IMG/VR virus record: IMGVR_UViG_3300026292_000623
Location: 8,214-72,213 of that record
DNA: 64,000 nt
Reading direction: 5' to 3' (one strand)
Source: a virus
Shown here piece after piece: positions 1 to 64,000 of the stretch; position 1 is the stretch's first letter, and every line of letters begins with the position of its first letter. A model generated the notes under the pieces. It worked only from the letters and a program-made list of their open reading frames with translations, was not told the origin of the DNA and ran no database searches. Both the position numbers and the translations under genes were made by a program.

Positions 1-323
1 GGTTGATCTACTTTCCAATCGTTAGCTGATGCATCAGCTACTACATCGTCAATTACATCTTTCCATTGTTCGTTTTCCCATTGTCTTGAACTCATAATAC
101 CATTACGTTCCAAGTGTTGACATTCTCCACATTCAGGTAACCATTCACCTGCTGTCATTTTACGTCTTACTTCTTTTACATAGTCATGATTCCAAGTACC
201 TTCAATGCCTAGTTCTTCTTGATTAACTAACTTCTTAGGTTCTTTAGCCATACAACATAGCCTATAACGTCCACCGTTATATGTACTATATTGAACAAAT
301 GGTAACGAACAAAATCCGCTCAT
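1..323 (-). CDS. Radical SAM/SPASM-twitch protein, N-terminal part (runs off window start)
   Basis: Not in ORF track; ATG at 323 gives MSGFCSLPFVQYSTYNGGRYRLCCMAKE...WNHDYVKEVRRKMTAGEWLPECGECQHLE, same C-x-LPW/F...CC...CxxC pattern as 2153..3613. Confidence 0.85.
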   Translation of the reverse strand, partial: MSGFCSLPFVQYSTYNGGRYRLCCMAKEPKKLVNQEELGIEGTWNHDYVKEVRRKMTAGEWLPECGECQHLERNGIMSSRQWENEQWKDVIDDVVADASANDWKVDQ

Positions 324-324
324 A

Positions 325-864
325 TTATATACACATCTCCAAAAAGGCACCAGCACCTTTTGATTGATTATTTTCCCATTCTATTGCCGCATTCTCATCA
401 GCAAAATCTGTTACGTATTTGTAACATATAAATGGTTTATTAAAATGTCTACAAACCTTTGCTATACCGTAAGATTCCATATCAACTACATCACTTGTAA
501 GTTCTGGTGGTGCTTGTACAAAATTATCACCACTACTACAACTCCAAGCACTATTAGAAATTTTTAAATCTCCTTCAAATCCTGTTTCTTCAAATGGTGT
601 AACACCTAAATCTGCTTGTGGTCTTGCATCCATATCACGTTGTTTAACTGTTCCTATTTGAATTAATTGTTCTGCTAGTTCTTTATTTAATGCACCAGCA
701 GTTCCGTAATTAATAATTGCTTCGCAATCCTTTTGTATACAAGCCATAGTGGCAAACATTGTAGCATTTACTTTACCTACTCCATGATACCATACTTTAA
801 ATTGTTCTGGATCTAAGTCATGCTCCGGCAATTCATTCTTTAACGCAATTAGTATATATTTCAT
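325..864 (-). CDS. mtnN: MTA/SAH nucleosidase-like (PNP/UDP phosphorylase family)
   Basis: GVGKVNAT, INYGTAG, SGDNF, VDMESYGIA, KYVTDFAD motifs. Confidence 0.85.
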   Translation of the reverse strand: MKYILIALKNELPEHDLDPEQFKVWYHGVGKVNATMFATMACIQKDCEAIINYGTAGALNKELAEQLIQIGTVKQRDMDARPQADLGVTPFEETGFEGDLKISNSAWSCSSGDNFVQAPPELTSDVVDMESYGIAKVCRHFNKPFICYKYVTDFADENAAIEWENNQSKGAGAFLEMCI

Positions 865-2178
865 TTATCTTTCCTCTATATCTAAATATTTCAAATCTTC
901 ACCAAAATGTTTCCAGTTCTGACTTAAACCATGCTTCTTTAGCATTAACTCTTTTGTCAGATGCTGATTATCTAGATTTCCTTTTTCGTCTATATAAAAT
1001 CTTGCAACATCAAGCATTCTGCCCATAGGACTTTTTCTTGCTGGTGGGTTACTGTTTTCCCAATCGTCCCATCTTTTTTTAATTCTATTTTTTGTTTCCT
1101 GACTTAGATTTCTAAAATCTATATATGTATTTGATTCTTCATACTTTGAACTTAATATTGGATTTACATTAAACCAGTCTATTTGTTTATCACCTACTTT
1201 ATCATATAACCAATCTGCTATATCAGTTATTTGTCCTATGTTTAATGCAGTCATGACTGTATTACTACTAAACTCAATATTTATTTCATTTGCTAACTCT
1301 CTGTACCTATTAGTATTATCTTCTATCTGTTGCCATTTATATTTTCCTGGTCGTTGTAGTGTAACTTTTTCTCCTACTCCGTCAAGACTAAAAATAATAA
1401 TTATTTTTCCAATCTTTTTCCAAGATTCAATTACCCTTTTACTAGGAAAGTGACTAGCATTAGTATGATATTCTATTGCTAGATTTTTTGGATTCTCATT
1501 TTGTTGAATAACTTTTTCTAACAAGTCATCATGTTTGTGTTCCAGCATAGGTTCACCACCAACAAATTTTAGATAACGTAATTCAGATAAATCATCATTT
1601 ATATTATCATTAGATTCGTGAAAACCTTTTGGAATCTTTGTCTTAGGATTCTGTATACTAAAAATTGTACTACTGGCTTGAGGTCCGCACATAATACAAG
1701 CCATATTACAAAGACTGCTTATTCCTGTTTCTAAGTATCTTATTTTTGAAGGCCCTGGTGTAGTATCTCTGGTTTCTACTTTTACATCAATATTTAATCT
1801 AGGAAGACTTCCTCTAACTAATTGATCACCATTGGCTTCTGCTATAAGTAAATCATTTTCCATACCCCAACATTTTCCACATTGGTATGGTTTTTTACCT
1901 TCACTCATTTGTTTTCTTATACCAGTAAAATATTCACCTTCTCTGGCTTGTTTTAATCCGTCTCGAATATGAGGAGCATCATCATTTTTTGTTCTAGGGC
2001 CAAAAAATCTGCAACATGGCATAACTTCACCACTAGGTCCTACTGCGGCACCAGCCCAAAGATATGCACAATAACTTGCAGTAGGCAAGTCTGCTAATCT
2101 TTCTTTGATAGTCTTTGGGACTAACTTTCCATCTACTACAATATGTCGAGTTCTATTCTGTTCCATCTTTTGGCTCAT
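865..2178 (-). CDS. Radical SAM protein with N-terminal SPASM/twitch domain
   Basis: CNMACIMC (CxxxCxxC), GGEP, YHTN, SLDG; N-terminal C..W...PSGEVMPCC...CGKC. Confidence 0.9.
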   Translation of the reverse strand: MSQKMEQNRTRHIVVDGKLVPKTIKERLADLPTASYCAYLWAGAAVGPSGEVMPCCRFFGPRTKNDDAPHIRDGLKQAREGEYFTGIRKQMSEGKKPYQCGKCWGMENDLLIAEANGDQLVRGSLPRLNIDVKVETRDTTPGPSKIRYLETGISSLCNMACIMCGPQASSTIFSIQNPKTKIPKGFHESNDNINDDLSELRYLKFVGGEPMLEHKHDDLLEKVIQQNENPKNLAIEYHTNASHFPSKRVIESWKKIGKIIIIFSLDGVGEKVTLQRPGKYKWQQIEDNTNRYRELANEINIEFSSNTVMTALNIGQITDIADWLYDKVGDKQIDWFNVNPILSSKYEESNTYIDFRNLSQETKNRIKKRWDDWENSNPPARKSPMGRMLDVARFYIDEKGNLDNQHLTKELMLKKHGLSQNWKHFGEDLKYLDIEER

Positions 2179-3613
2179 CTAGTAAGTAAGCCATTTCAGG
2201 AAATGTTGCACGGAAATCCGTGCCACGAAGTTTATCTAGTTTTTTAATGTATTCTCTAAACTCAGGAAGCCTACGGGTCCAGTCTTCACTTTTAGCAAAC
2301 TTAATCATGCCACGTAAACGTTTAATTCCATAACTAGCTTCTAACCATTTTTCATAAGGTACTTTGCCTTTGTGCCAGCTTGGAACACCTAGTTCCCAAT
2401 TCTTCTTCCACCATTCAATAAACTCTTCATACTTGGCTTCAGTCTTATCTAAAAACTCTCTTGGTAATACTTTAACATTCAAATGTCCTGGCCAATATAC
2501 AAAGTGATAATTAATACCACCTGCACCAAATGGCCACATATTAGTTTTCTTTAGTCCGCTTTCCTGAAGTTTCCATTTAAGGAAATCTGGAATATAATGA
2601 ATGTTTAAAGCATTAACTGCACAGGCAATAGTTACTTCTACATTATTCGAAGTCATTGTATCCAAACGTTTGAACTGTTTTAAATTATGTTCCCACTCAC
2701 TTGGATATCTTATATAATCATTCATAGCACCGATACTATCAACACTATAATGCATACGAACTTTTTGAAAATGTTTCCATTGCTCAAGTAACCTATCTGG
2801 TAACTCAATACAGTTTGAATTGTAACGCACTTCAATTTGGTGTGCGTAACCCATTTCAATAACTTTATCTAAGATCTCATAATGCTCTTCAATAACAGTT
2901 GATTCTCCACCTGCAAAATATAATTGTCTAATATATGGAATCTGTTTCCAAAACTGATCCCAAAATTTTGGATTGTCTTTGTGCCAATTATAACTTGCTT
3001 CAAATTCTCTACCTTTTTTCTCCCATACCATAGTATCTTTGAGTGTTTTATTTTCAATTTGTGGGTGTAATGCTTTCCAGTCTTTAACCCAACCACTCGA
3101 GTCATGTGGGCTACACATAACACAGGCTAGTTGACATTTAGTTCCCATACGTATATCAATATAACGAAGTTTACTGTCAGTACTTCCATCTTCGTATGTT
3201 TCTCTTTTTAATTGTTCTATGTCAATCCCGTCTTTAATCCAGTAGTCCGTTTCCCATTGTCGCTTACTCCTATGTCCTGCGGCCTCTTCCTTGTAGCACT
3301 TTAAACAACTTGCCGGTTTGTCGCCTTCCATCATCATCTTACGTACACTTCTCATATAAGAATTATTCCAGCTACTATCTAAATCTGAATTATTTAAGTT
3401 GGCAGGTCTGCCATCTTCTAGTTTCAAAACTCCAACACGACCACCATGCTTTTTGTCGTTTGTAGCACCTACCGAACTTGCATTCGCGGTACAACATACT
3501 CTCATACTTCCATCTGGTCTCGTTGATAAATGAATCCATGGTAGGATACAAAAAGTATCCGAGGGTAACTTATTATCTGACATTATTTTTCCTTTGTGCA
3601 AGTTCGTCTGCAC
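2153..3613 (-). CDS. Radical SAM protein with N-terminal twitch domain (probable start 3583)
   Basis: CQLACVMC, AGGE, YNSN, SVDS, YIRYP; N-terminal CILPW...DGSMRVCC...CLKC. Confidence 0.92.
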   Translation of the reverse strand: MQTNLHKGKIMSDNKLPSDTFCILPWIHLSTRPDGSMRVCCTANASSVGATNDKKHGGRVGVLKLEDGRPANLNNSDLDSSWNNSYMRSVRKMMMEGDKPASCLKCYKEEAAGHRSKRQWETDYWIKDGIDIEQLKRETYEDGSTDSKLRYIDIRMGTKCQLACVMCSPHDSSGWVKDWKALHPQIENKTLKDTMVWEKKGREFEASYNWHKDNPKFWDQFWKQIPYIRQLYFAGGESTVIEEHYEILDKVIEMGYAHQIEVRYNSNCIELPDRLLEQWKHFQKVRMHYSVDSIGAMNDYIRYPSEWEHNLKQFKRLDTMTSNNVEVTIACAVNALNIHYIPDFLKWKLQESGLKKTNMWPFGAGGINYHFVYWPGHLNVKVLPREFLDKTEAKYEEFIEWWKKNWELGVPSWHKGKVPYEKWLEASYGIKRLRGMIKFAKSEDWTRRLPEFREYIKKLDKLRGTDFRATFPEMAYLLDEPKDGTE

Positions 3614-3622
3614 CGTACTTTG

Positions 3623-3629
3623 TATTTAT
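3623..3629 (-). promoter_or_regulatory. Late-type ATAAATA box upstream of radical SAM operon
   Basis: GATAAATAC on minus strand in intergenic gap; resembles T4 late consensus TATAAATA. Confidence 0.55.
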
Positions 3630-3642
3630 CATTGATTTGTGG

Positions 3643-4347
3643 TTAAATAATATATGTAGTTTCTACAGATCCTTTATTTACTAGTTCCCAAGTTTCGTCT
3701 GTAGCATTGCCTGTTAACTGCAAACAAGGGCGTTTACGCCAACTTCCGTTCCAAGTTAAATGAGGTAGTGTACTCCACTCCCACGTGAATATAGTACCTG
3801 CTTTCCATTGTGTATATACACGATTACCAAATTGAAATATCTGTCCTGGCTCCCAATCTTCCATAGGAATTAGGAACCTTATTTTGTTATCGTTTTGATA
3901 TTTAAAATCAGGATTATCAATAACTCGTTCAGCACGTGGATTACCTGGTAAGTTATCTATATGCCACATAAGCTGATCATTAGGATATTGATCATTAAAC
4001 TTACAGGTAAGTTTATCATCTTTGTTAAATTTTAAAAAATCTGTAATTTTTGTAAATGTAGGGAATTCGCCTGGAAACTTATCAAAGTTCACTTTACGGA
4101 ACATAGTGGCTTCTGGTTTGCCATCTGGGTTCTCTTTATCTTCTTCTACGTGATCTTGGCTTTTTTTGTTAGCGGCGTGTTCGTATCTTTGTTCGTTGTA
4201 GTTTTGATTCTGTACACCTTTAGATCTAGCTAACTCTATTTCATCTGTCCAGTCGCCTACAAAACGACCTATAATTTTTACATATTCGCCCTCTTTATCT
4301 TCTCTGAATTTATCAAAGTGCCAAGGGCTTTTAAAAGGTGATCCCAT
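3643..4347 (-). CDS. Cupin/2OG-Fe(II) oxygenase-like protein
   Basis: WHID (HxD), RFLI, DWEPGQ...WKAG...PHLTWNG...R pattern of the beta-hydroxylase-like fold. Confidence 0.6.
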   Translation of the reverse strand: MGSPFKSPWHFDKFREDKEGEYVKIIGRFVGDWTDEIELARSKGVQNQNYNEQRYEHAANKKSQDHVEEDKENPDGKPEATMFRKVNFDKFPGEFPTFTKITDFLKFNKDDKLTCKFNDQYPNDQLMWHIDNLPGNPRAERVIDNPDFKYQNDNKIRFLIPMEDWEPGQIFQFGNRVYTQWKAGTIFTWEWSTLPHLTWNGSWRKRPCLQLTGNATDETWELVNKGSVETTYII

Positions 4348-5019
4348 TTATCTCTCCGGAATTGTTGCTGATGCAATATAAACATCTGAATGCTTATGTT
4401 TATTTACCTCTGCATACTCCAAAGATTTATCTAGGTTAAATGAATTCCAATTTTTAAATAGTTCTGTATTCCACGGTTTAAAGTCTAATCCTTTACGTAT
4501 TGCAAAGTCTGTAATATTAGAACTTTCTCTCCATAGTAGTTCCCACATTCTATCGTAGTTTTTATATCCTGGTCTATAGTCTGGATAGTGTGTTTCATCA
4601 AAGCACATAACTTCACTCCACCAAGCGAAGCTTTTTTGTGGTTCTCTATAAACTAATATAATTTTATCACCTGGGAAATGATTCCATATGTAATCTAAAT
4701 TAAAGTGCCTAGCAAATACATGGCCTTTAATAATACGATATCCTTGTCCAGAAAATACCCCATTTATGTCATCTATTAATTTGTGTGGTTTGAAAAAATT
4801 AAAGTCTTCCCAATCTTCACCACAGCCCATACCCGGACCCCAATAACTACCACGATGTCCATTGTTGGAATCATTTGGATCTACTGGTCTATGATATTGA
4901 GTTCTTTCTGGAGTTTCGTCTGTACGATCACAAGATAAGATAGAGCGAAGTTGAATATCTAGTCCGCTCCATCTAGATCCTGGTATACCGCATAGCCATA
5001 CATTTATATTATTTGTCAA
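4348..5019 (-). CDS. Sulfotransferase-like / P-loop fold protein
   Basis: N-terminal GIPGSRWSG, IIKGH, IILVYREP; TTG start with AGGA RBS. Confidence 0.5.
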   Translation of the reverse strand: MTNNINVWLCGIPGSRWSGLDIQLRSILSCDRTDETPERTQYHRPVDPNDSNNGHRGSYWGPGMGCGEDWEDFNFFKPHKLIDDINGVFSGQGYRIIKGHVFARHFNLDYIWNHFPGDKIILVYREPQKSFAWWSEVMCFDETHYPDYRPGYKNYDRMWELLWRESSNITDFAIRKGLDFKPWNTELFKNWNSFNLDKSLEYAEVNKHKHSDVYIASATIPER

Positions 5020-5305
5020 AATGTTTTCCTAAAAATCCGGTAACGCCATTCATCACGTCTGATTTAATTGCGTCATAATCTAATTTAAGATTAATTTTTG
5101 ACATAGAGTCAACTGTCAAGGCTTTTAAGATATCATCTTTTGGAGATTCTTCTTTTATTTTTTTAAGATCTTCTTGAGTCAGTACAACCTTCTCACCGGT
5201 AGCTAGGTTTATTTGAACCTCTTTAATATACTCTGCTGGTATATGGTCCATAGATACCTGATCAAAGATCAGATCAAAAGATCTATCTTTTCGTTCAATC
5301 GGCAT
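5009..5305 (-). CDS. Hypothetical phage protein
   Basis: 98-aa ORF in operon, overlaps downstream gene. Confidence 0.7.
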   Translation of the reverse strand: MPIERKDRSFDLIFDQVSMDHIPAEYIKEVQINLATGEKVVLTQEDLKKIKEESPKDDILKALTVDSMSKINLKLDYDAIKSDVMNGVTGFLGKHFDK

Positions 5306-5327
5306 TTTTGCCCGCCTTCTTGTTTAA

Positions 5328-6017
5328 TTATTCAGCTGGCTCTTCAACTTTAGCCTCAGTCTTCTTTGGTCCTGGTTTTAAACCTGGTGCCAATTCATAG
5401 GCCTGAGATTTAAGATTTTTAGCTTCAACTTCAAATGATTTAGCTTGAGCTAATAAATTCTTAGCCATCTGTGTATCATCTAAAGCTTCGCCTTGTGTTG
5501 AAGGTGCTTCAGCAACTGGTGCAGGAGCGGCCTGATCAGCCTTAACTTCCTTACCTGCCATTGGTGTTTCATCCGATGGAGGTGCTACTACTGGTGCGTT
5601 TTTAGTTTCTTCGCGAACAATATTATTAATTTCAGTTAAGCCTACTGCAACTTCTGCATTAGGTGTCATTAAAACATTGTCTGTAGGTTGTTTCATAAGT
5701 CTGTTTGTCTTATGAAGTGTTTGAAGCATATTAGTACCATCTGCCATTACTGATCTCTCAGCATACTCGTAGAAGTTAGGACTTGCTTGAGCACCTGGTG
5801 CTTCTACTGCATTGATTACATCATCATGCATCCAATCTGGAAGTGCATCAGTATCTACAACCAAACAACTTTTTGGATCATCTGGTAGTTCTCTGAATAC
5901 AACTACAACTTTTTTCTGCGTGTTGGCCAATTTACCAACGTGTTTAGTATTTCTCATTCTATTACTCCTTTGCCGGAGTTTCTGCAGGTGCATCAGCTTT
6001 ATCTTTTGCTTTTGCAT
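5328..6017 (-). CDS. Hypothetical phage protein (probable start 5957, MRNTKHVG)
   Basis: Long ORF, GGAG RBS before ATG 5957, Ala/Pro-rich linker and coiled-coil tail. Confidence 0.75.
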   Translation of the reverse strand: MQKQKIKLMHLQKLRQRSNRMRNTKHVGKLANTQKKVVVVFRELPDDPKSCLVVDTDALPDWMHDDVINAVEAPGAQASPNFYEYAERSVMADGTNMLQTLHKTNRLMKQPTDNVLMTPNAEVAVGLTEINNIVREETKNAPVVAPPSDETPMAGKEVKADQAAPAPVAEAPSTQGEALDDTQMAKNLLAQAKSFEVEAKNLKSQAYELAPGLKPGPKKTEAKVEEPAE

Positions 6018-6204
6018 CTTCAGGTGTTTCCGGAGTATTTGCTTTAATAAAAGCTACTAGCTTTTCAAAACATTTTCCAACTTGACCTGCTTCAGCGGCT
6101 TTAAATGCACCACGTTGTGTAGCAAGATCAATGATATTAGCTGAAAGAACAATGTCTTGGATAGACAATGTTACAGATTCAGCATTTTTCTTTTCTTCTG
6201 CCAT
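5962..6204 (-). CDS. Hypothetical phage protein
   Basis: AGGAG RBS; ATAAATA box at 6241-6247 upstream. Confidence 0.75.
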   Translation of the reverse strand: MAEEKKNAESVTLSIQDIVLSANIIDLATQRGAFKAAEAGQVGKCFEKLVAFIKANTPETPEDAKAKDKADAPAETPAKE

Positions 6205-6243
6205 TTTAATCTCCTTTGATTAATAATTAACTACTATGTTTAT

Positions 6244-6576
6244 TTATGCCGGCTCGTGTGCGGTATCTGCTAATTTGCTAACATAAAGGTTCTTTTTGAA
6301 CTGTTCAATGTCTTCGGGTAGCTCAAACCATAGTTGGTATATATGTTTCACCTTATCTAAAGGTTTAATATGATACAACCCAGAAATATTATCAACTAAT
6401 GATTTCCAGGATATATCTTCATTGTTGGTAACAATTACTACTCTATTCCTAACCATCTTTTCTAGCAATGGAGTACCTTTAAGTAACTCTATATCTGAAG
6501 TACTTAAACTATTACCATTTGGTACTAATTTTATTTTACTTTCAGTCTTAGCTTGTTGCTTCTTTACTAATCCCAT
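6244..6576 (-). CDS. Hypothetical protein
   Basis: 110-aa ORF with AAGG RBS. Confidence 0.65.
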   Translation of the reverse strand: MGLVKKQQAKTESKIKLVPNGNSLSTSDIELLKGTPLLEKMVRNRVVIVTNNEDISWKSLVDNISGLYHIKPLDKVKHIYQLWFELPEDIEQFKKNLYVSKLADTAHEPA

Positions 6577-6591
6577 ATAGTACCTTTTTCT

Positions 6592-6798
6592 TTACTGTTT
6601 TTTTAACTGAACAGCCACAGGACCTTTTTTGCCATCTTCAACTTCAAACTCAAGACTATCACCTTCTTGTAGTGATTCAATTCCTGAATCTTTTACTGCT
6701 GAAATATGTACAAAGATATCCTTCTCTTCGCCGTCAACGGCAATAAAACCAAAACCTTTAGTTCCATTAAACCATTTTACTTTACCTTGTTTACTCAT
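6592..6798 (-). CDS. cspA: Cold-shock protein
   Basis: GKVKWFN, KGFGFI (RNP1), IFVHIS (RNP2). Confidence 0.97.
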
Positions 6799-6810
6799 AT
6801 TTTCCTTTTC

Positions 6811-7986
6811 TTATGCCGCTTCGTAATGTACTGTTACACCAAATGGTGCTTTAATTCTTTTTTGCTTATCACTATGGATTACAAAAAGTGAATCACAGTA
6901 GTCTGGGTTTCCCCAACTCTCCCAAGGGTATCCGTCTGTGAACATGACTAACTGATCTGGATTGATGTCGTTCAATTCCATATAGTTATAAACTGCATCA
7001 AAGTCAGTTCCACCACCACCTTCAAGTCGGTAGTCGCTCATAGTTCGTCCATCATCACTATGGAATTCTTCAACACCATAAACCTTAGTGTCAAATTGCA
7101 TAATAGTAACATTATAGCTATTATACTGATCCATAATACCCTGTACTTCAGATAGGAAGTCACGAAGCATATCTTGACTTATACTTCCTGAAGTATCTAA
7201 TGCAATCGCTATATTCAATTGCTCGTCCTTATTCATACCAGGAAAAATAACTTCTCCTGACCTTTTACTTGGACGCATAAAAGTAAAATCGTTTTTAAGA
7301 GAACTTTCTAATTGTGTTCTAAGAATATCTCTCCAATCCATTTTAGGAGCAACTAATTCGTTAATCATTCTCTTAACAGAATCAGGCACGTCCATTCCAG
7401 CATTTTGTGCCGCTTGGATTGCCGCTTGTTTAATTTCGTCTGCTAGTGCTTTCTTTTCTTCTTCACTTAATTCAGCACCTAAACCTTTACCACCTTCGCC
7501 ATCTTCATCACCTGGTTTAATCTCTTCCAAGTGTACATCCATACCTTTAGCATCTTTTTTATTTGCTTTAAGATGGTCATAAATCTCATAACTGTTCCAA
7601 CCTTGATATTTCCAATCAAGACAAATTTTGCCACCACCTAGTTTATCTTCTGTAATTGGTTCACCTACATTTTGTTCAACTAGTGTCATATTAATATTAT
7701 AATCAGCCGCCGCATTATATAATTGCGGTTCTCTATCTCCTCTTGCCTGCATATGATCAAATACACAATGCAGTACTTCGTGACCCACTAAAAAGTCTAA
7801 CATAGGATCTGTTAAACTATTTACAAACTCACGATTAAAAAGAAACTTTCTACCATCTGTTGCCGCAGTAGGAAGATAATCAGCTTCTTCAATTTTTAAT
7901 CTAACAGCCAATTGCCCAAAAAACGGTTTAGTTAATAGCAATCTAACTCTAGATTGTGTAATTCTTTCTTCAGCAGTTTTAATCAT
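6811..7986 (-). CDS. DUF2201-type metallopeptidase + VWA domain protein
   Basis: TAATDG, HEVLH (HExxH), AADY; MIDAS DTSGS, GGGGTDF, FTDG. Confidence 0.92.
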   Translation of the reverse strand: MIKTAEERITQSRVRLLLTKPFFGQLAVRLKIEEADYLPTAATDGRKFLFNREFVNSLTDPMLDFLVGHEVLHCVFDHMQARGDREPQLYNAAADYNINMTLVEQNVGEPITEDKLGGGKICLDWKYQGWNSYEIYDHLKANKKDAKGMDVHLEEIKPGDEDGEGGKGLGAELSEEEKKALADEIKQAAIQAAQNAGMDVPDSVKRMINELVAPKMDWRDILRTQLESSLKNDFTFMRPSKRSGEVIFPGMNKDEQLNIAIALDTSGSISQDMLRDFLSEVQGIMDQYNSYNVTIMQFDTKVYGVEEFHSDDGRTMSDYRLEGGGGTDFDAVYNYMELNDINPDQLVMFTDGYPWESWGNPDYCDSLFVIHSDKQKRIKAPFGVTVHYEAA

Positions 7987-8016
7987 CTTTATGTCCCTTA
8001 TCTAACTTATAACTAT

Positions 8017-8045
8017 ATAATACTATCTTTACCAACATATGTCAA
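8017..8045 (-). promoter_or_regulatory. Sigma70-type early promoter
   Basis: TTGACA(8045-8040)-17 nt-TATTAT(8022-8017) upstream of VWA gene. Confidence 0.8.
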
Positions 8046-8383
8046 CCTTTATGTGACAATTTAAATACCATTGCATCTGGTTGGTTTTTAAAGAAAACTC
8101 TATCATTTTCGATATGAAAATCTTGGTGATAAAAGTGTTTTCTACAAAATTTAGTTATCCAAGTCTTATGTCCTTTACTATATAATGGAATAATTTCGCA
8201 GTTTTTCATCCATTCTTTCTTGTATTTACTAATATCACTAGCACTATAATCTTTAAATTCTAATCCGTATAATCTAATATTAGTTCTCTGCCTTGGGGTG
8301 AATTGGGAGAGATCTATTGTCTCTCCCTCTTTTAATTTAGGCGTCAAGTACGAGTCTACCATATCGGTTAAAGTACTCATCAA
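8042..8383 (-). CDS. Hypothetical phage protein
   Basis: C-terminal FFKNQPDAMVFKL, similar to ends of the 41355 and 41591 ORFs. Confidence 0.65.
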   Translation of the reverse strand: MMSTLTDMVDSYLTPKLKEGETIDLSQFTPRQRTNIRLYGLEFKDYSASDISKYKKEWMKNCEIIPLYSKGHKTWITKFCRKHFYHQDFHIENDRVFFKNQPDAMVFKLSHKG

Positions 8384-9497
8384 ACCTCTCTATTTTTTGT
8401 TGCTTAGGTACCAACTTGTATTGTTGCATTGCTATTCTAGAAGCCATAACAACCATTTCAGTTTCAAAGTTATCCATCATAAAGCTGATGAAGTTTGAGA
8501 AACTTTTATGGTACTTGTCCATAACTTTAGAACTAGCACCTGCTTTTTCACCAGCTATAAATCTATCTCTCAACTCATAACATAGTGATGTAGCAAGAGC
8601 ATACATAGCTGATACTTCAGTGTTCTCAACTTTTTTAATTTTAGCATCTAACACATCTTCAGGAACAGGAAGGTCTCCTGCTATTTTTCTATGAGCCATA
8701 AACTTGACAGCAACACCTTCTCCTACACAACCTGCAACCATATCTGTTTGTAGGCTTTCAGAAAGTTCATCACCATCTTCTAGTAATTCTGAAGTAAATG
8801 TCCAAGCCCTTGGTGTAGCAAATCCACGTGAACTTGATTGTGGATCAAAGTTATAAAGATCACCTTTAGCAAATGAAAGGTATCCAACTACATCTGGGTT
8901 AACATTATTATGAACTGCCCAATTTAACCAATCTTGGAAATCAACACGTAGTTCAAAGTGTACGAATCTATTCTCAAGTGGCTTAGGCATTCTATAAGTA
9001 ACACCTTTGTCAGTCTCTCTATTACCAGCGGCAATTAAAACTACATTGTCTGGCAACACATACTGACCAATTCGTCTATTAAGGATTAACTGATAACCTG
9101 CGGCTTGTACACTAGGAGCGGCAGAGTTCATCTCGTCTAAGAAAACGATAACAGTATCAAACTGTTTCGCAAATTCTTCTGAAGGTAAATCAGCTGGTGG
9201 TAACCAAACCATTTTACCATTTTTTAAATCTGGAGCTGGATAACCTCTAAGGTCAGTTGGCTCAAATAAAGCAAGTCTCATATCAACAACGTGAGTCTTA
9301 CCTAATGCACCAGAATCTCCAATACCTTGGATTAATTCTGATTTACCAATTCCTGGAGGGCCCCATAAAAATACAGGTCTCTTCTTTTTAAAAGCCCTAG
9401 TAATCAAAGTAGTGGCTTCGCTAATTTTTACAGTTCTTGTATCTGATATCGCAGTTTGCATTTTTTGTCCTTCTTCTAAGTTTGCTTTCTTTGGCAT
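8337..9497 (-). CDS. MoxR-family AAA+ ATPase
   Basis: Walker A GPPGIGKS, DLRGYP, Walker B VFLDE, AAGN, NRF, TPRAW. Confidence 0.93.
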   Translation of the reverse strand: MPKKANLEEGQKMQTAISDTRTVKISEATTLITRAFKKKRPVFLWGPPGIGKSELIQGIGDSGALGKTHVVDMRLALFEPTDLRGYPAPDLKNGKMVWLPPADLPSEEFAKQFDTVIVFLDEMNSAAPSVQAAGYQLILNRRIGQYVLPDNVVLIAAGNRETDKGVTYRMPKPLENRFVHFELRVDFQDWLNWAVHNNVNPDVVGYLSFAKGDLYNFDPQSSSRGFATPRAWTFTSELLEDGDELSESLQTDMVAGCVGEGVAVKFMAHRKIAGDLPVPEDVLDAKIKKVENTEVSAMYALATSLCYELRDRFIAGEKAGASSKVMDKYHKSFSNFISFMMDNFETEMVVMASRIAMQQYKLVPKQQKIERFDEYFNRYGRLVLDA

Positions 9498-9505
9498 ATA
9501 ATATT

Positions 9506-9534
9506 ATAATAAGATATCTTACTTATTCTGTCAA
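9506..9534 (-). promoter_or_regulatory. Sigma70 early promoter with palindrome TAAGATATCTTA
   Basis: TTGACA-17-TATTAT; palindrome 9510-9521. Confidence 0.85.
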
Positions 9535-9538
9535 CCTT

Positions 9539-9706
9539 TTATTTTTGTGTTACTGTAGGTAGTGACCAAATCATCATTGCAATTCCAAAAATTGCAAATC
9601 CAAAAAATCCAGTCCAATTATCATTCATTGGGATTCCATTGTATCCACCGTCAATACAACCTACTGCTAAAATTAAACTAAAAAGTCCTAAAGTAAATCT
9701 AATCAT
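9539..9706 (-). CDS. Small membrane protein (55 aa, not in ORF track)
   Basis: MIRFTLGLFSLILAVGCIDGGYNG...WTGFFGFAIFGIAMMIWSLPTVTQK; GGAG RBS and own promoter. Confidence 0.75.
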   Translation of the reverse strand: MIRFTLGLFSLILAVGCIDGGYNGIPMNDNWTGFFGFAIFGIAMMIWSLPTVTQK

Positions 9707-9742
9707 ATTTTTTATATCTCCTTTGTTTCTAACTATACTATT

Positions 9743-9771
9743 ATAATACAGTAAGACGTCTTGATTGTCAA
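9743..9771 (-). promoter_or_regulatory. Sigma70 early promoter with palindrome AAGACGTCTT
   Basis: TTGACA-17-TATTAT; palindrome 9753-9762. Confidence 0.85.
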
Positions 9772-9796
9772 CCTTTTATGCAAAAAAAGATCATAA

Positions 9797-9823
9797 AAAA
9801 ACCCTTGATTTACAAGGGTTTTT
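9797..9823. terminator. Inverted repeat, possible bidirectional terminator
   Basis: AAAAACCCTTG-attta-CAAGGGTTTTT downstream of 9848..11239. Confidence 0.65.
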
Positions 9824-9847
9824 AAATTAATTTAAATTATTTTTGTA

Positions 9848-11239
9848 TTAATTCATACATTTTGGCTCAAATCCAAAGTTTCTGTCTACAAAATAAGCTG
9901 ATTTTTTAGATTTCCACATTCCATCATCTGCAACTATAGTATGATCTCTATCTGTATAATTCTCAATTAACCAGTCTAATGATATAGCCATTTGGTGTGT
10001 ATGATATGCTGAATCACCTTCATCTGTTGTCATATTTCCTGCCTTAACTGAATCTTTACGTTTTCTATACTTTTTAACATCTGTAAGACCTAAGTTAAGT
10101 ACATCTACAGTTTTATCTATTTTTTTCTTTAATTTTTTTGGAAATTTATAACCCCATAGTTCAGCTATAGCATAAATTCCTAGCAAATTGTTTACACCTT
10201 TTGAATGATACCATACATCTCTAACACCTCTAAAACTATTATTATGAATATATCCATCATTGTATATAATACTATCAGCTTTAGCAACTACTTTGTCAAA
10301 CCATTTTGTTGCTTCTTCTGGTTTATCTTTCCAGGCTAGATATGACAATACAGAAACAGTTCCATCTGCCATTTGGTAAAAACCTCTTGATCCACTTGCT
10401 AATTCTTTTGTAGCCCAAGGTTTAACATAGTCTTTCCATAGTGCATCAATATACTTGTCAACAATTTTAAATTGTTCGTCAGTAAATTGATCTTTCATCA
10501 AATATGCTTGTTGCATATATTGACCTCCAAATATTTGGACTTCTTGTGGTTTATGTGAAGCACAAGGAGCATCTCCCTTACCTTTTCCTCCACCATAACA
10601 ACTTTTAATTTTACCTTGTTTTTTCATCTCGCTGATTTCTGCGTCAGTCCACGTATTTAACATTACACCGGCTTTTGCCCAAGCTACCATAACTTCTGCA
10701 ATAATTGGACCGTGTTCTTCCATTTTGTTGTTTACTATTGCATAAACAATAGTTCCGTGTAATAGTGCCATTCTATTAGAATGTTTTTCGTGATTAACAC
10801 TTACACTATCTGATCTTGAAGTATGATCTTTATTCCAATCATATTCAACAAGTTCCATTAAATGATCTAGATTATTTCCTTGAAGCTCAGGATTTCTTGC
10901 ATTGCTCACGTGTGTTATAGCAAGATCCATTTCCCAATATGTTTTGCCCCAACTTCCATAACCGTGAACACCTTCTAATGAACAAGTGTCTTTTGTAAGT
11001 TCATTTGCAAAGAAATATTTTGGAATAACAATATTATTCTTTGATGTTGATGACATTGCTTTAGCTGGTGTACTGCAACCTACTAATGCTAATATAATTA
11101 AAATAAAAAGAATACCTTTGAAAAAAGATACCCAATAGATACCATAGTGAGACATACCCACTCTTTTCCTAAAAGCCTCACAATAAGACTTGTGCCACTT
11201 AATAATTTGATCCATAATATTTTCTCCGTTTATCATCAT
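9848..11239 (-). CDS. Alginate-lyase-like exported lipoprotein
   Basis: Hydrophobic stretch ending in lipobox LVGC; C-terminal helical domain with NNSFRG.RDVWYH resembling alginate-lyase-family proteins. Confidence 0.5.
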   Translation of the reverse strand: MMINGENIMDQIIKWHKSYCEAFRKRVGMSHYGIYWVSFFKGILFILIILALVGCSTPAKAMSSTSKNNIVIPKYFFANELTKDTCSLEGVHGYGSWGKTYWEMDLAITHVSNARNPELQGNNLDHLMELVEYDWNKDHTSRSDSVSVNHEKHSNRMALLHGTIVYAIVNNKMEEHGPIIAEVMVAWAKAGVMLNTWTDAEISEMKKQGKIKSCYGGGKGKGDAPCASHKPQEVQIFGGQYMQQAYLMKDQFTDEQFKIVDKYIDALWKDYVKPWATKELASGSRGFYQMADGTVSVLSYLAWKDKPEEATKWFDKVVAKADSIIYNDGYIHNNSFRGVRDVWYHSKGVNNLLGIYAIAELWGYKFPKKLKKKIDKTVDVLNLGLTDVKKYRKRKDSVKAGNMTTDEGDSAYHTHQMAISLDWLIENYTDRDHTIVADDGMWKSKKSAYFVDRNFGFEPKCMN

Positions 11240-11251
11240 AATAATACGTAT

Positions 11252-11280
11252 ATTATAAGATATCTTGGCTAAAATGTCAA
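11252..11280 (-). promoter_or_regulatory. Consensus sigma70 promoter with palindrome AAGATATCTT
   Basis: TTGACA-17-TATAAT; palindrome 11257-11266. Confidence 0.88.
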
Positions 11281-11287
11281 TGGTTAA

Positions 11288-12523
11288 TTATCGTTGTACT
11301 TTAGCGATTGATTTAACGATTTTTTCGTGGTTGAACTCTTTTAGTGCGATTTTCATTGAAATTATGTCATCTCCACGTTTGATTTTAACATCCCATATAT
11401 CACCTGGAAATGCTTGTAAGGTAAGTCTCATAACGCCAAAACTATTCTCTATTCTTTCGCCGTTTATACTTAATATAATATCACCTTGTAATAGTCCAGC
11501 TAGTTCACCTACTGTTTTTTCTGGTTCTTCTTCACCTTCTTCTATTTCAGGATAATTGATATATGCCATATGTCTTTCATCTTTAGGTATATCTTTAACA
11601 TCTTCTAAATCAAATCTACCTAAACTAAAAGGAAATTCTGCATAAGGAACATATCCTTTAGATGGGTAATGTGGGCTTAATATATAGTTTAATGATCTTA
11701 ATGCTTGAGTTGATGAAATTGCTACTCCTACTCCATCCCAACCAGGAACTCTTCTACCAGGGCTATATATAGCCTGTGCTACACCTACTACTTCGCCTTC
11801 TAAGTTTATAATAGGTCCTCCACTATTACCTTGGTTAATTACTGCGTCAGTTTGTATCATTAATGCATATGGTCTTAAACCGTATCTTTGTGAGTGTGTA
11901 ATATGTCCTTGTGTTGTTGTCCAAGGCATACCCATTCCGTGACCAATAATAACTATAGGATCACCTGTGTTGTAATCATCTCTATCAGCAAACTTTAAAG
12001 GTTTCCATTCTTCATTATCTTTTTTAGTTATTTTTAGTACACCTATATCTGCTACTTGATCCCAACCTACTATTTCAGCATCATAAGACCAATACTCTTC
12101 GGCTGTATTAATTTTAATTTTTACACTTTCGTTATCTATAGCTGAATCAATAACGTGATGATTTGTAACAATGTAACCTTCTGTATCTGTTACTTTAACA
12201 AAAAATCCTGTTCCTCTACCATTAAATGCGGTATTTTCAGGTTGTGCTTCATCAACTACATTAATTATAACAATACGAGTATAATTCTCGTATATTACAA
12301 ATTTCTGACTACGTTCCAGATCAAAATGTTTACCATTTAATAAAACGCCATTAACGTCATATAATACTTCTCCAATGGTTTCATTTTTCTCGTGTAACCA
12401 AAATATTCCATTATGTATTGCTTGTTGGATTGGTCTGTAGTAAGAACTTACTACAACTGCGACAGAGACTACGATAAGTAGTCTGGCTAGATTACCTAGA
12501 GCTTTGTTTACTAGTCTCAACAT
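11288..12523 (-). CDS. HtrA/DegP-like serine protease with PDZ domain
   Basis: GTGF, TNHHV, DIGVLK, IQTDAVINQGNSGGP; GLLQGDIILSING; N-terminal TM segment. Confidence 0.93.
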   Translation of the reverse strand: MLRLVNKALGNLARLLIVVSVAVVVSSYYRPIQQAIHNGIFWLHEKNETIGEVLYDVNGVLLNGKHFDLERSQKFVIYENYTRIVIINVVDEAQPENTAFNGRGTGFFVKVTDTEGYIVTNHHVIDSAIDNESVKIKINTAEEYWSYDAEIVGWDQVADIGVLKITKKDNEEWKPLKFADRDDYNTGDPIVIIGHGMGMPWTTTQGHITHSQRYGLRPYALMIQTDAVINQGNSGGPIINLEGEVVGVAQAIYSPGRRVPGWDGVGVAISSTQALRSLNYILSPHYPSKGYVPYAEFPFSLGRFDLEDVKDIPKDERHMAYINYPEIEEGEEEPEKTVGELAGLLQGDIILSINGERIENSFGVMRLTLQAFPGDIWDVKIKRGDDIISMKIALKEFNHEKIVKSIAKVQR

Positions 12524-12562
12524 AAAGTTTACCTTTTCTATGTATGTATTTACCTTTAAACT

Positions 12563-13315
12563 TTATGTATTAAAGGGCTCTTTTGTCCACTCACTATAAA
12601 GACGATTGCCCCATCTTACGTCTTCGTCATCGGCTGGATGGTCCCAAGCTACTTCGTTAACTGTACATTTAACCTTGCCTGCAATGTCGTTAATGTACTC
12701 TTCAGACCATTTAAAAAAGTCTACCCATTTGGCGTGTTCGTTGTCGTGTGTAATACCTGGATTGCATCTCCAAAATATCTTTCCGCCGGGCTTTGTTAAA
12801 CTAACAACGTTATTGACTTGTCTATCTATTTCTTTTTGATCTCCAAAGTTAATACTTCCTAAGGCTAAAACAATGTCATATTTGTTGTGATGTTCTTTTA
12901 ATTTTGCAAATTCATTAATTCCCATTTTTATATCTGCACCAGGATGATATGGATCTATTCCAATTAATCTGCCACCTAGTTTAGATTTCCATTCGTTATC
13001 TCCGCACCCTACATCTAATATTTTTAATGGTACATCTGGTGATTGATCTTGTAAGGTACTAATATAATCTAATAATTGCTGTCCTGTTCTACGTGTATTC
13101 CATTTTAATTGTTGTACCCAATATGTGCCTTCTTCTTCGGGATTGTCATTAGGACCAAAATATCTTTCTAATATTACTTCATCTAACCAATACTGTAGTC
13201 TCATAAAGTTTTTGAAAAGCTCTGGTTGATTTTCATTATGTTTTGTTATATCTATACCATATCTCATCTCAATAAATTTGGCTAGGTCCTGTAATACTTT
13301 TTTGTTTATTCTCAT
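12563..13315 (-). CDS. Class I SAM-dependent methyltransferase
   Basis: ILDVGCG, GIDP, LGSINFG, KPGG; paralog of 53352..54038. Confidence 0.85.
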   Translation of the reverse strand: MRINKKVLQDLAKFIEMRYGIDITKHNENQPELFKNFMRLQYWLDEVILERYFGPNDNPEEEGTYWVQQLKWNTRRTGQQLLDYISTLQDQSPDVPLKILDVGCGDNEWKSKLGGRLIGIDPYHPGADIKMGINEFAKLKEHHNKYDIVLALGSINFGDQKEIDRQVNNVVSLTKPGGKIFWRCNPGITHDNEHAKWVDFFKWSEEYINDIAGKVKCTVNEVAWDHPADDEDVRWGNRLYSEWTKEPFNT

Positions 13316-14007
13316 TTAAACTCTCTAATTAATGGAAATATTTCTGCAATAACATCTGCACAGGCACGAGCTATTTCCATATGCTCTTTTTGTGTACCAT
13401 TTGCTCCTCGCAATTCTATATAGTGTACCCAACTTCTTAATGTACCATTTACATACAGTCTACTTGAAGTAAGTCCTTCTGGTAGTACTGCTCTAGCTTG
13501 TTCTTTAGCAATACCATTTTCAATAGCCCAATTATATACTTCCTTACAATTATTTATTACTCCGTGTTGTTTTCTTTGCCAATTTGTAATTAGTTCTTGG
13601 TCTTTTACATTTAATTGTAATTCTGGATTGTTTTCAATTTCAATTGAGTTTTGTCTATTAGTAAGATCTTGTTTACGTGTTTCTCTAATCTTAAACTGCA
13701 TACCTTGTTCATTTACATCAGCATAACGTTGACTAAACTCTTGGAAACTAAAACTACGATGCCTTAGTATTTGTCTAGCTATATCTCTGGTTGTTTCAAT
13801 TTCTAAACAAGCACTAACCATTTCTAAAGGTGACCAATGCTTATGTTTAATTAGGTATGATATTAATTTACTGCTAGTCTTCTTATTAATCTGTGCCGTA
13901 GGGTTACTTACTTTGGCACAGAATGCTATAAGGTCTTGAGCATTCTCTAAACCTTCTGCCTCAAAATGTTCTGTTGGCTTACTATAACTGACCAAACGTA
14001 CTTCCAT
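13312..14007 (-). CDS. thyX: Flavin-dependent thymidylate synthase
   Basis: HWSPLE, RHRSFSFQEFSQRY, KEQARAVLP, TQKEH. Confidence 0.97.
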   Translation of the reverse strand: MEVRLVSYSKPTEHFEAEGLENAQDLIAFCAKVSNPTAQINKKTSSKLISYLIKHKHWSPLEMVSACLEIETTRDIARQILRHRSFSFQEFSQRYADVNEQGMQFKIRETRKQDLTNRQNSIEIENNPELQLNVKDQELITNWQRKQHGVINNCKEVYNWAIENGIAKEQARAVLPEGLTSSRLYVNGTLRSWVHYIELRGANGTQKEHMEIARACADVIAEIFPLIREFK

Positions 14008-14011
14008 TTTA

Positions 14012-14464
14012 CTATTCCTCTTCTTCAGTATTTAGTACTTTTATCTTCAAGGTTTTGCCACCACCGTGACTATCTTCTGTTTCTATTTCCATTTGATCAA
14101 TATTAACATCTACATTAAATATACCACTCTCATCAGATATCTGTAAAGTAGATAAGTTACTTAATGTATCATCTTCTTCTAACTTTTCTGCTAACTCTTT
14201 ATATCCACATTCAATACCTACATCGTACATATCTGCACTAAATTTAAATACTTTATATAGTGAATCTCTATAGTTACCATCTTCTTCTATTTCTGCTTTA
14301 TGCATTCTGCTTATTACTGCATAGAATGCTTTTTGTTTATCCTCAAGACTTAAATTATACCACCATTTGGCATTTTCTTTAGGATTTATTTTTACCTTTT
14401 TAACTTTTGTTTCCATCTCTATTTTTTCTAATTGTCTTACAAAACGACTAAATTCAGATTCCAT
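14012..14464 (-). CDS. Hypothetical phage protein
   Basis: 150-aa acidic ORF in operon. Confidence 0.65.
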   Translation of the reverse strand: MESEFSRFVRQLEKIEMETKVKKVKINPKENAKWWYNLSLEDKQKAFYAVISRMHKAEIEEDGNYRDSLYKVFKFSADMYDVGIECGYKELAEKLEEDDTLSNLSTLQISDESGIFNVDVNIDQMEIETEDSHGGGKTLKIKVLNTEEEE

Positions 14465-14481
14465 AAAATTACTTTCGTTAT

Positions 14482-14796
14482 CTAGTGATCATTAAATTTT
14501 TTAATTAATTTAGAAAGATCTAGTTTTGGTTTTTGTACTTCACCAATAGTAACTTTATGTGATACTTTCTTCTTTTTTATTTTAATTAAAAATGCTCCTG
14601 TATTTTTTGGTTGTCTGATAATAGTTTTACAGTTTGTGTTTGAGTGTACCCAAGCAAGTATTTCTTCTGCTATTTTACCGTGTCCTGTAATAATTTCTGT
14701 TTCTTTTATGTCTTTATAATAACAATCAGATATATGTCTGGTAAACTCTTTCCAGGCATCGTGTATTGTATATCCGTGTAAATCTAACTTGATCAT
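14482..14796 (-). CDS. Stand-alone Smr/MutS2 C-terminal domain protein
   Basis: LDLHG, IITGHG, NTGA. Confidence 0.85.
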   Translation of the reverse strand: MIKLDLHGYTIHDAWKEFTRHISDCYYKDIKETEIITGHGKIAEEILAWVHSNTNCKTIIRQPKNTGAFLIKIKKKKVSHKVTIGEVQKPKLDLSKLIKKFNDH

Positions 14797-14999
14797 AACG
14801 ACATCACGAACTCTTTACCACGCCAATTGGCTACATAAAGATTACGTTTTAAATGAACGAAATTTAAGGGGACTCCGTGTAAGGCAGTTTTGATTGAATG
14901 TTGTGTGTTTGATATGTAATCTACTTCGTAAGTTTCGTCATTGTCTGTACATTTGACTTTTATCTTATCTTGTAAATCAAAGTTATTAATCTTTGCCAT
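14793..14999 (-). CDS. Hypothetical protein
   Basis: 68-aa ORF with overlapping start/stop. Confidence 0.6.
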   Translation of the reverse strand: MAKINNFDLQDKIKVKCTDNDETYEVDYISNTQHSIKTALHGVPLNFVHLKRNLYVANWRGKEFVMSL

Positions 15000-15315
15000 C
15001 TAACCAACCTTGGGTTCCTGCTAGTTTAGCAAGAAATGCATCTTTTTCTGTGAATAAAACCATTTTCTTTTTATCTATATAATAAGGATATCTCATTTTT
15101 CTTAATAATTGGATTAAATTTCCTGCACTAAGAGCTGGAGGGTCTACAACCCATTTATCGTATTTCTTACCTAATAGTTTCAAACCTATCTTTGTTAATC
15201 TTAAGGTTTGTGTATTTTTAAAAACTGTTTTGATGGGTATATTTTTGTCGTCAGTAATAAGGTTCAGAATCTTAGTCTGAATCTTTTGCATCTCTACTGA
15301 TTTTTTCTCCATCAA
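14986..15315 (-). CDS. Hypothetical phage protein
   Basis: LRLT.IG, YPYYI, LFTEKDAFLAKL. Confidence 0.65.
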   Translation of the reverse strand: MMEKKSVEMQKIQTKILNLITDDKNIPIKTVFKNTQTLRLTKIGLKLLGKKYDKWVVDPPALSAGNLIQLLRKMRYPYYIDKKKMVLFTEKDAFLAKLAGTQGWLDGKD

Positions 15316-15625
15316 CTAGTTTTACCACACTAAACTTATCTGTATTAAACTTTTTATTCAGCCTATCCGCTAAATTAAAAGCATGACCGCTATTAGAGAA
15401 ACTAACCTTCTTATACTTTGGACCTGGATAATTTACTAACGTATTCATAGTCCTTAGATTAATTGGTTTGTTTTCATAATACACCGCATAAATTGCAACG
15501 GCGTCAAGAATTTGTTCACTATTATATTGCTTATCAACTGAGTCAAGTATAATTGTCGGTTTTGGTCTAGCCATTAAATGTTTCTCCTTATTACTTGTAT
15601 TTACCATACAAGTGAGAAAAAACAT
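15272..15625 (-). CDS. Conserved large-phage hypothetical protein (probable start 15575, MARPKP)
   Basis: AAGGAG RBS, TAAATA box 15598-15603; GPKYKKVSFSNSGHAFNLA. Confidence 0.75.
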   Translation of the reverse strand: MFFLTCMVNTSNKEKHLMARPKPTIILDSVDKQYNSEQILDAVAIYAVYYENKPINLRTMNTLVNYPGPKYKKVSFSNSGHAFNLADRLNKKFNTDKFSVVKLVDGEKISRDAKDSD

Positions 15626-15636
15626 CAGTTAATGGC

Positions 15637-16134
15637 CTATTTTTTGTCGCTTTCGAGTTCTTCTTGCTCTTTTTGTAGCTTGTTTATAACGTCTTCTGTT
15701 GTTTGTAAGCTAGTACCCATTTGTACAATGCAAGTTAAACCTGTGCTTACTTGTACCATTAATACAGTATATTCGCCTGTTAATGGATTCCTAGTAAGTA
15801 TTAAGCCATCAAATGGATCGTTAGGAACGTATCCTGGGTTTTTAAAACCTGACATAACTATCTGTTGACCACGTGCCATTGTATATGCTCTAACATTGCC
15901 CATACTATGACATTGTAAAGCTCTTGTATGTATTGTCCAACCTTGATCATCCCATGGTAACTCTTCTTCAGCAGTACCTTCTTCAACTTTATTATCTTCT
16001 TTTGATTGTTCTGCTTCAGGAGTAGTTAAAATAGGCGGTGAACTATCCAATAAACTATTTGGATTAATTGTTTCTGCTGATAATATACTTGTAGCAAAAA
16101 GCAATATTATCAATGATAGTATATAGTGTCTCAT
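15637..16134 (-). CDS. Exported hypothetical protein
   Basis: Signal peptide; NPLTGEYT...TCIVQMG. Confidence 0.7.
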   Translation of the reverse strand: MRHYILSLIILLFATSILSAETINPNSLLDSSPPILTTPEAEQSKEDNKVEEGTAEEELPWDDQGWTIHTRALQCHSMGNVRAYTMARGQQIVMSGFKNPGYVPNDPFDGLILTRNPLTGEYTVLMVQVSTGLTCIVQMGTSLQTTEDVINKLQKEQEELESDKK

Positions 16135-16586
16135 TCTTTTTTAGCCTTCTTTAAGTTTAAATTCATATCCCACTCTGTGAGATAAGGGCCTCTATGTTCG
16201 TATTTGTCCAATGTTTCTAATTTAGGACAAAATGCGTGTTGCCACCCCATACCATCATATTTTAAAATATAATAGCCTGCAACAAATATTGTTTTTCCAT
16301 CTTTAGCTTTTTTAAATAAAGCTCTAGATTCATCTTCAACTGCAAATAGTACAGGAGTATTTGTTGGAAATCCCTTGTACTCTTGATTTGCATTAGTAGT
16401 CTGTGTTACTACTGTTTCTTTAAAACTATCCAAATTTGGAAGTAATTCTTTTGTGTTATTGTCTTGATTAAAATATTCAAATCCATTGTCAAGTTTTCTT
16501 ACCGTACCTACTTTGCCGTAGCCACTTTCAACTATCCAATACTTGTCTTTGATTATTTGTTTAATCTTTAGCATCTTCAACTTCAA
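16131..16586 (-). CDS. Hypothetical phage protein
   Basis: AGYY...FCPKL...GPY. Confidence 0.7.
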   Translation of the reverse strand: MKLKMLKIKQIIKDKYWIVESGYGKVGTVRKLDNGFEYFNQDNNTKELLPNLDSFKETVVTQTTNANQEYKGFPTNTPVLFAVEDESRALFKKAKDGKTIFVAGYYILKYDGMGWQHAFCPKLETLDKYEHRGPYLTEWDMNLNLKKAKKE

Positions 16587-16884
16587 TAATCCTGTCTATT
16601 CTAAATCCACGCCATCCATTAGCTTTGGTATCCCATACACTTAATACTTCTGGATTAATATTTCTAACTTTCTTTTGACTTAATGGATCTTCTTTTTTAG
16701 CTGGAGGTAATATATTTTCTTGCAATGTGCAAGTCATTTCTCTAAAATCACCATTTAGTTTATTAAACTTTACAACTAGTTTACCTTTTTTTAAACGTTC
16801 TGTTAAGTCTTTTCTAATTGAATCTATTTCTTGTTGTTCCATAATCTTTAGTTTCTCCAGTCTGTTAGTTACAAATTCCATCAT
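16561..16884 (-). CDS. WYL-like/SH3 beta-barrel phage protein
   Basis: VKFNKLNGDFREMTCTL...VWD...GWRGFR. Confidence 0.8.
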   Translation of the reverse strand: MMEFVTNRLEKLKIMEQQEIDSIRKDLTERLKKGKLVVKFNKLNGDFREMTCTLQENILPPAKKEDPLSQKKVRNINPEVLSVWDTKANGWRGFRIDRIIEVEDAKD

Positions 16885-17051
16885 TTTTTATCATTACCCG
16901 GATAGTCTTTCCAAAATTGTGTTATAGGATTATCGGGTTCCAATTCTTCTTTATCATCTTTGTATGTTGCTATTTTAAATGCAATAAAAAATCCTATTAC
17001 AGTAAGTATTATTCCAGCAACTCCCATAAGTATCCCAAAATCAGCTGGCAT
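16881..17051 (-). CDS. Small membrane protein (56 aa, not in ORF track)
   Basis: MPADFGILMGVAGIILTVIGFFIAF...; fills gap, ATGA overlap with next gene. Confidence 0.7.
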   Translation of the reverse strand: MPADFGILMGVAGIILTVIGFFIAFKIATYKDDKEELEPDNPITQFWKDYPGNDKK

Positions 17052-17802
17052 TCATTGCCTTTAAAAGACTCCAAGTAGATTTCCAGCCATCAACTTGATA
17101 GCACTTATCGTTATTATTATTACGTTTAATTATAGCATTTTTAAGAGGTTCGTCGTTACCTCCTGGTTGCATCATATCACCAAAGAAGTATACATCCATA
17201 TCATTAAAGTCTTCTAGTATTTGACTCTTGTCTGCACCTACAGGCATTATGTCTATACCTGTTGCTCCTGCTACTTGAGCACTCACACCAGATTCTAAGA
17301 AACGTCTATTAAACTTCTTACAAATATATTCACGTTCATTATTAATTAAGTCAAAGTCTTCGTATTCTTTTCTGTCTTTAAAATATTGTTCTTGATCTTC
17401 TTTTACAGATTCAGTACCTCTACCTAATATACTAAAATTAACTAAACCAGGTCTTTCATCTATATGAAGTCCTATTCGTTTTTTAAATGGAGATTCTTCT
17501 AACATCTCTTCTAAGAATTCTCTAATTTCAGAATTAATTTCCCAATCGTTTTCACGAAGTGGAGCTCCGCCTTGATATACACTATTTCCACTACATTGAT
17601 AACAACGTTTAACTCCGTGACATATTAAATAATCTAATTGTTCTAATGTTTTTTCATAATTGCTACCTGTTACTATATAGCATTCATGCTTCTCAATAAA
17701 TTCTAAAAAGAACATTTCAAACTCTGGATCAATTTTTTCTCTACTGTCTGTTAATGTTCCGTCTACATCAAATATATATGCTCTAGGCATTTGCACTCCC
17801 AT
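17041..17802 (-). CDS. HAD-IIB hydrolase, eukaryote-type phosphomannomutase-like
   Basis: FDVDGTLT, VTGS, RPGLVNFS, DKSQ, FFGD...GGND. Confidence 0.88.
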   Translation of the reverse strand: MGVQMPRAYIFDVDGTLTDSREKIDPEFEMFFLEFIEKHECYIVTGSNYEKTLEQLDYLICHGVKRCYQCSGNSVYQGGAPLRENDWEINSEIREFLEEMLEESPFKKRIGLHIDERPGLVNFSILGRGTESVKEDQEQYFKDRKEYEDFDLINNEREYICKKFNRRFLESGVSAQVAGATGIDIMPVGADKSQILEDFNDMDVYFFGDMMQPGGNDEPLKNAIIKRNNNNDKCYQVDGWKSTWSLLKAMNAS

Positions 17803-18850
17803 AACTTGAATTTAAATATTGTGAATGATCTTGTGCTTTCTCTGATACTCTTTGCATATCCCACTTGCCACAAAATCTCATAAAATGAATTCCTACTTGC
17901 GACTTTGGTTGCTTCTGCACTTGTTCAACAATAGCTTCATCAAGAACTTTCTTAATATTATCAGGTTGTGCATTAAGATCAATTAACTGTAAATTACGTT
18001 GATAGTCATCAAGTACTCTGTGTTCTACATTTTCATGATCAACCCATCTTTGTAACATAAAGTTATTCCAATTAAAACCTTTTGTATCTTTATCAGCAAA
18101 GGCTTCTTGCATACCTACTTTATTTTTAGTACCTTTTTTACGAGCACCAGGAAATGCACTAAAGATATTATCACTTGTATCTCCACGTATACACTTCTCA
18201 AATAGTAAGTATTCCGGATTGCCTAATTGTTTAGGCTCTTTAGTTTTCTTATCAATAATAGCTTTTCCGTTATCATCAAATATACCATCTGTAGTAATTA
18301 ACTGTCCCATAATACCATTGTATTGTGTTACATTTTCTTTAATAAGCTGATAGAAATCACTATCGCTACTTACTATACAATGTTTGTCATTAGGGTGATT
18401 GTGTATCCAACGTGCTATAAAGTCATCTGCTTCGCACTCTTTACTTTGTAGTACTGTACAATTTGTTTTATCTTTAAAGAAGTTCTGTAGCTCATCAAAC
18501 GCCTCCCAAAACTCTTCATCTTCGGTTTTCTCTTGATCAGTTAAAGCAGATCTTGCTTCAGCTCTGTTACGTTTATAAGGTTCATATGCATCTTTACGCC
18601 AGCTACGTCCTTCTAAACATAATACAACGTGTGTACCTTTTTGTTCACGCCATACTTTGTTAATACTATTAAAAATAATATGATATGACATACCAATTTT
18701 AGTTTTCATATCACTTCCTCTTACAACGTGCCTTGCTCTAAAAAACATATTAGCGGCATCGACTAGAATATAACTCAACATTCTGTTCCTTTTAATTAAA
18801 TTAAACTTCTTCTGCGATTCCTCTGCATAGTGTAGTAAACCATGCATCAA
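17783..18850 (-). CDS. rnh: T4 RNase H-like 5'-3' exonuclease (probable start 18781)
   Basis: LVDAANMFFR, WRK...YKRNR, EADD, SSDSDF, GDTSDNI. Confidence 0.9.
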   Translation of the reverse strand: MMHGLLHYAEESQKKFNLIKRNRMLSYILVDAANMFFRARHVVRGSDMKTKIGMSYHIIFNSINKVWREQKGTHVVLCLEGRSWRKDAYEPYKRNRAEARSALTDQEKTEDEEFWEAFDELQNFFKDKTNCTVLQSKECEADDFIARWIHNHPNDKHCIVSSDSDFYQLIKENVTQYNGIMGQLITTDGIFDDNGKAIIDKKTKEPKQLGNPEYLLFEKCIRGDTSDNIFSAFPGARKKGTKNKVGMQEAFADKDTKGFNWNNFMLQRWVDHENVEHRVLDDYQRNLQLIDLNAQPDNIKKVLDEAIVEQVQKQPKSQVGIHFMRFCGKWDMQRVSEKAQDHSQYLNSSYGSANA

Positions 18851-19076
18851 CTATTTCATTTTCATCTTTACCACTATAGCCTGCATCTTCAAGTTTGGCT
18901 ACAAAGTGTTTATTCCATTCTAATTCAAAGTAGCCGTCGCCTGGATTCTTTTCGTCAAACTTAACGTCTACTACTCTTACAAATGGTTTGCCTTCGGCTG
19001 TTGCTTTTTCTTTGTCAGATAAGATTTGCTTTCTATTTTTATCTCCTGACATCAGATCTTTTAGTTTTTTAAACAT
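18801..19076 (-). CDS. Hypothetical phage protein
   Basis: GYFELEWN.F...AGYSG...IVDAWF. Confidence 0.7.
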   Translation of the reverse strand: MFKKLKDLMSGDKNRKQILSDKEKATAEGKPFVRVVDVKFDEKNPGDGYFELEWNKHFVAKLEDAGYSGKDENEIVDAWFTTLCRGIAEEV

Positions 19077-19079
19077 TTA

Positions 19080-19526
19080 TTATCCTATTAGTTTTGCTAT
19101 TGAATCTTCTGTATATTCCCTAGCACCTTCATCATCGCCATCACACTCAAGCCTATCTGCTATTCGTGTTGCACCAAGTGCTTCCATACGTGCATCTATC
19201 TTTTTACCTGCACCACAGAAATTTGTATGCGAACTATCTCCTAATGCACATACTGCATATTTTGTCTTACTTAAATCAAGTTCTGCTTTTTCTAGTTCAC
19301 TATAAAAGTTATCACCATTAGTAGGTACATCACCTTGTCCTGTGCTACTAGAAACAAATATAACATTTTCCATTGCTTGGAAGTCTTCCATAGAAACATC
19401 ATTCATCTCAAATATTTCTACGCCTTTATCTTTTACTTTTTCGTGAACATCGTTTGCAACATCTTCTGCGGTTCCAAACATAGACGCCCATAATATATTT
19501 ACTTTTACCATCCTATTTTCTCCCAC
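19080..19526 (-). CDS. Short-chain flavodoxin (probable start 19511)
   Basis: ASMFGTAE, SSTGQGDVP, LGDSSH.NFCGAG. Confidence 0.92.
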   Translation of the reverse strand: MGENRMVKVNILWASMFGTAEDVANDVHEKVKDKGVEIFEMNDVSMEDFQAMENVIFVSSSTGQGDVPTNGDNFYSELEKAELDLSKTKYAVCALGDSSHTNFCGAGKKIDARMEALGATRIADRLECDGDDEGAREYTEDSIAKLIG

Positions 19527-20590
19527 GGTACATCTTTATTACCAAAATGTCCAAATGTACAGTTCTTACTATACATATAATACTTGAATAAATCAAATTT
19601 GTCAATGATTCCTTTTGGTGTTAAGTCGATATTTTCTTTAATGAACTTTTCAATACTTTTGTTATGTCCATTACTATCAACATATATACTTGTTGGTTCT
19701 TTAACACCAATAGCATAACTTAATTGAATACTACACCAATCAGCCATATTGTCAGCAACTACATTCTTTGCTAACCAACGTGCCATATATGCCGCACTTC
19801 TGTCTACCTTCGTAGGGTCCTTTCCGCTAAAAGCGCCACCACCGTGAGGAGCAAAGCCCCCATATGTATCAACGATAATCTTTCTGCCTGTAAGACCAGA
19901 ATCACCGTCAGGACCGCCGATAACAAAGTTACCGGTTGGATTAATATGCCATATAGTATTTTCATCAACTAAATCTCCTAATACTGTCATACCTGCTAAT
20001 TTGCATATATTTCTTGCTTGTTCAATTTGACCATCACCGTGTTGACTACTAATAACAACTTGATCAACTCTTTTTGGTCTTCCACCTTCGTACTGAATAC
20101 TTACTTGTGATTTACTGTCAGGACCTAGTACGTGTTGTCTTTGTGGTTTTAAAGTTTTAAGAATTTCGTGTGCATAAAATATAGGTGCTGGTAAGTATGC
20201 GTCATTATCATCACAAGCATATCCAAACATTATACCTTGGTCTCCTGCACCGAAGTCGTCTGTACCTAACCCAATATCTGAACTTTGTGAATGTAATTCA
20301 TTGTAGACTTTTAACTTATCCCAATGAAATCCATCTTGTTCATATCCTATTTCTTTTACTTTATCTCTAATTATTTGTTCTACTTCTTCATTAGTAACAT
20401 TAAAGTTTTTAACTTCACCTGCTACTGTTACAAGATTAGTAGTTACAAGAGTTTCAACTGCTACTCTTGTGGTATCATCGCCTGCTTTAAGACCCGCATC
20501 AACAAGAGCATCACTGATTTGATCTGCTACTTTGTCTGGGTGCCCATCACTAACACTTTCGCTAGTAAAGACATAATTACCTTGTTTCAT
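19505..20590 (-). CDS. metK: S-adenosylmethionine synthetase
   Basis: FTSESVSDGHPDK, GAGDQG, GGGAFSGKDPTKVDRS. Confidence 0.98.
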   Translation of the reverse strand: MKQGNYVFTSESVSDGHPDKVADQISDALVDAGLKAGDDTTRVAVETLVTTNLVTVAGEVKNFNVTNEEVEQIIRDKVKEIGYEQDGFHWDKLKVYNELHSQSSDIGLGTDDFGAGDQGIMFGYACDDNDAYLPAPIFYAHEILKTLKPQRQHVLGPDSKSQVSIQYEGGRPKRVDQVVISSQHGDGQIEQARNICKLAGMTVLGDLVDENTIWHINPTGNFVIGGPDGDSGLTGRKIIVDTYGGFAPHGGGAFSGKDPTKVDRSAAYMARWLAKNVVADNMADWCSIQLSYAIGVKEPTSIYVDSNGHNKSIEKFIKENIDLTPKGIIDKFDLFKYYMYSKNCTFGHFGNKDVPWEKIGW

Positions 20591-20985
20591 AGTATTGCTA
20601 TCCTTTTCCTAATTGTTTCTATTAGACTCCCTAACCCATTTCTTCGTTGTGGTGTTAGTAATTGTTGAATGTTAAGTTTCTCAAAGTCTTCTAGTTTTAT
20701 TTGCTTTGCTTCTGCAACTGTTTTATCTGAAAAACAATCACATACTATACTTGTTATTCCTTTTGTTATCATAGCATCACTGTCATAGTAAACTTGTACT
20801 TTGCCTTCTACAACACCAACGTCTACCCATATCTGTGATATACAACCTCCTACTAAACGATCTTTTGTTCTTAACTCTTTTGGTAGGTTAGTTTCTTTTT
20901 TTGCTAACTCTACAAGATATGTCAGTCTTTCTGTGCCATCTTCAATTAAGTTTAAATTATCTGCCCACTCTGTTATACTTGCCAT
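20587..20985 (-). CDS. sufE: SufE-family sulfur acceptor
   Basis: VGGCISQIW, DSDAMITKG, LTPQRRNGL. Confidence 0.95.
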   Translation of the reverse strand: MASITEWADNLNLIEDGTERLTYLVELAKKETNLPKELRTKDRLVGGCISQIWVDVGVVEGKVQVYYDSDAMITKGITSIVCDCFSDKTVAEAKQIKLEDFEKLNIQQLLTPQRRNGLGSLIETIRKRIAIL

Positions 20986-21371
20986 TATCTATGCATTCTA
21001 TTTTTGTTTTGGTAATTCTTCACTGCTGATTTAATAGCATCTTCTGCTAATACACTACAATGAATCTTAACCGGAGGTAGAGAAAGTTCATCTACAATAT
21101 CCATATTTTTAATTTCTTTTGCTTCTCCTATTGTCATACCTTTAACCATTTCTGTTACAAGACTGCTACTTGCAATAGCACTCCCACAACCATATGTTTT
21201 AAAACAAGCATCTTCTATAACTTCACCTTCTACTTTTATTTGTAACTGCATTACATCTCCACAAGCAGGTGCTCCTACAAGACCTGTTCCTACTGTAGGG
21301 TCTTCTTTATTCATTTTACCTACGTTACGTGGATTTTTGTAATGATCCATAACTTTTTTACTATAAGCCAT
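20985..21371 (-). CDS. iscU: Fe-S cluster scaffold
   Basis: DHYKNPRN, GAPACGD, GCGSAIAS, LPPVKIHCSVLAEDA. Confidence 0.97.
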   Translation of the reverse strand: MAYSKKVMDHYKNPRNVGKMNKEDPTVGTGLVGAPACGDVMQLQIKVEGEVIEDACFKTYGCGSAIASSSLVTEMVKGMTIGEAKEIKNMDIVDELSLPPVKIHCSVLAEDAIKSAVKNYQNKNRMHR

Positions 21372-21459
21372 TATAGCTTCTCCTATATTATATTGCTTAA
21401 ACCTGTATCAGTGTATATTGCTACTATCGTAAACACTAAAAGTATCGCTATTAATAATT

Positions 21460-21780
21460 TCATATTGTTTCTCCTATAAAGTAATGATTTATTAGTCCCA
21501 TTGCTATCAATGTTACCAATACACCATTAAGCATAATAAGGGCCCTATCGTGCCAAAGCATACCTACCCAAAACCAACCTAAAGTACCAAACAATCCAAA
21601 CCATAAATCAACTAGTGGCATAACACCTGTCGCTCTAGCTACTGTCGCTCCAAGGATTAATATACTTGCTATCCATTTTACATACCAGGATAAATCACCT
21701 TTAGGTGTAACTTTTTTAAATACTCTTGTAGAGTTAAGTTCTTTAATTTTATCGTCTAGTTTTTTTACGTATTGATTCAT
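21460..21780 (-). CDS. Small multi-pass membrane protein
   Basis: WYVKW...GWFWVG.LWHDRALIMLN; three hydrophobic segments. Confidence 0.75.
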   Translation of the reverse strand: MNQYVKKLDDKIKELNSTRVFKKVTPKGDLSWYVKWIASILILGATVARATGVMPLVDLWFGLFGTLGWFWVGMLWHDRALIMLNGVLVTLIAMGLINHYFIGETI

Positions 21781-21882
21781 TTTTTCTTTTTTTATCTTTT
21801 AATGTTTTTTCTATTGGAAATAAAATTACATTTTTATATTTGAATAATTGAATTCTCCATTTCAAATATTCTAAATAAGTCA

Positions 21883-22779
21883 TTAAGTTCCAATAGCATT
21901 ACCAAACAGATAAACGTGTACTCTTGCCGCAACATTGTATCCACGTTTAAATGCCTTTTCAGCAACTTTACCTGCACCTGCTGTCTGCTCTTCTTCCCTA
22001 GCACCTGTTGGCATAACCCATACTGGCCAGTCAACACCTGCTTCTTTAAACTGTTTTATTACTGATTCCATTTCATCCCACTCTCTATCATCTGGGCCTA
22101 CTACAAACTTTAATTGCCCTTTGCTAGATAGTTTTCTGTACTCTGCAACTACTTCAGGCTTAATAGCCTTATCAGGTTTCTCACCTGATACTGTAAATAG
22201 TTTAGGACTACAACTAAAAAATATTTCAGTTTTAATTCTTTTAACCCATTCTATAAATGGTTCTCTTAACTTCTGTGTACCATTAGTTTCAAATGTCATA
22301 GAACCTGGCAAGTTATTTTGTCTTTCAAGTTCTTCATATATTCCTATTGTAGCCATTTGCCCTGTTAGCATTAATGGCTCACCACCTGTAATACATAAAT
22401 GCTGTCTTTGTCCTGTTACAGGATGTAAAAACAATCCATTTGGATTACTATCATTTTTCATTATGTCTACAATTTTATTTGCTAATACTGAAGGAGTTTC
22501 TTGGCCCATAAGACTTTTAAACTTTTTGGCCCACGTATAACTACTATCACAACCTTTTTCCCATACAGGTAAATCTTCAACTCTTTCTACACTTGAAACA
22601 TCAAAATCTTCAAATGGTAATTCATAACTATCTGGGTTTGTAGGATCTAATTGTCCAAAACCATTACATTGTAGATTACATAAAAAGAATCTTATCCAGG
22701 CAGTAGGAACTCCTGTATAATGTCCTTCGCCTTGTATAGAATGAAATATTTCTGAGTAGTAATATTTTTTCTCTTCCAT
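21883..22779 (-). CDS. queE: 7-carboxy-7-deazaguanine synthase (QueE-type radical SAM)
   Basis: EIFHSIQGEG, CNLQC...CDS, ITGGEP, ETNG, SPKL, R.H..LFGN. Confidence 0.9.
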   Translation of the reverse strand: MEEKKYYYSEIFHSIQGEGHYTGVPTAWIRFFLCNLQCNGFGQLDPTNPDSYELPFEDFDVSSVERVEDLPVWEKGCDSSYTWAKKFKSLMGQETPSVLANKIVDIMKNDSNPNGLFLHPVTGQRQHLCITGGEPLMLTGQMATIGIYEELERQNNLPGSMTFETNGTQKLREPFIEWVKRIKTEIFFSCSPKLFTVSGEKPDKAIKPEVVAEYRKLSSKGQLKFVVGPDDREWDEMESVIKQFKEAGVDWPVWVMPTGAREEEQTAGAGKVAEKAFKRGYNVAARVHVYLFGNAIGT

Positions 22780-22812
22780 ACTTATTTATATCCTTTTGCT
22801 TTAAATACTAAG

Positions 22813-22848
22813 AAAAGATCCGTAATTATTAGGCACCACGGATCTTTT
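22813..22848. terminator. Inverted repeat, probable terminator
   Basis: AAAAGATCCGT-14 nt-ACGGATCTTTT between glycine-zipper gene and queE; TATAAATA at 22783-22790 (minus). Confidence 0.65.
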
Positions 22849-22860
22849 ATAAATTTTGAG

Positions 22861-23370
22861 TTACTGTCTTTGAAACGTAAGTTCAAAAACTTTACCATTT
22901 TGATCAGTAAATCTAATTGTACTGTGGCTATACACGTTTTGTTGAACTGTATTATATGTTGTATTAGTTTCACAGATTGTTTGTCTCTTATAACCAACAA
23001 TATTATTGTTATTATTCTGAGCATTGTTTTTACCAATCTTAGAACCAATTACTGCACCAACACCTGTTGCAACTTTACTACCGTCTCCACTTCCAATTTT
23101 AGAACCAATTACACCACCAATAATAGCACCTAGTATTTCTGCACCATCTGTACTACCACCTGTGTTTCCATATATCGGAACATCAACTTCTCTACAAGTT
23201 TGAGTAGATGGGTTGGGTGTTTTGATTGTTTTAACGATATAATGATCTTTAATATACGCCCTATCTGTCTTTACAGGATCAGATGTAAATCCACCTGCAC
23301 TAGCAGTTGACGTATATGTTAAAATTATTGCAACTGTTAATGTTACAATACTAGTTATTACTTTTCCCAT
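22861..23370 (-). CDS. Glycine-zipper 2TM domain protein
   Basis: Signal peptide; GAIIGGVIGSKIGSGDG...GVGAVIG. Confidence 0.88.
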   Translation of the reverse strand: MGKVITSIVTLTVAIILTYTSTASAGGFTSDPVKTDRAYIKDHYIVKTIKTPNPSTQTCREVDVPIYGNTGGSTDGAEILGAIIGGVIGSKIGSGDGSKVATGVGAVIGSKIGKNNAQNNNNNIVGYKRQTICETNTTYNTVQQNVYSHSTIRFTDQNGKVFELTFQRQ

Positions 23371-24145
23371 TTGTAACCTCCTTGATTAATAGGGTTTCAT
23401 TTACCTTAACAACGTTCTTTATTATACTATGATTTAGGATATTTGTCAATGCTTTTACATCTTTAGGAAAACAAGATCCACTATATCCTAGTGTTCCTTG
23501 AGAGTTTGGCACTAGCATATGTGTCGATCCTATAGTAGGAAATTTTCCTAATACACTAGATAAAGTGCCATAGTTTACCTCAGGTTGTATTTTATCATAT
23601 AACTCATGAAACCAAGCCACTTTTGTAGCTAACCAGGCGTTATGAGTATATTTTATTATACTTGCTGTCTCTCTATTGGTAAATTCTGTTGGAATAGCAA
23701 CTGTATGAATTTCATTAAATAAGTCTGCCCACCAAACGGCATCATCATACATATTATCATGATGTCCAAATATCTGTATATGTTGGTTAGCAAAATCTTC
23801 TTTTGCACTTGCTTCACGTAAAAATTCTGGGTTGTATACTACGTTATTATCGTAGCCACTTAATAAGTCTGGTGTTACAGTACTCTTTAATAATATTCTT
23901 TCTCCGTGGTTGCATAACTTTAATACTTCTCTAATATGTTTATCGTCGCAACTTCCATCTTCTTTACTTGGTGTTGGTACACAAATAATTATACCATCTG
24001 CTTTAATTATAGCATCAATAGGATAATTTTCTGGATATAGTTTAGGATCAACTCTAGTTACTTCTACTCCGCCTTGCTCTAAAAAGTCAGCAACTGTTCC
24101 TCCTACAAACCCACAACCAAATACTGCTATCTTATATGTCTTCAA
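23351..24145 (-). CDS. UDP-glucose/GDP-mannose dehydrogenase family protein
   Basis: GCGFVG, ICVPTP, KSTV, NPEFL, KY..N, GSCFPKD. Confidence 0.92.
   Translation of the reverse strand: MKTYKIAVFGCGFVGGTVADFLEQGGVEVTRVDPKLYPENYPIDAIIKADGIIICVPTPSKEDGSCDDKHIREVLKLCNHGERILLKSTVTPDLLSGYDNNVVYNPEFLREASAKEDFANQHIQIFGHHDNMYDDAVWWADLFNEIHTVAIPTEFTNRETASIIKYTHNAWLATKVAWFHELYDKIQPEVNYGTLSSVLGKFPTIGSTHMLVPNSQGTLGYSGSCFPKDVKALTNILNHSIIKNVVKVNETLLIKEVTNGKSNN
23421..23449 (-). promoter_or_regulatory. Consensus sigma70 promoter inside 3' end of dehydrogenase gene
   Basis: TTGACA-17-TATAAT ~50 nt upstream of glycine-zipper gene. Confidence 0.75.
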
Positions 24146-24907
24146 TTATCTATCCTTTAAATATTTTTGAAATGTTACTGTTCCTGTTTTTATTAACTTT
24201 TTCCAATCTTCTCTTGGTTCAGTTTCTAATGCTCTACACAGGTTGAGATATTCTCCTTCTACCTCATTTAATAGTCTTCCTATGTTAACAATATAATTTG
24301 GAGCTAACTCTGCTAGGTATGGAAAGTTTGTTGTAACATTTTTCATATCTATCATTTTAACATAAGTTGATTTTAGTTTTTCTCTTCTAGATCTAACACT
24401 ATCTTCTAAAGTTAAATCATACAGCCTTCTACCAATTAACCACTCATAGTCTCCAGCTATCATCATAATATTTTTATAAGGTTTACATTCTTTTAATATA
24501 TCTGAATTAATTTGCCAAGTACGAGCTTTACCTGGATTGTGTTGAGCTGATAATTTTAATGCAATACTTTTATACGACTTTTTTTCAACATAGTCAGGCA
24601 TAAAATACTTTTCGTGATCATTTAATGATATATACTCTTTTTCTGTTAGGCCTAGTTTTCTTAGTCTAGGTGGCATCGCTATCTTGTCAACAGGCATTTT
24701 AGTATTAATATGCCAACTTACTCCATCACACTTATAATGTAAAGGTAAGTCAAATTCGTATTTCGTTCCAGCTGACCCGGCGACTGGACTATATAAATAT
24801 CTTCCCTTAAACTTTGGAAAGTCGTTATGTTGATTGATAAACCATAACAGCCAGGTGCCGGGCCAACCCGAATCGTGCCAAACTAAAAATAACTTTTTAT
24901 TTTTCAT
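24146..24907 (-). CDS. Hypothetical, sulfotransferase-like N-terminus
   Basis: SGWPGTWLLWFINQH; paralog starts at 63836. Confidence 0.55.
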   Translation of the reverse strand: MKNKKLFLVWHDSGWPGTWLLWFINQHNDFPKFKGRYLYSPVAGSAGTKYEFDLPLHYKCDGVSWHINTKMPVDKIAMPPRLRKLGLTEKEYISLNDHEKYFMPDYVEKKSYKSIALKLSAQHNPGKARTWQINSDILKECKPYKNIMMIAGDYEWLIGRRLYDLTLEDSVRSRREKLKSTYVKMIDMKNVTTNFPYLAELAPNYIVNIGRLLNEVEGEYLNLCRALETEPREDWKKLIKTGTVTFQKYLKDR

Positions 24908-25386
24908 TATACTAAATTACTATACTTCTTTAATTTTAGTTTCTTAACTTTTTTACGTGCTTTAATCTCATCTTTAGTAATATAACCTGCATCTTTGATT
25001 AAGTCAATCATATATGCTACATCACCTACTTCTTCAATTAAGGCTTGTATCTTTTTCTTGTCAATACCCCATCTAGCAATCTTCATACATATTTGTACTA
25101 ACTCGCCACATTCTTCAGCAGTTATACAAAATAATTCTTTTTCTTTATTTAGATCTGATTTAACAATTTCTTCTTTGAATTCTGTTTTCACTTCGTGTTC
25201 TCTCCATACCGTTGAATATCCATCTGGGTATGCTGACTGATAGTAATCAATTCCTTGATGATTTCGCATTTTCCATAACATCCAATCGTAGTATCTTTCT
25301 GGTTCTTTATCTTCTGCCAACTCATTATTCCTTCTCTGATTATTCCCATAAGTGATCGTAATATTTGCCAAACAGCCTATAACCAT
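24907..25386 (-). CDS. MazG-like nucleotide pyrophosphohydrolase domain protein (start uncertain)
   Basis: EECGEL...K..R...EEVGDV. Confidence 0.75.
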   Translation of the reverse strand: MVIGCLANITITYGNNQRRNNELAEDKEPERYYDWMLWKMRNHQGIDYYQSAYPDGYSTVWREHEVKTEFKEEIVKSDLNKEKELFCITAEECGELVQICMKIARWGIDKKKIQALIEEVGDVAYMIDLIKDAGYITKDEIKARKKVKKLKLKKYSNLV

Positions 25387-25828
25387 TTTCTACTCGATCT
25401 CTATATTTCTGCATTCCTTTTTTGTCAACTTTATATGTATGATTAGGACCTTCTGTCATTTCCATCAAGCCAGGTTCTATCTTGTCTTTTAATTTCATAT
25501 CCCATACACCAGAAGTAAACTCTTGTTCCCAATCATATAGTTTAGATTTAAAAGCAAATATCATTTCGTCTAGTATCCACTCCCAACACTCTTCATCTGT
25601 TTTATATTGTATTGGAGCATCTAAACTTTCTTCTAATAGAACAGGTATACCTTTTGTATTTGATTTTTTTAATTGAACTAGCATAGGATGGATAATATGT
25701 GCTAATGTCACATCCATATTAAAAGTATCCCATTCATCAATCTTTACAGATATATGTTGCTCTTTATTCATACCCATCTTATAAAGTATTCCAGATGGAT
25801 TTGGATAATCTTTAATATTAACTTTCAT
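25340..25828 (-). CDS. Conserved hypothetical phage protein
   Basis: TLAHIIHPML.QLK...WILDEMIFAF...LFGKYY. Confidence 0.75.
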   Translation of the reverse strand: MKVNIKDYPNPSGILYKMGMNKEQHISVKIDEWDTFNMDVTLAHIIHPMLVQLKKSNTKGIPVLLEESLDAPIQYKTDEECWEWILDEMIFAFKSKLYDWEQEFTSGVWDMKLKDKIEPGLMEMTEGPNHTYKVDKKGMQKYRDRVENGYRLFGKYYDHLWE

Positions 25829-26036
25829 AGTTTACTACCTTTACATTATTTCTAGTTGATTTTTTCCGCCAAACGTCTGCGGCCTTTTCTGCGTCTGTCT
25901 TAGACTTATAAGTTTCTGGAACAAGATCCCAACAATGTTTGCTATTACTTTTTGTTACATAGATCCAATCGTTAGGAGCAAGTTCAACTTTTATTGCATA
26001 TTGTTTCGTCACTTTGCCTCCCAATGTTCGTTGCAC
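25818..26036 (-). CDS. Hypothetical protein
   Basis: Short ORF filling operon gap. Confidence 0.6.
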   Translation of the reverse strand: MQRTLGGKVTKQYAIKVELAPNDWIYVTKSNSKHCWDLVPETYKSKTDAEKAADVWRKKSTRNNVKVVNYES

Positions 26037-26584
26037 CTTGGTTCATAAGTTTCTGCACCACCTACTTTTACTCTTTCACTCATTTTAGTGGCTCTTAGTC
26101 TTTGAGTTTTACCAGCATCTAAACCACATACAGTACAAAATGCTTTTATTTTTAATACTTCATCAGCTAATGCTAAACATCTTGATGTAGTTTCAAAAGG
26201 CACTCCTCTACTATCTTGATCTAATCCTGATACTACAAAATTAACTCCTTCTCTCAAACCTTCTTCAATGAACCACATAGTTTCTGACGTATCAAAAAAT
26301 TGCACTTCATCAATGAATACTGTGTGAAAGTTATAAGGTTTAATTGTGTAATTGTCTTTGACTAACTCAAGGTCTATTACTGCTACTGCTGGATGTTTTA
26401 ATTGATTGTGTGTGACAATAAAATTACTATCATACCTATCATCAATAACTGGCTTCAGCACTAGAACCTTGTGTCCGCCATGTTCGATAAAGAGCAATCG
26501 CTTTAGAAGCTCACTGCTCTTACCGGCAAACATAGGGCCTGCGATGACCTCTAGTTTGCCTCTTTTATATGGTTTAACTGACAT
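26009..26584 (-). CDS. tdk: Thymidine kinase
   Basis: GPMFAGKS, IDEVQF, GLDQD, CTVC, GGAETYEPRC. Confidence 0.96.
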   Translation of the reverse strand: MSVKPYKRGKLEVIAGPMFAGKSSELLKRLLFIEHGGHKVLVLKPVIDDRYDSNFIVTHNQLKHPAVAVIDLELVKDNYTIKPYNFHTVFIDEVQFFDTSETMWFIEEGLREGVNFVVSGLDQDSRGVPFETTSRCLALADEVLKIKAFCTVCGLDAGKTQRLRATKMSERVKVGGAETYEPRCNEHWEAK

Positions 26585-29271
26585 TAAAATGTTACCTTAT
26601 AGTTAATGCCAAATTCAACAGTATCGTTTTCAGTACCTGCATAGTTTGTTCTCATCTCTGCAAAACTTGAGATTGAACTATTTTCAGTAAGTCCTACATT
26701 GTAAAACACACCAAAGTCTATCTCTCTATTTTGTGACTTTAACGAACTGTTTATTTCGCTATTCTCAATATCACCATTAGCACTTACTGTAGAAGGCATA
26801 TTAAACTTCGCATCTCCATCTACTATAGCAACTGGCATACTTGTTGTAAACCCGAAGCTATGGGTGTCTATTGTACGTTTAACACCTATTGTAGCACTAT
26901 TTGACAACATTAAATCTGCACTTTTAAGCATTGAGCTTTTATCAACGTTTAGATTAGTGAAACCTACTGTTGCACTACCAAACACGTTAACGCCATTTCC
27001 TACATCAAAATTATTGTTATAACCTACGTATGTAGTTTGTGAACCGTTAACTCTCATAAGAGGACTATCAGCAATATTACCTAAGAAGCTTTTATCTTCT
27101 GTAATATAACCTATTGTAAACTTATTTATGTTTGTAGCAATTCCGTACTGACTAGCATTTTCATTGACACTTAACATTGTATTATACGATACTGGTACAA
27201 AATGTCCACCTGTATAACCTGCATAATAGTTTGTATCAAATCCTGCTTTAGTATTTAAAATAGCACTAGTAGTTCTAGTATCATTAACTTGAACCATACT
27301 ATTTCCATCAAAGTAATAGTCTCTGTCATATTCGTCAACTACCATTACTTCAGTCAATGCTGAAATTGTAGCACCACCACTCATTGCAATAGTACCGTCT
27401 ACACTAACTGTATTTCCATCTGCTCTACCTGTTGTAGGAATACCAACTGCACCTTGTGGAAGTGTTGCCGCATCTAAATCCAACAAACCTTGACCATGAA
27501 CGTTAACATCATAATTTGCTATTGTTTTATCTGCTGTCGTTAACAATAACTTCTTAATGTTTTCACCTTTCATATGTGGCCACATTTGATGTATAATAGC
27601 AACTGCACCACTAACCTGTGGAGCCGCCATCGACGTACCACTATTAGTTCTGTATTCACCATTAGCATCTGGTGCCGCAATATATCTACCTGGCGCCATA
27701 ATATAATGATCACTAACTCTATTATTTGAATTACAAGTATTAGTAATCGCATTAAAGTCATAACAGATAGTACCTGCTTTGTTACTACCGTGTGCTATCT
27801 TATTAGTTCTTGTATCCCAATTACCAACAATAATAACTCTTTCACCAACACCTTCTTCAAATGCAAGTTTACTTGGTTGTCCTGCAAAATCAGCATTTTG
27901 ATTACCTGCCGCTAATACAAGAATTGCTTCATGACCTTTCATTGCTTCAACAATATTTTTGTAATATAGATCACTACTGTATAGAGCCGCATATCCATAT
28001 TTGTCATATGTAATACCATTTCTACCTCTTGTATCATTTGCAAAATACATACCCGGTGATACTTCTGTAGCACTATTCATATAAGTTCTATCAAAGTTAT
28101 AGTTTGCACTTATATTGATTACATCAGCACCATGCTCAACTGACCAAGCAATAGCTTCATCGGCTGTACTAAAATCAAACATACCAAAGTTCCAGGCTGT
28201 TTTAGCAATTAATAGATCTGCATCTGGAGCAACACCTGTAGTACCTACGCCATCTAAATTACCTGCCGCGATACCTGCAACGTGTGTTCCGTGTGAATAT
28301 CTATTTCCATCATGAATAGTTTCATGACCAGCTTTACAAGCACCTGTGAAACATTGTGCTCCTATAATTTTATTTTCAAACTCACTGTGGTCCATATCAA
28401 TACCAGTATCTAGTATAGCAATGACACTACCGTCACCTGTATATCCTCTACTCCAGGCCGCCGGTGCACCAATTACTTCTAAATGATTACCATAGTGTTT
28501 AGAAAGAACTTCTGTAGTATACCACTCATTAATTCTACTATTCATATTCCAAACTGCATCTTTATAAGTTTGTGTATCATACAAAGATACATCAGACCTA
28601 GCAAGATATTCAGCTTCAGTTAAAGTAATAACTACTGTATCTTCTTTTGGTTCTTCAATTACTACTGCATATTCTCTGATAAGTTCTCTTTCAACTTTTG
28701 TTTCAGTTTCAGCAGTCTTTTCTATTTTGATTGTTTTAACATCACTAGTAGAACCTTTTGATCCATCACTATAATGTTTAATAGTTTGTGTATTCTGCCA
28801 ATGTTGTTTTTTAATAGGAGTAGAATATATTTTAGTAACAACTGCAAATTCTTTAACAGTATTACCAGTTCGTTCTTCTACAACTACTGAACTTTCACTA
28901 GCAACGACAGTATCACCTTTAGTCACAATAACACCATTAGTAACTTTAGTTTCTGTTTTAACCAAAGTAACTACTGATTCTTTTTTATTGATCAGTGATT
29001 GAAATTTTACTATTTCACCTTTTTGCCATTCATATCTGGCTTTCATATTTTGGAACCATGAATATTTTCCAAATAGGTGATCGTACCTTGTAATTAAACT
29101 ACCGTACGTTTTATTACTTCTCTCATATGCTTTAATCATTGAAGTAGAGAAGCTGATTTGCAATCCGCTATTTAAACTAGACGCATAATCATAATAGCTC
29201 TTAAATTGACTAGCATTTGCTGATGTAGACAATCCTACAATTAACAATGCAACTGCAATTAGCTTTTTCAT
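26584..29271 (-). CDS. S8 subtilase with signal peptide and beta-rich, autotransporter-like C-terminus
   Basis: ILDTG, HGTHVAG, AAGN, GTSMAAP; ends GINYKVTF. Confidence 0.92.
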   Translation of the reverse strand: MKKLIAVALLIVGLSTSANASQFKSYYDYASSLNSGLQISFSTSMIKAYERSNKTYGSLITRYDHLFGKYSWFQNMKARYEWQKGEIVKFQSLINKKESVVTLVKTETKVTNGVIVTKGDTVVASESSVVVEERTGNTVKEFAVVTKIYSTPIKKQHWQNTQTIKHYSDGSKGSTSDVKTIKIEKTAETETKVERELIREYAVVIEEPKEDTVVITLTEAEYLARSDVSLYDTQTYKDAVWNMNSRINEWYTTEVLSKHYGNHLEVIGAPAAWSRGYTGDGSVIAILDTGIDMDHSEFENKIIGAQCFTGACKAGHETIHDGNRYSHGTHVAGIAAGNLDGVGTTGVAPDADLLIAKTAWNFGMFDFSTADEAIAWSVEHGADVINISANYNFDRTYMNSATEVSPGMYFANDTRGRNGITYDKYGYAALYSSDLYYKNIVEAMKGHEAILVLAAGNQNADFAGQPSKLAFEEGVGERVIIVGNWDTRTNKIAHGSNKAGTICYDFNAITNTCNSNNRVSDHYIMAPGRYIAAPDANGEYRTNSGTSMAAPQVSGAVAIIHQMWPHMKGENIKKLLLTTADKTIANYDVNVHGQGLLDLDAATLPQGAVGIPTTGRADGNTVSVDGTIAMSGGATISALTEVMVVDEYDRDYYFDGNSMVQVNDTRTTSAILNTKAGFDTNYYAGYTGGHFVPVSYNTMLSVNENASQYGIATNINKFTIGYITEDKSFLGNIADSPLMRVNGSQTTYVGYNNNFDVGNGVNVFGSATVGFTNLNVDKSSMLKSADLMLSNSATIGVKRTIDTHSFGFTTSMPVAIVDGDAKFNMPSTVSANGDIENSEINSSLKSQNREIDFGVFYNVGLTENSSISSFAEMRTNYAGTENDTVEFGINYKVTF

Positions 29272-29309
29272 AATAGTCTCCTGACTGTTTTTAGTTTATC
29301 AATACATAT

Positions 29310-29338
29310 ATAATAACAAAGAATACCAAGAATGTCAA
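29310..29338 (-). promoter_or_regulatory. Sigma70-type promoter for S8 protease
   Basis: GGTTGACA-17-TATTAT. Confidence 0.8.
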
Positions 29339-29378
29339 CCGAAATGTCTTGGTTAAAAGCCCAATAAAATCAAGGGTT

Positions 29379-29951
29379 TTATAAAATTTCGTATAAACTC
29401 TGCCCTTTTTGGCGTATTTTTGTGTTACCTGTGTCAGTTTCTAGCTCTTTATTATCGTACTCTATGCCATAGATTATAACATCATTATCTATGCTTTTAG
29501 CATAGAATTTAAGTAACTCTTTTTTAAACTCGTCAGTGTCTATTTCAGCTTGAAAAAACATACCTTTTTCGTATGTAAGGGATTTTAGATAGAATCCAGG
29601 ATCTCTATCATTTGGATCTATTATTTGATTTCTTGTTATTGTTGGATTTGCTGATGTATATACATCTTTGCCATTCTCATCTTTTACTGTAATTTTACAA
29701 TCATCTGCATTCACTCCATAAGTGTGTGCTATATCACCTGTATCATAAAAGTTTCCAATATATCTTTCATCATCTTCAGGAATATTATCTGCATAATTAA
29801 ACAAATGATCTGTTAATGCTTCATCGGGTTGAGATTCCCAATACTCGTAGGCTTCTTGCGATAGTGTACCTACTACAATTTCTCCGCCAGAACCAGTAAT
29901 TTCAATATCATATATTGCCATAGTTCCTTTCTCCTTCCCAAGGAAATACAA
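29379..29951 (-). CDS. Hypothetical acidic phage protein (probable start 29921)
   Basis: GSGGEIVVG...EKGMFF. Confidence 0.7.
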   Translation of the reverse strand: MYFLGKEKGTMAIYDIEITGSGGEIVVGTLSQEAYEYWESQPDEALTDHLFNYADNIPEDDERYIGNFYDTGDIAHTYGVNADDCKITVKDENGKDVYTSANPTITRNQIIDPNDRDPGFYLKSLTYEKGMFFQAEIDTDEFKKELLKFYAKSIDNDVIIYGIEYDNKELETDTGNTKIRQKGQSLYEIL

Positions 29952-30408
29952 CCCAGACGTCTTTCTCCATCTTGTTTATTTCCAAGGCTGTGTAGTCTAC
30001 TTCACCAAATTTACTGGCTCCATTATCTACAAGAGCGGCAGTTCTTACATTAAGACCCCATCGTGCATCATCAAATTCTGTTTCCATCCAGTCTTGTTGT
30101 ATCCACTTAAAGGTACGACCACTATCATTTATATCATCAAATACTAAAATGTTTTTACCATTTCTAGCATCTTGTGCCATTCTCTTATTGCTTTCGGGAT
30201 CGTTGTCTTTGTCTACATCTCTAAATCTAACATCAAGAGCATACATTTTAATACCTGTTGTGTTAGACATAATAGTGGCAGGAACTAATCCGCCACGTGT
30301 TAACCCAACTATGTAGTCGGGTCTCCAATTATCTGCATACATAAGATTATTAATAGTAGTAATCATATGTTCGATATCTTTCCAAGTGTAATAAACTTTA
30401 TCTACCAT
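29908..30408 (-). CDS. Purine phosphoribosyltransferase (Gpt-like)
   Basis: IVGLTRGGLVPA, PRPP motif ILVFDDINDSGRT, WVVFPWE. Confidence 0.92.
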   Translation of the reverse strand: MVDKVYYTWKDIEHMITTINNLMYADNWRPDYIVGLTRGGLVPATIMSNTTGIKMYALDVRFRDVDKDNDPESNKRMAQDARNGKNILVFDDINDSGRTFKWIQQDWMETEFDDARWGLNVRTAALVDNGASKFGEVDYTALEINKMEKDVWVVFPWEGERNYGNI

Positions 30409-30420
30409 GACTACTATTCC

Positions 30421-31107
30421 TTACCTTGGTGCAAATTCTTGTTGTAATTTGATTTGATTAAAGAACTCTGCTTTTGTTCCTGGGTCTTGAAAGAAAGCAC
30501 CTTCAAGAACTGTGGTTTGAGTTAAACTGCTATGGGCCATTATGCCTCTATTTTCACAACAACCATGTGTTGCTTGAACATATACTCCAACATTTTTACT
30601 GCCTGTTGCTTTCATAATTTCGTGTGCAATTACATTATTAAGTTCTTCTTGTAATGTTCCACGTCTTGCACACCATTGTGCAATTCTTGTATACTTACTT
30701 AATCCAATAAGTTTCTCTGCCGCAAGTATTCCAATATATGCAACACCACTTACTGGTTGATGATGATGAGAGCAAACACTTTTAAGTTCACTTCGTACAA
30801 CTAACATTCCTTTATAACCATCTTCAATATGATTAGGAAATGCCGTTGCATTTGGCATAGGATTATACCTACCACTCATTAATTCATTAATATACATTTT
30901 AGCTAAACGTCTACCTGTATCCATACTGTTAGGATCGTTTTCTCTGTCAATTACTAAACTGTCTATTATTGCTTCAAACTTTGGTGTAAGTTCTTTTATA
31001 AGTTCTTGTTTATCACCTTCTTGTAATACCTTACTGATATTATCACCTGCCCAATATCTAATATTAGCATCTTTTAGTTTTTGTTTTATTTCATCACTTT
31101 TTGCCAT
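30421..31107 (-). CDS. folE: GTP cyclohydrolase I
   Basis: CSHH, IGLSK..R, LQEE, HGCCENRG. Confidence 0.96.
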   Translation of the reverse strand: MAKSDEIKQKLKDANIRYWAGDNISKVLQEGDKQELIKELTPKFEAIIDSLVIDRENDPNSMDTGRRLAKMYINELMSGRYNPMPNATAFPNHIEDGYKGMLVVRSELKSVCSHHHQPVSGVAYIGILAAEKLIGLSKYTRIAQWCARRGTLQEELNNVIAHEIMKATGSKNVGVYVQATHGCCENRGIMAHSSLTQTTVLEGAFFQDPGTKAEFFNQIKLQQEFAPR

Positions 31108-32101
31108 TTTTATTTTTCTCCGAGTTAAAGACGAGGATGTCTGCTGAGTGCTTAACCTCTTTTCGTGTGTACCAGTTATATGCTGTCTTCACAATGTGAT
31201 TCAAATCATACTGTGGAGTCCAACCTAATACACTATTTGTTATAAAATCATTTGCAACTAGTTTCGCAGGATCTCCTGCTCTAGCTGGTCCAAATGTTAC
31301 ATTAGGTTTTAAAGGAGTATTATCTTCTACGGCTTTTACAATTTCTTTATTACTGTAGCCTTTTCCTTCACCTAAATTAAATACATGAGCACCTATGTTA
31401 CTCTTTGTAAATTCTACTGCTTTTGCTATTCCGTTAGCAACATCTTCTACATGAACATAATCTCTTATACAAGTTCCATCTGGTGTTTTAAAATTATCAC
31501 CATTAAGTGTAAAGTCTTTTCCGTCCATAGTCATTTCCATAAGTTTAGCAATAATATGAGTTCCATCTTTTTCTTGACCTAACTCACCTTCGCTATCTGC
31601 ACCTGCTACATTAAAGAAACGTAAACTTACACTAGATAAACTATAAGCTCTAGCAAAGTCTTTTAACATAATCTCTGTCATACGTTTACTCCAGCCATAT
31701 GGATTAACTGGTTTTACTTCATCTGTTTCTGTGCAATATTCACCGTCTGGTTCTCCATAAACTGCCGCACTACTTGCAAATACAAATCTACTTATACCAA
31801 CAGTTTTACAAGCATCTAGTAAAACTAGAGTGCCAGTTACATTATTAAAATAATAAGATGCAGGATCAAGTACACTAGGGCCTACTAAACTTGTTGCACC
31901 AATATGTACTACACAATCAACATCTTTTAAAAATGCTAAAATAGCAGGATCTGTATAACTACCTTCAAAGAAATCATTATAATAATCATGTCTTATAGGA
32001 TTACGATCAACTGCTACTACAAAATGTTTATCGTTTATTAATTTTTTACAAGTTTGAGCACCAATATATCCATTTGCTCCTGTTACTAATACCTTAGCCA
32101 T
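31094..32101 (-). CDS. galE: UDP-glucose 4-epimerase
   Basis: TGANGYIG, SSAAVYG, YGWSK, LRFFNVAG, DGTCIRDYVHV. Confidence 0.93.
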   Translation of the reverse strand: MAKVLVTGANGYIGAQTCKKLINDKHFVVAVDRNPIRHDYYNDFFEGSYTDPAILAFLKDVDCVVHIGATSLVGPSVLDPASYYFNNVTGTLVLLDACKTVGISRFVFASSAAVYGEPDGEYCTETDEVKPVNPYGWSKRMTEIMLKDFARAYSLSSVSLRFFNVAGADSEGELGQEKDGTHIIAKLMEMTMDGKDFTLNGDNFKTPDGTCIRDYVHVEDVANGIAKAVEFTKSNIGAHVFNLGEGKGYSNKEIVKAVEDNTPLKPNVTFGPARAGDPAKLVANDFITNSVLGWTPQYDLNHIVKTAYNWYTRKEVKHSADILVFNSEKNKNGKK

Positions 32102-33319
32102 TTAATACTTTGCCTCCGCTACGTGATCTCTATATCTATTACCACTACGTAACCATTGATTAGCTTTATAGTTTCCTTCCATAATATCTATCATACGTTC
32201 AATAGTACCATCTGTCCAATCACTTAACTTACCCATTTTCTCACTTGGCTTTTCTAATCCAGTCATAATTTTAGCAACTGCATCTTCTTTACTCCAAGGA
32301 GTATAAAGTCTACTATAATCATTTGCAAACGTTTCTGGAAAGCTTCTGTAAGCTGGATATACTACGTTACAACCTAATGTATCTGCTTCACTTACTGTAT
32401 TACTAACCCAATCTTGTAATGCACAATTAAATAAAACTTTACTATCATTTACTATATTATAATAATCGTTTTTTTGCAAGTCTTTATATATCTTTAATTG
32501 ACCTTTTTCTTCCATTTCCAAAGCTCTAGTTAAATACTTTTCATTATTACTTCTTAATGGACCACCACTTAATACTGCAAACTCTACAGGATCAATTCTA
32601 TCTGTTAAATCTTTTCTATCAAAGTTTCTAGTTTGTTCATGCACCATTTCAATAACATCCATAAAAAAGTCTGGTTGTTTCTCTTGATCAAAACGTGCCG
32701 CAAATACAACTCTATTACTACGTTCTGCCCATGGCTTAACTTTATTGTTTACTCTTTCTAATACTTCTTCTTTACCAAAACTTAAACCTGATATATTATA
32801 AATTGGTGCCTCCCAACCTGCTATTCTCATATGAGCAACCATCTCTTCATTTGTTGCTAGTATATGAACATTAGGAATTTCATTACACATTTTTTCATAC
32901 AAGCCCATCCATTTGCTCATACCCCATACGTGAACAAAATCATCTGGATCAACAGCCTGTGCTAAACAACGTAAGAAAATCTTAGGTCGTTGTGCTTCTG
33001 GAATTTGACACATAATATATGGTAAACTCTCAATACCTGGTTGAAACATATCTTCGAAGAAAACTGCATCTTCATGAGTTACTTCTCCGTTTCTCATCAT
33101 TTGTACTAAATTCATAAGTTGACTCATACCAAAGTAACTTCTACCGTGTGCATCTAATACTTGTCCTACACTAATTGATTTTGTGTTATCAATAGTAGTA
33201 CCTGGTACAATAACATAATCTATATTTTTCTTTTTAAATACTCTTTCGCTCCACTCTTGTAATTGTAGAGTATATCTGCCTTCATATGGTTCTAATCCCA
33301 TATAGAATAATTTACGCAT
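32102..33319 (-). CDS. GT-B fold glycosyltransferase-like protein
   Basis: VFAARFDQEKQP and C-terminal SNTVSEADTLGCNVVYP (GT4-like pattern). Confidence 0.7.
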   Translation of the reverse strand: MRKLFYMGLEPYEGRYTLQLQEWSERVFKKKNIDYVIVPGTTIDNTKSISVGQVLDAHGRSYFGMSQLMNLVQMMRNGEVTHEDAVFFEDMFQPGIESLPYIMCQIPEAQRPKIFLRCLAQAVDPDDFVHVWGMSKWMGLYEKMCNEIPNVHILATNEEMVAHMRIAGWEAPIYNISGLSFGKEEVLERVNNKVKPWAERSNRVVFAARFDQEKQPDFFMDVIEMVHEQTRNFDRKDLTDRIDPVEFAVLSGGPLRSNNEKYLTRALEMEEKGQLKIYKDLQKNDYYNIVNDSKVLFNCALQDWVSNTVSEADTLGCNVVYPAYRSFPETFANDYSRLYTPWSKEDAVAKIMTGLEKPSEKMGKLSDWTDGTIERMIDIMEGNYKANQWLRSGNRYRDHVAEAKY

Positions 33320-33734
33320 CAGCTTTCACCTCCTCTACTTCGTTATCATTTGAAGCTTCTTCTTTTGGTTGAATCCAAAGTTTGCCCACGTGTATTTTTA
33401 GTTTTTTAGGGCTACGATCTTTCTGCATTTTAATTTGAATGTCAAAAGTAATAGCATTTTCCTTTTCAGTAGGAACTATTTCAAAGCTGAAAATCTTTCT
33501 AGCTTCTCGTAGATCTCCCAAATAAGAATTAAATACACTAATCAATTGATTAGTTTCTTTTTCATTATACATATAACCATCATATGGTTGTATAATCTTA
33601 AGTAGGTCATATTTAATATCATTGATATTATAGAACCCACTCATTCTAAAGTAACGAACCGCGACACTTTCTTCTTTGCGTTCACGTTTTACAAAGTCTT
33701 TTTTTACTTCAACGTTTTTATTATCTGTAGACAT
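33312..33734 (-). CDS. Hypothetical protein
   Basis: 140-aa ORF inside deazaguanine cluster. Confidence 0.7.
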   Translation of the reverse strand: MSTDNKNVEVKKDFVKRERKEESVAVRYFRMSGFYNINDIKYDLLKIIQPYDGYMYNEKETNQLISVFNSYLGDLREARKIFSFEIVPTEKENAITFDIQIKMQKDRSPKKLKIHVGKLWIQPKEEASNDNEVEEVKADA

Positions 33735-33737
33735 TGT

Positions 33738-34139
33738 CTATCCTTTAGTTACAGGGTTAAAAGTCATTGTTGCACCATTCTCGTTATCTTCTGCAACACT
33801 TATTGTTATTGATCTATTTGGATACCTATTATGAATTTGATTAGCTAACTCTTCACCAATCATTTCACAACTTCTATGATTAAGTTCTAGGACTCCATCT
33901 TTAGCATATAATGATTCTAGCCATCTTTTAAATTGAATAAATTCAATATCTCTGTCATCGTGGAATACATCAATTGCTACTCTAAAGTGAAAAATATGTC
34001 TGTGTGCATATCCTAAGAAACTCACATCATATTCATCACCTGTTGCAAGAGCTGGGTCATCTTTTGCCGCAGGGTACAAATGTACTCCTTCTTTTTGAAA
34101 TGTTACCCAAATTTGCCTTGTCGTCACATCTAGTGCCAT
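33738..34139 (-). CDS. QueD-like (PTPS/T-fold) protein
   Basis: EGVH, HRHIFH metal motif, SCEM, EDNENGA. Confidence 0.75.
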   Translation of the reverse strand: MALDVTTRQIWVTFQKEGVHLYPAAKDDPALATGDEYDVSFLGYAHRHIFHFRVAIDVFHDDRDIEFIQFKRWLESLYAKDGVLELNHRSCEMIGEELANQIHNRYPNRSITISVAEDNENGATMTFNPVTKG

Positions 34140-34140
34140 A

Positions 34141-34338
34141 TTATTCTTTCTCTTCTCTATCTGCCTTCATTAATTTTAGCATTTCCCAAAGTTTCCAGTC
34201 AATTGCTTCTAGATACTTCATTAATTGCTTTTTGTAAACATCATCTGCTACAGCCTCATCAACTGGTGCGTCTGGATTTACAACTCCTGGTTCAGTAGCC
34301 TTAGCTTCTTCATCCATTAAACGTATTTTTTTAGTCAT
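34141..34338 (-). CDS. Hypothetical protein
   Basis: AGGAG RBS; AIDWKLWE. Confidence 0.7.
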   Translation of the reverse strand: MTKKIRLMDEEAKATEPGVVNPDAPVDEAVADDVYKKQLMKYLEAIDWKLWEMLKLMKADREEKE

Positions 34339-34348
34339 TTAGATTCTC

Positions 34349-34888
34349 CTATTCGATTATCTTATCTGATTTATATTGATCCCATTGTGTGAATCTATCG
34401 CGATCCATCAAATCATGAACTCTATGAGTCCATACTCCTTTGTTGGTTGCATTAAAATCTGTGTCATCAATTTTAATACAAGCATTATATCCCAACTGTT
34501 CAATGTCTGGAACCTTAACACTAATCATTGGTATAAAATTATTATATTTTGTGTAACCTGCTTCTTGTATCCATTCTAAGTATTCATGTTCAAAGTCTAA
34601 TGTTACAAGTAATCCTTCTTCACATAGTGTCTTAACTAGATTATCCCAACCTTCTTCTTGTTGCTTTAATATCTCATCATTATCTGATAAATCAAAACTT
34701 TGATTTGCTCCTAGATAAACGTGTTCAACATTGTTTTTCATTGCAAGTTCTATTACTTCTTCTGGATCTTGCATACCTACAACAAACAAAGTTTCTTTAC
34801 CAAATGCAGGTGTATGTTCTATTTCAACACCCTTAAAGAATGTTATACCGTCAATTGGTTTTGAACTTGTTGAGTAATCTCTTTTCAT
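34349..34888 (-). CDS. Conserved hypothetical protein in deazaguanine cluster
   Basis: G.EIEHTPA.G..TLFVVG, HVYLGANQSF, KIDD.DF.ATN.GVW. Confidence 0.75.
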   Translation of the reverse strand: MKRDYSTSSKPIDGITFFKGVEIEHTPAFGKETLFVVGMQDPEEVIELAMKNNVEHVYLGANQSFDLSDNDEILKQQEEGWDNLVKTLCEEGLLVTLDFEHEYLEWIQEAGYTKYNNFIPMISVKVPDIEQLGYNACIKIDDTDFNATNKGVWTHRVHDLMDRDRFTQWDQYKSDKIIE

Positions 34889-35071
34889 TTAATAAGCCTC
34901 TGCTAATTGTGTTTCTAATCTTGTGATTTGCATTTTTAAATCAAGTTTTTTATACTTTAATTCTTTTAATACTTCTTCACTAGCATACTGATTATATAAC
35001 GTATTAATTTCTTTGTCAAGCATTCTGTGTTTTTTCTTTAATGTATTTAGATATGTTGCTTTATCAGCCAT
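34889..35071 (-). CDS. DUF465/YdcH-like coiled-coil protein
   Basis: L.KKH..LD.EI...LK.KKL.LK..I. Confidence 0.8.
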   Translation of the reverse strand: MADKATYLNTLKKKHRMLDKEINTLYNQYASEEVLKELKYKKLDLKMQITRLETQLAEAY

Positions 35072-36572
35072 TTGTTTCCTCCAAGTTACTTAAGAAGTCT
35101 TCTGCGGCCTCTACTTGTTCGCTAGTATACTCGCCGTCATCAACGTCTTGTATATCATCACCAGAATCAAATAAACTATCAAATGCACTCTGTGAAGTTT
35201 TGATAGACTTCATTCCACTGAAATGAGTAAGCATTGATTCTGCTTCTTCTAACATCTGCATTGGCTTTTCACTCTTAAACAATTTATTAATGAACTCCGT
35301 AACATAAATTACATCTCTAGGAACCCATAAATCAAATTCTTCTTGTTTAGGTTTTACTTTACGCCATTCTAAATGACTTGGCTTATATCTTGTACAAGCA
35401 ATATCTGCCAATGTATTTGCTCTTTGCACACTCTCAATATGTTGGTATACATTGTGTGCCATTAATAAGAAGTATGAGAAACTATCCCAACTTGTCTTAC
35501 CTTCTTTACCAATTTTGTTTAACATACCTGGGCCCATATAACATAAGTCACCCATTGTCATACGTTCTCCAATAGGACTATTGAATGGGAAAGGTATATT
35601 GCTATGTTGAAATTTCTTATCGTCAACTGCTTGTTCCATTACATAACTAAACTTATCGTTACGATGAACGTGTTGACTATATGCTTGTCCTTTGGCTGTA
35701 GTAATAAAAGGACTAGCGGCATCATACGTAACCATCATATTAGGATTAATAGTTTCTCTAATGTTACGTTGTATTGCCGTAAAGATACAAGACCAATTAA
35801 GTTTACTTGTACCCAAATAGTGAATTAAATCTCTGCCTGGATCTAATAATTTCTCATCTCGCATTACAATAAGTCTACGTAGAGCAAGATGCAACTGCTT
35901 CATATTATAACCTGCCATTGCCCAACCTTCAAATGGATAATGCTTAACTGCACTAAACCAATCATCAGCTTGTTGCTCATTGTTACCTTGTAACACATTT
36001 AAGAATTTAGTTTTACCTTGTCTATGTTTAACAAAGTAATCATTATTATGAATAGTATAATCTAAACAATCAACCCAGTCTTTTAATCCTGTTTTAGCAT
36101 TCAATGGTGGAGCCGCCGCTAGTGTAGGAACATCTAACACCATACTATAATCGGCTGTATGCTCTAACCAATTTAAAATTGTTTTACGTAAATCATCATC
36201 AGTTTTAAAATTAGGCCAATCACATTTAATTACACCTGTTGCAATTTGAAATCCACCACTGTCTCCAAGTATGAAACTATGCTCTCTATCTCTTTTTTGA
36301 ATCATAGGTTCTTGCTCATCACTCTTTGCTGGATCTCGAGTGGCGTGACCTGCAGAGTATAAACCCCACTTGTAACTATAATAAGTATCTTTTGGTTTTA
36401 GGAAATCAAAGCCATCTATGCCAAACTCAAAGCCCTTGGGCATTCTTTCTGGTTTAACAAAGTCAGGCCTTTTCTGTGCTTGTCTAATGAATTTAGAATA
36501 AAAACTACTAATGCTCGGCAAGAATACTGAGTAGTCTTTATTACTTTCTGTAAGATTTTTGTTACTTGCCAT
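35064..36572 (-). CDS. tRNA-guanine-transglycosylase-like protein (DpdA-like DNA transglycosylase candidate)
   Basis: GDSGGFQ, VLDVP, NVLQG, GWAMAG, IHYLG, TYDAAS, AHNV; no CxCxxC zinc site. Confidence 0.8.
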   Translation of the reverse strand: MASNKNLTESNKDYSVFLPSISSFYSKFIRQAQKRPDFVKPERMPKGFEFGIDGFDFLKPKDTYYSYKWGLYSAGHATRDPAKSDEQEPMIQKRDREHSFILGDSGGFQIATGVIKCDWPNFKTDDDLRKTILNWLEHTADYSMVLDVPTLAAAPPLNAKTGLKDWVDCLDYTIHNNDYFVKHRQGKTKFLNVLQGNNEQQADDWFSAVKHYPFEGWAMAGYNMKQLHLALRRLIVMRDEKLLDPGRDLIHYLGTSKLNWSCIFTAIQRNIRETINPNMMVTYDAASPFITTAKGQAYSQHVHRNDKFSYVMEQAVDDKKFQHSNIPFPFNSPIGERMTMGDLCYMGPGMLNKIGKEGKTSWDSFSYFLLMAHNVYQHIESVQRANTLADIACTRYKPSHLEWRKVKPKQEEFDLWVPRDVIYVTEFINKLFKSEKPMQMLEEAESMLTHFSGMKSIKTSQSAFDSLFDSGDDIQDVDDGEYTSEQVEAAEDFLSNLEETNG

Positions 36573-36599
36573 TTACTATCCTTTTAAGTAAGGTTAAAA

Positions 36600-37352
36600 T
36601 TATACAGTTAATGCTGGTAAGATGTAGTCGTATTTGCCTAATCCTGAATCAACTGAAATCATTAATGCACCTTTTTTACTGATGTTCATTACACAAGTTC
36701 CGCTCATACCTAGTCTTAAAATTGCTAACACTTGGTTTAATGGCCATGCATAACCTTCTTTTATTTCTCCATTTACATTGTTTGCAAATGTACGTTTACC
36801 TGTAAAAGATCCATCAGCGGCACCTACTGTAAGAATTAAATCACCATTATCTGTTTTAACAGTAAAGTTAGGTTCAATTCCACCATAGATTCCTGCAACT
36901 GCTTGAAGCTCACTTACTTTAGCTTTAGTAGGTGCAAAACTTACATCCCACTCAACGCCTTTGAACTTAACAGTTTGTAAGGTCTGTTCAATAATTTCTT
37001 TACTCATAAATCTGTATTGATCCGTATTGCCTTCTTTGTCTTTAAACAATAAATGATCTGGAACTGTTGCTCCATTACGTTCACGAGTTACTACATCAAC
37101 TGTAGCATCATCTGTTTGATAGTTAGGTAGTCCTGTAACACCAGATAAAAATCCAAGGTTTCCAAGACCAAATTCGCCGTTAAATTGTTCAACTGTATTA
37201 TGCATTTTTGCTTGTAAGATTACTGTACGATCAGCATCCATTGCATCTAATTCAGTAGACTCATCTGTGCCTGTTACTTTCACTGAAGTAATAAAGCCTA
37301 GTCCGGCTGTGTGCTTAACAATGTCTTGCACTATATCACGAGTTTGACTCAT
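36600..37352 (-). CDS. DNA sliding clamp-like protein
   Basis: 250 aa, alternating beta pattern, ends ISVDSGLGKYDYILPA as in phage clamp-like proteins. Confidence 0.6.
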   Translation of the reverse strand: MSQTRDIVQDIVKHTAGLGFITSVKVTGTDESTELDAMDADRTVILQAKMHNTVEQFNGEFGLGNLGFLSGVTGLPNYQTDDATVDVVTRERNGATVPDHLLFKDKEGNTDQYRFMSKEIIEQTLQTVKFKGVEWDVSFAPTKAKVSELQAVAGIYGGIEPNFTVKTDNGDLILTVGAADGSFTGKRTFANNVNGEIKEGYAWPLNQVLAILRLGMSGTCVMNISKKGALMISVDSGLGKYDYILPALTV

Positions 37353-37385
37353 TTAGTTTCTCCTGTTTGAGTTATTAATATAAAC

Positions 37386-37414
37386 ATATTACAATAGTAT
37401 TTAGAAAATGTCAA
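37386..37414 (-). promoter_or_regulatory. Sigma70-type promoter heading the clamp/deazaguanine operon
   Basis: TTGACA-17-TAATAT. Confidence 0.7.
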
Positions 37415-37433
37415 CAAAAACATTGACTTATAC

Positions 37434-37973
37434 CTATTTTAATTTAAGTTTTAGTTTACCAATAGATTGTTGAACACATAATGCCTGTACTTTACAATCT
37501 TCTAAAGCATTATGGGCATCAAAGTCTATTTCTTTTCTTGGATCATTTGGCATAATACTGAATAGTGTTCTACTATCTCTTATTTTCCAAAATGCCCAAG
37601 GTATATGATGTTGGTACTGCTTATACATATTTTCTAGTATAACTATATCGAATGCAGGTCCTTGGCACCATATAACATCAGCACCAACACACCATTTATT
37701 TAGATGTTGTAGGACTTCTAGTACCGGAGTTCTTCCTTCGTCACCAAGTGCTTCATCTCTAACACTTTTTTCTTGCCTACTCCACCATTCTAGGGTGCTG
37801 TCTAATGTTGTTCTTCCTTTTGCTAACTGTTCATCTACATCAAATCGATAGTAGAATTCATTGTGAGTATCACTGATTTCGTTAGGGTTGAACTTTACCC
37901 CTCCTATAGTTAAAACAACACAATCAGGTCCTGTGCCTAATGTTTCTAAATCTATCATTGCGTGTGTTGTCAT
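37434..37973 (-). CDS. DEDDh 3'-5' exonuclease (DexA/Rv2179c-like)
   Basis: MIDLETLG, FDIVIL, RDSRT, HNALED. Confidence 0.92.
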   Translation of the reverse strand: MTTHAMIDLETLGTGPDCVVLTIGGVKFNPNEISDTHNEFYYRFDVDEQLAKGRTTLDSTLEWWSRQEKSVRDEALGDEGRTPVLEVLQHLNKWCVGADVIWCQGPAFDIVILENMYKQYQHHIPWAFWKIRDSRTLFSIMPNDPRKEIDFDAHNALEDCKVQALCVQQSIGKLKLKLK

Positions 37974-38428
37974 TACCAGTTATCCTCACTCCATTGTATA
38001 CCTTTAATTTTTTGTACACAATTATTAAGTTCTTCTTTTGTAGAAGATTCGATAGCACCAACTAACCATTGCATTGCAAATGGTTTTGTTTTACTTCTTT
38101 TATTATCAATTAAATACTGCTTCACTTCTTCTTCGTTAATATTGTTATTGTAAATATACCTTGCAATTTGATAATAGGTATCTTCTACCCAATGAGTATT
38201 TTTAATATTTCTAGTAATTGTAGCATTGTTGGTAATATCTGTCAATACAAACTTATCTGTATATAATGAGTGAAAATTTAAACTACGTGGAAAAGGTATT
38301 TCAAATTTCCAACATTGTCTTGATAAGCGGGTCGCATAAAATGATACTAACTGATAATCGTAAAAATTATTCCATAATTTATAGTCATTATCTAGTTCTT
38401 GTTCATCTAGTTTAATATCTTGTATCAT
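37973..38428 (-). CDS. Hypothetical protein
   Basis: 151-aa ORF; TTGACA-17-TACAAT at 38492-38464 upstream. Confidence 0.6.
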   Translation of the reverse strand: MIQDIKLDEQELDNDYKLWNNFYDYQLVSFYATRLSRQCWKFEIPFPRSLNFHSLYTDKFVLTDITNNATITRNIKNTHWVEDTYYQIARYIYNNNINEEEVKQYLIDNKRSKTKPFAMQWLVGAIESSTKEELNNCVQKIKGIQWSEDNW

Positions 38429-38474
38429 TTATCATCGCGATTCAAAGTTTCAGTTTAAAGTTTATTGTAGCAGA

Positions 38475-39617
38475 TTAAAGGTTACTTGTCAAGTCTTTTT
38501 GTATTGATTTATAGAAGTCGGTAAACTCTGGAAATGCTTTTTCAAATGAGTTACCATGATAGTTATCATGTCTATTGATAATATTTTTTCTGCTCCACAA
38601 GTCTGGTTGTGTTGGTTTTATATTTTTAAATGCCATTTGTATATTTGGGTAATCTTTCCAATGTTCAACTAGTTTATCTAAATGCTCTTGTGGTAAACAA
38701 TCAATGCTTAAATCATATGGGTTGGTAACAAAATTATGCCTCACTTTATCAACATATTTAGATAGGTTATCAAAAACATACCTGGCCGCATATGAGTTTG
38801 GCCAACCTATGGCTGTTCTTATTGTTGTGTGTATTGATTCTGGATCAGTTTGTTTAAATTTATGAAACTCTTTTAGATTATTAAAAACTGTATTCCACGT
38901 ACCTTTATGTCTCCAATAGTTATGTTGATCTTCTATACAATCTATACTGATTGCCAAGTCAACGTCAGCAAATCCACTTACAGTTTCAAAAACATCATAG
39001 CCATGTCTTTTTAATATACTGCCATTGGTTGATATACTTATACTAGTTTCTTTTTCTCTGCCTAGCTCTTTAATCTTATTACATATCTCATAAAAAGATT
39101 TGGTCATTAATGGTTCACCTCCTGCAAACGATACGTGTTCTACAGTATGTAAATTATCTAAACATTGTTTTAATTCGTGTACGTTATTAAGTACTCCTGT
39201 CTTTCCAAGTTGACCTTCAATTTTGGCGTGTGTACTGCTCAAATAACTGCCACACATTTTACAACTAAAATTACATAGATTACTTTCTCTATAATCTAAA
39301 TACCTTAGTACAAACTTATCCGGTTGCCATGGGCGGTGTTCATTTAAATATTTTTCATTGAATTCTTGTCTTAATGATTTAGTTCCTTTTTGCTCTTGCG
39401 ATACACAATTAGTACACATAGATGGAAGTATATCAGAATCTAACATAATCTTTTTGAACTTTTCCATTTCTGGATGTGTGAAACGTTCTTCAAAAGACAT
39501 ATGTCTTTTTTCTTTATTGGGAATTAATATTTTATTTGCTTCGCAACATACTTGTACACCTCCATTAGTATGATCATATGTTGTTATCCACGGTGCTATA
39601 CAAGACGGCTTTTTCAT
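38475..39617 (-). CDS. Radical SAM protein with N-terminal twitch domain
   Basis: CNFSCKMC, AGGEP, STNG, SID; N-terminal CIAPW...VCC...CTNC. Confidence 0.92.
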   Translation of the reverse strand: MKKPSCIAPWITTYDHTNGGVQVCCEANKILIPNKEKRHMSFEERFTHPEMEKFKKIMLDSDILPSMCTNCVSQEQKGTKSLRQEFNEKYLNEHRPWQPDKFVLRYLDYRESNLCNFSCKMCGSYLSSTHAKIEGQLGKTGVLNNVHELKQCLDNLHTVEHVSFAGGEPLMTKSFYEICNKIKELGREKETSISISTNGSILKRHGYDVFETVSGFADVDLAISIDCIEDQHNYWRHKGTWNTVFNNLKEFHKFKQTDPESIHTTIRTAIGWPNSYAARYVFDNLSKYVDKVRHNFVTNPYDLSIDCLPQEHLDKLVEHWKDYPNIQMAFKNIKPTQPDLWSRKNIINRHDNYHGNSFEKAFPEFTDFYKSIQKDLTSNL

Positions 39618-40711
39618 TATTTAAATTGTTCAGCAAATGGATCGAACTCTGTTCCACATTTCATTGAACATACGCCTAGCTTTCCATTTTTGATACTATC
39701 TAATTTCCAACTACGTTGTATATCCTGCATGATACCACTTGCGAATACTCCTTCTATTCCGTGTAACTTTGCATTTATCCCATCTTTACCACCAGCTCTA
39801 TCAATAAAGTCCCATATCTGTTCTACTTTAGGATCTTCGTGCCACCACTTATACATTCTACCTGCTGTCCAACAACAAGGCATTATTAATCCTTCTGCGG
39901 TTACAAATATACTATTCTTTTCACCGTTAGCTACTTTACATTTTATTTTAGCTTGGTTGTAATAATTCATCATACCACCATAACTTTTCTCTATCTCTTT
40001 TTGTTTTAATAAAGCAAGGTTTTGGTGTTCTTTCTTTTGTGGTTTTGCTAGTACGGTTGTCTGCTCCCCTTTTCTATTACGTGCTTGATGTATCTCTTTT
40101 GGCTGACTTGATTGAGTAATAAAACGCCCTGTCTTCTTTTTCATAAACTTCTCAACGCCCCACTCTTTGGCTAACTGTTCAGCTCTATCTACATCTTTTT
40201 CACTATGTTCAAATATTAAATAATCCCATCTTGCTCTTCCACCTGCATTAATAAATGCTTTCATATTACGTTCAACGTGTTCCCACTTAACACCTTGTCT
40301 ATATAAATGATTAGTTTCTTCTAGTCCATCTACACTAAAGATTACACAACCTTTTTTGCCTATAACTTTAGCTACTTCTGCCCACCATTCAGGTTTCTTT
40401 GCACCTGCATTAGTGTTCATACTTAACCACATATTAGGATTACAATCACGAAACCATTGAAATATTTCTAATGTATCTCTGGCACTAATAGGATCACCCA
40501 AGTTACCACACATATACATCGTGTGTAATTGAGCTATAAAATCGTGTGGAAATATATCAATACAATGATCTAATGTAAGTTCTGCTTCTTTACCTTTGAT
40601 GTGTGGATTTACTTCGCCGCCATTGACATTACGATCACACATAGGGCATGATGCATTGCACCGTTGGGTCACTTCGAGGTGAACTTCGTTTATGGCATTG
40701 TACTTGTACAT
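39617..40711 (-). CDS. Radical SAM protein with C-terminal SPASM/twitch domain
   Basis: CNASCPMC, GNLGDP, FSVDG; AEGLIMPCC...CSMKC; ATAAATA box 40728-40734. Confidence 0.93.
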   Translation of the reverse strand: MYKYNAINEVHLEVTQRCNASCPMCDRNVNGGEVNPHIKGKEAELTLDHCIDIFPHDFIAQLHTMYMCGNLGDPISARDTLEIFQWFRDCNPNMWLSMNTNAGAKKPEWWAEVAKVIGKKGCVIFSVDGLEETNHLYRQGVKWEHVERNMKAFINAGGRARWDYLIFEHSEKDVDRAEQLAKEWGVEKFMKKKTGRFITQSSQPKEIHQARNRKGEQTTVLAKPQKKEHQNLALLKQKEIEKSYGGMMNYYNQAKIKCKVANGEKNSIFVTAEGLIMPCCWTAGRMYKWWHEDPKVEQIWDFIDRAGGKDGINAKLHGIEGVFASGIMQDIQRSWKLDSIKNGKLGVCSMKCGTEFDPFAEQFK

Positions 40712-40735
40712 AGGATATCTTTCTTAGTATTTATT

Positions 40736-41086
40736 TTAAAATAACTGGTCAAATATAAAGTAATCCACTATGAACGTGGCTTCAGCACCTATGAATACGG
40801 ATAAGTAGAATCGGTCAGTTTTCATCCACAACCATTTAATAAAGCCCCAGGCTAATCCAACCCTGGCTGTGTAAACTGCATTGGCATATATCCATTCCAT
40901 TATTGGAGGGAATTCTTCTGCACCAAACAACATAGAAAATACACCACTATCGTATATAAAACTTATTTGTGCACCAATTAGTACTGCAATACTATATGGC
41001 ATAAATTTCATTAAGAACTTAATAATGTGAGCTGTAACTAATAACCTATATCCTACATAAACTACGTTAGCTACTAATAATTCCAT
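40736..41086 (-). CDS. Membrane protein with internal duplication
   Basis: ANVVY...AVLIGAQISFIYD and ANAVY...SVFIGAEATFIVD. Confidence 0.75.
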   Translation of the reverse strand: MELLVANVVYVGYRLLVTAHIIKFLMKFMPYSIAVLIGAQISFIYDSGVFSMLFGAEEFPPIMEWIYANAVYTARVGLAWGFIKWLWMKTDRFYLSVFIGAEATFIVDYFIFDQLF

Positions 41087-41355
41087 TAATTATCCAATAC
41101 AAATTTAACATCTTTTCCAGGACCTACTTCGCTGGGCATACCTCCATATTCGTATACATAATGTTTTATTACTGCTTTATACCACATCCAACTATTGTGA
41201 TGTGCATCTTTATTAAACTTATGAATTGAGTTATTATCTGCAGGCATTACACTTATTGCTCGTGCCGCTTCTTTCTGCAATTCTCTTGTTTCTAAGGAAT
41301 CTAAATGTTTATCAAATTCTGCTACGGTAAGTTCCCATACTTCATCGTCTTCCAT
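41086..41355 (-). CDS. Hypothetical protein
   Basis: Translationally coupled ORF. Confidence 0.7.
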   Translation of the reverse strand: MEDDEVWELTVAEFDKHLDSLETRELQKEAARAISVMPADNNSIHKFNKDAHHNSWMWYKAVIKHYVYEYGGMPSEVGPGKDVKFVLDN

Positions 41356-41591
41356 TACATTCCTCTTAATCTTTCTATCATTGCTTCTTTTGGATTGCTA
41401 AATCTAAAGGTTAACATCTGTCTACCTTCTTTAGTATAATGTACTTCTTGCAACCAAAAGTCATTGTCTTTACCATATGTAAATCCTTTATTGGTTAGCA
41501 AAGAAGATATATTTGCTACTGCATCCATTGTAGCAAACTGCTCTTTGTGTGTTGTGAAATCATCTGTAAAGTATTTTATGTCTGCTTTCAT
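41355..41591 (-). CDS. Hypothetical protein (tandem paralog)
   Basis: GFTYGKDNDFW...FRFSNPKEAM. Confidence 0.7.
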   Translation of the reverse strand: MKADIKYFTDDFTTHKEQFATMDAVANISSLLTNKGFTYGKDNDFWLQEVHYTKEGRQMLTFRFSNPKEAMIERLRGM

Positions 41592-41842
41592 TAATGTATA
41601 CTTGCCGCGATCCCTACACCAGAAAGTTTTAATAACATTGCTTCGTGTTGATCACTAAATCCAAATCTTATTGCTACTTCTTTTAATTTTACATCTCTAA
41701 CTATATCATGAAACCAAAAATCTGTGCCGTACTCTAATCCTTTAGCACCTAGCTCTGCTGATATCTTGCAACAAGCATCTTGTTCTCCTGTGTGCTCAAG
41801 GTCTTCACCAACTACAAATTCTATATATACTACATCATTCAT
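41591..41842 (-). CDS. Hypothetical protein (tandem paralog)
   Basis: GLEYGTDFW...FGFSDQHEAM. Confidence 0.7.
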   Translation of the reverse strand: MNDVVYIEFVVGEDLEHTGEQDACCKISAELGAKGLEYGTDFWFHDIVRDVKLKEVAIRFGFSDQHEAMLLKLSGVGIAASIH

Positions 41843-42822
41843 TACTTAACACCTATTAACATAAACCTATTGTATAAATGAGTATCTAACTCACCCTCAT
41901 ATAAAATACTTTGCATAGGATATTTCTTTTTAACGTCTTCTATATCTTTACAACAATTAACGTGTTGCTCGTTGCTGAAGTAATCATTTTGATGTAACAA
42001 TACAAATGTTCCTTTTGGTAAATTCTCATACCAAGTATTATCCATATGTTCACAACTAGTATTAATTACTAGATGTATTTTTCCTCTATCAATAAAACTA
42101 TTATCATAGATATCTTGAGGAAGTAATTTGCCTGCGTCTTTGTGCTTTTGTTCTAAGTCAGCACTATACGTTAACATATTTTTATCATTCCATCTAATTT
42201 TGTTTACATCTGTTGTAATAGGTGTAAACTTTTCTTCTTTAACTTCATTAGGATATAATCTTTTACTTGGCTCAATAACATTTTGATCTAAGTCTAAACT
42301 CCATATCTTAGAAACATCAAATTGTGAGAATAACATATGAGCAATAAAGTTATACCAGCCTCCATAAAATACTACGTTACCTATAGGACCATCAACTACT
42401 TTTGCTAGTTCGCTTACTAGCCATAGTTTACTTTTAACTTGGCCTCTACTTAAGAAGTCATTCATGTCAGGCATCTCTGCGGCCTTATCGCCGTCTGCCC
42501 AATAGTTAATAAACTTACATATGTTTACTAAGAAAGGATCTTCAAACATATATTTTCTGAATAGTGTTGCAACTAACTGTGGTTTAATTTCTACGTCATC
42601 TAATTGTTCGTGTAATAATACATTCATCCAAGCCTTCACGTGTGCAGGATTTGAATTAGGCATATTAGCTAGATCAATCATAACATCACGTTTCCTATAC
42701 CAATTATCATGATATAGAGCTTTGTGTACATTTTCCCATCGGCCTGCTTGACCATTAAAGTCAAAGTATTCACTTAACCCATTCATCCAATGGTATTGTT
42801 CTTTAAACTCAGACAACTTCAT
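41842..42822 (-). CDS. Methyltransferase-like protein
   Basis: GQVKSKLWL, VFYGGWY, SLDLD, VINTSCEH. Confidence 0.65.
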   Translation of the reverse strand: MKLSEFKEQYHWMNGLSEYFDFNGQAGRWENVHKALYHDNWYRKRDVMIDLANMPNSNPAHVKAWMNVLLHEQLDDVEIKPQLVATLFRKYMFEDPFLVNICKFINYWADGDKAAEMPDMNDFLSRGQVKSKLWLVSELAKVVDGPIGNVVFYGGWYNFIAHMLFSQFDVSKIWSLDLDQNVIEPSKRLYPNEVKEEKFTPITTDVNKIRWNDKNMLTYSADLEQKHKDAGKLLPQDIYDNSFIDRGKIHLVINTSCEHMDNTWYENLPKGTFVLLHQNDYFSNEQHVNCCKDIEDVKKKYPMQSILYEGELDTHLYNRFMLIGVK

Positions 42823-43513
42823 TAAATTTCTCCTTTAACCACTTCCAGTCATTAATCTTTCTTAATGCTTCTGTGTTATTTTTATAATGCTCTCCAAAGT
42901 CTTTACCTTGATTAGCACCTAATATAGCATAGTCACCGTATCTTCTATTGTCTCCACGTGTACACCATACTTCAAGTCTATATGCGTCATCAACTTGTTT
43001 GTTGTGATCAATAATATTACTTGACAACTTTGTGCATTCACGAAATGCACTACGCCATGTATTAAATGGATCTGTATTAAAAGCCGTAACATTACTTATC
43101 TCAAATTTAGGAACAAACTTTGCTCCTATACTTGTAGTCATATCTACTTTAAATTCTTCTACTGCTAGTAAGTTCTTTTTAGGAAATAGTTTAAGTCCGC
43201 CATATCCATATATTAAATCGTTTATAGGATTATGACTCCTATATGTAAATACACATTCTGTTTCCGGAACACCAGGATATGCTTCTCTTCTATCACTAGG
43301 CTCAAACTTAAACTGAAAGTTTTCTTGGATAACTGCATCAGCATCACATACATAAAAATAGCTAGTATTTGATTCTTCAGCACAGGCTTTGTGTGCATTT
43401 AGTAATCCTTCAATGCCATCTATACGTTTTGCGTGTGGTGCTTTTAATTTTAGTATCTCAAAATTATCATCTGCCTCTGGCTCTCCAAAGGTTAACATAA
43501 AAACATCTAACAT
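42809..43513 (-). CDS. GT-A-like glycosyltransferase
   Basis: G..NAH, YVCDAD (DxD), YGYGGLKL, WRSAFREC. Confidence 0.7.
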   Translation of the reverse strand: MLDVFMLTFGEPEADDNFEILKLKAPHAKRIDGIEGLLNAHKACAEESNTSYFYVCDADAVIQENFQFKFEPSDRREAYPGVPETECVFTYRSHNPINDLIYGYGGLKLFPKKNLLAVEEFKVDMTTSIGAKFVPKFEISNVTAFNTDPFNTWRSAFRECTKLSSNIIDHNKQVDDAYRLEVWCTRGDNRRYGDYAILGANQGKDFGEHYKNNTEALRKINDWKWLKEKFNEVV

Positions 43514-43523
43514 ATAATTCTCT

Positions 43524-44150
43524 CTAACTTTCGCGAACTGCTCGATCTACTTCAAAGTCTAACCAATATGGATCAGCTGGTTTGATGTATTTCTTGTTCG
43601 CATCTTCTTTTAGAATCTCATCTATTTCTGGATCCCAATAAGCAATAGGCCAATCTAGATCTCTACTTACTTGTTCCAAATAACTGCTCTTATACAAATA
43701 CAATAGTTCTTGACTTAAAAAGCTACACTTTTGATTCTCTAATAACCATTTAAAGTTTTCTTTTGCTATTGGTGTTGTATGAGTTTTTCTAATTCTCTTT
43801 TGTTGATATTCTAATATAGTTTGATCTCTACCAATAATTGCTATATCAACTGCATCAACATATTCTTCTGCTATTTTAATAAATTCTTTATATCTAGGGA
43901 CTACTGGTTCTTGATTTTTAAAATATGGACAACTTACACTAGTAACAAAATGTTCACTTTGTGTCCAGTCGAACTCTCTTAACAACTCAGGGTCTTGCCA
44001 CATATCAGCAAATGGTTCGTGATGGTGTCCTTCCCAATAAGTATTGAGTAGGCTTTTCCAACCATATACATCTTCATGTACTGCTAAACATTTACTGAAA
44101 ACATGATTGCCTGAACCTTGCGGTCCGGTTATAATTAATAATCTGCTCAT
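43524..44150 (-). CDS. Sulfotransferase-like P-loop protein
   Basis: IITGPQGSGNH, IIGRD; TTGACA-17-TATAAT at 44188-44160. Confidence 0.55.
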   Translation of the reverse strand: MSRLLIITGPQGSGNHVFSKCLAVHEDVYGWKSLLNTYWEGHHHEPFADMWQDPELLREFDWTQSEHFVTSVSCPYFKNQEPVVPRYKEFIKIAEEYVDAVDIAIIGRDQTILEYQQKRIRKTHTTPIAKENFKWLLENQKCSFLSQELLYLYKSSYLEQVSRDLDWPIAYWDPEIDEILKEDANKKYIKPADPYWLDFEVDRAVRES

Positions 44151-44212
44151 TTATACTCTATTATATACAGTAGTGGTTGATTTGTCAAGCTATACTTAAC
44201 ATAAATATATTT

Positions 44213-45421
44213 ATGCTATCTCAATTCCCCACTTCGAACAAAGTAGAATTAGAGCTCACTTCAAAGTGTACTATTAAATGTCCTAACTGTCCTAGAACAT
44301 ACCAAGCTGATCGCAGGCATGAATGGGACAATGGTAATATAAAAGAAGATGAGCTAATTAAGTTTCTACAAAGTACAGGTACCAATGATTTTAGGTTAAC
44401 AGGTGCTTATGGTGATGCATTATACCACCCTCAGTTAATAAAAGTACTAAAAGCTATAAAAAGTCTACCTGGTGGTAGGTTTATATTTGATACTAATGGA
44501 AGCTATCGTAAAAAAGAAGATTGGGATGAGATTGGTAAACTAATGGCTAATAATGATTATATTGTTTTTAGTATAGACGGAACTCCAGAAAACTTTACAA
44601 AATATAGAGTAAATGCAGACTGGCCTAGTATTAAAACTGGTGTAGAAACTTTAGTAAGTTATGGAGCTAGGCTTAGATGGAAATATATAGTATTTAAATA
44701 TAATCAAGACTTTGAAACTATGAAAGAAGCATATGATACTGCTACAGAGCTAGGCTTTTTTCAATTTGTTGTAGTTCATACACATAGAACTCCTCCAGGT
44801 ATGTTAGCTAGTAAAGAAGATTTTGATGCTAACTTAACTAAACTAGAAGAATATGTTTATAACAAGACCCAAGAAGCATTTGAACGTTATGGGCATGAAT
44901 ATAAGAAACACATTACTAGATTGAAAATTGCTATTACTCCTAGAACAAGTCAATTTAAAATGAAAGAAATAATTGAAAATAAAGCACCAGAAGCACATAG
45001 TATTACAATAAAAGATAAGACTACTAAAACTATTGACATTGAAAATAAACCAGTAGTAACAAATAATTTAAAAGAACAAGACAGAAATAAAGATAAGTTT
45101 GCTACAATGTCAATTACATTTAAAAAAGAAACTGTAGAAACAAAAAGTGTTTACCCACAATGTATGAATATGGATAATTATACTAACTTTATATCAAGTG
45201 AAGGATTGTTTTTACCTTGCTGTTTCTTACGAGTAGATCAAAAGAAAAACTTTGAAGAAGCTGGTATTACACAAGAAGATATTAAATCAATGAGCATATA
45301 CGAAAACACCCGAGACGAGATCATCTCAGGTGTTGCGTTTAAAAAGATAATGCGTAACTTTGAAAATATGACTATCTGTAAAAGAATATGTCCTAAATCA
45401 AAAGTTAAATCAAAACATTAA
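44213..45421 (+). CDS. Radical SAM protein with C-terminal SPASM/twitch domain
   Basis: CTIKCPNC, GAYGDA, DTNG, FSIDG; SEGLFLPCC...CKRIC; ATG 44213 preferred over TTG 44177. Confidence 0.9.
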   Translation: MLSQFPTSNKVELELTSKCTIKCPNCPRTYQADRRHEWDNGNIKEDELIKFLQSTGTNDFRLTGAYGDALYHPQLIKVLKAIKSLPGGRFIFDTNGSYRKKEDWDEIGKLMANNDYIVFSIDGTPENFTKYRVNADWPSIKTGVETLVSYGARLRWKYIVFKYNQDFETMKEAYDTATELGFFQFVVVHTHRTPPGMLASKEDFDANLTKLEEYVYNKTQEAFERYGHEYKKHITRLKIAITPRTSQFKMKEIIENKAPEAHSITIKDKTTKTIDIENKPVVTNNLKEQDRNKDKFATMSITFKKETVETKSVYPQCMNMDNYTNFISSEGLFLPCCFLRVDQKKNFEEAGITQEDIKSMSIYENTRDEIISGVAFKKIMRNFENMTICKRICPKSKVKSKH

Positions 45422-45945
45422 TTAGCTAATGGGTTATCCAAAGCTCTTTGTAATCTCTTATTAAGTCTTTCTTCTAATTCTTTCAGTTTAAGATCAGTAC
45501 TAGTTCTAAGACTATCAGCTTTTTGTTCGTAGTCAGTTAATAACTGATCACGTTTGTTTTCAAAACGTTGGTCAGCTAAATCAATTGCTACACGAACATC
45601 TTCTTCAGTCTTATTTACATCGTCTTCAACTTGATCAACAATACGTTCTAATCTAACAATATCATCACGTAATCCGTTTTTAATATCTTTAGAATAGTCT
45701 AGTGCTTCGTCAAGTTTAGTCTGAACTATTGCTAGTTCTTCTCTTATTCCGCTAAGATCTGGTGCCACGTATTGTTCGATTTTGTCTTTCATATTTGAAT
45801 AGTCTTTGTAAAATTCAAAACCTCCCCATAGTGCCCCACTTATCATACCTAATAAAGGAATTATTAATAATAGTTTACTGCCGCCTACTTTCAGGCCTTT
45901 GTATTCTATTTCAGCCATCTTATATCTCCTTTTCATTTCCATCAT
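45418..45945 (-). CDS. Membrane-anchored coiled-coil phage protein
   Basis: One TM, GFEFYKDY..MK, ends ALDNPLAN. Confidence 0.75.
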   Translation of the reverse strand: MMEMKRRYKMAEIEYKGLKVGGSKLLLIIPLLGMISGALWGGFEFYKDYSNMKDKIEQYVAPDLSGIREELAIVQTKLDEALDYSKDIKNGLRDDIVRLERIVDQVEDDVNKTEEDVRVAIDLADQRFENKRDQLLTDYEQKADSLRTSTDLKLKELEERLNKRLQRALDNPLAN

Positions 45946-46549
45946 GACTCTCTCTTGGAAGCCATTTATCGGAAGGTCTTAATGGATCGTTTTCAGAATC
46001 CCATCTTCCACTTAATCTAAGTACAAGATTAATTCCGTTGTCTTTTGCTAGTTTCCTAGCTTCGTCTATTTGGTGCTCGTTAAAACTAAAAGGTATCCAT
46101 TGCCAGTAGACTTGTTTACCTTTTTTAACACCTAAACACATTGCATCAAATGACTGTTGCCAGTCAATTCCAACTCTATATTTGTGAGCTGTATCTTTTA
46201 GCCCATCAACTCCAAACCATAATTCATTATATTTATTTACATATGAATCATAAAGCTCTTCCCACCAGGATACTTTCTTTCCAGATCCATTTGTGTGAAT
46301 TGCAAAGGTATTGTTAGTATTGTCCAACCATTTTGTAAATTCAATTAGGTTAGGATGATATATAGGATCACCCAAGTTACCACACATAATAACGTTTTTT
46401 GGTTTTGTTTTAATTACTAATTCTTTTGCATGATCTATATCTAAATCATCAATAGTATATCTTCCTCGTCTAATAGTCCTAGGGCATTTAGGGCATTCCA
46501 ATATACACCTTTTACTCATTTCTAAATGTAATAGTATTCCTGTATTCAT
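45920..46549 (-). CDS. Radical SAM core domain (no SPASM domain)
   Basis: CILECPKC, GNLGDP, HTNG, GVDG, FNEHQI. Confidence 0.9.
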   Translation of the reverse strand: MNTGILLHLEMSKRCILECPKCPRTIRRGRYTIDDLDIDHAKELVIKTKPKNVIMCGNLGDPIYHPNLIEFTKWLDNTNNTFAIHTNGSGKKVSWWEELYDSYVNKYNELWFGVDGLKDTAHKYRVGIDWQQSFDAMCLGVKKGKQVYWQWIPFSFNEHQIDEARKLAKDNGINLVLRLSGRWDSENDPLRPSDKWLPRESHDGNEKEI

Positions 46550-46833
46550 GATTTAACGTGTAACCATTCCTCTGTAGGCTTCTCAACTGATGTAAATGGT
46601 TTTCTACATTGGTCATAACAAGCCTTTTGTGCCCAATCTTTGGGATTCTCTTTTAAGTTTTTTACAAATTCTTTTAATTGTACATTTAAAATATCTTCAA
46701 TAGTATTATAGTTTAAATTCCATTTTCTATTTTCATTTATTCTTCCTTTTTCACCTAACCAGCAACAAGGCCTTACTTGACTATTAGAAGTAACATAAAG
46801 TCTTTCAGCATTTTCACATTTTGGATAAATCAT
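46546..46833 (-). CDS. Stand-alone SPASM/twitch domain protein
   Basis: YPKC...VRPCCW...CYDQC; ATGA overlap with radical SAM core. Confidence 0.85.
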   Translation of the reverse strand: MIYPKCENAERLYVTSNSQVRPCCWLGEKGRINENRKWNLNYNTIEDILNVQLKEFVKNLKENPKDWAQKACYDQCRKPFTSVEKPTEEWLHVKS

Positions 46834-46945
46834 ATAAACTTGCTCTTTCTAATTTTAAATAATCGTTTGTAGAGTGTGCTGGCTTAACACAGAAAGCTAA
46901 TATTCCTAGCATTATGAATAGTAATAATGTAAATCTTAAGTCCAT
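46814..46945 (-). CDS. Small membrane peptide (43 aa, not in ORF track)
   Basis: MDLRFTLLLFIMLGILAFCVKP...; GAGGG RBS. Confidence 0.55.
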   Translation of the reverse strand: MDLRFTLLLFIMLGILAFCVKPAHSTNDYLKLERASLYDLSKM

Positions 46946-46965
46946 CCTGCTACCCTCTATATCCG

Positions 46966-47304
46966 TCATTTGTTTGTTCTTTCTTTAAAATTAAATTGTA
47001 ATCCAAACACAACTCCTGCTCTGTTTTCTTCTAATGCTGGCATTACAAAAAAATTCTTATATCTTAACCTTGTCATTGGTACAACATCATAATCATATCC
47101 AGTAGCAACTCCAAGATCTAATGTCAAGTCTTCACTTATGTTTAACTTGTATGCCCCTACTAAACTTGTTCTATCTAAACTATTATAGTATGCACCCACA
47201 ATAGTCTTATCTGTTTCACATACGGCATAAGGATGTGCTTGATTATACTCATTTGCTAATCCTATATGCATAGACAGAGCCAAACCTAATACTAGACAAC
47301 TCAT
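46966..47304 (-). CDS. Exported small beta-barrel-like protein
   Basis: GAYYNS, GVATGY, alternating pattern near C-terminus. Confidence 0.6.
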   Translation of the reverse strand: MSCLVLGLALSMHIGLANEYNQAHPYAVCETDKTIVGAYYNSLDRTSLVGAYKLNISEDLTLDLGVATGYDYDVVPMTRLRYKNFFVMPALEENRAGVVFGLQFNFKERTNK

Positions 47305-49457
47305 TATTCCATACCCTCATATTGCATATCAACCATTTTCTTATGTAATAGTTCACTTGCTAGTCCATTTCTTAACCCACGTTGGTTCTCTGGTATTTTC
47401 TTATCTTGATATATTGCTTCTGGTTGATAAAAGTTTATGCCTGGTATATTATATTTACCGTATTCATTAAAACCCGGCACATAATTAATTAGTGATGCAA
47501 TTAATTGTTGTAAGGCCGCCTGGTCTTTTAATGATTGTGCTTCTCCCATTAATATTGCTAATTTTTCTAATTTCTTTTTAATAATTTCTTTCATTTTCTT
47601 TTTCTTAGCCGCCGCTTTTTCTTTAGCAGATAATTTCTTTACTTTTTTATTTTTTGTTTCTTTTTTAACTACAACTTCTTCGCTATCTGATTCTTCTTTT
47701 TCTTCACTTTCTTTTTCTTCTGATTCTTCTTCTTTTTCATCAGTACTTTCCTCTTCAGTACTTTCCTCTTCAGTGCTTTCTTCCTCTGTAGACTCTTCCT
47801 CAGTACTTTCCTCTTCTGTAGTTTCTTCCTCTGTAGTTTCTTCTTCTGTAGTTTCCTCTTCTACTGTATTTTCTTCTGTTGTTTCTTCTGTTGTACTATC
47901 TTCTGTTGTTGTTTCATTGTTTGTATCTGTTTCTGGTTCAGATACTTCTGGTTCCATTTCTAGTTCTTGTTCAATTTCATTTTCTACTTCTTGCTCTATT
48001 GATTCTATGCTTATATCTGGTAATTCTATTTCTATATCTGGTATCTCTACTTCTGGTGTTGTGTTTGTATTGTTAGTTCCAACACCTGTATCAATTTCTA
48101 TTTCAGGTAATGCTATTTCTGGCTCTGGGGCTGTAGGAATAACTACGATTGGTAAGTCAGGAGTTTCAAGTATATCATCTACTATGGAATCACCTGTTCC
48201 AGTTCCATCATCTATATCAGTAGGATCAGAAGGTGTAACTGGTGCTACATAACCTGGACACATATCATCATATTGTGGATTAAGTAAACATTGTTTATCA
48301 AAGTATGCTTGTTCATAACCTGTACATTGTACTGAATATGTTGCATCTAAATCACATTGTTGCTTTAAGTATGCGGCTTCGTATCCATCACAACTGCTAT
48401 CGTGTAAAGGATCTAAATTACATTGTTGAGTTAAGTAAGCGGCCGCATATCCATCACAGCCGGTATCATACAATGCATCTAAACTACATTGTTGATTGTA
48501 ATAGGCTGTGGCATAACCTGCACACCCACTATCATATAAAGGATTAGCGGCACATTGGGCATTATAGAATGCTTGAGCATAACCTGGACACCCTGCATCA
48601 TATAATGCATTGGCGGCACAATTTGTATCATATTCATATTGTGCAAGAGCCGTCGCATAACCTGGACAACTAGGATCGTATAAGGCTGTATCTGTGCAAG
48701 GGTTTGTTCTATATGTAAACCATGTTTGTAAATCACTTACAACTGGTCCATAATATCCATCCCAAGCACCTTTGTCTGCTCCTACAAATCTAAAACGAAC
48801 ATCACCTAATTGATTTGGTGTGTATATTGTTCCTATTTTATCTACGTGATTATAAAATTCTATATTACCTTCTACTACTTGCCAACGTACTGATCCTTGT
48901 GTTACTTCATTTGCACTATGACTATTTGCTCCATTCCACAGATACCATTTATCCATAGACCAAGTCTCTGATTTAATTACTGTACCATTTGCATCAGTAA
49001 TTTCAATATCAACAACTAATTGGTCCCATTGATTTTTGTAAGCACCATCAAGTACTTCACCTGTATTTTGATTTACTCTGTTGTTAAGATTGTTGTTACA
49101 AAAATTACTTGCTGTTCCACTACCTTGATTTGATGTATTGAAGCAATGAACATACTTCCATTTGTAGTGAGCTTTGTCTACACTTATTCCTGATGCTGAT
49201 AATGCTTGATTGATTGCTACGGTTAGTTCAAATGTATTAACACATTCTCCCCATCTTACAGTTTGTTTACTCCAGTTTGAACTGTTTACTTGGGCCGCGG
49301 TAGTGCCAGAAGGACAGCCACCATAAGGAGCTGTTATAGTCCCTTGACTTAAATTTTGTGTAGTAGGAGAAGTAGTAGTGTCTGCTAAACTGTTAGAGTA
49401 ACAGAAGCAACAACAAACTAGCACCAACACCCATAGCCGCGCCTTCAAGTTTATCAT
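47304..49457 (-). CDS. Large exported protein with Cys-rich repeats and acidic low-complexity region
   Basis: Signal peptide; seven C-x3-(P/A)LYD-x2-C-x-GY repeats; EEETT/EEEST runs; basic C-terminus. Confidence 0.85.
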   Translation of the reverse strand: MINLKARLWVLVLVCCCFCYSNSLADTTTSPTTQNLSQGTITAPYGGCPSGTTAAQVNSSNWSKQTVRWGECVNTFELTVAINQALSASGISVDKAHYKWKYVHCFNTSNQGSGTASNFCNNNLNNRVNQNTGEVLDGAYKNQWDQLVVDIEITDANGTVIKSETWSMDKWYLWNGANSHSANEVTQGSVRWQVVEGNIEFYNHVDKIGTIYTPNQLGDVRFRFVGADKGAWDGYYGPVVSDLQTWFTYRTNPCTDTALYDPSCPGYATALAQYEYDTNCAANALYDAGCPGYAQAFYNAQCAANPLYDSGCAGYATAYYNQQCSLDALYDTGCDGYAAAYLTQQCNLDPLHDSSCDGYEAAYLKQQCDLDATYSVQCTGYEQAYFDKQCLLNPQYDDMCPGYVAPVTPSDPTDIDDGTGTGDSIVDDILETPDLPIVVIPTAPEPEIALPEIEIDTGVGTNNTNTTPEVEIPDIEIELPDISIESIEQEVENEIEQELEMEPEVSEPETDTNNETTTEDSTTEETTEENTVEEETTEEETTEEETTEEESTEEESTEEESTEEESTEEESTDEKEEESEEKESEEKEESDSEEVVVKKETKNKKVKKLSAKEKAAAKKKKMKEIIKKKLEKLAILMGEAQSLKDQAALQQLIASLINYVPGFNEYGKYNIPGINFYQPEAIYQDKKIPENQRGLRNGLASELLHKKMVDMQYEGME
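47735..47915 (-). repeat. 15-nt tandem repeat encoding EEETT/EEEST
   Basis: Repeated units such as tcttcctctgtagtt and tcctcttcagtactt. Confidence 0.85.
48249..48698 (-). repeat. Seven ~22-aa Cys-pair repeats
   Basis: CAANALYDAGCPGYAQAFYNAQ, CAANPLYDSGCAGYATAYYNQQ, CSLDALYDTGCDGYAAAYLTQQ etc. Confidence 0.9.
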
Positions 49458-49944
49458 TTTTACGTGTTTCCTGTTCTATGGCACTAGGTAAAAGTTCTTT
49501 ATTCTCTTCAGCGTCCCATTCTGCTTGAGCTTCTTCACCTATCTTACCTCTAAATGGACAAGGAGTTCCTGCCATCTCCATGGCTTTGAATACTCTTGCG
49601 TCCTGACACATAATACTTACTGCGGCGACCTTCATACCCATATCATAAATTGTTTTAGATAACTTGAGTCTTTCACAGTTTAAATCTCTAACTGTTGATC
49701 CTCCACTAATACCTAGTATCTGGGTTTGTACTGCACCAGATACACCTACTGTACATAGGTCTGAATTACTGCTATTGATACTTGGTGATATTGCACTTGG
49801 TGGTGGGCTTTTTACTGTCGTTTCTGTTGTCCCTTTTGTAGTGACATTGCTTGTTGATTCTGTTACGATAGGGTCTGACAATGCCTGCCCAGCAAATAAC
49901 GTAACGATTGCAAATATAAAAAATGCTCTAATAAATACTGTCAT
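49393..49944 (-). CDS. Exported Cys-containing phage protein
   Basis: Signal peptide; PPSAISP, DLCT.G.SGAVQTQ, NCERLK, AGTPCP; C-terminal hydrophobic anchor. Confidence 0.8.
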   Translation of the reverse strand: MTVFIRAFFIFAIVTLFAGQALSDPIVTESTSNVTTKGTTETTVKSPPPSAISPSINSSNSDLCTVGVSGAVQTQILGISGGSTVRDLNCERLKLSKTIYDMGMKVAAVSIMCQDARVFKAMEMAGTPCPFRGKIGEEAQAEWDAEENKELLPSAIEQETRKNDKLEGAAMGVGASLLLLLLL

Positions 49945-50016
49945 AGTATTGTTGACTCCTATATAACATACTAATATCCTAAAGGATAATTAACTATATA
50001 CATATTTATTAAAAGG

Positions 50017-50032
50017 TGTAAAAATATTTACA
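50017..50032. promoter_or_regulatory. Palindrome TGTAAA-N4-TTTACA (TGT-N10-ACA)
   Basis: In divergent gap between ATAAATA box (50003-50009) and Fis-HTH gene. Confidence 0.5.
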
Positions 50033-50063
50033 TTAGTTTTAATGATAAAAGGAAAGAAATATT

Positions 50064-50312
50064 ATGTTTAAACACCAAGCTATAGAACAAAACCAAAAAG
50101 AGCAAGATGCACTCTTCGAGGCAATGGAACAGTTAGATTGGACTACTAAAGTTGATAGTGTTCCACTTGGTACAGAAGTAGAGAATCTAGAAAAAGAAAG
50201 AATAGTTAATGCTTTAGCATTACATGATGGTAATAGGACTAGAACTGCTGATCAATTAGGGATTGGTAGGACTTTGTTAATACATAAATTAAAGAAATAT
50301 AATTTAGTCTGA
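50064..50312 (+). CDS. Stand-alone Fis-type helix-turn-helix protein
   Basis: LEKERIVNAL...GNRTRTADQLGIGRTLLIHKLKKY. Confidence 0.9.
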   Translation: MFKHQAIEQNQKEQDALFEAMEQLDWTTKVDSVPLGTEVENLEKERIVNALALHDGNRTRTADQLGIGRTLLIHKLKKYNLV

Positions 50313-50510
50313 ATCTTTGCCCCACCTTATAAGATTCCATAGACGTTCGTGAAAGTAAAATGCAATAGTGTTCGCTGTCAATTGAATGACAGCTATAGAA
50401 CCACTTATTGTAAGATCTCGTAGAATAGCATAGCTGATTATAAAAGTACACAATGTACCAGTTAATCGCCAACTAATAGTCTTTATTAAACTTCTTAACC
50501 TCGTATCCAT
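50304..50510 (-). CDS. DUF2061 small membrane protein
   Basis: RSLIKTISWR...FYFHERLW..I.WG. Confidence 0.9.
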   Translation of the reverse strand: MDTRLRSLIKTISWRLTGTLCTFIISYAILRDLTISGSIAVIQLTANTIAFYFHERLWNLIRWGKDSD

Positions 50511-50526
50511 AATAATATTTAGTCAT

Positions 50527-50554
50527 AAAAAAAGGGCGACATTTCTGCCGCCCT
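50527..50554 (-). terminator. Rho-independent terminator after tctC-like gene
   Basis: AGGGCGGCA-gaaa-TGTCGCCCT followed by T-tract on minus strand. Confidence 0.9.
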
Positions 50555-50577
50555 AGTTCTGGGGGATATACTCCAGC

Positions 50578-51639
50578 TTATTTTGCCGGTATTACATCTT
50601 CCTTGAAGATAGCAGGCTTACCTGTAAACTGTAAAAAGTCTACTAGATTTGCATACGTATCTCTTTGAATTTGATTACGTAAAATGTCAAGTGCCGCTTT
50701 CATATCGTCTCCGATAATCCATTCGTACTTACCAGTTTTTACATAGATCTTTGCCATTGACTCTGGGTCTGCTGTCATTGCTTTGAATGCCGCAACTAAC
50801 TTAGGCGTGTTTGGATTATTTCCTTTTGTCCAAAGTGCCTTTTGCATAACGTCACGGAAGTTTCTGCATAGCTCAAATGCTTTCCAGAATTCACCTGATG
50901 GTGCTTCGCCCCACTTCTGTTCAAACACTTCATGAATTGATTTGTTTGGCCAGTTTGGATCTGCATCAATCTCACCTGTTTCCAAGTTGAATACACCTTG
51001 TGAAAACCACATTGTTGAGTAGTCTTTACCTGTGTAATACTTGTTGTAGGCCGCTGTTGATTCACGTGTTACATTTAGTTCACCTCTTTGGTAACCTAAT
51101 CTACGTTCACCACCTGATAAACCTTTAACATATGTATATTCAGTGTTAAAGATTTCTTTAGCTTTTTCCATAGTTAGACCTGGTCCACCTTTAAGTAAGA
51201 TGTGGGCCATCATGTCTGGGTTCATACCTGAACCTGCTGAGAAAATAATCGGCTCTTTATATGGGTCGATTTCATTTCTGTGACCGTTGATGATAGTTAA
51301 GTTCATCATTCCGATTGGATCATATTCATAGTAGTTATAGTCAACTTTGTCAACTAGGTATGATACACCGTTACCACCATGTGATACCATTACGACTTTA
51401 TCATCGTTTTGTAGTTCGTTATGGAACTTATTAAAACCAGGAATATCATTTGCTCCTGGAATATGCATGATCTTGATTCTTTCACCTAAGTGTTTCTCAA
51501 GTTCTTTTGCTACGATCGAAGTCCATACAGATGTACCTGAACCAGGCTTCTGTGGAACAATGAACGTATAATCGGCTAGTGCCGCATTAGCTAAAAATGT
51601 GAATCCTAAGATTGCACCAACTAATAGTTTCTTCATCAT
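50578..51639 (-). CDS. TctC/Bug-like substrate-binding protein
   Basis: Signal peptide; IVPQKPGSGT, IPGA, RGEL; follows tctA. Confidence 0.8.
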   Translation of the reverse strand: MMKKLLVGAILGFTFLANAALADYTFIVPQKPGSGTSVWTSIVAKELEKHLGERIKIMHIPGANDIPGFNKFHNELQNDDKVVMVSHGGNGVSYLVDKVDYNYYEYDPIGMMNLTIINGHRNEIDPYKEPIIFSAGSGMNPDMMAHILLKGGPGLTMEKAKEIFNTEYTYVKGLSGGERRLGYQRGELNVTRESTAAYNKYYTGKDYSTMWFSQGVFNLETGEIDADPNWPNKSIHEVFEQKWGEAPSGEFWKAFELCRNFRDVMQKALWTKGNNPNTPKLVAAFKAMTADPESMAKIYVKTGKYEWIIGDDMKAALDILRNQIQRDTYANLVDFLQFTGKPAIFKEDVIPAK

Positions 51640-51650
51640 GTTCTCCTTTA

Positions 51651-53144
51651 TTAAACGAAGTCTATCTTCGCTTTATTAAAAAATAATCCCCAAATTGCGG
51701 CTATTATTGCTAGTGCAATAAATGTTGCCGGTACAGGGCTTAATAACATATCTTCCCAACCATAATTATAAGTCTGGAATTGTACATAACTTTTTTCAAC
51801 TCTCTCACTTAGAATAAATCCAATTAAGAAACTTACTCTAGAGAATTTGAAATACTTTAAAAATACACCAGCTAAACAACACATACCAAAAATGATATAG
51901 TCATCCATTAAACCTGTGTATTGTGTGCAAGACCATATCAGCGATGCTAATATTGGCCAAAAGTAAATTTGAAATGGAATGTTAGTAATATAAACTGCAT
52001 ATTTGATAAACGCATATGCAATAGGTAATATTATTAATAAACTCCATAAGTAACTGCTCAGCAATACGTCAAAGAAATGTTCGTCCATTAATACACTTGG
52101 TGTACCAAGTTCTAGACCAACATACATCAATAAACCCATTACAATAACTTCAAAAGGTGCACCCGGAATACCAAATAAGATTGTAGGAACATAACTGGTT
52201 GCTTTTTGTGCATTGTTTGCACCTTCACATCCAATAACGCCTCTTACATTTCCCTTTCCAATATTCTCACCTTTTTTACCAGCAACTGCTACTGTTTGAC
52301 TATAGGCAAACCAATCAGCGATGTTACCACCAATACCTGGAATTAATCCAATAAAGCCTCCAATGAAGCCTCCTCTTAATCCATCCCATTTGTATTTCCA
52401 ACTGTCTTTGATTCCTTGCCACAGTTGGCCTATGATAACGCCGTTTGTTAGACTGATTTTTTGTGCTCTCATTTTGTAGGCACTCAACAATTCTGGAAAT
52501 GCTAATACACCTGCCATAACAGGTATCATTTGAATTCCATCACCTAAATACTCCCAATCGAGCCAATTTAACGAGCCTTCTTCAAAGCTCGGTATAACTG
52601 TAATCCAACGTGTTGCCGCTGTCTCTGGATCCATTCCAACGTGTCCTAAAAGAATACCGCCTATTAAAGCAAATATTCCTCTAACCCAATACTTGCTTGA
52701 AATGAAAATAACACAGGTCATTGCAAAAATTAAGAATGCAAACATCTCTATACTACCAAAATATAACACAATCTGTGAATACCAGGGTAAGAATAAAAAT
52801 ACTAATACACCCCAAATTAATCCATTGACCCAACTTGTTGATATTGCCGCACTCAATGCTCTTGCGGCCTCGCCTCTACGACTCATTGGAAATCCATCAA
52901 TCATAGTAGCCGCGGCACCTCCAGCACCCGGTACGTTCATTACTACACCACAAAAACTGTCTCCTATACTAGAAGTTACAACTACTGCGGTTGTGAATAC
53001 TACTAGCATATATGGATCGTGGAACATATGCACGAATGCATAAACTGCAATCAGTCCGGTGGTTGCACCTGCAACTGGAATTAGTCCTACAAAGAATCCG
53101 TAAGCTACACCTAGTAGTAAACAAGCAAGGTAAGTCTCAAACAC
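51651..53144 (-). CDS. tctA: Tripartite tricarboxylate transporter permease
   Basis: GLIP, NVPG...AAT.IDGFPM, GLIPGIGG, EGANNA, FGIPG. Confidence 0.93.
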   Translation of the reverse strand: MFETYLACLLLGVAYGFFVGLIPVAGATTGLIAVYAFVHMFHDPYMLVVFTTAVVVTSSIGDSFCGVVMNVPGAGGAAATMIDGFPMSRRGEAARALSAAISTSWVNGLIWGVLVFLFLPWYSQIVLYFGSIEMFAFLIFAMTCVIFISSKYWVRGIFALIGGILLGHVGMDPETAATRWITVIPSFEEGSLNWLDWEYLGDGIQMIPVMAGVLAFPELLSAYKMRAQKISLTNGVIIGQLWQGIKDSWKYKWDGLRGGFIGGFIGLIPGIGGNIADWFAYSQTVAVAGKKGENIGKGNVRGVIGCEGANNAQKATSYVPTILFGIPGAPFEVIVMGLLMYVGLELGTPSVLMDEHFFDVLLSSYLWSLLIILPIAYAFIKYAVYITNIPFQIYFWPILASLIWSCTQYTGLMDDYIIFGMCCLAGVFLKYFKFSRVSFLIGFILSERVEKSYVQFQTYNYGWEDMLLSPVPATFIALAIIAAIWGLFFNKAKIDFV

Positions 53145-53184
53145 TTATACTTCTCCGTTTATTTTATGATTTGAAATTGTCAAG

Positions 53185-53316
53185 CTATCGAAATAGCAAC
53201 CCAAAAAAACCTATTGTAAATTCTGGGTATACTTGCTCCCTTGCACTCGCTCTGGGTATTGTATATTGACGTTTGAAATGATAGTACAGCTCTGCACTAT
53301 TACTTTTATTTATCAT
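53185..53316 (-). other. Structured intergenic leader or small RNA candidate upstream of tctA
   Basis: ATAAATA box, then ATAGTGCA-gagc-TGTACTAT, ACCCAGAA/TTTTGGGT and GCTAT-TTCG-ATAGC hairpins. Confidence 0.4.
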
Positions 53317-53351
53317 CTGTAAGATAAAACACCTACATAATGATGAATTTC

Positions 53352-54038
53352 TTATATTTTCTTTAAAACAAAGTAATATCTTGAGCCTCTTTCGCCCATA
53401 TCTTGATTTAAAGTAACCAATTCGCAACCCAATCTATCTGCACTATTGATAATGAATTCACTTGTCCACTCGAAAAAGTCTATCCATTTTGCTTCAGGTG
53501 CTTCATGTTGTGTGCCTGGATTAGCTCTGAAATATAGTAATCCGTTTTGTTTTGTTAGACTAACTGCGTGTTCTAGTTCTGTGTAAATTTTATCTACTGT
53601 ACCAAAATTAATACTACCTAAACATATGATAACATCAAAATTGGTTTGTGCATTATAGTCTAATATTCCTACTTGTACATCTGCCCTTTCATTGTAAGGA
53701 TCGATGCCGATAAGATTATTAATCTTACCTTTAAATTCATTGTAACCACAGCCCAAGTCTAAAACTTTCTTGGGCTGTAGGTTGTTCACTTCATCAATTA
53801 TTGATAATCCACTATACTTGTATCTTTTAGTTTGTGGTTGCCATACCTTACTGAAATAGTTCTTAAGTACTTCATGATCAATTAATTCAGTAAGGTTTGC
53901 TAAATTATCAAAAGAGCTAATATTAATATCAACACCAAATGTTCCATTAATAGCCTTTCTTAATAAGTTAGTATCTCGCATAAGCTGAGGACTTGCGGTA
54001 AACATAACTTGTAATTGTTTTATGATTTTACTGTTCAT
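53352..54038 (-). CDS. Class I SAM-dependent methyltransferase
   Basis: VLDLGCG, GIDPY, LGSINFG, RANPG. Confidence 0.85.
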   Translation of the reverse strand: MNSKIIKQLQVMFTASPQLMRDTNLLRKAINGTFGVDINISSFDNLANLTELIDHEVLKNYFSKVWQPQTKRYKYSGLSIIDEVNNLQPKKVLDLGCGYNEFKGKINNLIGIDPYNERADVQVGILDYNAQTNFDVIICLGSINFGTVDKIYTELEHAVSLTKQNGLLYFRANPGTQHEAPEAKWIDFFEWTSEFIINSADRLGCELVTLNQDMGERGSRYYFVLKKI

Positions 54039-54219
54039 TAGTTATTAGTGCCTTCTTATTCTCTTTATTCTCTTTAATGATTTCTTTTCTTATCTTATTC
54101 TTTGCTGGAATAGATGCTATATCTACTGCGGTTACTGTTAGTCCTCCTACATACAATATAGGTGGACCAAAACAACCAGTTAGCATCAAGCAAGTAACAA
54201 TTAATAGAACAGTTCTCAT
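54028..54219 (-). CDS. Small lipoprotein
   Basis: Lipobox LTGC. Confidence 0.65.
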   Translation of the reverse strand: MRTVLLIVTCLMLTGCFGPPILYVGGLTVTAVDIASIPAKNKIRKEIIKENKENKKALITNEQ

Positions 54220-54413
54220 TATTTTTCTTTGGGTATCTTAACCCATCTGTCTACGGCAGTTCCTTTACGATTTGTATACTCCACTCTTAACTCTTTTGTT
54301 CCTTTTGGAGCTGAATGACAAACTGATTTAAATATTTTCTTTAAACCTAGTCCTTCTTTCTCTTCGTTAAACTCTTTGCCGTCGGAGATTTTAATACTTA
54401 TCTTTCTACCCAT
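54219..54413 (-). CDS. Hypothetical protein
   Basis: Coupled ORF; VEYTNRKG. Confidence 0.65.
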   Translation of the reverse strand: MGRKISIKISDGKEFNEEKEGLGLKKIFKSVCHSAPKGTKELRVEYTNRKGTAVDRWVKIPKEK

Positions 54414-54613
54414 TAGTCAAACTCCGATCTGACTATATGTTTTCTTAATGCTCTGACAAGTTCTTCTATCTTGTCTACTACAGAAATCATATCTTTATCT
54501 GTAATATACTTTTGTTTTTCTCTTAACTTGTCGTACTCTTTTAAGGGTATTGTTACTGTGCTTTGTTCGTTTTCAAACGATTTGTCATTATCGTAATCAT
54601 CTACACTTGTCAT
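54413..54613 (-). CDS. Hypothetical protein
   Basis: GGAGG RBS; STVTIPLKEYDKLR. Confidence 0.7.
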   Translation of the reverse strand: MTSVDDYDNDKSFENEQSTVTIPLKEYDKLREKQKYITDKDMISVVDKIEELVRALRKHIVRSEFD

Positions 54614-54634
54614 AACCCTCCTTGGTTACTGTTA

Positions 54635-54832
54635 TTACATTACTGCTTTTTTAGACGTCATTTCATTCTTTTTATCTTGAATTTCTTTACGTCTTGCTTT
54701 TGATAACTTGCCCATCTCACCTAATGCTTTTCTTGCTCTAGATGCGGCCGCTTTTACGCCTTTAGTTTCAAATGCTTCTGACTCACTTAAATAAGTTTGA
54801 TAGTGTGCCATTATCTGTTCATGTGTACTCAT
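54635..54832 (-). CDS. Histone H1-like (Hc1-family) small basic protein
   Basis: F..KGVKAAASRARKALGE..KL.KARRKEIQ. Confidence 0.8.
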   Translation of the reverse strand: MSTHEQIMAHYQTYLSESEAFETKGVKAAASRARKALGEMGKLSKARRKEIQDKKNEMTSKKAVM

Positions 54833-54844
54833 ATTTCCCTTTCC

Positions 54845-54979
54845 TTACCCAAAGTGTTTTGTAATACTTTCAGGTAGTTTAGCTTTAATTGGAGCCCAAA
54901 TAGTGGACTCTATTTTTCCAATGTAAATTGGTCTTGGAATTAACCATCCTATTAATATTCCTATAATTAAAGTAGTCAT
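54845..54979 (-). CDS. Small membrane peptide (44 aa, not in ORF track)
   Basis: MTTLIIGILIGWLIPRP...; GGAG RBS. Confidence 0.6.
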   Translation of the reverse strand: MTTLIIGILIGWLIPRPIYIGKIESTIWAPIKAKLPESITKHFG

Positions 54980-54982
54980 ATT

Positions 54983-55387
54983 TTATAGTTCTCCGTTCTT
55001 TCGCATTCCATCGCGAATGCCTGTAGCACTAATCTTATGGATCTCTTCTCCTAGATCGTGCTGGGTAAATGTATACCCTACTCCCCTTCCATAGCTTATA
55101 TCAACTATGTTAGGAACAATCATTATAACATATTCCTCGTTATATGTAAAGCCTTCTTTTGCTAGTTCTTTCTTGATATTTTCTTCAACATCGGTAACAA
55201 TAAAAGGATTATCATCTTGTTTCATAGTACGTCCACCTGACGCATCTGTTGATCTTGGAACAGTTCTAATTTGAATACATACTTGTCCTGTTTCAGCAAG
55301 AGCTTTTTTAAACAATTCTGTATGACCAGAATGCCAAGGTTGCCATCTTCCTAACATTTGAGTAGTTGGTTTAAATCTATCAAACAT
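54983..55387 (-). CDS. HxGH nucleotidyltransferase (cytidyltransferase-like)
   Basis: LGRWQPWHSGH, DNPF, YGRGVGY, ISATGIR. Confidence 0.88.
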   Translation of the reverse strand: MFDRFKPTTQMLGRWQPWHSGHTELFKKALAETGQVCIQIRTVPRSTDASGGRTMKQDDNPFIVTDVEENIKKELAKEGFTYNEEYVIMIVPNIVDISYGRGVGYTFTQHDLGEEIHKISATGIRDGMRKNGEL

Positions 55388-55626
55388 TATTTCAATACCT
55401 CAATATCTGCGTTTGTTTCAATTACTACACGAGCTCCACAAGATAGTATAGGCTTTTCGTTGCCTCCATATCGTACAACCGAGTCACCATTTATTTTAAC
55501 TTCATGACAATAGGTATTTGTTTTACCTTCTTTGATTGTTATAACTGGTTCGTTTGTACCATGCTTTTTGTTTGCCCTTATCTTATGTTGGTTAACGTGT
55601 ATGTATTTTTTTGCCATCTTTTTCAC
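55387..55626 (-). CDS. Conserved hypothetical phage protein
   Basis: IHVNQH.IR.N...LSCGARV.IET. Confidence 0.75.
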   Translation of the reverse strand: MKKMAKKYIHVNQHKIRANKKHGTNEPVITIKEGKTNTYCHEVKINGDSVVRYGGNEKPILSCGARVVIETNADIEVLK

Positions 55627-55786
55627 TTTTAATAATCATTTCTTTTATTCTTATCATTTCGTTCTTATAGTGTTCGTATGCTTTTAAATAACCTGGGTCT
55701 TGAGTCTCTACCCATTGTCTACTTGCAATGTCACAATTATTTTCTAAGTTTATTAAAATAGTTCTATATTGCTCTCTAAGATTCAC
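55592..55786 (-). CDS. Hypothetical protein
   Basis: Short overlapping ORF in operon. Confidence 0.55.
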   Translation of the reverse strand: MNLREQYRTILINLENNCDIASRQWVETQDPGYLKAYEHYKNEMIRIKEMIIKSEKDGKKIHTR

Positions 55787-56057
55787 TACTACTCTCTTTT
55801 AAAAGGTTATTTGGTTTTTGTATTGGCATTCCACTTCTGTCAAACCATCTATTATCATCTGTTACATAACAATAACTTCTAAATCTAATTCCGTCAAGTC
55901 CTTTTATTGATGTTGCTCTTTTGTGGATTTTTCCTTTATACTCGGTAAAGTCTTTGTTGATTAATTTCATTGAACCTCCACTAGCAGGTTCTCCATATAT
56001 TCTATCAATAGGCTGATCGTTTTCACCAACCATATTACTAACTACTTGTTCGTTCAT
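55776..56057 (-). CDS. Hypothetical protein
   Basis: GGAGG RBS; WFDRSGMP. Confidence 0.65.
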   Translation of the reverse strand: MNEQVVSNMVGENDQPIDRIYGEPASGGSMKLINKDFTEYKGKIHKRATSIKGLDGIRFRSYCYVTDDNRWFDRSGMPIQKPNNLLKESSSES

Positions 56058-56199
56058 TTTCCTCCCAGGCTTCTGGACATATTTTCTTCATAGCTTGTAT
56101 GATTTCTTCTGTTGTCCATTTTCCTTTTATTTGTTTATCTAACTCAATAGATCTGTTGTGTTCTCCTACAAATATCTTTAAGTATTCTTCTTCTGTCAT
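56038..56199 (-). CDS. Hypothetical protein (53 aa, not in ORF track)
   Basis: MTEEEYLKIFVGEHNRS...ICPEAWEE; TAATG coupling to rpmG. Confidence 0.6.
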   Translation of the reverse strand: MTEEEYLKIFVGEHNRSIELDKQIKGKWTTEEIIQAMKKICPEAWEENERTSS

Positions 56200-56408
56200 T
56201 ACTTCGAATGCTTTGGCATTTTCTTTTCAACAAACCAAACGTGCTTTTGTATTACAGGATCAAACTTTCTTTGTCTTAATTTCATTGTTCTCTTTTCTCC
56301 TTTAGTTGGTTTCTTTACGTAATACCTTGTACCAGTATCTGTTTTATTATCTTCTGGTACCATCATTTTTATTTCATAAGTCTTTTTACTAGACTTTTTA
56401 TTTGCCAT
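56199..56408 (-). CDS. rpmG: 50S ribosomal protein L33 (zinc-free type)
   Basis: TGTRYYVKK...KLRQRKFDPVIQKHVWFVEKK. Confidence 0.88.
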   Translation of the reverse strand: MANKKSSKKTYEIKMMVPEDNKTDTGTRYYVKKPTKGEKRTMKLRQRKFDPVIQKHVWFVEKKMPKHSK

Positions 56409-56838
56409 AAATCTCTTTTTCTTCCTGTATCTTATCTCTTACTTCTTGTAAGATTAGATAGGACCACATTTGTGCATCAAAGTGTGTACAGACGAAATCA
56501 GGATTAACTGGTTCTTCAAACATTTTGTTTGTGTCTTCAAATCTTCCTTCTTTGATTGTGTTCATCCATATTGTATAATCAGCATCAAATTCTGTTCTAG
56601 CAAAATTAGTAGGGCAAATAAAATCTGCTACAACTACTCTATTATCTGAGATTGCTTTTGCTGATAACAATCTCATTCTTTCTGCTTGTCGCATACGACC
56701 TTGTTCTGTAAAGTCCCAATCGTCTGCTTCTTCTCTAACTTTGTCAGCATTGAGCCATACTGCATTTAATGCCGGTACTAACAATTTTGCTAATGTAGTT
56801 TTTCCACTACCCGGCAATCCCATAATTAATATTTTCAT
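56398..56838 (-). CDS. cysC: Adenylylsulfate kinase-like protein
   Basis: GLPGSGKTT, NADKVR, DF...GR.RQA, DFICP, FEEP. Confidence 0.85.
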   Translation of the reverse strand: MKILIMGLPGSGKTTLAKLLVPALNAVWLNADKVREEADDWDFTEQGRMRQAERMRLLSAKAISDNRVVVADFICPTNFARTEFDADYTIWMNTIKEGRFEDTNKMFEEPVNPDFVCTHFDAQMWSYLILQEVRDKIQEEKEIYGK

Positions 56839-57032
56839 TCCATCATCATTTTTTTAGAAGGTGCTTTTGGATCATCTTCAATTGGATACTGCATTTTATA
56901 TTCATCTGGATTATTTCTAGCCCATTCTCTTTCTTTGTACCAAGTATACACGAAGTGCCAAAGTATTGCACCTATTGTAACTAATGCCAATCCAATACAT
57001 ATATCTATTAGTGTGCTAATCATATTTTCCAA
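56835..57032 (-). CDS. Small membrane protein (probable start 57023)
   Basis: Single TM segment. Confidence 0.6.
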   Translation of the reverse strand: MENMISTLIDICIGLALVTIGAILWHFVYTWYKEREWARNNPDEYKMQYPIEDDPKAPSKKMMME

Positions 57033-57178
57033 CTCTTAATTTGATCTTTGGTTGGTTTCATTGGTTCACACTTTTCTATTTTGCCACCTTTTGCTAAAAA
57101 CTTTTTCATTGCTTCATCTAGTTTCTTTTGCAACTGCTCTGGTGACGGTTTTAAGTAGTCTTTTTTATGTTCACTCAT
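57020..57178 (-). CDS. SutA RNAP-binding-domain-like peptide (52 aa, not in ORF track)
   Basis: LQKKLDEAMKKFLAKGGKIEKCEP matches the L...FLA.GGKI motif. Confidence 0.65.
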   Translation of the reverse strand: MSEHKKDYLKPSPEQLQKKLDEAMKKFLAKGGKIEKCEPMKPTKDQIKSWKI

Positions 57179-57416
57179 TTTTATATTTTTCTATTTGTTC
57201 TTTAGTCCACTTGTTACCTTTGTAATCTCGTTCACTAAATGGTAACGGTGTTCTGTCCACATACAATCTGTTTGGACAACTATATATCTTTAAAGTTCTT
57301 GCGAACTCTTTTGTTGTATCTGAGCACTGGTAAAAGCAAAGTAGATCTTCTTTAACAATAATATTATCTCGTAAACTACAAGACATCATTCCTGCTACTG
57401 CAAGTTCTAGCATCAT
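57171..57416 (-). CDS. Hypothetical Cys-containing protein
   Basis: C...C.Y.C...CP. Confidence 0.6.
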   Translation of the reverse strand: MMLELAVAGMMSCSLRDNIIVKEDLLCFYQCSDTTKEFARTLKIYSCPNRLYVDRTPLPFSERDYKGNKWTKEQIEKYKNE

Positions 57417-57640
57417 GCTTTTCTTACCTTAGTAACCCATATCTTATCTAAAACAAAGTACCATACAGAATTAACTAATGGTTCAATGATAGCATCTGAT
57501 ACTGCGACCCACATCTCAATGCCTGGATCAAGTATCTTTAGTATTGTGGCCGCTATTATAAAGTGGCCAATAGTAAACACTATTGTTCTAAGTAGTGTTC
57601 CTTTATTTGTTTCTATAAATTTGTTTATTGTTAGTAGCAT
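57413..57640 (-). CDS. DUF2061-like membrane protein
   Basis: RTIVFTIGH..IA...IEP.VN.VWYFVLDKIW. Confidence 0.75.
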   Translation of the reverse strand: MLLTINKFIETNKGTLLRTIVFTIGHFIIAATILKILDPGIEMWVAVSDAIIEPLVNSVWYFVLDKIWVTKVRKA

Positions 57641-57731
57641 TATTACTTGTCTTTCCTGTTATAAATCCTAGGCCGAAACTTACTGCAATTATAGTAGTTA
57701 TTGCTAGGCCATGCCATATTAAAAATTCCAT
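57603..57731 (-). CDS. Small membrane peptide (42 aa, not in ORF track)
   Basis: MEFLIWHGLAITTIIAVSFGLGFITG; TAATG coupling. Confidence 0.55.
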   Translation of the reverse strand: MEFLIWHGLAITTIIAVSFGLGFITGKTSNNATNNKQIYRNK

Positions 57732-58231
57732 TATAGTTCCTTTACTCGTTGTTTTGCTAAATGAATAGTTTCATCGTTTGCAAGTGGTAGTTCTTTTTCG
57801 ATTAAGTTTGTTTCAAACTGTTCAAAGTAAAACTTGTTTGTAAGTTTACCTAAATCAGTACCATAATCGTTTAGTGCTTCGTTGCTGAACTTTTCTAGTA
57901 TTACTTCAGCATTATATAAATCGTATTTAATCTTATTATTGTCAAACACCTCTCTTATAGTTCTATAACCGTGGGTTTGACGTCCTGTACACTTAAATTT
58001 AAGGTCTGCGTGTTCACATACTATCTCTTGGCAATTAGGTCTACCAGGATATTTCTTGTGTCCATAAAACTTTGCCATATGAGTTTTGAATCTAGCTTTA
58101 ACACCTTTAAGTGTCATACCAATATAGAATGGAACCTTGTCATTGTACATTATTCTATAAACATATCCACCTTGTGGATTGTCTGCTAAAACGTCTTTGA
58201 CTGTTGTTTTATATTTTTTTATATTCTTCAT
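57731..58231 (-). CDS. GIY-YIG endonuclease-like protein
   Basis: GYVY.I...FYIGMT...RFKTH...E..LI....P..N. Confidence 0.7.
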   Translation of the reverse strand: MKNIKKYKTTVKDVLADNPQGGYVYRIMYNDKVPFYIGMTLKGVKARFKTHMAKFYGHKKYPGRPNCQEIVCEHADLKFKCTGRQTHGYRTIREVFDNNKIKYDLYNAEVILEKFSNEALNDYGTDLGKLTNKFYFEQFETNLIEKELPLANDETIHLAKQRVKEL

Positions 58232-58248
58232 TTACTTTATTATACACA

Positions 58249-59778
58249 TTATTTTGATTTTGTAAAGACTTTTACTTTATATTTTTCTTGCCAACGTTCT
58301 GCATCTTCTTCTGTGTCTACCATTGGCTCACCTTTTATGTTTAAACTTGTATTAAGTAACATAGGACAACCAGTTTCCTTGTACCAACGTAACAACAATC
58401 TATATAGTCCTTTGTGTTGTTGTAAGTTTACTGTCTGAACTCTACTTGTTTTATCTATATGAGCTATAGCTGGAAATTCTTTAGGATATCTACACTTGCT
58501 GGTGTACTGCATATAAGGTCCAACTGGTCCATCAAAGTATTCACTTGCAAACTCTTCCATTATAACTGGTGCAAATGGTCTAAATGCTTCTCGCTTCTTA
58601 ACTGTATTAACCAAGTCTTTTACATCTGCTCCACGTGGGTCTGCTAACAAACTTCTATTACCCAATGCACGTGGTCCAAACTCTGCTGGTCCATTTGCTA
58701 CTCCAACTAATCTATTTGTTTTTAGTTCTTGTAACAATTCGTCAACAGGATAGTCTCCTCTAATGTTAAAACCTAAATAAGGACCTTTCCATTCAATAAA
58801 TGTTTGTTCTTTTGCTAGTACGGCTCCCATACTGCTACCTGCATCACCTGGGTTTGGCATTATCCAAACATTCCCATCATATATCTCGTGTGCAATACTG
58901 TTGGCTACACAATTTAATGCACAACCTCCCATTACAACTAGATTCTTACTGTTAACAAGTTTGCGAGTTTCTTTTACTATATGATTGAATACATACTCAT
59001 AAACAATTTGTGTACCTGCTGAAATATCTGCATAGTCTTTTATTTTGTTTAATTCAGGTCTCCACCAACGGCAACCTCTATGTAAATTATGTTTGAACTT
59101 TACTTTTAATGATCCATTTTGTAGTGGGTGGAAGAAGTCATCATATATTTCTTTATGTAGTCTTTTTGGATCACCTAATGCGGCCCAACCCATTAAAATA
59201 TACTCTTCCTCGTTTGGCTTTAGTCCTACTCGTTGTGTCATAGCTGAGTACCACAAGCCTAAACTGTGGGGATAGCTTTGACTGTAAACTTTTTTAAGTT
59301 TGGTTCCTACGCCATGCCAAACGGTAAAAGTATCCCATTCGCCAATGCTGTCTACAACTATTACTGCGGCATCTTTGTATGGGCTAGTATAGTATCCAGC
59401 CGCGGCATGACTTTTATGATGCTCTGTGCTGGATTCATTTGAACCTATCATAGGAAATTGTATGCCATCTCTTATGTACTCTGGTAGGTAACTGCTCACT
59501 GATTGTTTCCGCAGAGCTGTTTTCCATTGTCTTGCCCAAAGCTGTCTGGTTCTTTTAATTAGGTCTCTTTCATAATACACCACTTCACTAGGAAGCCTAG
59601 CACCGTTGTGTGCTATTGCCTGTTGAAATATATCGTGAGATAATAGTCTATCGTTTTTAATTCTAGAACTACGTTCACCGTGTGCGGCGAATACTAAATC
59701 AAGTTCTGTTTTTGATTTGTTAAAAACACTAATGCTACTATCGTGGGTACCAACGTTTATTCCCCATATGGTTTTCAT
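58249..59778 (-). CDS. NodU/CmcH-family O-carbamoyltransferase
   Basis: HDSS, ERSSRIK, HHKSHAA, MGGCALNC, PGDAG, EFGPRALGNRS, FRPFAP, LNTSLN. Confidence 0.96.
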   Translation of the reverse strand: MKTIWGINVGTHDSSISVFNKSKTELDLVFAAHGERSSRIKNDRLLSHDIFQQAIAHNGARLPSEVVYYERDLIKRTRQLWARQWKTALRKQSVSSYLPEYIRDGIQFPMIGSNESSTEHHKSHAAAGYYTSPYKDAAVIVVDSIGEWDTFTVWHGVGTKLKKVYSQSYPHSLGLWYSAMTQRVGLKPNEEEYILMGWAALGDPKRLHKEIYDDFFHPLQNGSLKVKFKHNLHRGCRWWRPELNKIKDYADISAGTQIVYEYVFNHIVKETRKLVNSKNLVVMGGCALNCVANSIAHEIYDGNVWIMPNPGDAGSSMGAVLAKEQTFIEWKGPYLGFNIRGDYPVDELLQELKTNRLVGVANGPAEFGPRALGNRSLLADPRGADVKDLVNTVKKREAFRPFAPVIMEEFASEYFDGPVGPYMQYTSKCRYPKEFPAIAHIDKTSRVQTVNLQQHKGLYRLLLRWYKETGCPMLLNTSLNIKGEPMVDTEEDAERWQEKYKVKVFTKSK

Positions 59779-59804
59779 TGAAGAGCCTCTTTTAATTATA
59801 ATTG

Positions 59805-59847
59805 TATTTATTATAGCATATTTTAATTAAAAAATCAACGATAAATA
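59805..59847. promoter_or_regulatory. Divergent promoter region
   Basis: Minus: TTGATT-17-TATAAT (59838-59810) and ATAAATA (59811-59805); plus: ATAAATA 59841-59847. Confidence 0.65.
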
Positions 59848-59866
59848 CTGCATAAAGGGAAACTCA

Positions 59867-60499
59867 ATGAAAAAACTAATATTATGTGGTTGTAGTCTTG
59901 GTGAATCTTGGATGCCATACTTTGATGGTAAGAAAAGAGATAACGATTCAACTCCAGATCACAATTACCAATTAGGACATTGGAAAAAAGTAACAAGGTT
60001 TCAACAAGCAGGTGGTACTCAAGGGTTAATGTTGTATAGACTTCTTAATCATTTTCTTGTAAACGAAATCAAAGATACAACTATTATGGTTCAATTAACC
60101 GGCTATAAAAGATCAACTACTGTTAGTGATCAGATTACTAACTCTGATGTAACTTATCAAAACAATATAACAGATAACTATGAGTTTATTATATGTGACC
60201 AAAACAACCAATCATCAGGCGAGGCGGATACTGCGAGTTTAATCCAAGTTCTTTGTATGCTATCAAAACTTGGTGCTAATGTATACGTATTCAGAGGCTG
60301 GCCAGGAGTGTGTAAACCTAAAGAATGGGAAACAACATATACTATTCTCAATGATGCCGGTGTTATAACTACAGAATTAGATTACTTAACCCTGGCCCAC
60401 AACTCAAAAATAGATGATTGGATAGATGACAAACACCCAGGTGTAAGATTAGGTTGTATTGTATTTGATAACATATGGAAAGAACTAAATGCATACTAA
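59867..60499 (+). CDS. SGNH hydrolase-like protein
   Basis: N-terminal GCS, VQLT...R, C-terminal DDKHPG (DxxH). Confidence 0.6.
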   Translation: MKKLILCGCSLGESWMPYFDGKKRDNDSTPDHNYQLGHWKKVTRFQQAGGTQGLMLYRLLNHFLVNEIKDTTIMVQLTGYKRSTTVSDQITNSDVTYQNNITDNYEFIICDQNNQSSGEADTASLIQVLCMLSKLGANVYVFRGWPGVCKPKEWETTYTILNDAGVITTELDYLTLAHNSKIDDWIDDKHPGVRLGCIVFDNIWKELNAY

Positions 60500-61145
60500 T
60501 AACTTAGAATTAGAGTTAACAACAATATGTACTTTAGGCTGTCCTGCCTGCCCTCGTAATTACCAAAAACATTTAAAAAAAGAATGGAATTTGGGAAATA
60601 TGCCACTAGACAAAGTTAAATGGATTGCTGACAATACAAGTTTTAATCAATATTTGTTTGTTGGCTGTTATGGTGATCCTATATACCATCCTGATATAGT
60701 AGAGATACTAGACTATTACAACGGCAAAGGTAAAAATGTATTCTTGGAAACAAATGCCAGCAATACTAAACCAGAATTGTGGAATAGAATAGCTGAATTA
60801 AATTTAAGTAATACCCATTGGACTTTTAGTGTAGATGGACTAGAAGATACAAATAGCATTTATCGTATTCGTAGTAATTGGAAACATATAACCTATGCTA
60901 TGAAAACTCTATTGAGTATGCCCAAAGAACGTAAACCACAAACATTGTGGAAGTGGATTGAATTCCCTTACAATCAACATCAAACAGACAAAGCCAGAGA
61001 ACTAGCTAAAGAATTGGGATTTGATAAATTCGAAGCTCGTAGAAGCACACGTTGGATTCCATATTCTAGAACAACTACAAACATAGAACAATATCTATTC
61101 CCCAAAGAATTACAACTATGGAAAGAGAGAAACGCCAAACTATGA
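60489..61145 (+). CDS. Radical SAM core domain (no SPASM domain)
   Basis: CTLGCPAC, GCYGDP, ETN, FSVDG, YNQHQ. Confidence 0.9.
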   Translation: MHTNNLELELTTICTLGCPACPRNYQKHLKKEWNLGNMPLDKVKWIADNTSFNQYLFVGCYGDPIYHPDIVEILDYYNGKGKNVFLETNASNTKPELWNRIAELNLSNTHWTFSVDGLEDTNSIYRIRSNWKHITYAMKTLLSMPKERKPQTLWKWIEFPYNQHQTDKARELAKELGFDKFEARRSTRWIPYSRTTTNIEQYLFPKELQLWKERNAKL

Positions 61146-61453
61146 GCAAAATATATCCTAGATGTTTAGTTCACGAAGGTGATCCTCTGTTTGTTGGTCC
61201 AGATGGATATCTAAAACCTTGTTGTTTTGTAAACAATGCTAGAGACTGGAATGAATTCCTAGTGTGGGTTAAGGATAACAATTTAGATATAGAAGACCTA
61301 AATCTGTTTAATCAGGGATTAGATAAAATAAAAGAGAGTCCTACTTGGAAACTATTAAAAAAGCAATTAGAATCCCAAGATCCTAATTGCCCTGATGTTT
61401 GTAAAAGAATGTGTGATCACCCTACCGAGCGAAACCTACATCGTAAAGTTTAA
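61142..61453 (+). CDS. Stand-alone SPASM/twitch domain protein
   Basis: YPRC...PDGYLKPCC...CKRMC; ATGA overlap at 61142. Confidence 0.85.
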   Translation: MSKIYPRCLVHEGDPLFVGPDGYLKPCCFVNNARDWNEFLVWVKDNNLDIEDLNLFNQGLDKIKESPTWKLLKKQLESQDPNCPDVCKRMCDHPTERNLHRKV

Positions 61454-61899
61454 GCTAAACGTTTACCTAACTCGTTAGCAACTGCTGATGCCATTGCTTG
61501 TTTATTTGTTACTACCTTAGCACCAACGGGCCATATAATAAACTTTGCAAGACGTAAATAAACAACTGCAAATGGAATACCAATTACTGTAATAGCTAAC
61601 ACACCTGCCATTATTACATTAAATATTGCAATAGCAATTCCAAATGGTAGGAATAAAATATTAGCAAGTAGTCCACCAAACTTTCGTAGACCTCCTACAC
61701 TATTCTTTCCGTTTAATTCAGTTTCACGTATAATTTCTTTTCCATAAGGAAATGCACCAAGACTTGCTAAATTAAATAGAACCTTAGCAATAGGCCATCC
61801 AATAATAGTTACTGCCATACAAGCTGATGCAACTAGTAATACTAGAGCATTCAACCATCCGCATAGCACAAACCAAAACATATTAAAAAGTGATATCAT
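61450..61899 (-). CDS. yccF: YccF-domain inner membrane protein
   Basis: N..WF...GW, TIIGWP, PYG; second repeat ITVIGIPFA...WPVG. Confidence 0.88.
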   Translation of the reverse strand: MISLFNMFWFVLCGWLNALVLLVASACMAVTIIGWPIAKVLFNLASLGAFPYGKEIIRETELNGKNSVGGLRKFGGLLANILFLPFGIAIAIFNVIMAGVLAITVIGIPFAVVYLRLAKFIIWPVGAKVVTNKQAMASAVANELGKRLA

Positions 61900-61927
61900 T
61901 TTTCTTCTCCTGTGTTTAAATGATGAA

Positions 61928-62275
61928 TTAGTCTAAACGATCGCCTGCATAAGCAGTGAACCCATATTGTTTGAATACTTCAGCACAAGCTTCAGCACCT
62001 GCACTTTTAACTTCAACGTTTTGCACGTTTAAATTACCTGGATTCCAAATCTTATAGCTACCACTATAATCTTTCTCAATACCTGCGGCCTTCATTGCAC
62101 GACCCATTTTAGTATTGCCTTTTATTCCGTAGATGTTAACCCAAGCAAATCCACAAGGAAAGTTATCTTCACCACCTAGTCGCTCGTCTAAATACTTCTG
62201 ACTAGCATTTTGGGCTGAGATTTTAGCCTGTGTTAATATTGTTTTGATTTCTTCTACAGTATATTGCTTTTGCAT
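61928..62275 (-). CDS. Conserved hypothetical early phage protein
   Basis: CGFAWV...Q...K.AGA.A.A.V...G...RLD; AGGAG RBS. Confidence 0.8.
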   Translation of the reverse strand: MQKQYTVEEIKTILTQAKISAQNASQKYLDERLGGEDNFPCGFAWVNIYGIKGNTKMGRAMKAAGIEKDYSGSYKIWNPGNLNVQNVEVKSAGAEACAEVFKQYGFTAYAGDRLD

Positions 62276-62303
62276 AATCGCTCCTTTTATTTAATATACA
62301 ACT

Positions 62304-62332
62304 ATAATACAGTAAGACTTCTTACTTGTCAA
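62304..62332 (-). promoter_or_regulatory. Sigma70 early promoter with inverted repeat AGTAAGA-CT-TCTTACT
   Basis: TTGACA-17-TATTAT; IR 62311-62326. Confidence 0.85.
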
Positions 62333-62600
62333 CCTCTATTCCTAGATAGTCTTTCTTTAATATATCCAACTGTTCTATGCTATTTGGATACCTATCTAGT
62401 AGATCTTCAGCATCTAATACCGATTGTTCTACGTCCTCAAAGCGAATAGGGAATACATTCTTAACAACTGTAAATGGATCTCCAACCTTAAAGATCTGTG
62501 CCTCAATTCCTAATGTAAGAGCATACTTTTCTGCTAATGCTACTGTTGGGAATTGCTTTCCGAATATAGTTCCGGTTTGACTTGTGAATACATCATACAT
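62322..62600 (-). CDS. Hypothetical early protein
   Basis: TAATG coupling. Confidence 0.65.
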   Translation of the reverse strand: MYDVFTSQTGTIFGKQFPTVALAEKYALTLGIEAQIFKVGDPFTVVKNVFPIRFEDVEQSVLDAEDLLDRYPNSIEQLDILKKDYLGIEVDK

Positions 62601-62959
62601 TATATCTTAATTCCTTGCTCTCTGGCGGCATTTTGCATAATAGGGGTTAGTACTTCTTCTACACGATCTTCCCAATGAGCCCAAACTAGGTTTGTAGCAT
62701 AATAGGTATCTCGCATAGTAGGAGCGAAACCATAGATATCTTTAAACAATCCTCGCTTGTTACAAAGACCATTATTAAACAGATCATAAGCGGCATTTTG
62801 TGCTCTACGAAAACGATCTAAATGTTTGTTCTTTGAATTGGGATTCTCACAACGACCTTCTGCTGGAAGTAGATCGTTTAATGTATTATTAAGAACACTA
62901 AAACCTTGATTACAACCCCAAGTATTCTTAAACAATTTTTCTTGATATCCTTTGTACAT
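62600..62959 (-). CDS. Hypothetical early phage protein
   Basis: FRRAQNAAYDLFNNGLCN; AGGAG RBS. Confidence 0.75.
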   Translation of the reverse strand: MYKGYQEKLFKNTWGCNQGFSVLNNTLNDLLPAEGRCENPNSKNKHLDRFRRAQNAAYDLFNNGLCNKRGLFKDIYGFAPTMRDTYYATNLVWAHWEDRVEEVLTPIMQNAAREQGIKI

Positions 62960-62990
62960 ATAAGTACTCCTCTTTTCTAACTATACTACT

Positions 62991-63019
62991 ATAGTAAGAC
63001 ATCTTGCTAGTATTGTCAA
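62991..63019 (-). promoter_or_regulatory. Sigma70 early promoter with AAGACATCTT
   Basis: TTGACA-17-TACTAT; quasi-palindrome 62996-63005. Confidence 0.82.
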
Positions 63020-63053
63020 CCTTTTTATGCTATTTTTCTTATCTTTTTTGACA

Positions 63054-63347
63054 TTATTTTAGTCTAAAGAAAGCCTGTATATCAACCTTGGTTAAACCAT
63101 AAACATCTGATCCAGGTTCCATTACATCTATAATCTCCCCTTCATAATCACTGGATTCTAATTGTGCTATTGCGTCTGATTTGCTAATAGCTTTTATATA
63201 ATGTACCTCAAACATCTTGTGATTACCACGGCTATTCTCGGGTCTAACACGTATCATATAGTTTTGTTTAAGTGTATTCAGCTTCATATAACGTCCTTTT
63301 CTTATTGTAATACTGTGTATTATACACGAATTCCTTACCAAGATCAA
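63054..63347 (-). CDS. Hypothetical protein (probable start 63287, MKLNT)
   Basis: AAGGA RBS; TTGATC-17-TATAAT at 63347-63319. Confidence 0.65.
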   Translation of the reverse strand: MILVRNSCIIHSITIRKGRYMKLNTLKQNYMIRVRPENSRGNHKMFEVHYIKAISKSDAIAQLESSDYEGEIIDVMEPGSDVYGLTKVDIQAFFRLK

Positions 63348-63394
63348 GCATTATACCCTGGTTTATAATAGGGATTAATTGGTAATAATAATGG

Positions 63395-63423
63395 TTGACA
63401 AATAACCAAACCCCTTATATATT
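63395..63423 (+). promoter_or_regulatory. Sigma70-type promoter pointing into non-coding region
   Basis: GGTTGACA-17 nt-TATATT. Confidence 0.75.
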
Positions 63424-63429
63424 AGCTAA

Positions 63430-63760
63430 CTAGGCGGTAATAAAGGGCTTTAGCAAAACCCGTACCTTATTCGTAAGTAAGCAACCACCGATCCTAGATA
63501 TATTTTAGCACCTGGATTATATAGCAGGCCAGGAAAACCTAATTAGCTATTATTAGGGTAACCCATAATAGTTCGTAACAATACGTGTCAGCTTACAACC
63601 GTATGTAGTGCAGAGAAGTTACCTCGGACCTATACGTCATTACTGTTAATAGTGACCAAAGGAGCACTTTGTTATTAACAGTAGTGTTTAGGGTTTTCAA
63701 CACTCAGATGGCGGGTTTATCAACCCTCCTAGATCATCTGCGAAGCACGGCTCGCAAAAT
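63430..63760 (+). ncRNA. Candidate large structured non-coding RNA, family unrecognised
   Basis: No listed ORF; about nine nested helices, including a 15-bp stem with G-U pairs, a UUCG tetraloop and a long-range closing helix. Confidence 0.7.
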
Positions 63761-63835
63761 TTTTCAACACTATTAATAACTGCGTATATAACAGTTCTTT
63801 ACCAATATCTCACTCAATACACCATAAATAATAAT

Positions 63836-64000
63836 ATGAAAGTATACTCCGTAAGTTATAACGCAGGAACTGGTGGAACGTGGCTAACCTGGTTTATAAA
63901 TCAACATAGTGGCTTTCAAAATTATCCCATAGAATTTAATGAACAAGCTCTAGATTATACTGTAGGTGATGACTTAATGTGGCATTATGATAAAGAGTCT
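63836..64000 (+). CDS. Partial ORF, paralog of 24146..24907
   Basis: MKVYSVSYNAGTGGTWLTWFINQHSGF...; runs off window end; ATAAATA 5 nt upstream. Confidence 0.75.
   Translation, partial: MKVYSVSYNAGTGGTWLTWFINQHSGFQNYPIEFNEQALDYTVGDDLMWHYDKES

Follow-up and report, generated by a model that had tools for sequence, protein, structure and literature searches.

A candidate noncoding RNA of no known family in an uncultured marine giant phage

The phage-borne structured RNAs phi29 pRNA, GOLLD and ROOL work, or are thought to work, in RNA-protein or multimeric RNA assemblies and not by base-pairing. 6S RNA is a stable and abundant RNA that runs from its own promoter to its own terminator, acts by protein binding, and folds as a rod with a central bubble. 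Among giant (jumbo) phages, a conserved sRNA was reported in Pseudomonas phage 201phi2-1 (PMC11512511); such RNAs are noncoding transcripts with their own transcription signals, recognised in intergenic DNA and with no assigned function. Marine phages carry riboswitch-like leaders, manA (RF01745) and wcaG (RF01761), before sugar or exopolysaccharide genes (PMC2864571).

The locus described here lies within a 72-kb fragment of an uncultured marine giant phage of about 330 kb, and the window is the whole stretch of 64,000 nucleotides that was analysed. Its most likely product is a noncoding RNA outside the known families, a candidate rather than an established one. It resembles the jumbo-phage sRNAs in all the features just listed, whereas those phages use polymerases and promoter motifs of their own and the signals here are of the host type (TTGACA/TATAAT). 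The RNA is long for an sRNA, and its likeness to that of 201phi2-1 is one of description. With manA and wcaG it shares being a structured marine-phage RNA upstream of sugar- or polysaccharide-type accessory genes, but neither model matches it, those motifs are much shorter, and it has an independent-looking terminator without a competing antiterminator. It would be like 6S RNA in running from promoter to terminator and acting by protein binding as a stable, abundant molecule; its predicted architecture is modular, unlike the 6S rod, and no 6S model matches. From phi29 pRNA, GOLLD and ROOL it differs in size, architecture and gene context, and none matches at the Rfam threshold. Lambda nut and HK022 put, which are tens of bases long and belong to lambdoid phages, have the same layout as the candidate locus: early promoter, structured RNA, terminator, later genes. 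No nut- or put-type partner protein or kept box motif was identified at the locus.

The RNA stretch is flanked by a divergent 77-aa gene on one side and a sulfotransferase-like gene on the other, as follows.

63054-63287, minus strand: divergent 77-aa gene, from the ORF list, with its ATG start taken from an alignment with 13 homologues
63319-63347, minus strand: promoter-like site of the 77-aa gene, TTGATC-17-TATAAT, 10 of 12 consensus positions
63395-63423, plus strand: sigma-70-type promoter TTGACA-17-TATATT, 11 of 12 consensus positions, invariant in the five loci covering it
63429-63764, plus strand: predicted transcript of about 336 nt, its ends placed from promoter and terminator
63739-63764, plus strand: terminator-like hairpin followed by a T run, from a terminator scan, the hairpin invariant in six of six loci
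63836-64000, plus strand: start of the 205-aa gene, truncated by the window end, from the ORF and its relatives

The earlier note on this DNA, which was made from the letters alone, had singled out the locus as the only long ORF-free stretch of the window. In practice it is, because the only other stretch of at least 250 bases without an ORF of at least 60 aa, at 9498-9847, contains a 55-aa gene; the longest ORFs within 63425-63800 have 35 and 36 aa. The promoter reported directly ahead of the stretch is present at the positions given; the window has five sites of the form TTGACA-N16-18-TATAWT where 0.27 would be expected, a number that none of 100 shuffles attained. The G+C content of the 336-nt unit is 40.8%, versus a window mean of 33.9%, which places it in the top 2.7% of 336-nt windows, and that of the untranscribed intergenic parts on either side is 27-30%.

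The 77-aa gene holds the same position across homologous loci. Its product matched no family in a Pfam search and nothing significantly in a fold search (best E 0.06), its likeness to the folds of the epsilon subunit of RNA polymerase and of T7 Gp2 being weak and non-significant. For the 205-aa product, a structure model (pLDDT 85) found sulfotransferases as best PDB matches (E about 0.01, TM about 0.45) and a protein atlas places it near sulfotransferases at 0.91-0.92; a sulfotransferase-like fold is thus suggested by modelling as a lead, not as proof. Glycosyltransferase, carbamoyltransferase and radical SAM genes abound in the window. Upstream regions of 85 ORFs have the usual AAGGAG-type sites (AGGAG in 13 of 85), share no longer motif, and in no case contain GGAGCA.

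No known RNA family accounts for the locus. None of the 4227 models of Rfam 15 reached its gathering score over the whole window, and a sensitive scan of 63250-63900 returned only mir-8250 (17.7 versus 80 bits, E 1.8) and PK-PYVV (16.5 versus 65, E 3), chance-level matches that fall on the promoter region, outside the RNA. The earlier failure to match the hallmarks of tRNA, tmRNA and RNase P was borne out: ARAGORN found 0 genes in the window and 0 in 63380-63800 at its default and 80% settings, with only junk at 60%, and neither the RNase P nor the 6S RNA models matched at E up to 10, the predicted folds being multi-domain. A literature search on structured and noncoding RNAs of marine giant phages turned up, among the papers listed, nothing on this element.

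Five related metagenomic loci have retained the whole unit from promoter through body to terminator; the homologue loci include L003, L004 (one contig with L003) and L017. Across 63414-63733 every 40-base bin is 88-100% identical to four homologues, and two of these bins do not vary at all. Coding bins on the flanks are 58-95% identical, mostly below the RNA unit, and conservation is lowest in the spacer that follows the terminator (35-40% identity, with varying length). Two nearby genes (61928-62616) are likewise 94.8% identical to the relatives, and part of the RNA conservation may therefore reflect a recently shared segment. All RNA homologues are about 90% identical and fall into roughly two lineages. 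Homologues differ by 1-nt indels at 63565 and 63640, which speaks against a coding region. Variable columns number 7 of 132 among paired positions versus 20 of 205 among unpaired ones, a difference that is not significant (Fisher p 0.16).

The best reading of the searches is that the family is narrowly distributed. IMG/VR, queried with the two flanking proteins, with two protein alignments and with three patterns of the RNA, gave a single RNA-bearing contig, IMGVR_UViG_3300046468_000948, and an 18-mer search of JGI metagenomes gave eight loci, which blastn divided into four true and four chance matches. No homologue of the RNA was found in the phage GenBank collection by blastn and megablast, nor by nhmmer on 29 IMG/VR loci (L022-L050) encoding relatives of the nearby 115-aa protein (50-71% identity), and protein and 18-mer searches of prokaryote genomes gave nothing. 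Two covariance models, each covering part of the RNA and shorter than its full length, found none in 36 related loci; four large related phage records gave no match with blast or with either model. The blanks from the models are weak, because models built on near-identical sequences have little reach. The window and the wider record hold no detectable paralogue. More distant relatives of the two flanking proteins, at 59-73% and 70-82% identity, occur mostly in ENA assemblies, one of the contigs being 329,779 bases long.

The predicted parts of the RNA, all on the plus strand, are the following.

63430-63497, plus strand: 5' three-way junction, a closing helix 63430-38/63487-97 around two hairpins
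63445-63461, plus strand: hairpin H1, GGGCUUU-AGCA-AAAACCC, the best supported helix
63466-63481, plus strand: second junction hairpin, invariant, with two registers
63511-63533, plus strand: hairpin CCUGG/CCAGG with a 13-nt loop, stem invariant
63538-63571, plus strand, within this interval: hairpin S1, CCUAA (63538-42) with UUAGG (63553-57)
63538-63571, plus strand, within this interval: S2, CUAUUA (63547-52) with UAAUAG (63566-71)
63572-63637, plus strand: central segment, nearly invariant and weakly structured, folding z +0.48
63638-63686, plus strand: long hairpin (15 + 5 bp), AAGGAG towards its apex, z -5.69 (-4.35 in L003)
63713-63726, plus strand: hairpin GGGUU-UAUC-AACCC, stem invariant, loop C/U, pair probability 0.76-0.93
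63727-63738, plus strand: variable linker holding the second TCCTAGAT, five versions among six loci

The plus strand folds at -85.2 kcal/mol, where shuffles average -76.2 +/- 4.4 (z -2.02) and 3 in 100 of them do as well; the minus strand gave z -1.59. By segment, the z-scores were -0.67 for the 5' junction, -1.02 for 63505-63575, +0.48 for the centre (63568-63637) and -1.89 for the 3' part, and only the long hairpin (63636-63688) was exceptional, 0 of 200 shuffles equalling it. The earlier note had the RNA folding almost end to end. Its named helices exist, 13 of 13 segments being complementary in the window with a few coordinates off by one base, but four of the five segments fold no better than shuffles, and a folding test that the long hairpin passes is passed only weakly by the whole. 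The RNA is predicted to be modular, not a single compact fold.

Several of the larger features once proposed did not survive comparison. The long-range helix AAAACCUAA/UUAGGGUUUU, drawn as closing three hairpins, has a pair probability of 0.00 in four of five homologues, and it was the sole candidate for a long-range helix of the RNase P kind. The CTATTAT/ATAATAG hairpin stays at or below 0.08 in four of five, and the GGG/CCC tip has its middle pair unpaired in as many. CAGATG/CATCTG is complementary in the window, but its outer pair is unpaired in three of five. TCCTAGAT does occur twice, at 63492 and 63727; the second copy had been offered as an alternative partner of the 5' end, and because it is changed in all five other loci, this alternative is not conserved.

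Local helices fared better. Among 66 curated pairs, every cell (100%) is paired and two pairs are altered on both sides. All the both-sides changes of the RNA may amount to as few as two or three events; pairing is kept at 7 of 7 variable paired columns. The covariation score was reached by 15 of 500 shuffles, and sliding the partners by 1-3 columns left 29-46% paired. The long-range architecture is favoured in the window sequence alone. The 5' junction is the minimum-energy fold of its segment in the window and in L003; its closing helix is invariant, with a pair probability of 0.64-0.79 in four of five homologues and 0.03 in L017. Within it, H1 shows G-C to A-U and U-A to C-G changes between the window and four other loci. 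The second junction hairpin is energetically preferred as CUUAUU-CGUA-AGUAAG, the CUUA-UUCG-UAAG register put forward earlier having a probability of 0.02; since this hairpin is invariant, variation does not separate the two registers.

Further downstream, a variant contig from the DNA run X2 differs by four substitutions and one deletion, all of them in the CCUGG/CCAGG loop. In S1, contig 6 of the same run combines T63540>A with A63555>T, which preserves a pair; this both-sides change supports a local hairpin S1 that would compete with the long-range helix. The probability of S1 is 0.63-0.84 in four of five homologues and that of S2 is 0.94 in the window only. S1 and S2 may form an H-type pseudoknot. 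The loop 63558-65 is variable, with 63562-65 differing in sequence and length, and positions 63729-63737 of the linker contribute 8 of the 20 variable unpaired columns.

The one-sided stem changes, which are U-G to C-G and A-U to G-U in the long hairpin, keep pairs on the plus strand only and leave A-C mismatches on the minus strand. On the plus strand that hairpin has two G-U pairs, in line with the orientation read earlier from the stem imperfections. Three RNA libraries from three studies gave one contig each on the locus (63471-63729, 63450-63638 and 63450-63684), the second with loose ends that read like the L003 variant of the RNA. These contigs favour the transcription proposed before, with the qualification that RNA libraries can contain DNA and that the contigs show neither strand nor transcript ends. 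No RNA-library contig fell on the flanks 63000-63441 and 63730-64000; this does not count against or for the unit, because uncovered parts carry no evidence and the flanks of the variant strain are too diverged to align.

These observations bear on whether the element works as DNA, for example as an origin, as a control region bound by proteins, or as a cassette exchanged not long ago, its conservation then stemming from recent recombination and its hairpins mattering in DNA or as a minus-strand terminator. The locus does sit where transcription diverges, conservation nearby is patchy, since relatives differ in whether they have two gene cassettes (61462-61927 and 62617-62973), and the terminator scan also picks up the complement of H1 on the minus strand. 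However, the one-sided changes would give A-C mismatches on the other strand or in a duplex, repeats or iterons were not found, a scan found no minus-strand promoter to the right of the unit, the adjoining AT-rich spacer is the least conserved part, and RNA-library contigs fall on the locus. We give a DNA-level element very little weight.

The central segment raises another reading. There is no variable column at 63574-63613 in five sequences, and four sequencing runs showed no difference at 63573-63626 among the rows listed. An invariant segment of 60 nt without folding signal could be the seed of a trans-acting antisense regulator, directed at host messages or at phage messages from the 79% of the genome outside the record; the 3' end closed by a terminator is sRNA-like as well, and giant phages are reported to encode small RNAs (PMC11512511). 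In the 72-kb record, however, the longest complementary stretch is 11 bases (E 4.5 or worse), and 336 nt with several kept helices far exceed what a seed needs. A regulator of this type appears improbable.

The long hairpin also carries the start of a short reading frame.

63669-63776, plus strand: 35-aa ORF with a TTG start, running through the terminator, open and without frame-shifting gap in six of six loci

If it were translated, the locus would be a messenger with a structured 5' untranslated region of 240 nt, either for a peptide of the type I toxin kind or for a frame whose translation through the terminator sets read-through. AAGGAG lies 4 bases before the TTG, in every locus the frame continues across the terminator hairpin and T run, and the start codon is locked inside a very stable hairpin, an arrangement that resembles tightly repressed toxin messages. 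The open frame itself is weak coding evidence because the sequences are about 90% identical, and selection for a protein was not seen: of 32 codons six vary, each time with a different amino acid and in some cases a radically different one (D/N/L/H, L/S), synonymous changes are absent from the first 13 codons, and the window and L003 differ by one synonymous-only codon change versus four amino-acid changes. In contrast, four genuine neighbours compared with L004 have synonymous to amino-acid ratios of 12:14, 15:13, 10:1 and 12:3. In a collection of 5.8 billion protein clusters, the 60-aa ORF of L004 that contains the 35-aa frame has one match, whose front part is unrelated, versus 27 clusters for a neighbouring gene. 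A TTG at 4-base spacing is moreover a poor start, the peptide lacks a membrane-length hydrophobic run, and the 240 nt upstream are equally conserved without any ORF. A small-protein gene is quite doubtful.

The marks of a stand-alone noncoding RNA gene are thus all found: promoter, terminator, no coding frame, conservation at the nucleotide level and pair-preserving changes. The earlier proposal of a novel early phage RNA holds for the promoter-terminator unit, its conservation and the lack of a family, and fails for the end-to-end architecture, which is not conserved; the scaffold, decoy or ribozyme role suggested there is a conjecture. A stand-alone, trans-acting early noncoding RNA of a new family is the reading that we tentatively adopt. 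The points against it are the small diversity of the sequences, the weak signal of the fold as a whole, the patchy conservation nearby, the blank searches for pairing sites, paralogues and more distant homologues, and a geometry that suits a leader just as well.

This geometry gives the main rival, absent from the earlier note, in which the RNA is a cis-acting leader: the early promoter would serve the downstream genes from the sulfotransferase-like gene onwards, the RNA with its terminator would be an attenuator or antitermination site, in the style of a riboswitch, nut or put, and the short RNA would be a terminated by-product. In all loci that reach the 205-aa gene, the RNA immediately precedes it on the same strand; the RNA ends in a terminator-like site, and the ATG at 63836 follows 71 bases beyond that site, with no good sigma-70-type promoter found in between by a scan. 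The terminator hairpin is weak (-6.1 kcal/mol, with 3-4 A between stem and T run), so that it may be leaky. The manA and wcaG precedent (PMC2864571), together with the many glycosyltransferase, carbamoyltransferase and radical SAM genes of the window, also favours a leader.

On the other side, no pairing competes with the terminator beyond chance. The best upstream duplex with its 5' half has -9.1 kcal/mol versus -10.9 +/- 2.1 for shuffles, and 82% of 300 shuffles equal or beat it, so that a mutually exclusive antiterminator of the riboswitch or attenuator type was not found. At 336 nt the RNA is long for such an element. The spacer after the terminator is the part that varies most, save for a GTATATAAC box before the 205-aa gene, which is kept and may be a start signal belonging to that gene. 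No Rfam cis-regulatory family matches, and the IMG/VR search also gave seven distant relatives of the 205-aa gene (27-29% identity) without upstream gap or RNA. Use of GTATATAAC as a recurrent phage motif was considered and rejected, with 1 site versus 1.1 expected. A leader or attenuator of the downstream gene is unlikely in our judgement, and nevertheless a live alternative.

Under the stand-alone, trans-acting reading, host RNA polymerase would transcribe the RNA of about 336 nt from the near-consensus early promoter and would mostly stop at the hairpin and T run. The product would comprise the 5' three-way junction, then two small hairpins of which the latter may be a pseudoknot, the weakly paired and near-invariant centre and, in its 3' half, a very stable hairpin of 20 bp, a short 3' hairpin, the variable linker and the terminator. 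We infer that it acts in trans as a stable noncoding RNA, in which the helices would form a frame and the partner surface would consist of invariant unpaired stretches, namely 63572-63637, 63687-63712 and the loop of the hairpin together with its 3' strand. The partner bound early in infection may be a host or a phage protein, which is a guess, and the transcript ends, the pseudoknot and the trans action are likewise deduced from the features above. A bolder form of this reading is a long shot. In it the RNA would found a new class of large phage noncoding RNAs in host takeover; made together with the divergent 77-aa protein, itself faintly like the RNA polymerase binders epsilon and T7 Gp2, it would use its invariant unpaired core to bind the transcription or translation machinery of the host. 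Its role, if this is true, would be like that of 6S RNA but without the architecture of 6S.

Hardly any giant marine phage is in culture, and little of their noncoding RNA has been charted. An RNA of 336 nt that is conserved, driven by a promoter, outside the curated families and found on RNA-library contigs from seawater is a candidate for a new family. As a leader it would be unusually large for a control element of phage sugar-modification genes; should it bind a host factor, it would stand as an RNA-based takeover device beside the protein-based ones already known.

The element lies in a divergent intergenic region, between the minus-strand 77-aa gene on its left and a plus-strand gene starting at 63836 on its right. 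The promoter claimed for it in the earlier note was confirmed (63395-63423, 11/12 positions matched), and the ~336 bases downstream contain no ORF longer than 36 aa. Other landmarks are:

63054-63287, minus strand, 77-aa gene, left neighbour of the element
63347-63319, minus strand, promoter-like site of the 77-aa gene (promoter scan)
63739-63764, plus strand, hairpin and T run ending the element (terminator scan)

The element had been described as the only long ORF-free stretch, which is right in practice: the one other stretch of at least 250 bases without a 60-aa ORF in the window (9498-9847) holds a 55-aa gene. This membrane-like ORF (9539-9706, minus strand) has, by eye from the sequence, its own AAGGAG site, TTGACA-type promoter and hairpin terminator. 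The element is richer in G+C (40.8%) than the window as a whole (33.9%), which places it in the top 2.7% of 336-nt windows, and than the intergenic DNA flanking it (27-30%); this is a second, independent signal beside folding energy.

Five other loci contain the element: a single IMG/VR contig plus four from metagenomes, of which one spans the 3' half alone. Gene order around it was identical in all five. Identity per 40-base bin was 88-100% from 63414 to 63733, with two invariant bins (63574-63613 and 63654-63693), versus 58-95% for flanking coding bins and 35-40% for the spacer 3' of the terminator. The element does stand out, though not uniquely: genes at 61928-62616 are likewise 94.8% identical to their relatives. 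Within the otherwise unconserved spacer before the downstream 205-aa gene, GTATATAAC (63784-63792) is kept in four of six loci, and the remaining two have a near form of it; the motif does not recur across the window (1 site, 1.1 expected).

Homologues differ by one-base gaps at 63565 and 63640, which excludes a long protein-coding frame in any genetic code. A 35-aa TTG ORF is open in 6/6 loci and extends through the terminator; of 32 codons six vary, and all six alter the amino acid, unlike the four genuine neighbour genes, where synonymous change is plentiful. The longer ORF containing it in the related locus L004 has one match in the protein collection, with an unrelated front part; a neighbouring gene has 27 clusters there. 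As the earlier note had supposed, the Rfam scan matched no family, and no tRNA or tmRNA was found in the element region or the window. The element is real, conserved and noncoding, and it belongs to a family that is undescribed and narrow in its distribution.

Only part of its fold is better than chance would give. The folding energy of the whole RNA is -85.2 kcal/mol, versus -76.2 +/- 4.4 for shuffled sequences (z -2.0, 3/100 as good), and the opposite strand gives z -1.6. When the element was cut into five pieces, the long hairpin (63638-63686) alone was exceptional (z -5.7, 0/200 shuffles), the other four giving -0.7, -1.0, +0.5 and -1.9.

Every helix of the end-to-end fold proposed previously is complementary in the window, and TCCTAGAT does occur twice. 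Over the alignment this structure was 97.4% paired with zero both-sides changes. In 4/5 homologues the long-range helix GAAAACCUAA/UUAGGGUUUUC fell to a pair probability of 0.00 and the CUAUUAU/AUAAUAG hairpin to at most 0.08, while CCUAA/UUAGG reached 0.63-0.84; the window sequence alone prefers the version proposed previously. The end-to-end architecture finds no support. In most relatives neither the GGG/CCC tip nor the outermost CAGAUG/CAUCUG pair stays intact; the second TCCTAGAT, suggested as an alternative partner of the 5' end, sits in a variable linker.

Compared with the window, the other loci differ on both sides of two pairs in hairpin H1 (63445-63461), the changes being G-C to A-U and U-A to C-G. 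Changes in the long hairpin (U-G to C-G, A-U to G-U, one bulged base lost) all fall on the 5' strand. A more diverged contig from a DNA run, X2, carries T63540>A and A63555>T, which retain a pair of the local CCUAA/UUAGG hairpin, and A63458>G and C63460>T in H1, where partners are unchanged among the differences listed, tentatively G-U intermediates; its other differences are confined to loops and linkers. In a curated 66-pair set every cell pairs, 7/7 variable paired columns retain pairing, and the covariation score was reached by 15/500 shuffles. Variable columns were not significantly rarer in stems (7/132) than elsewhere (20/205; p 0.16). With homologues representing about two lineages, these pair-preserving changes are suggestive, not proof. 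CCUAA/UUAGG and CUAUUA/UAAUAG could jointly form an H-type pseudoknot, with variable 63558-65 as third loop.

Part of the element was found in 20 sequencing runs, six of them on record as RNA; labels of the runs were marine or seawater. Contigs were compared from three of the six RNA runs, from three different studies, and each run had one contig of 220-259 bases on the element (63471-63729, 63450-63638 and 63450-63684), the loose ends of the second continuing as the variant of locus L003. These contigs show that the element is present in RNA libraries, but not its strand, ends or level; the element is probably transcribed.

The best reading, which we hold tentatively, is a stand-alone early noncoding RNA, as first proposed, stripped of its end-to-end fold. 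The order promoter, RNA, terminator, gene equally suits a leader or attenuator of the downstream gene, and its terminator, at only -6.1 kcal/mol, is a weak one with no good promoter after it. This reading ranks second and is less likely than the first. Three findings speak against simple attenuation: pairing that would compete with the terminator was no better than chance, the spacer is unconserved except for one kept box, and any such leader is missing from distant homologues of the 205-aa gene. Searches of the window and wider record found no antisense target and no paralogue.

The 205-aa protein (63836-64000, plus strand; L004 6032-6649) has no Pfam family. Its model is of good quality (pLDDT 85) and weakly resembles a P-loop, sulfotransferase-like fold; sulfotransferases top the PDB list (E about 0.01, TM about 0.45) and score 0.91-0.92 in the atlas. 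The 77-aa protein is modelled as beta-beta-alpha-beta-alpha (pLDDT 76), with no significant structural match; its faint likeness (Foldseek E 0.06-0.3) to the T7 Gp2 polymerase inhibitor and to YkzG/RpoY, the epsilon subunit of RNA polymerase (atlas score 0.80 for RpoY), may serve only as a lead.

The virus record is linear, 72,213 bases and an estimated 21% complete (window, bases 8214-72213). Since a 329,779-base metagenome contig carries close copies of both flanking genes, the phage genome is about 330 kb. Accessory genes crowd the window: radical SAM/SPASM enzymes, glycosyl- and carbamoyltransferases, a YccF-like membrane protein and a TctA transporter. The TctA tricarboxylate transporter subunit (51651-53144, minus strand; Pfam E 6.7e-81) is full-length and an unusual phage gene. 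A radical SAM core (218 aa, 60489-61145) and a SPASM domain (111 aa, 61118-61453) occupy two overlapping ORFs, also in the relative L004; the pair would be a split enzyme or else reflect a programmed shift. The YccF-like and 119-aa protein genes (61462-61927 and 62617-62973) are absent from the otherwise collinear loci L004 and L015, the second being kept in L017, a pattern suggestive of small genes gained or lost as cassettes beside the RNA.

The pattern TTGACA-N16-18-TATAWT occurs at five sites in the window, versus 0.27 expected:

11252-11280, 23421-23449, 34991-35019 and 44160-44188, all minus strand, near-perfect host-type promoters
63395-63423, plus strand, fifth such promoter

Four of the five start with TTGACAAA. 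Host-type promoters are used by the phage, and from these five it follows that this giant phage seems to rely on the host sigma-70 polymerase for the units that bear them.
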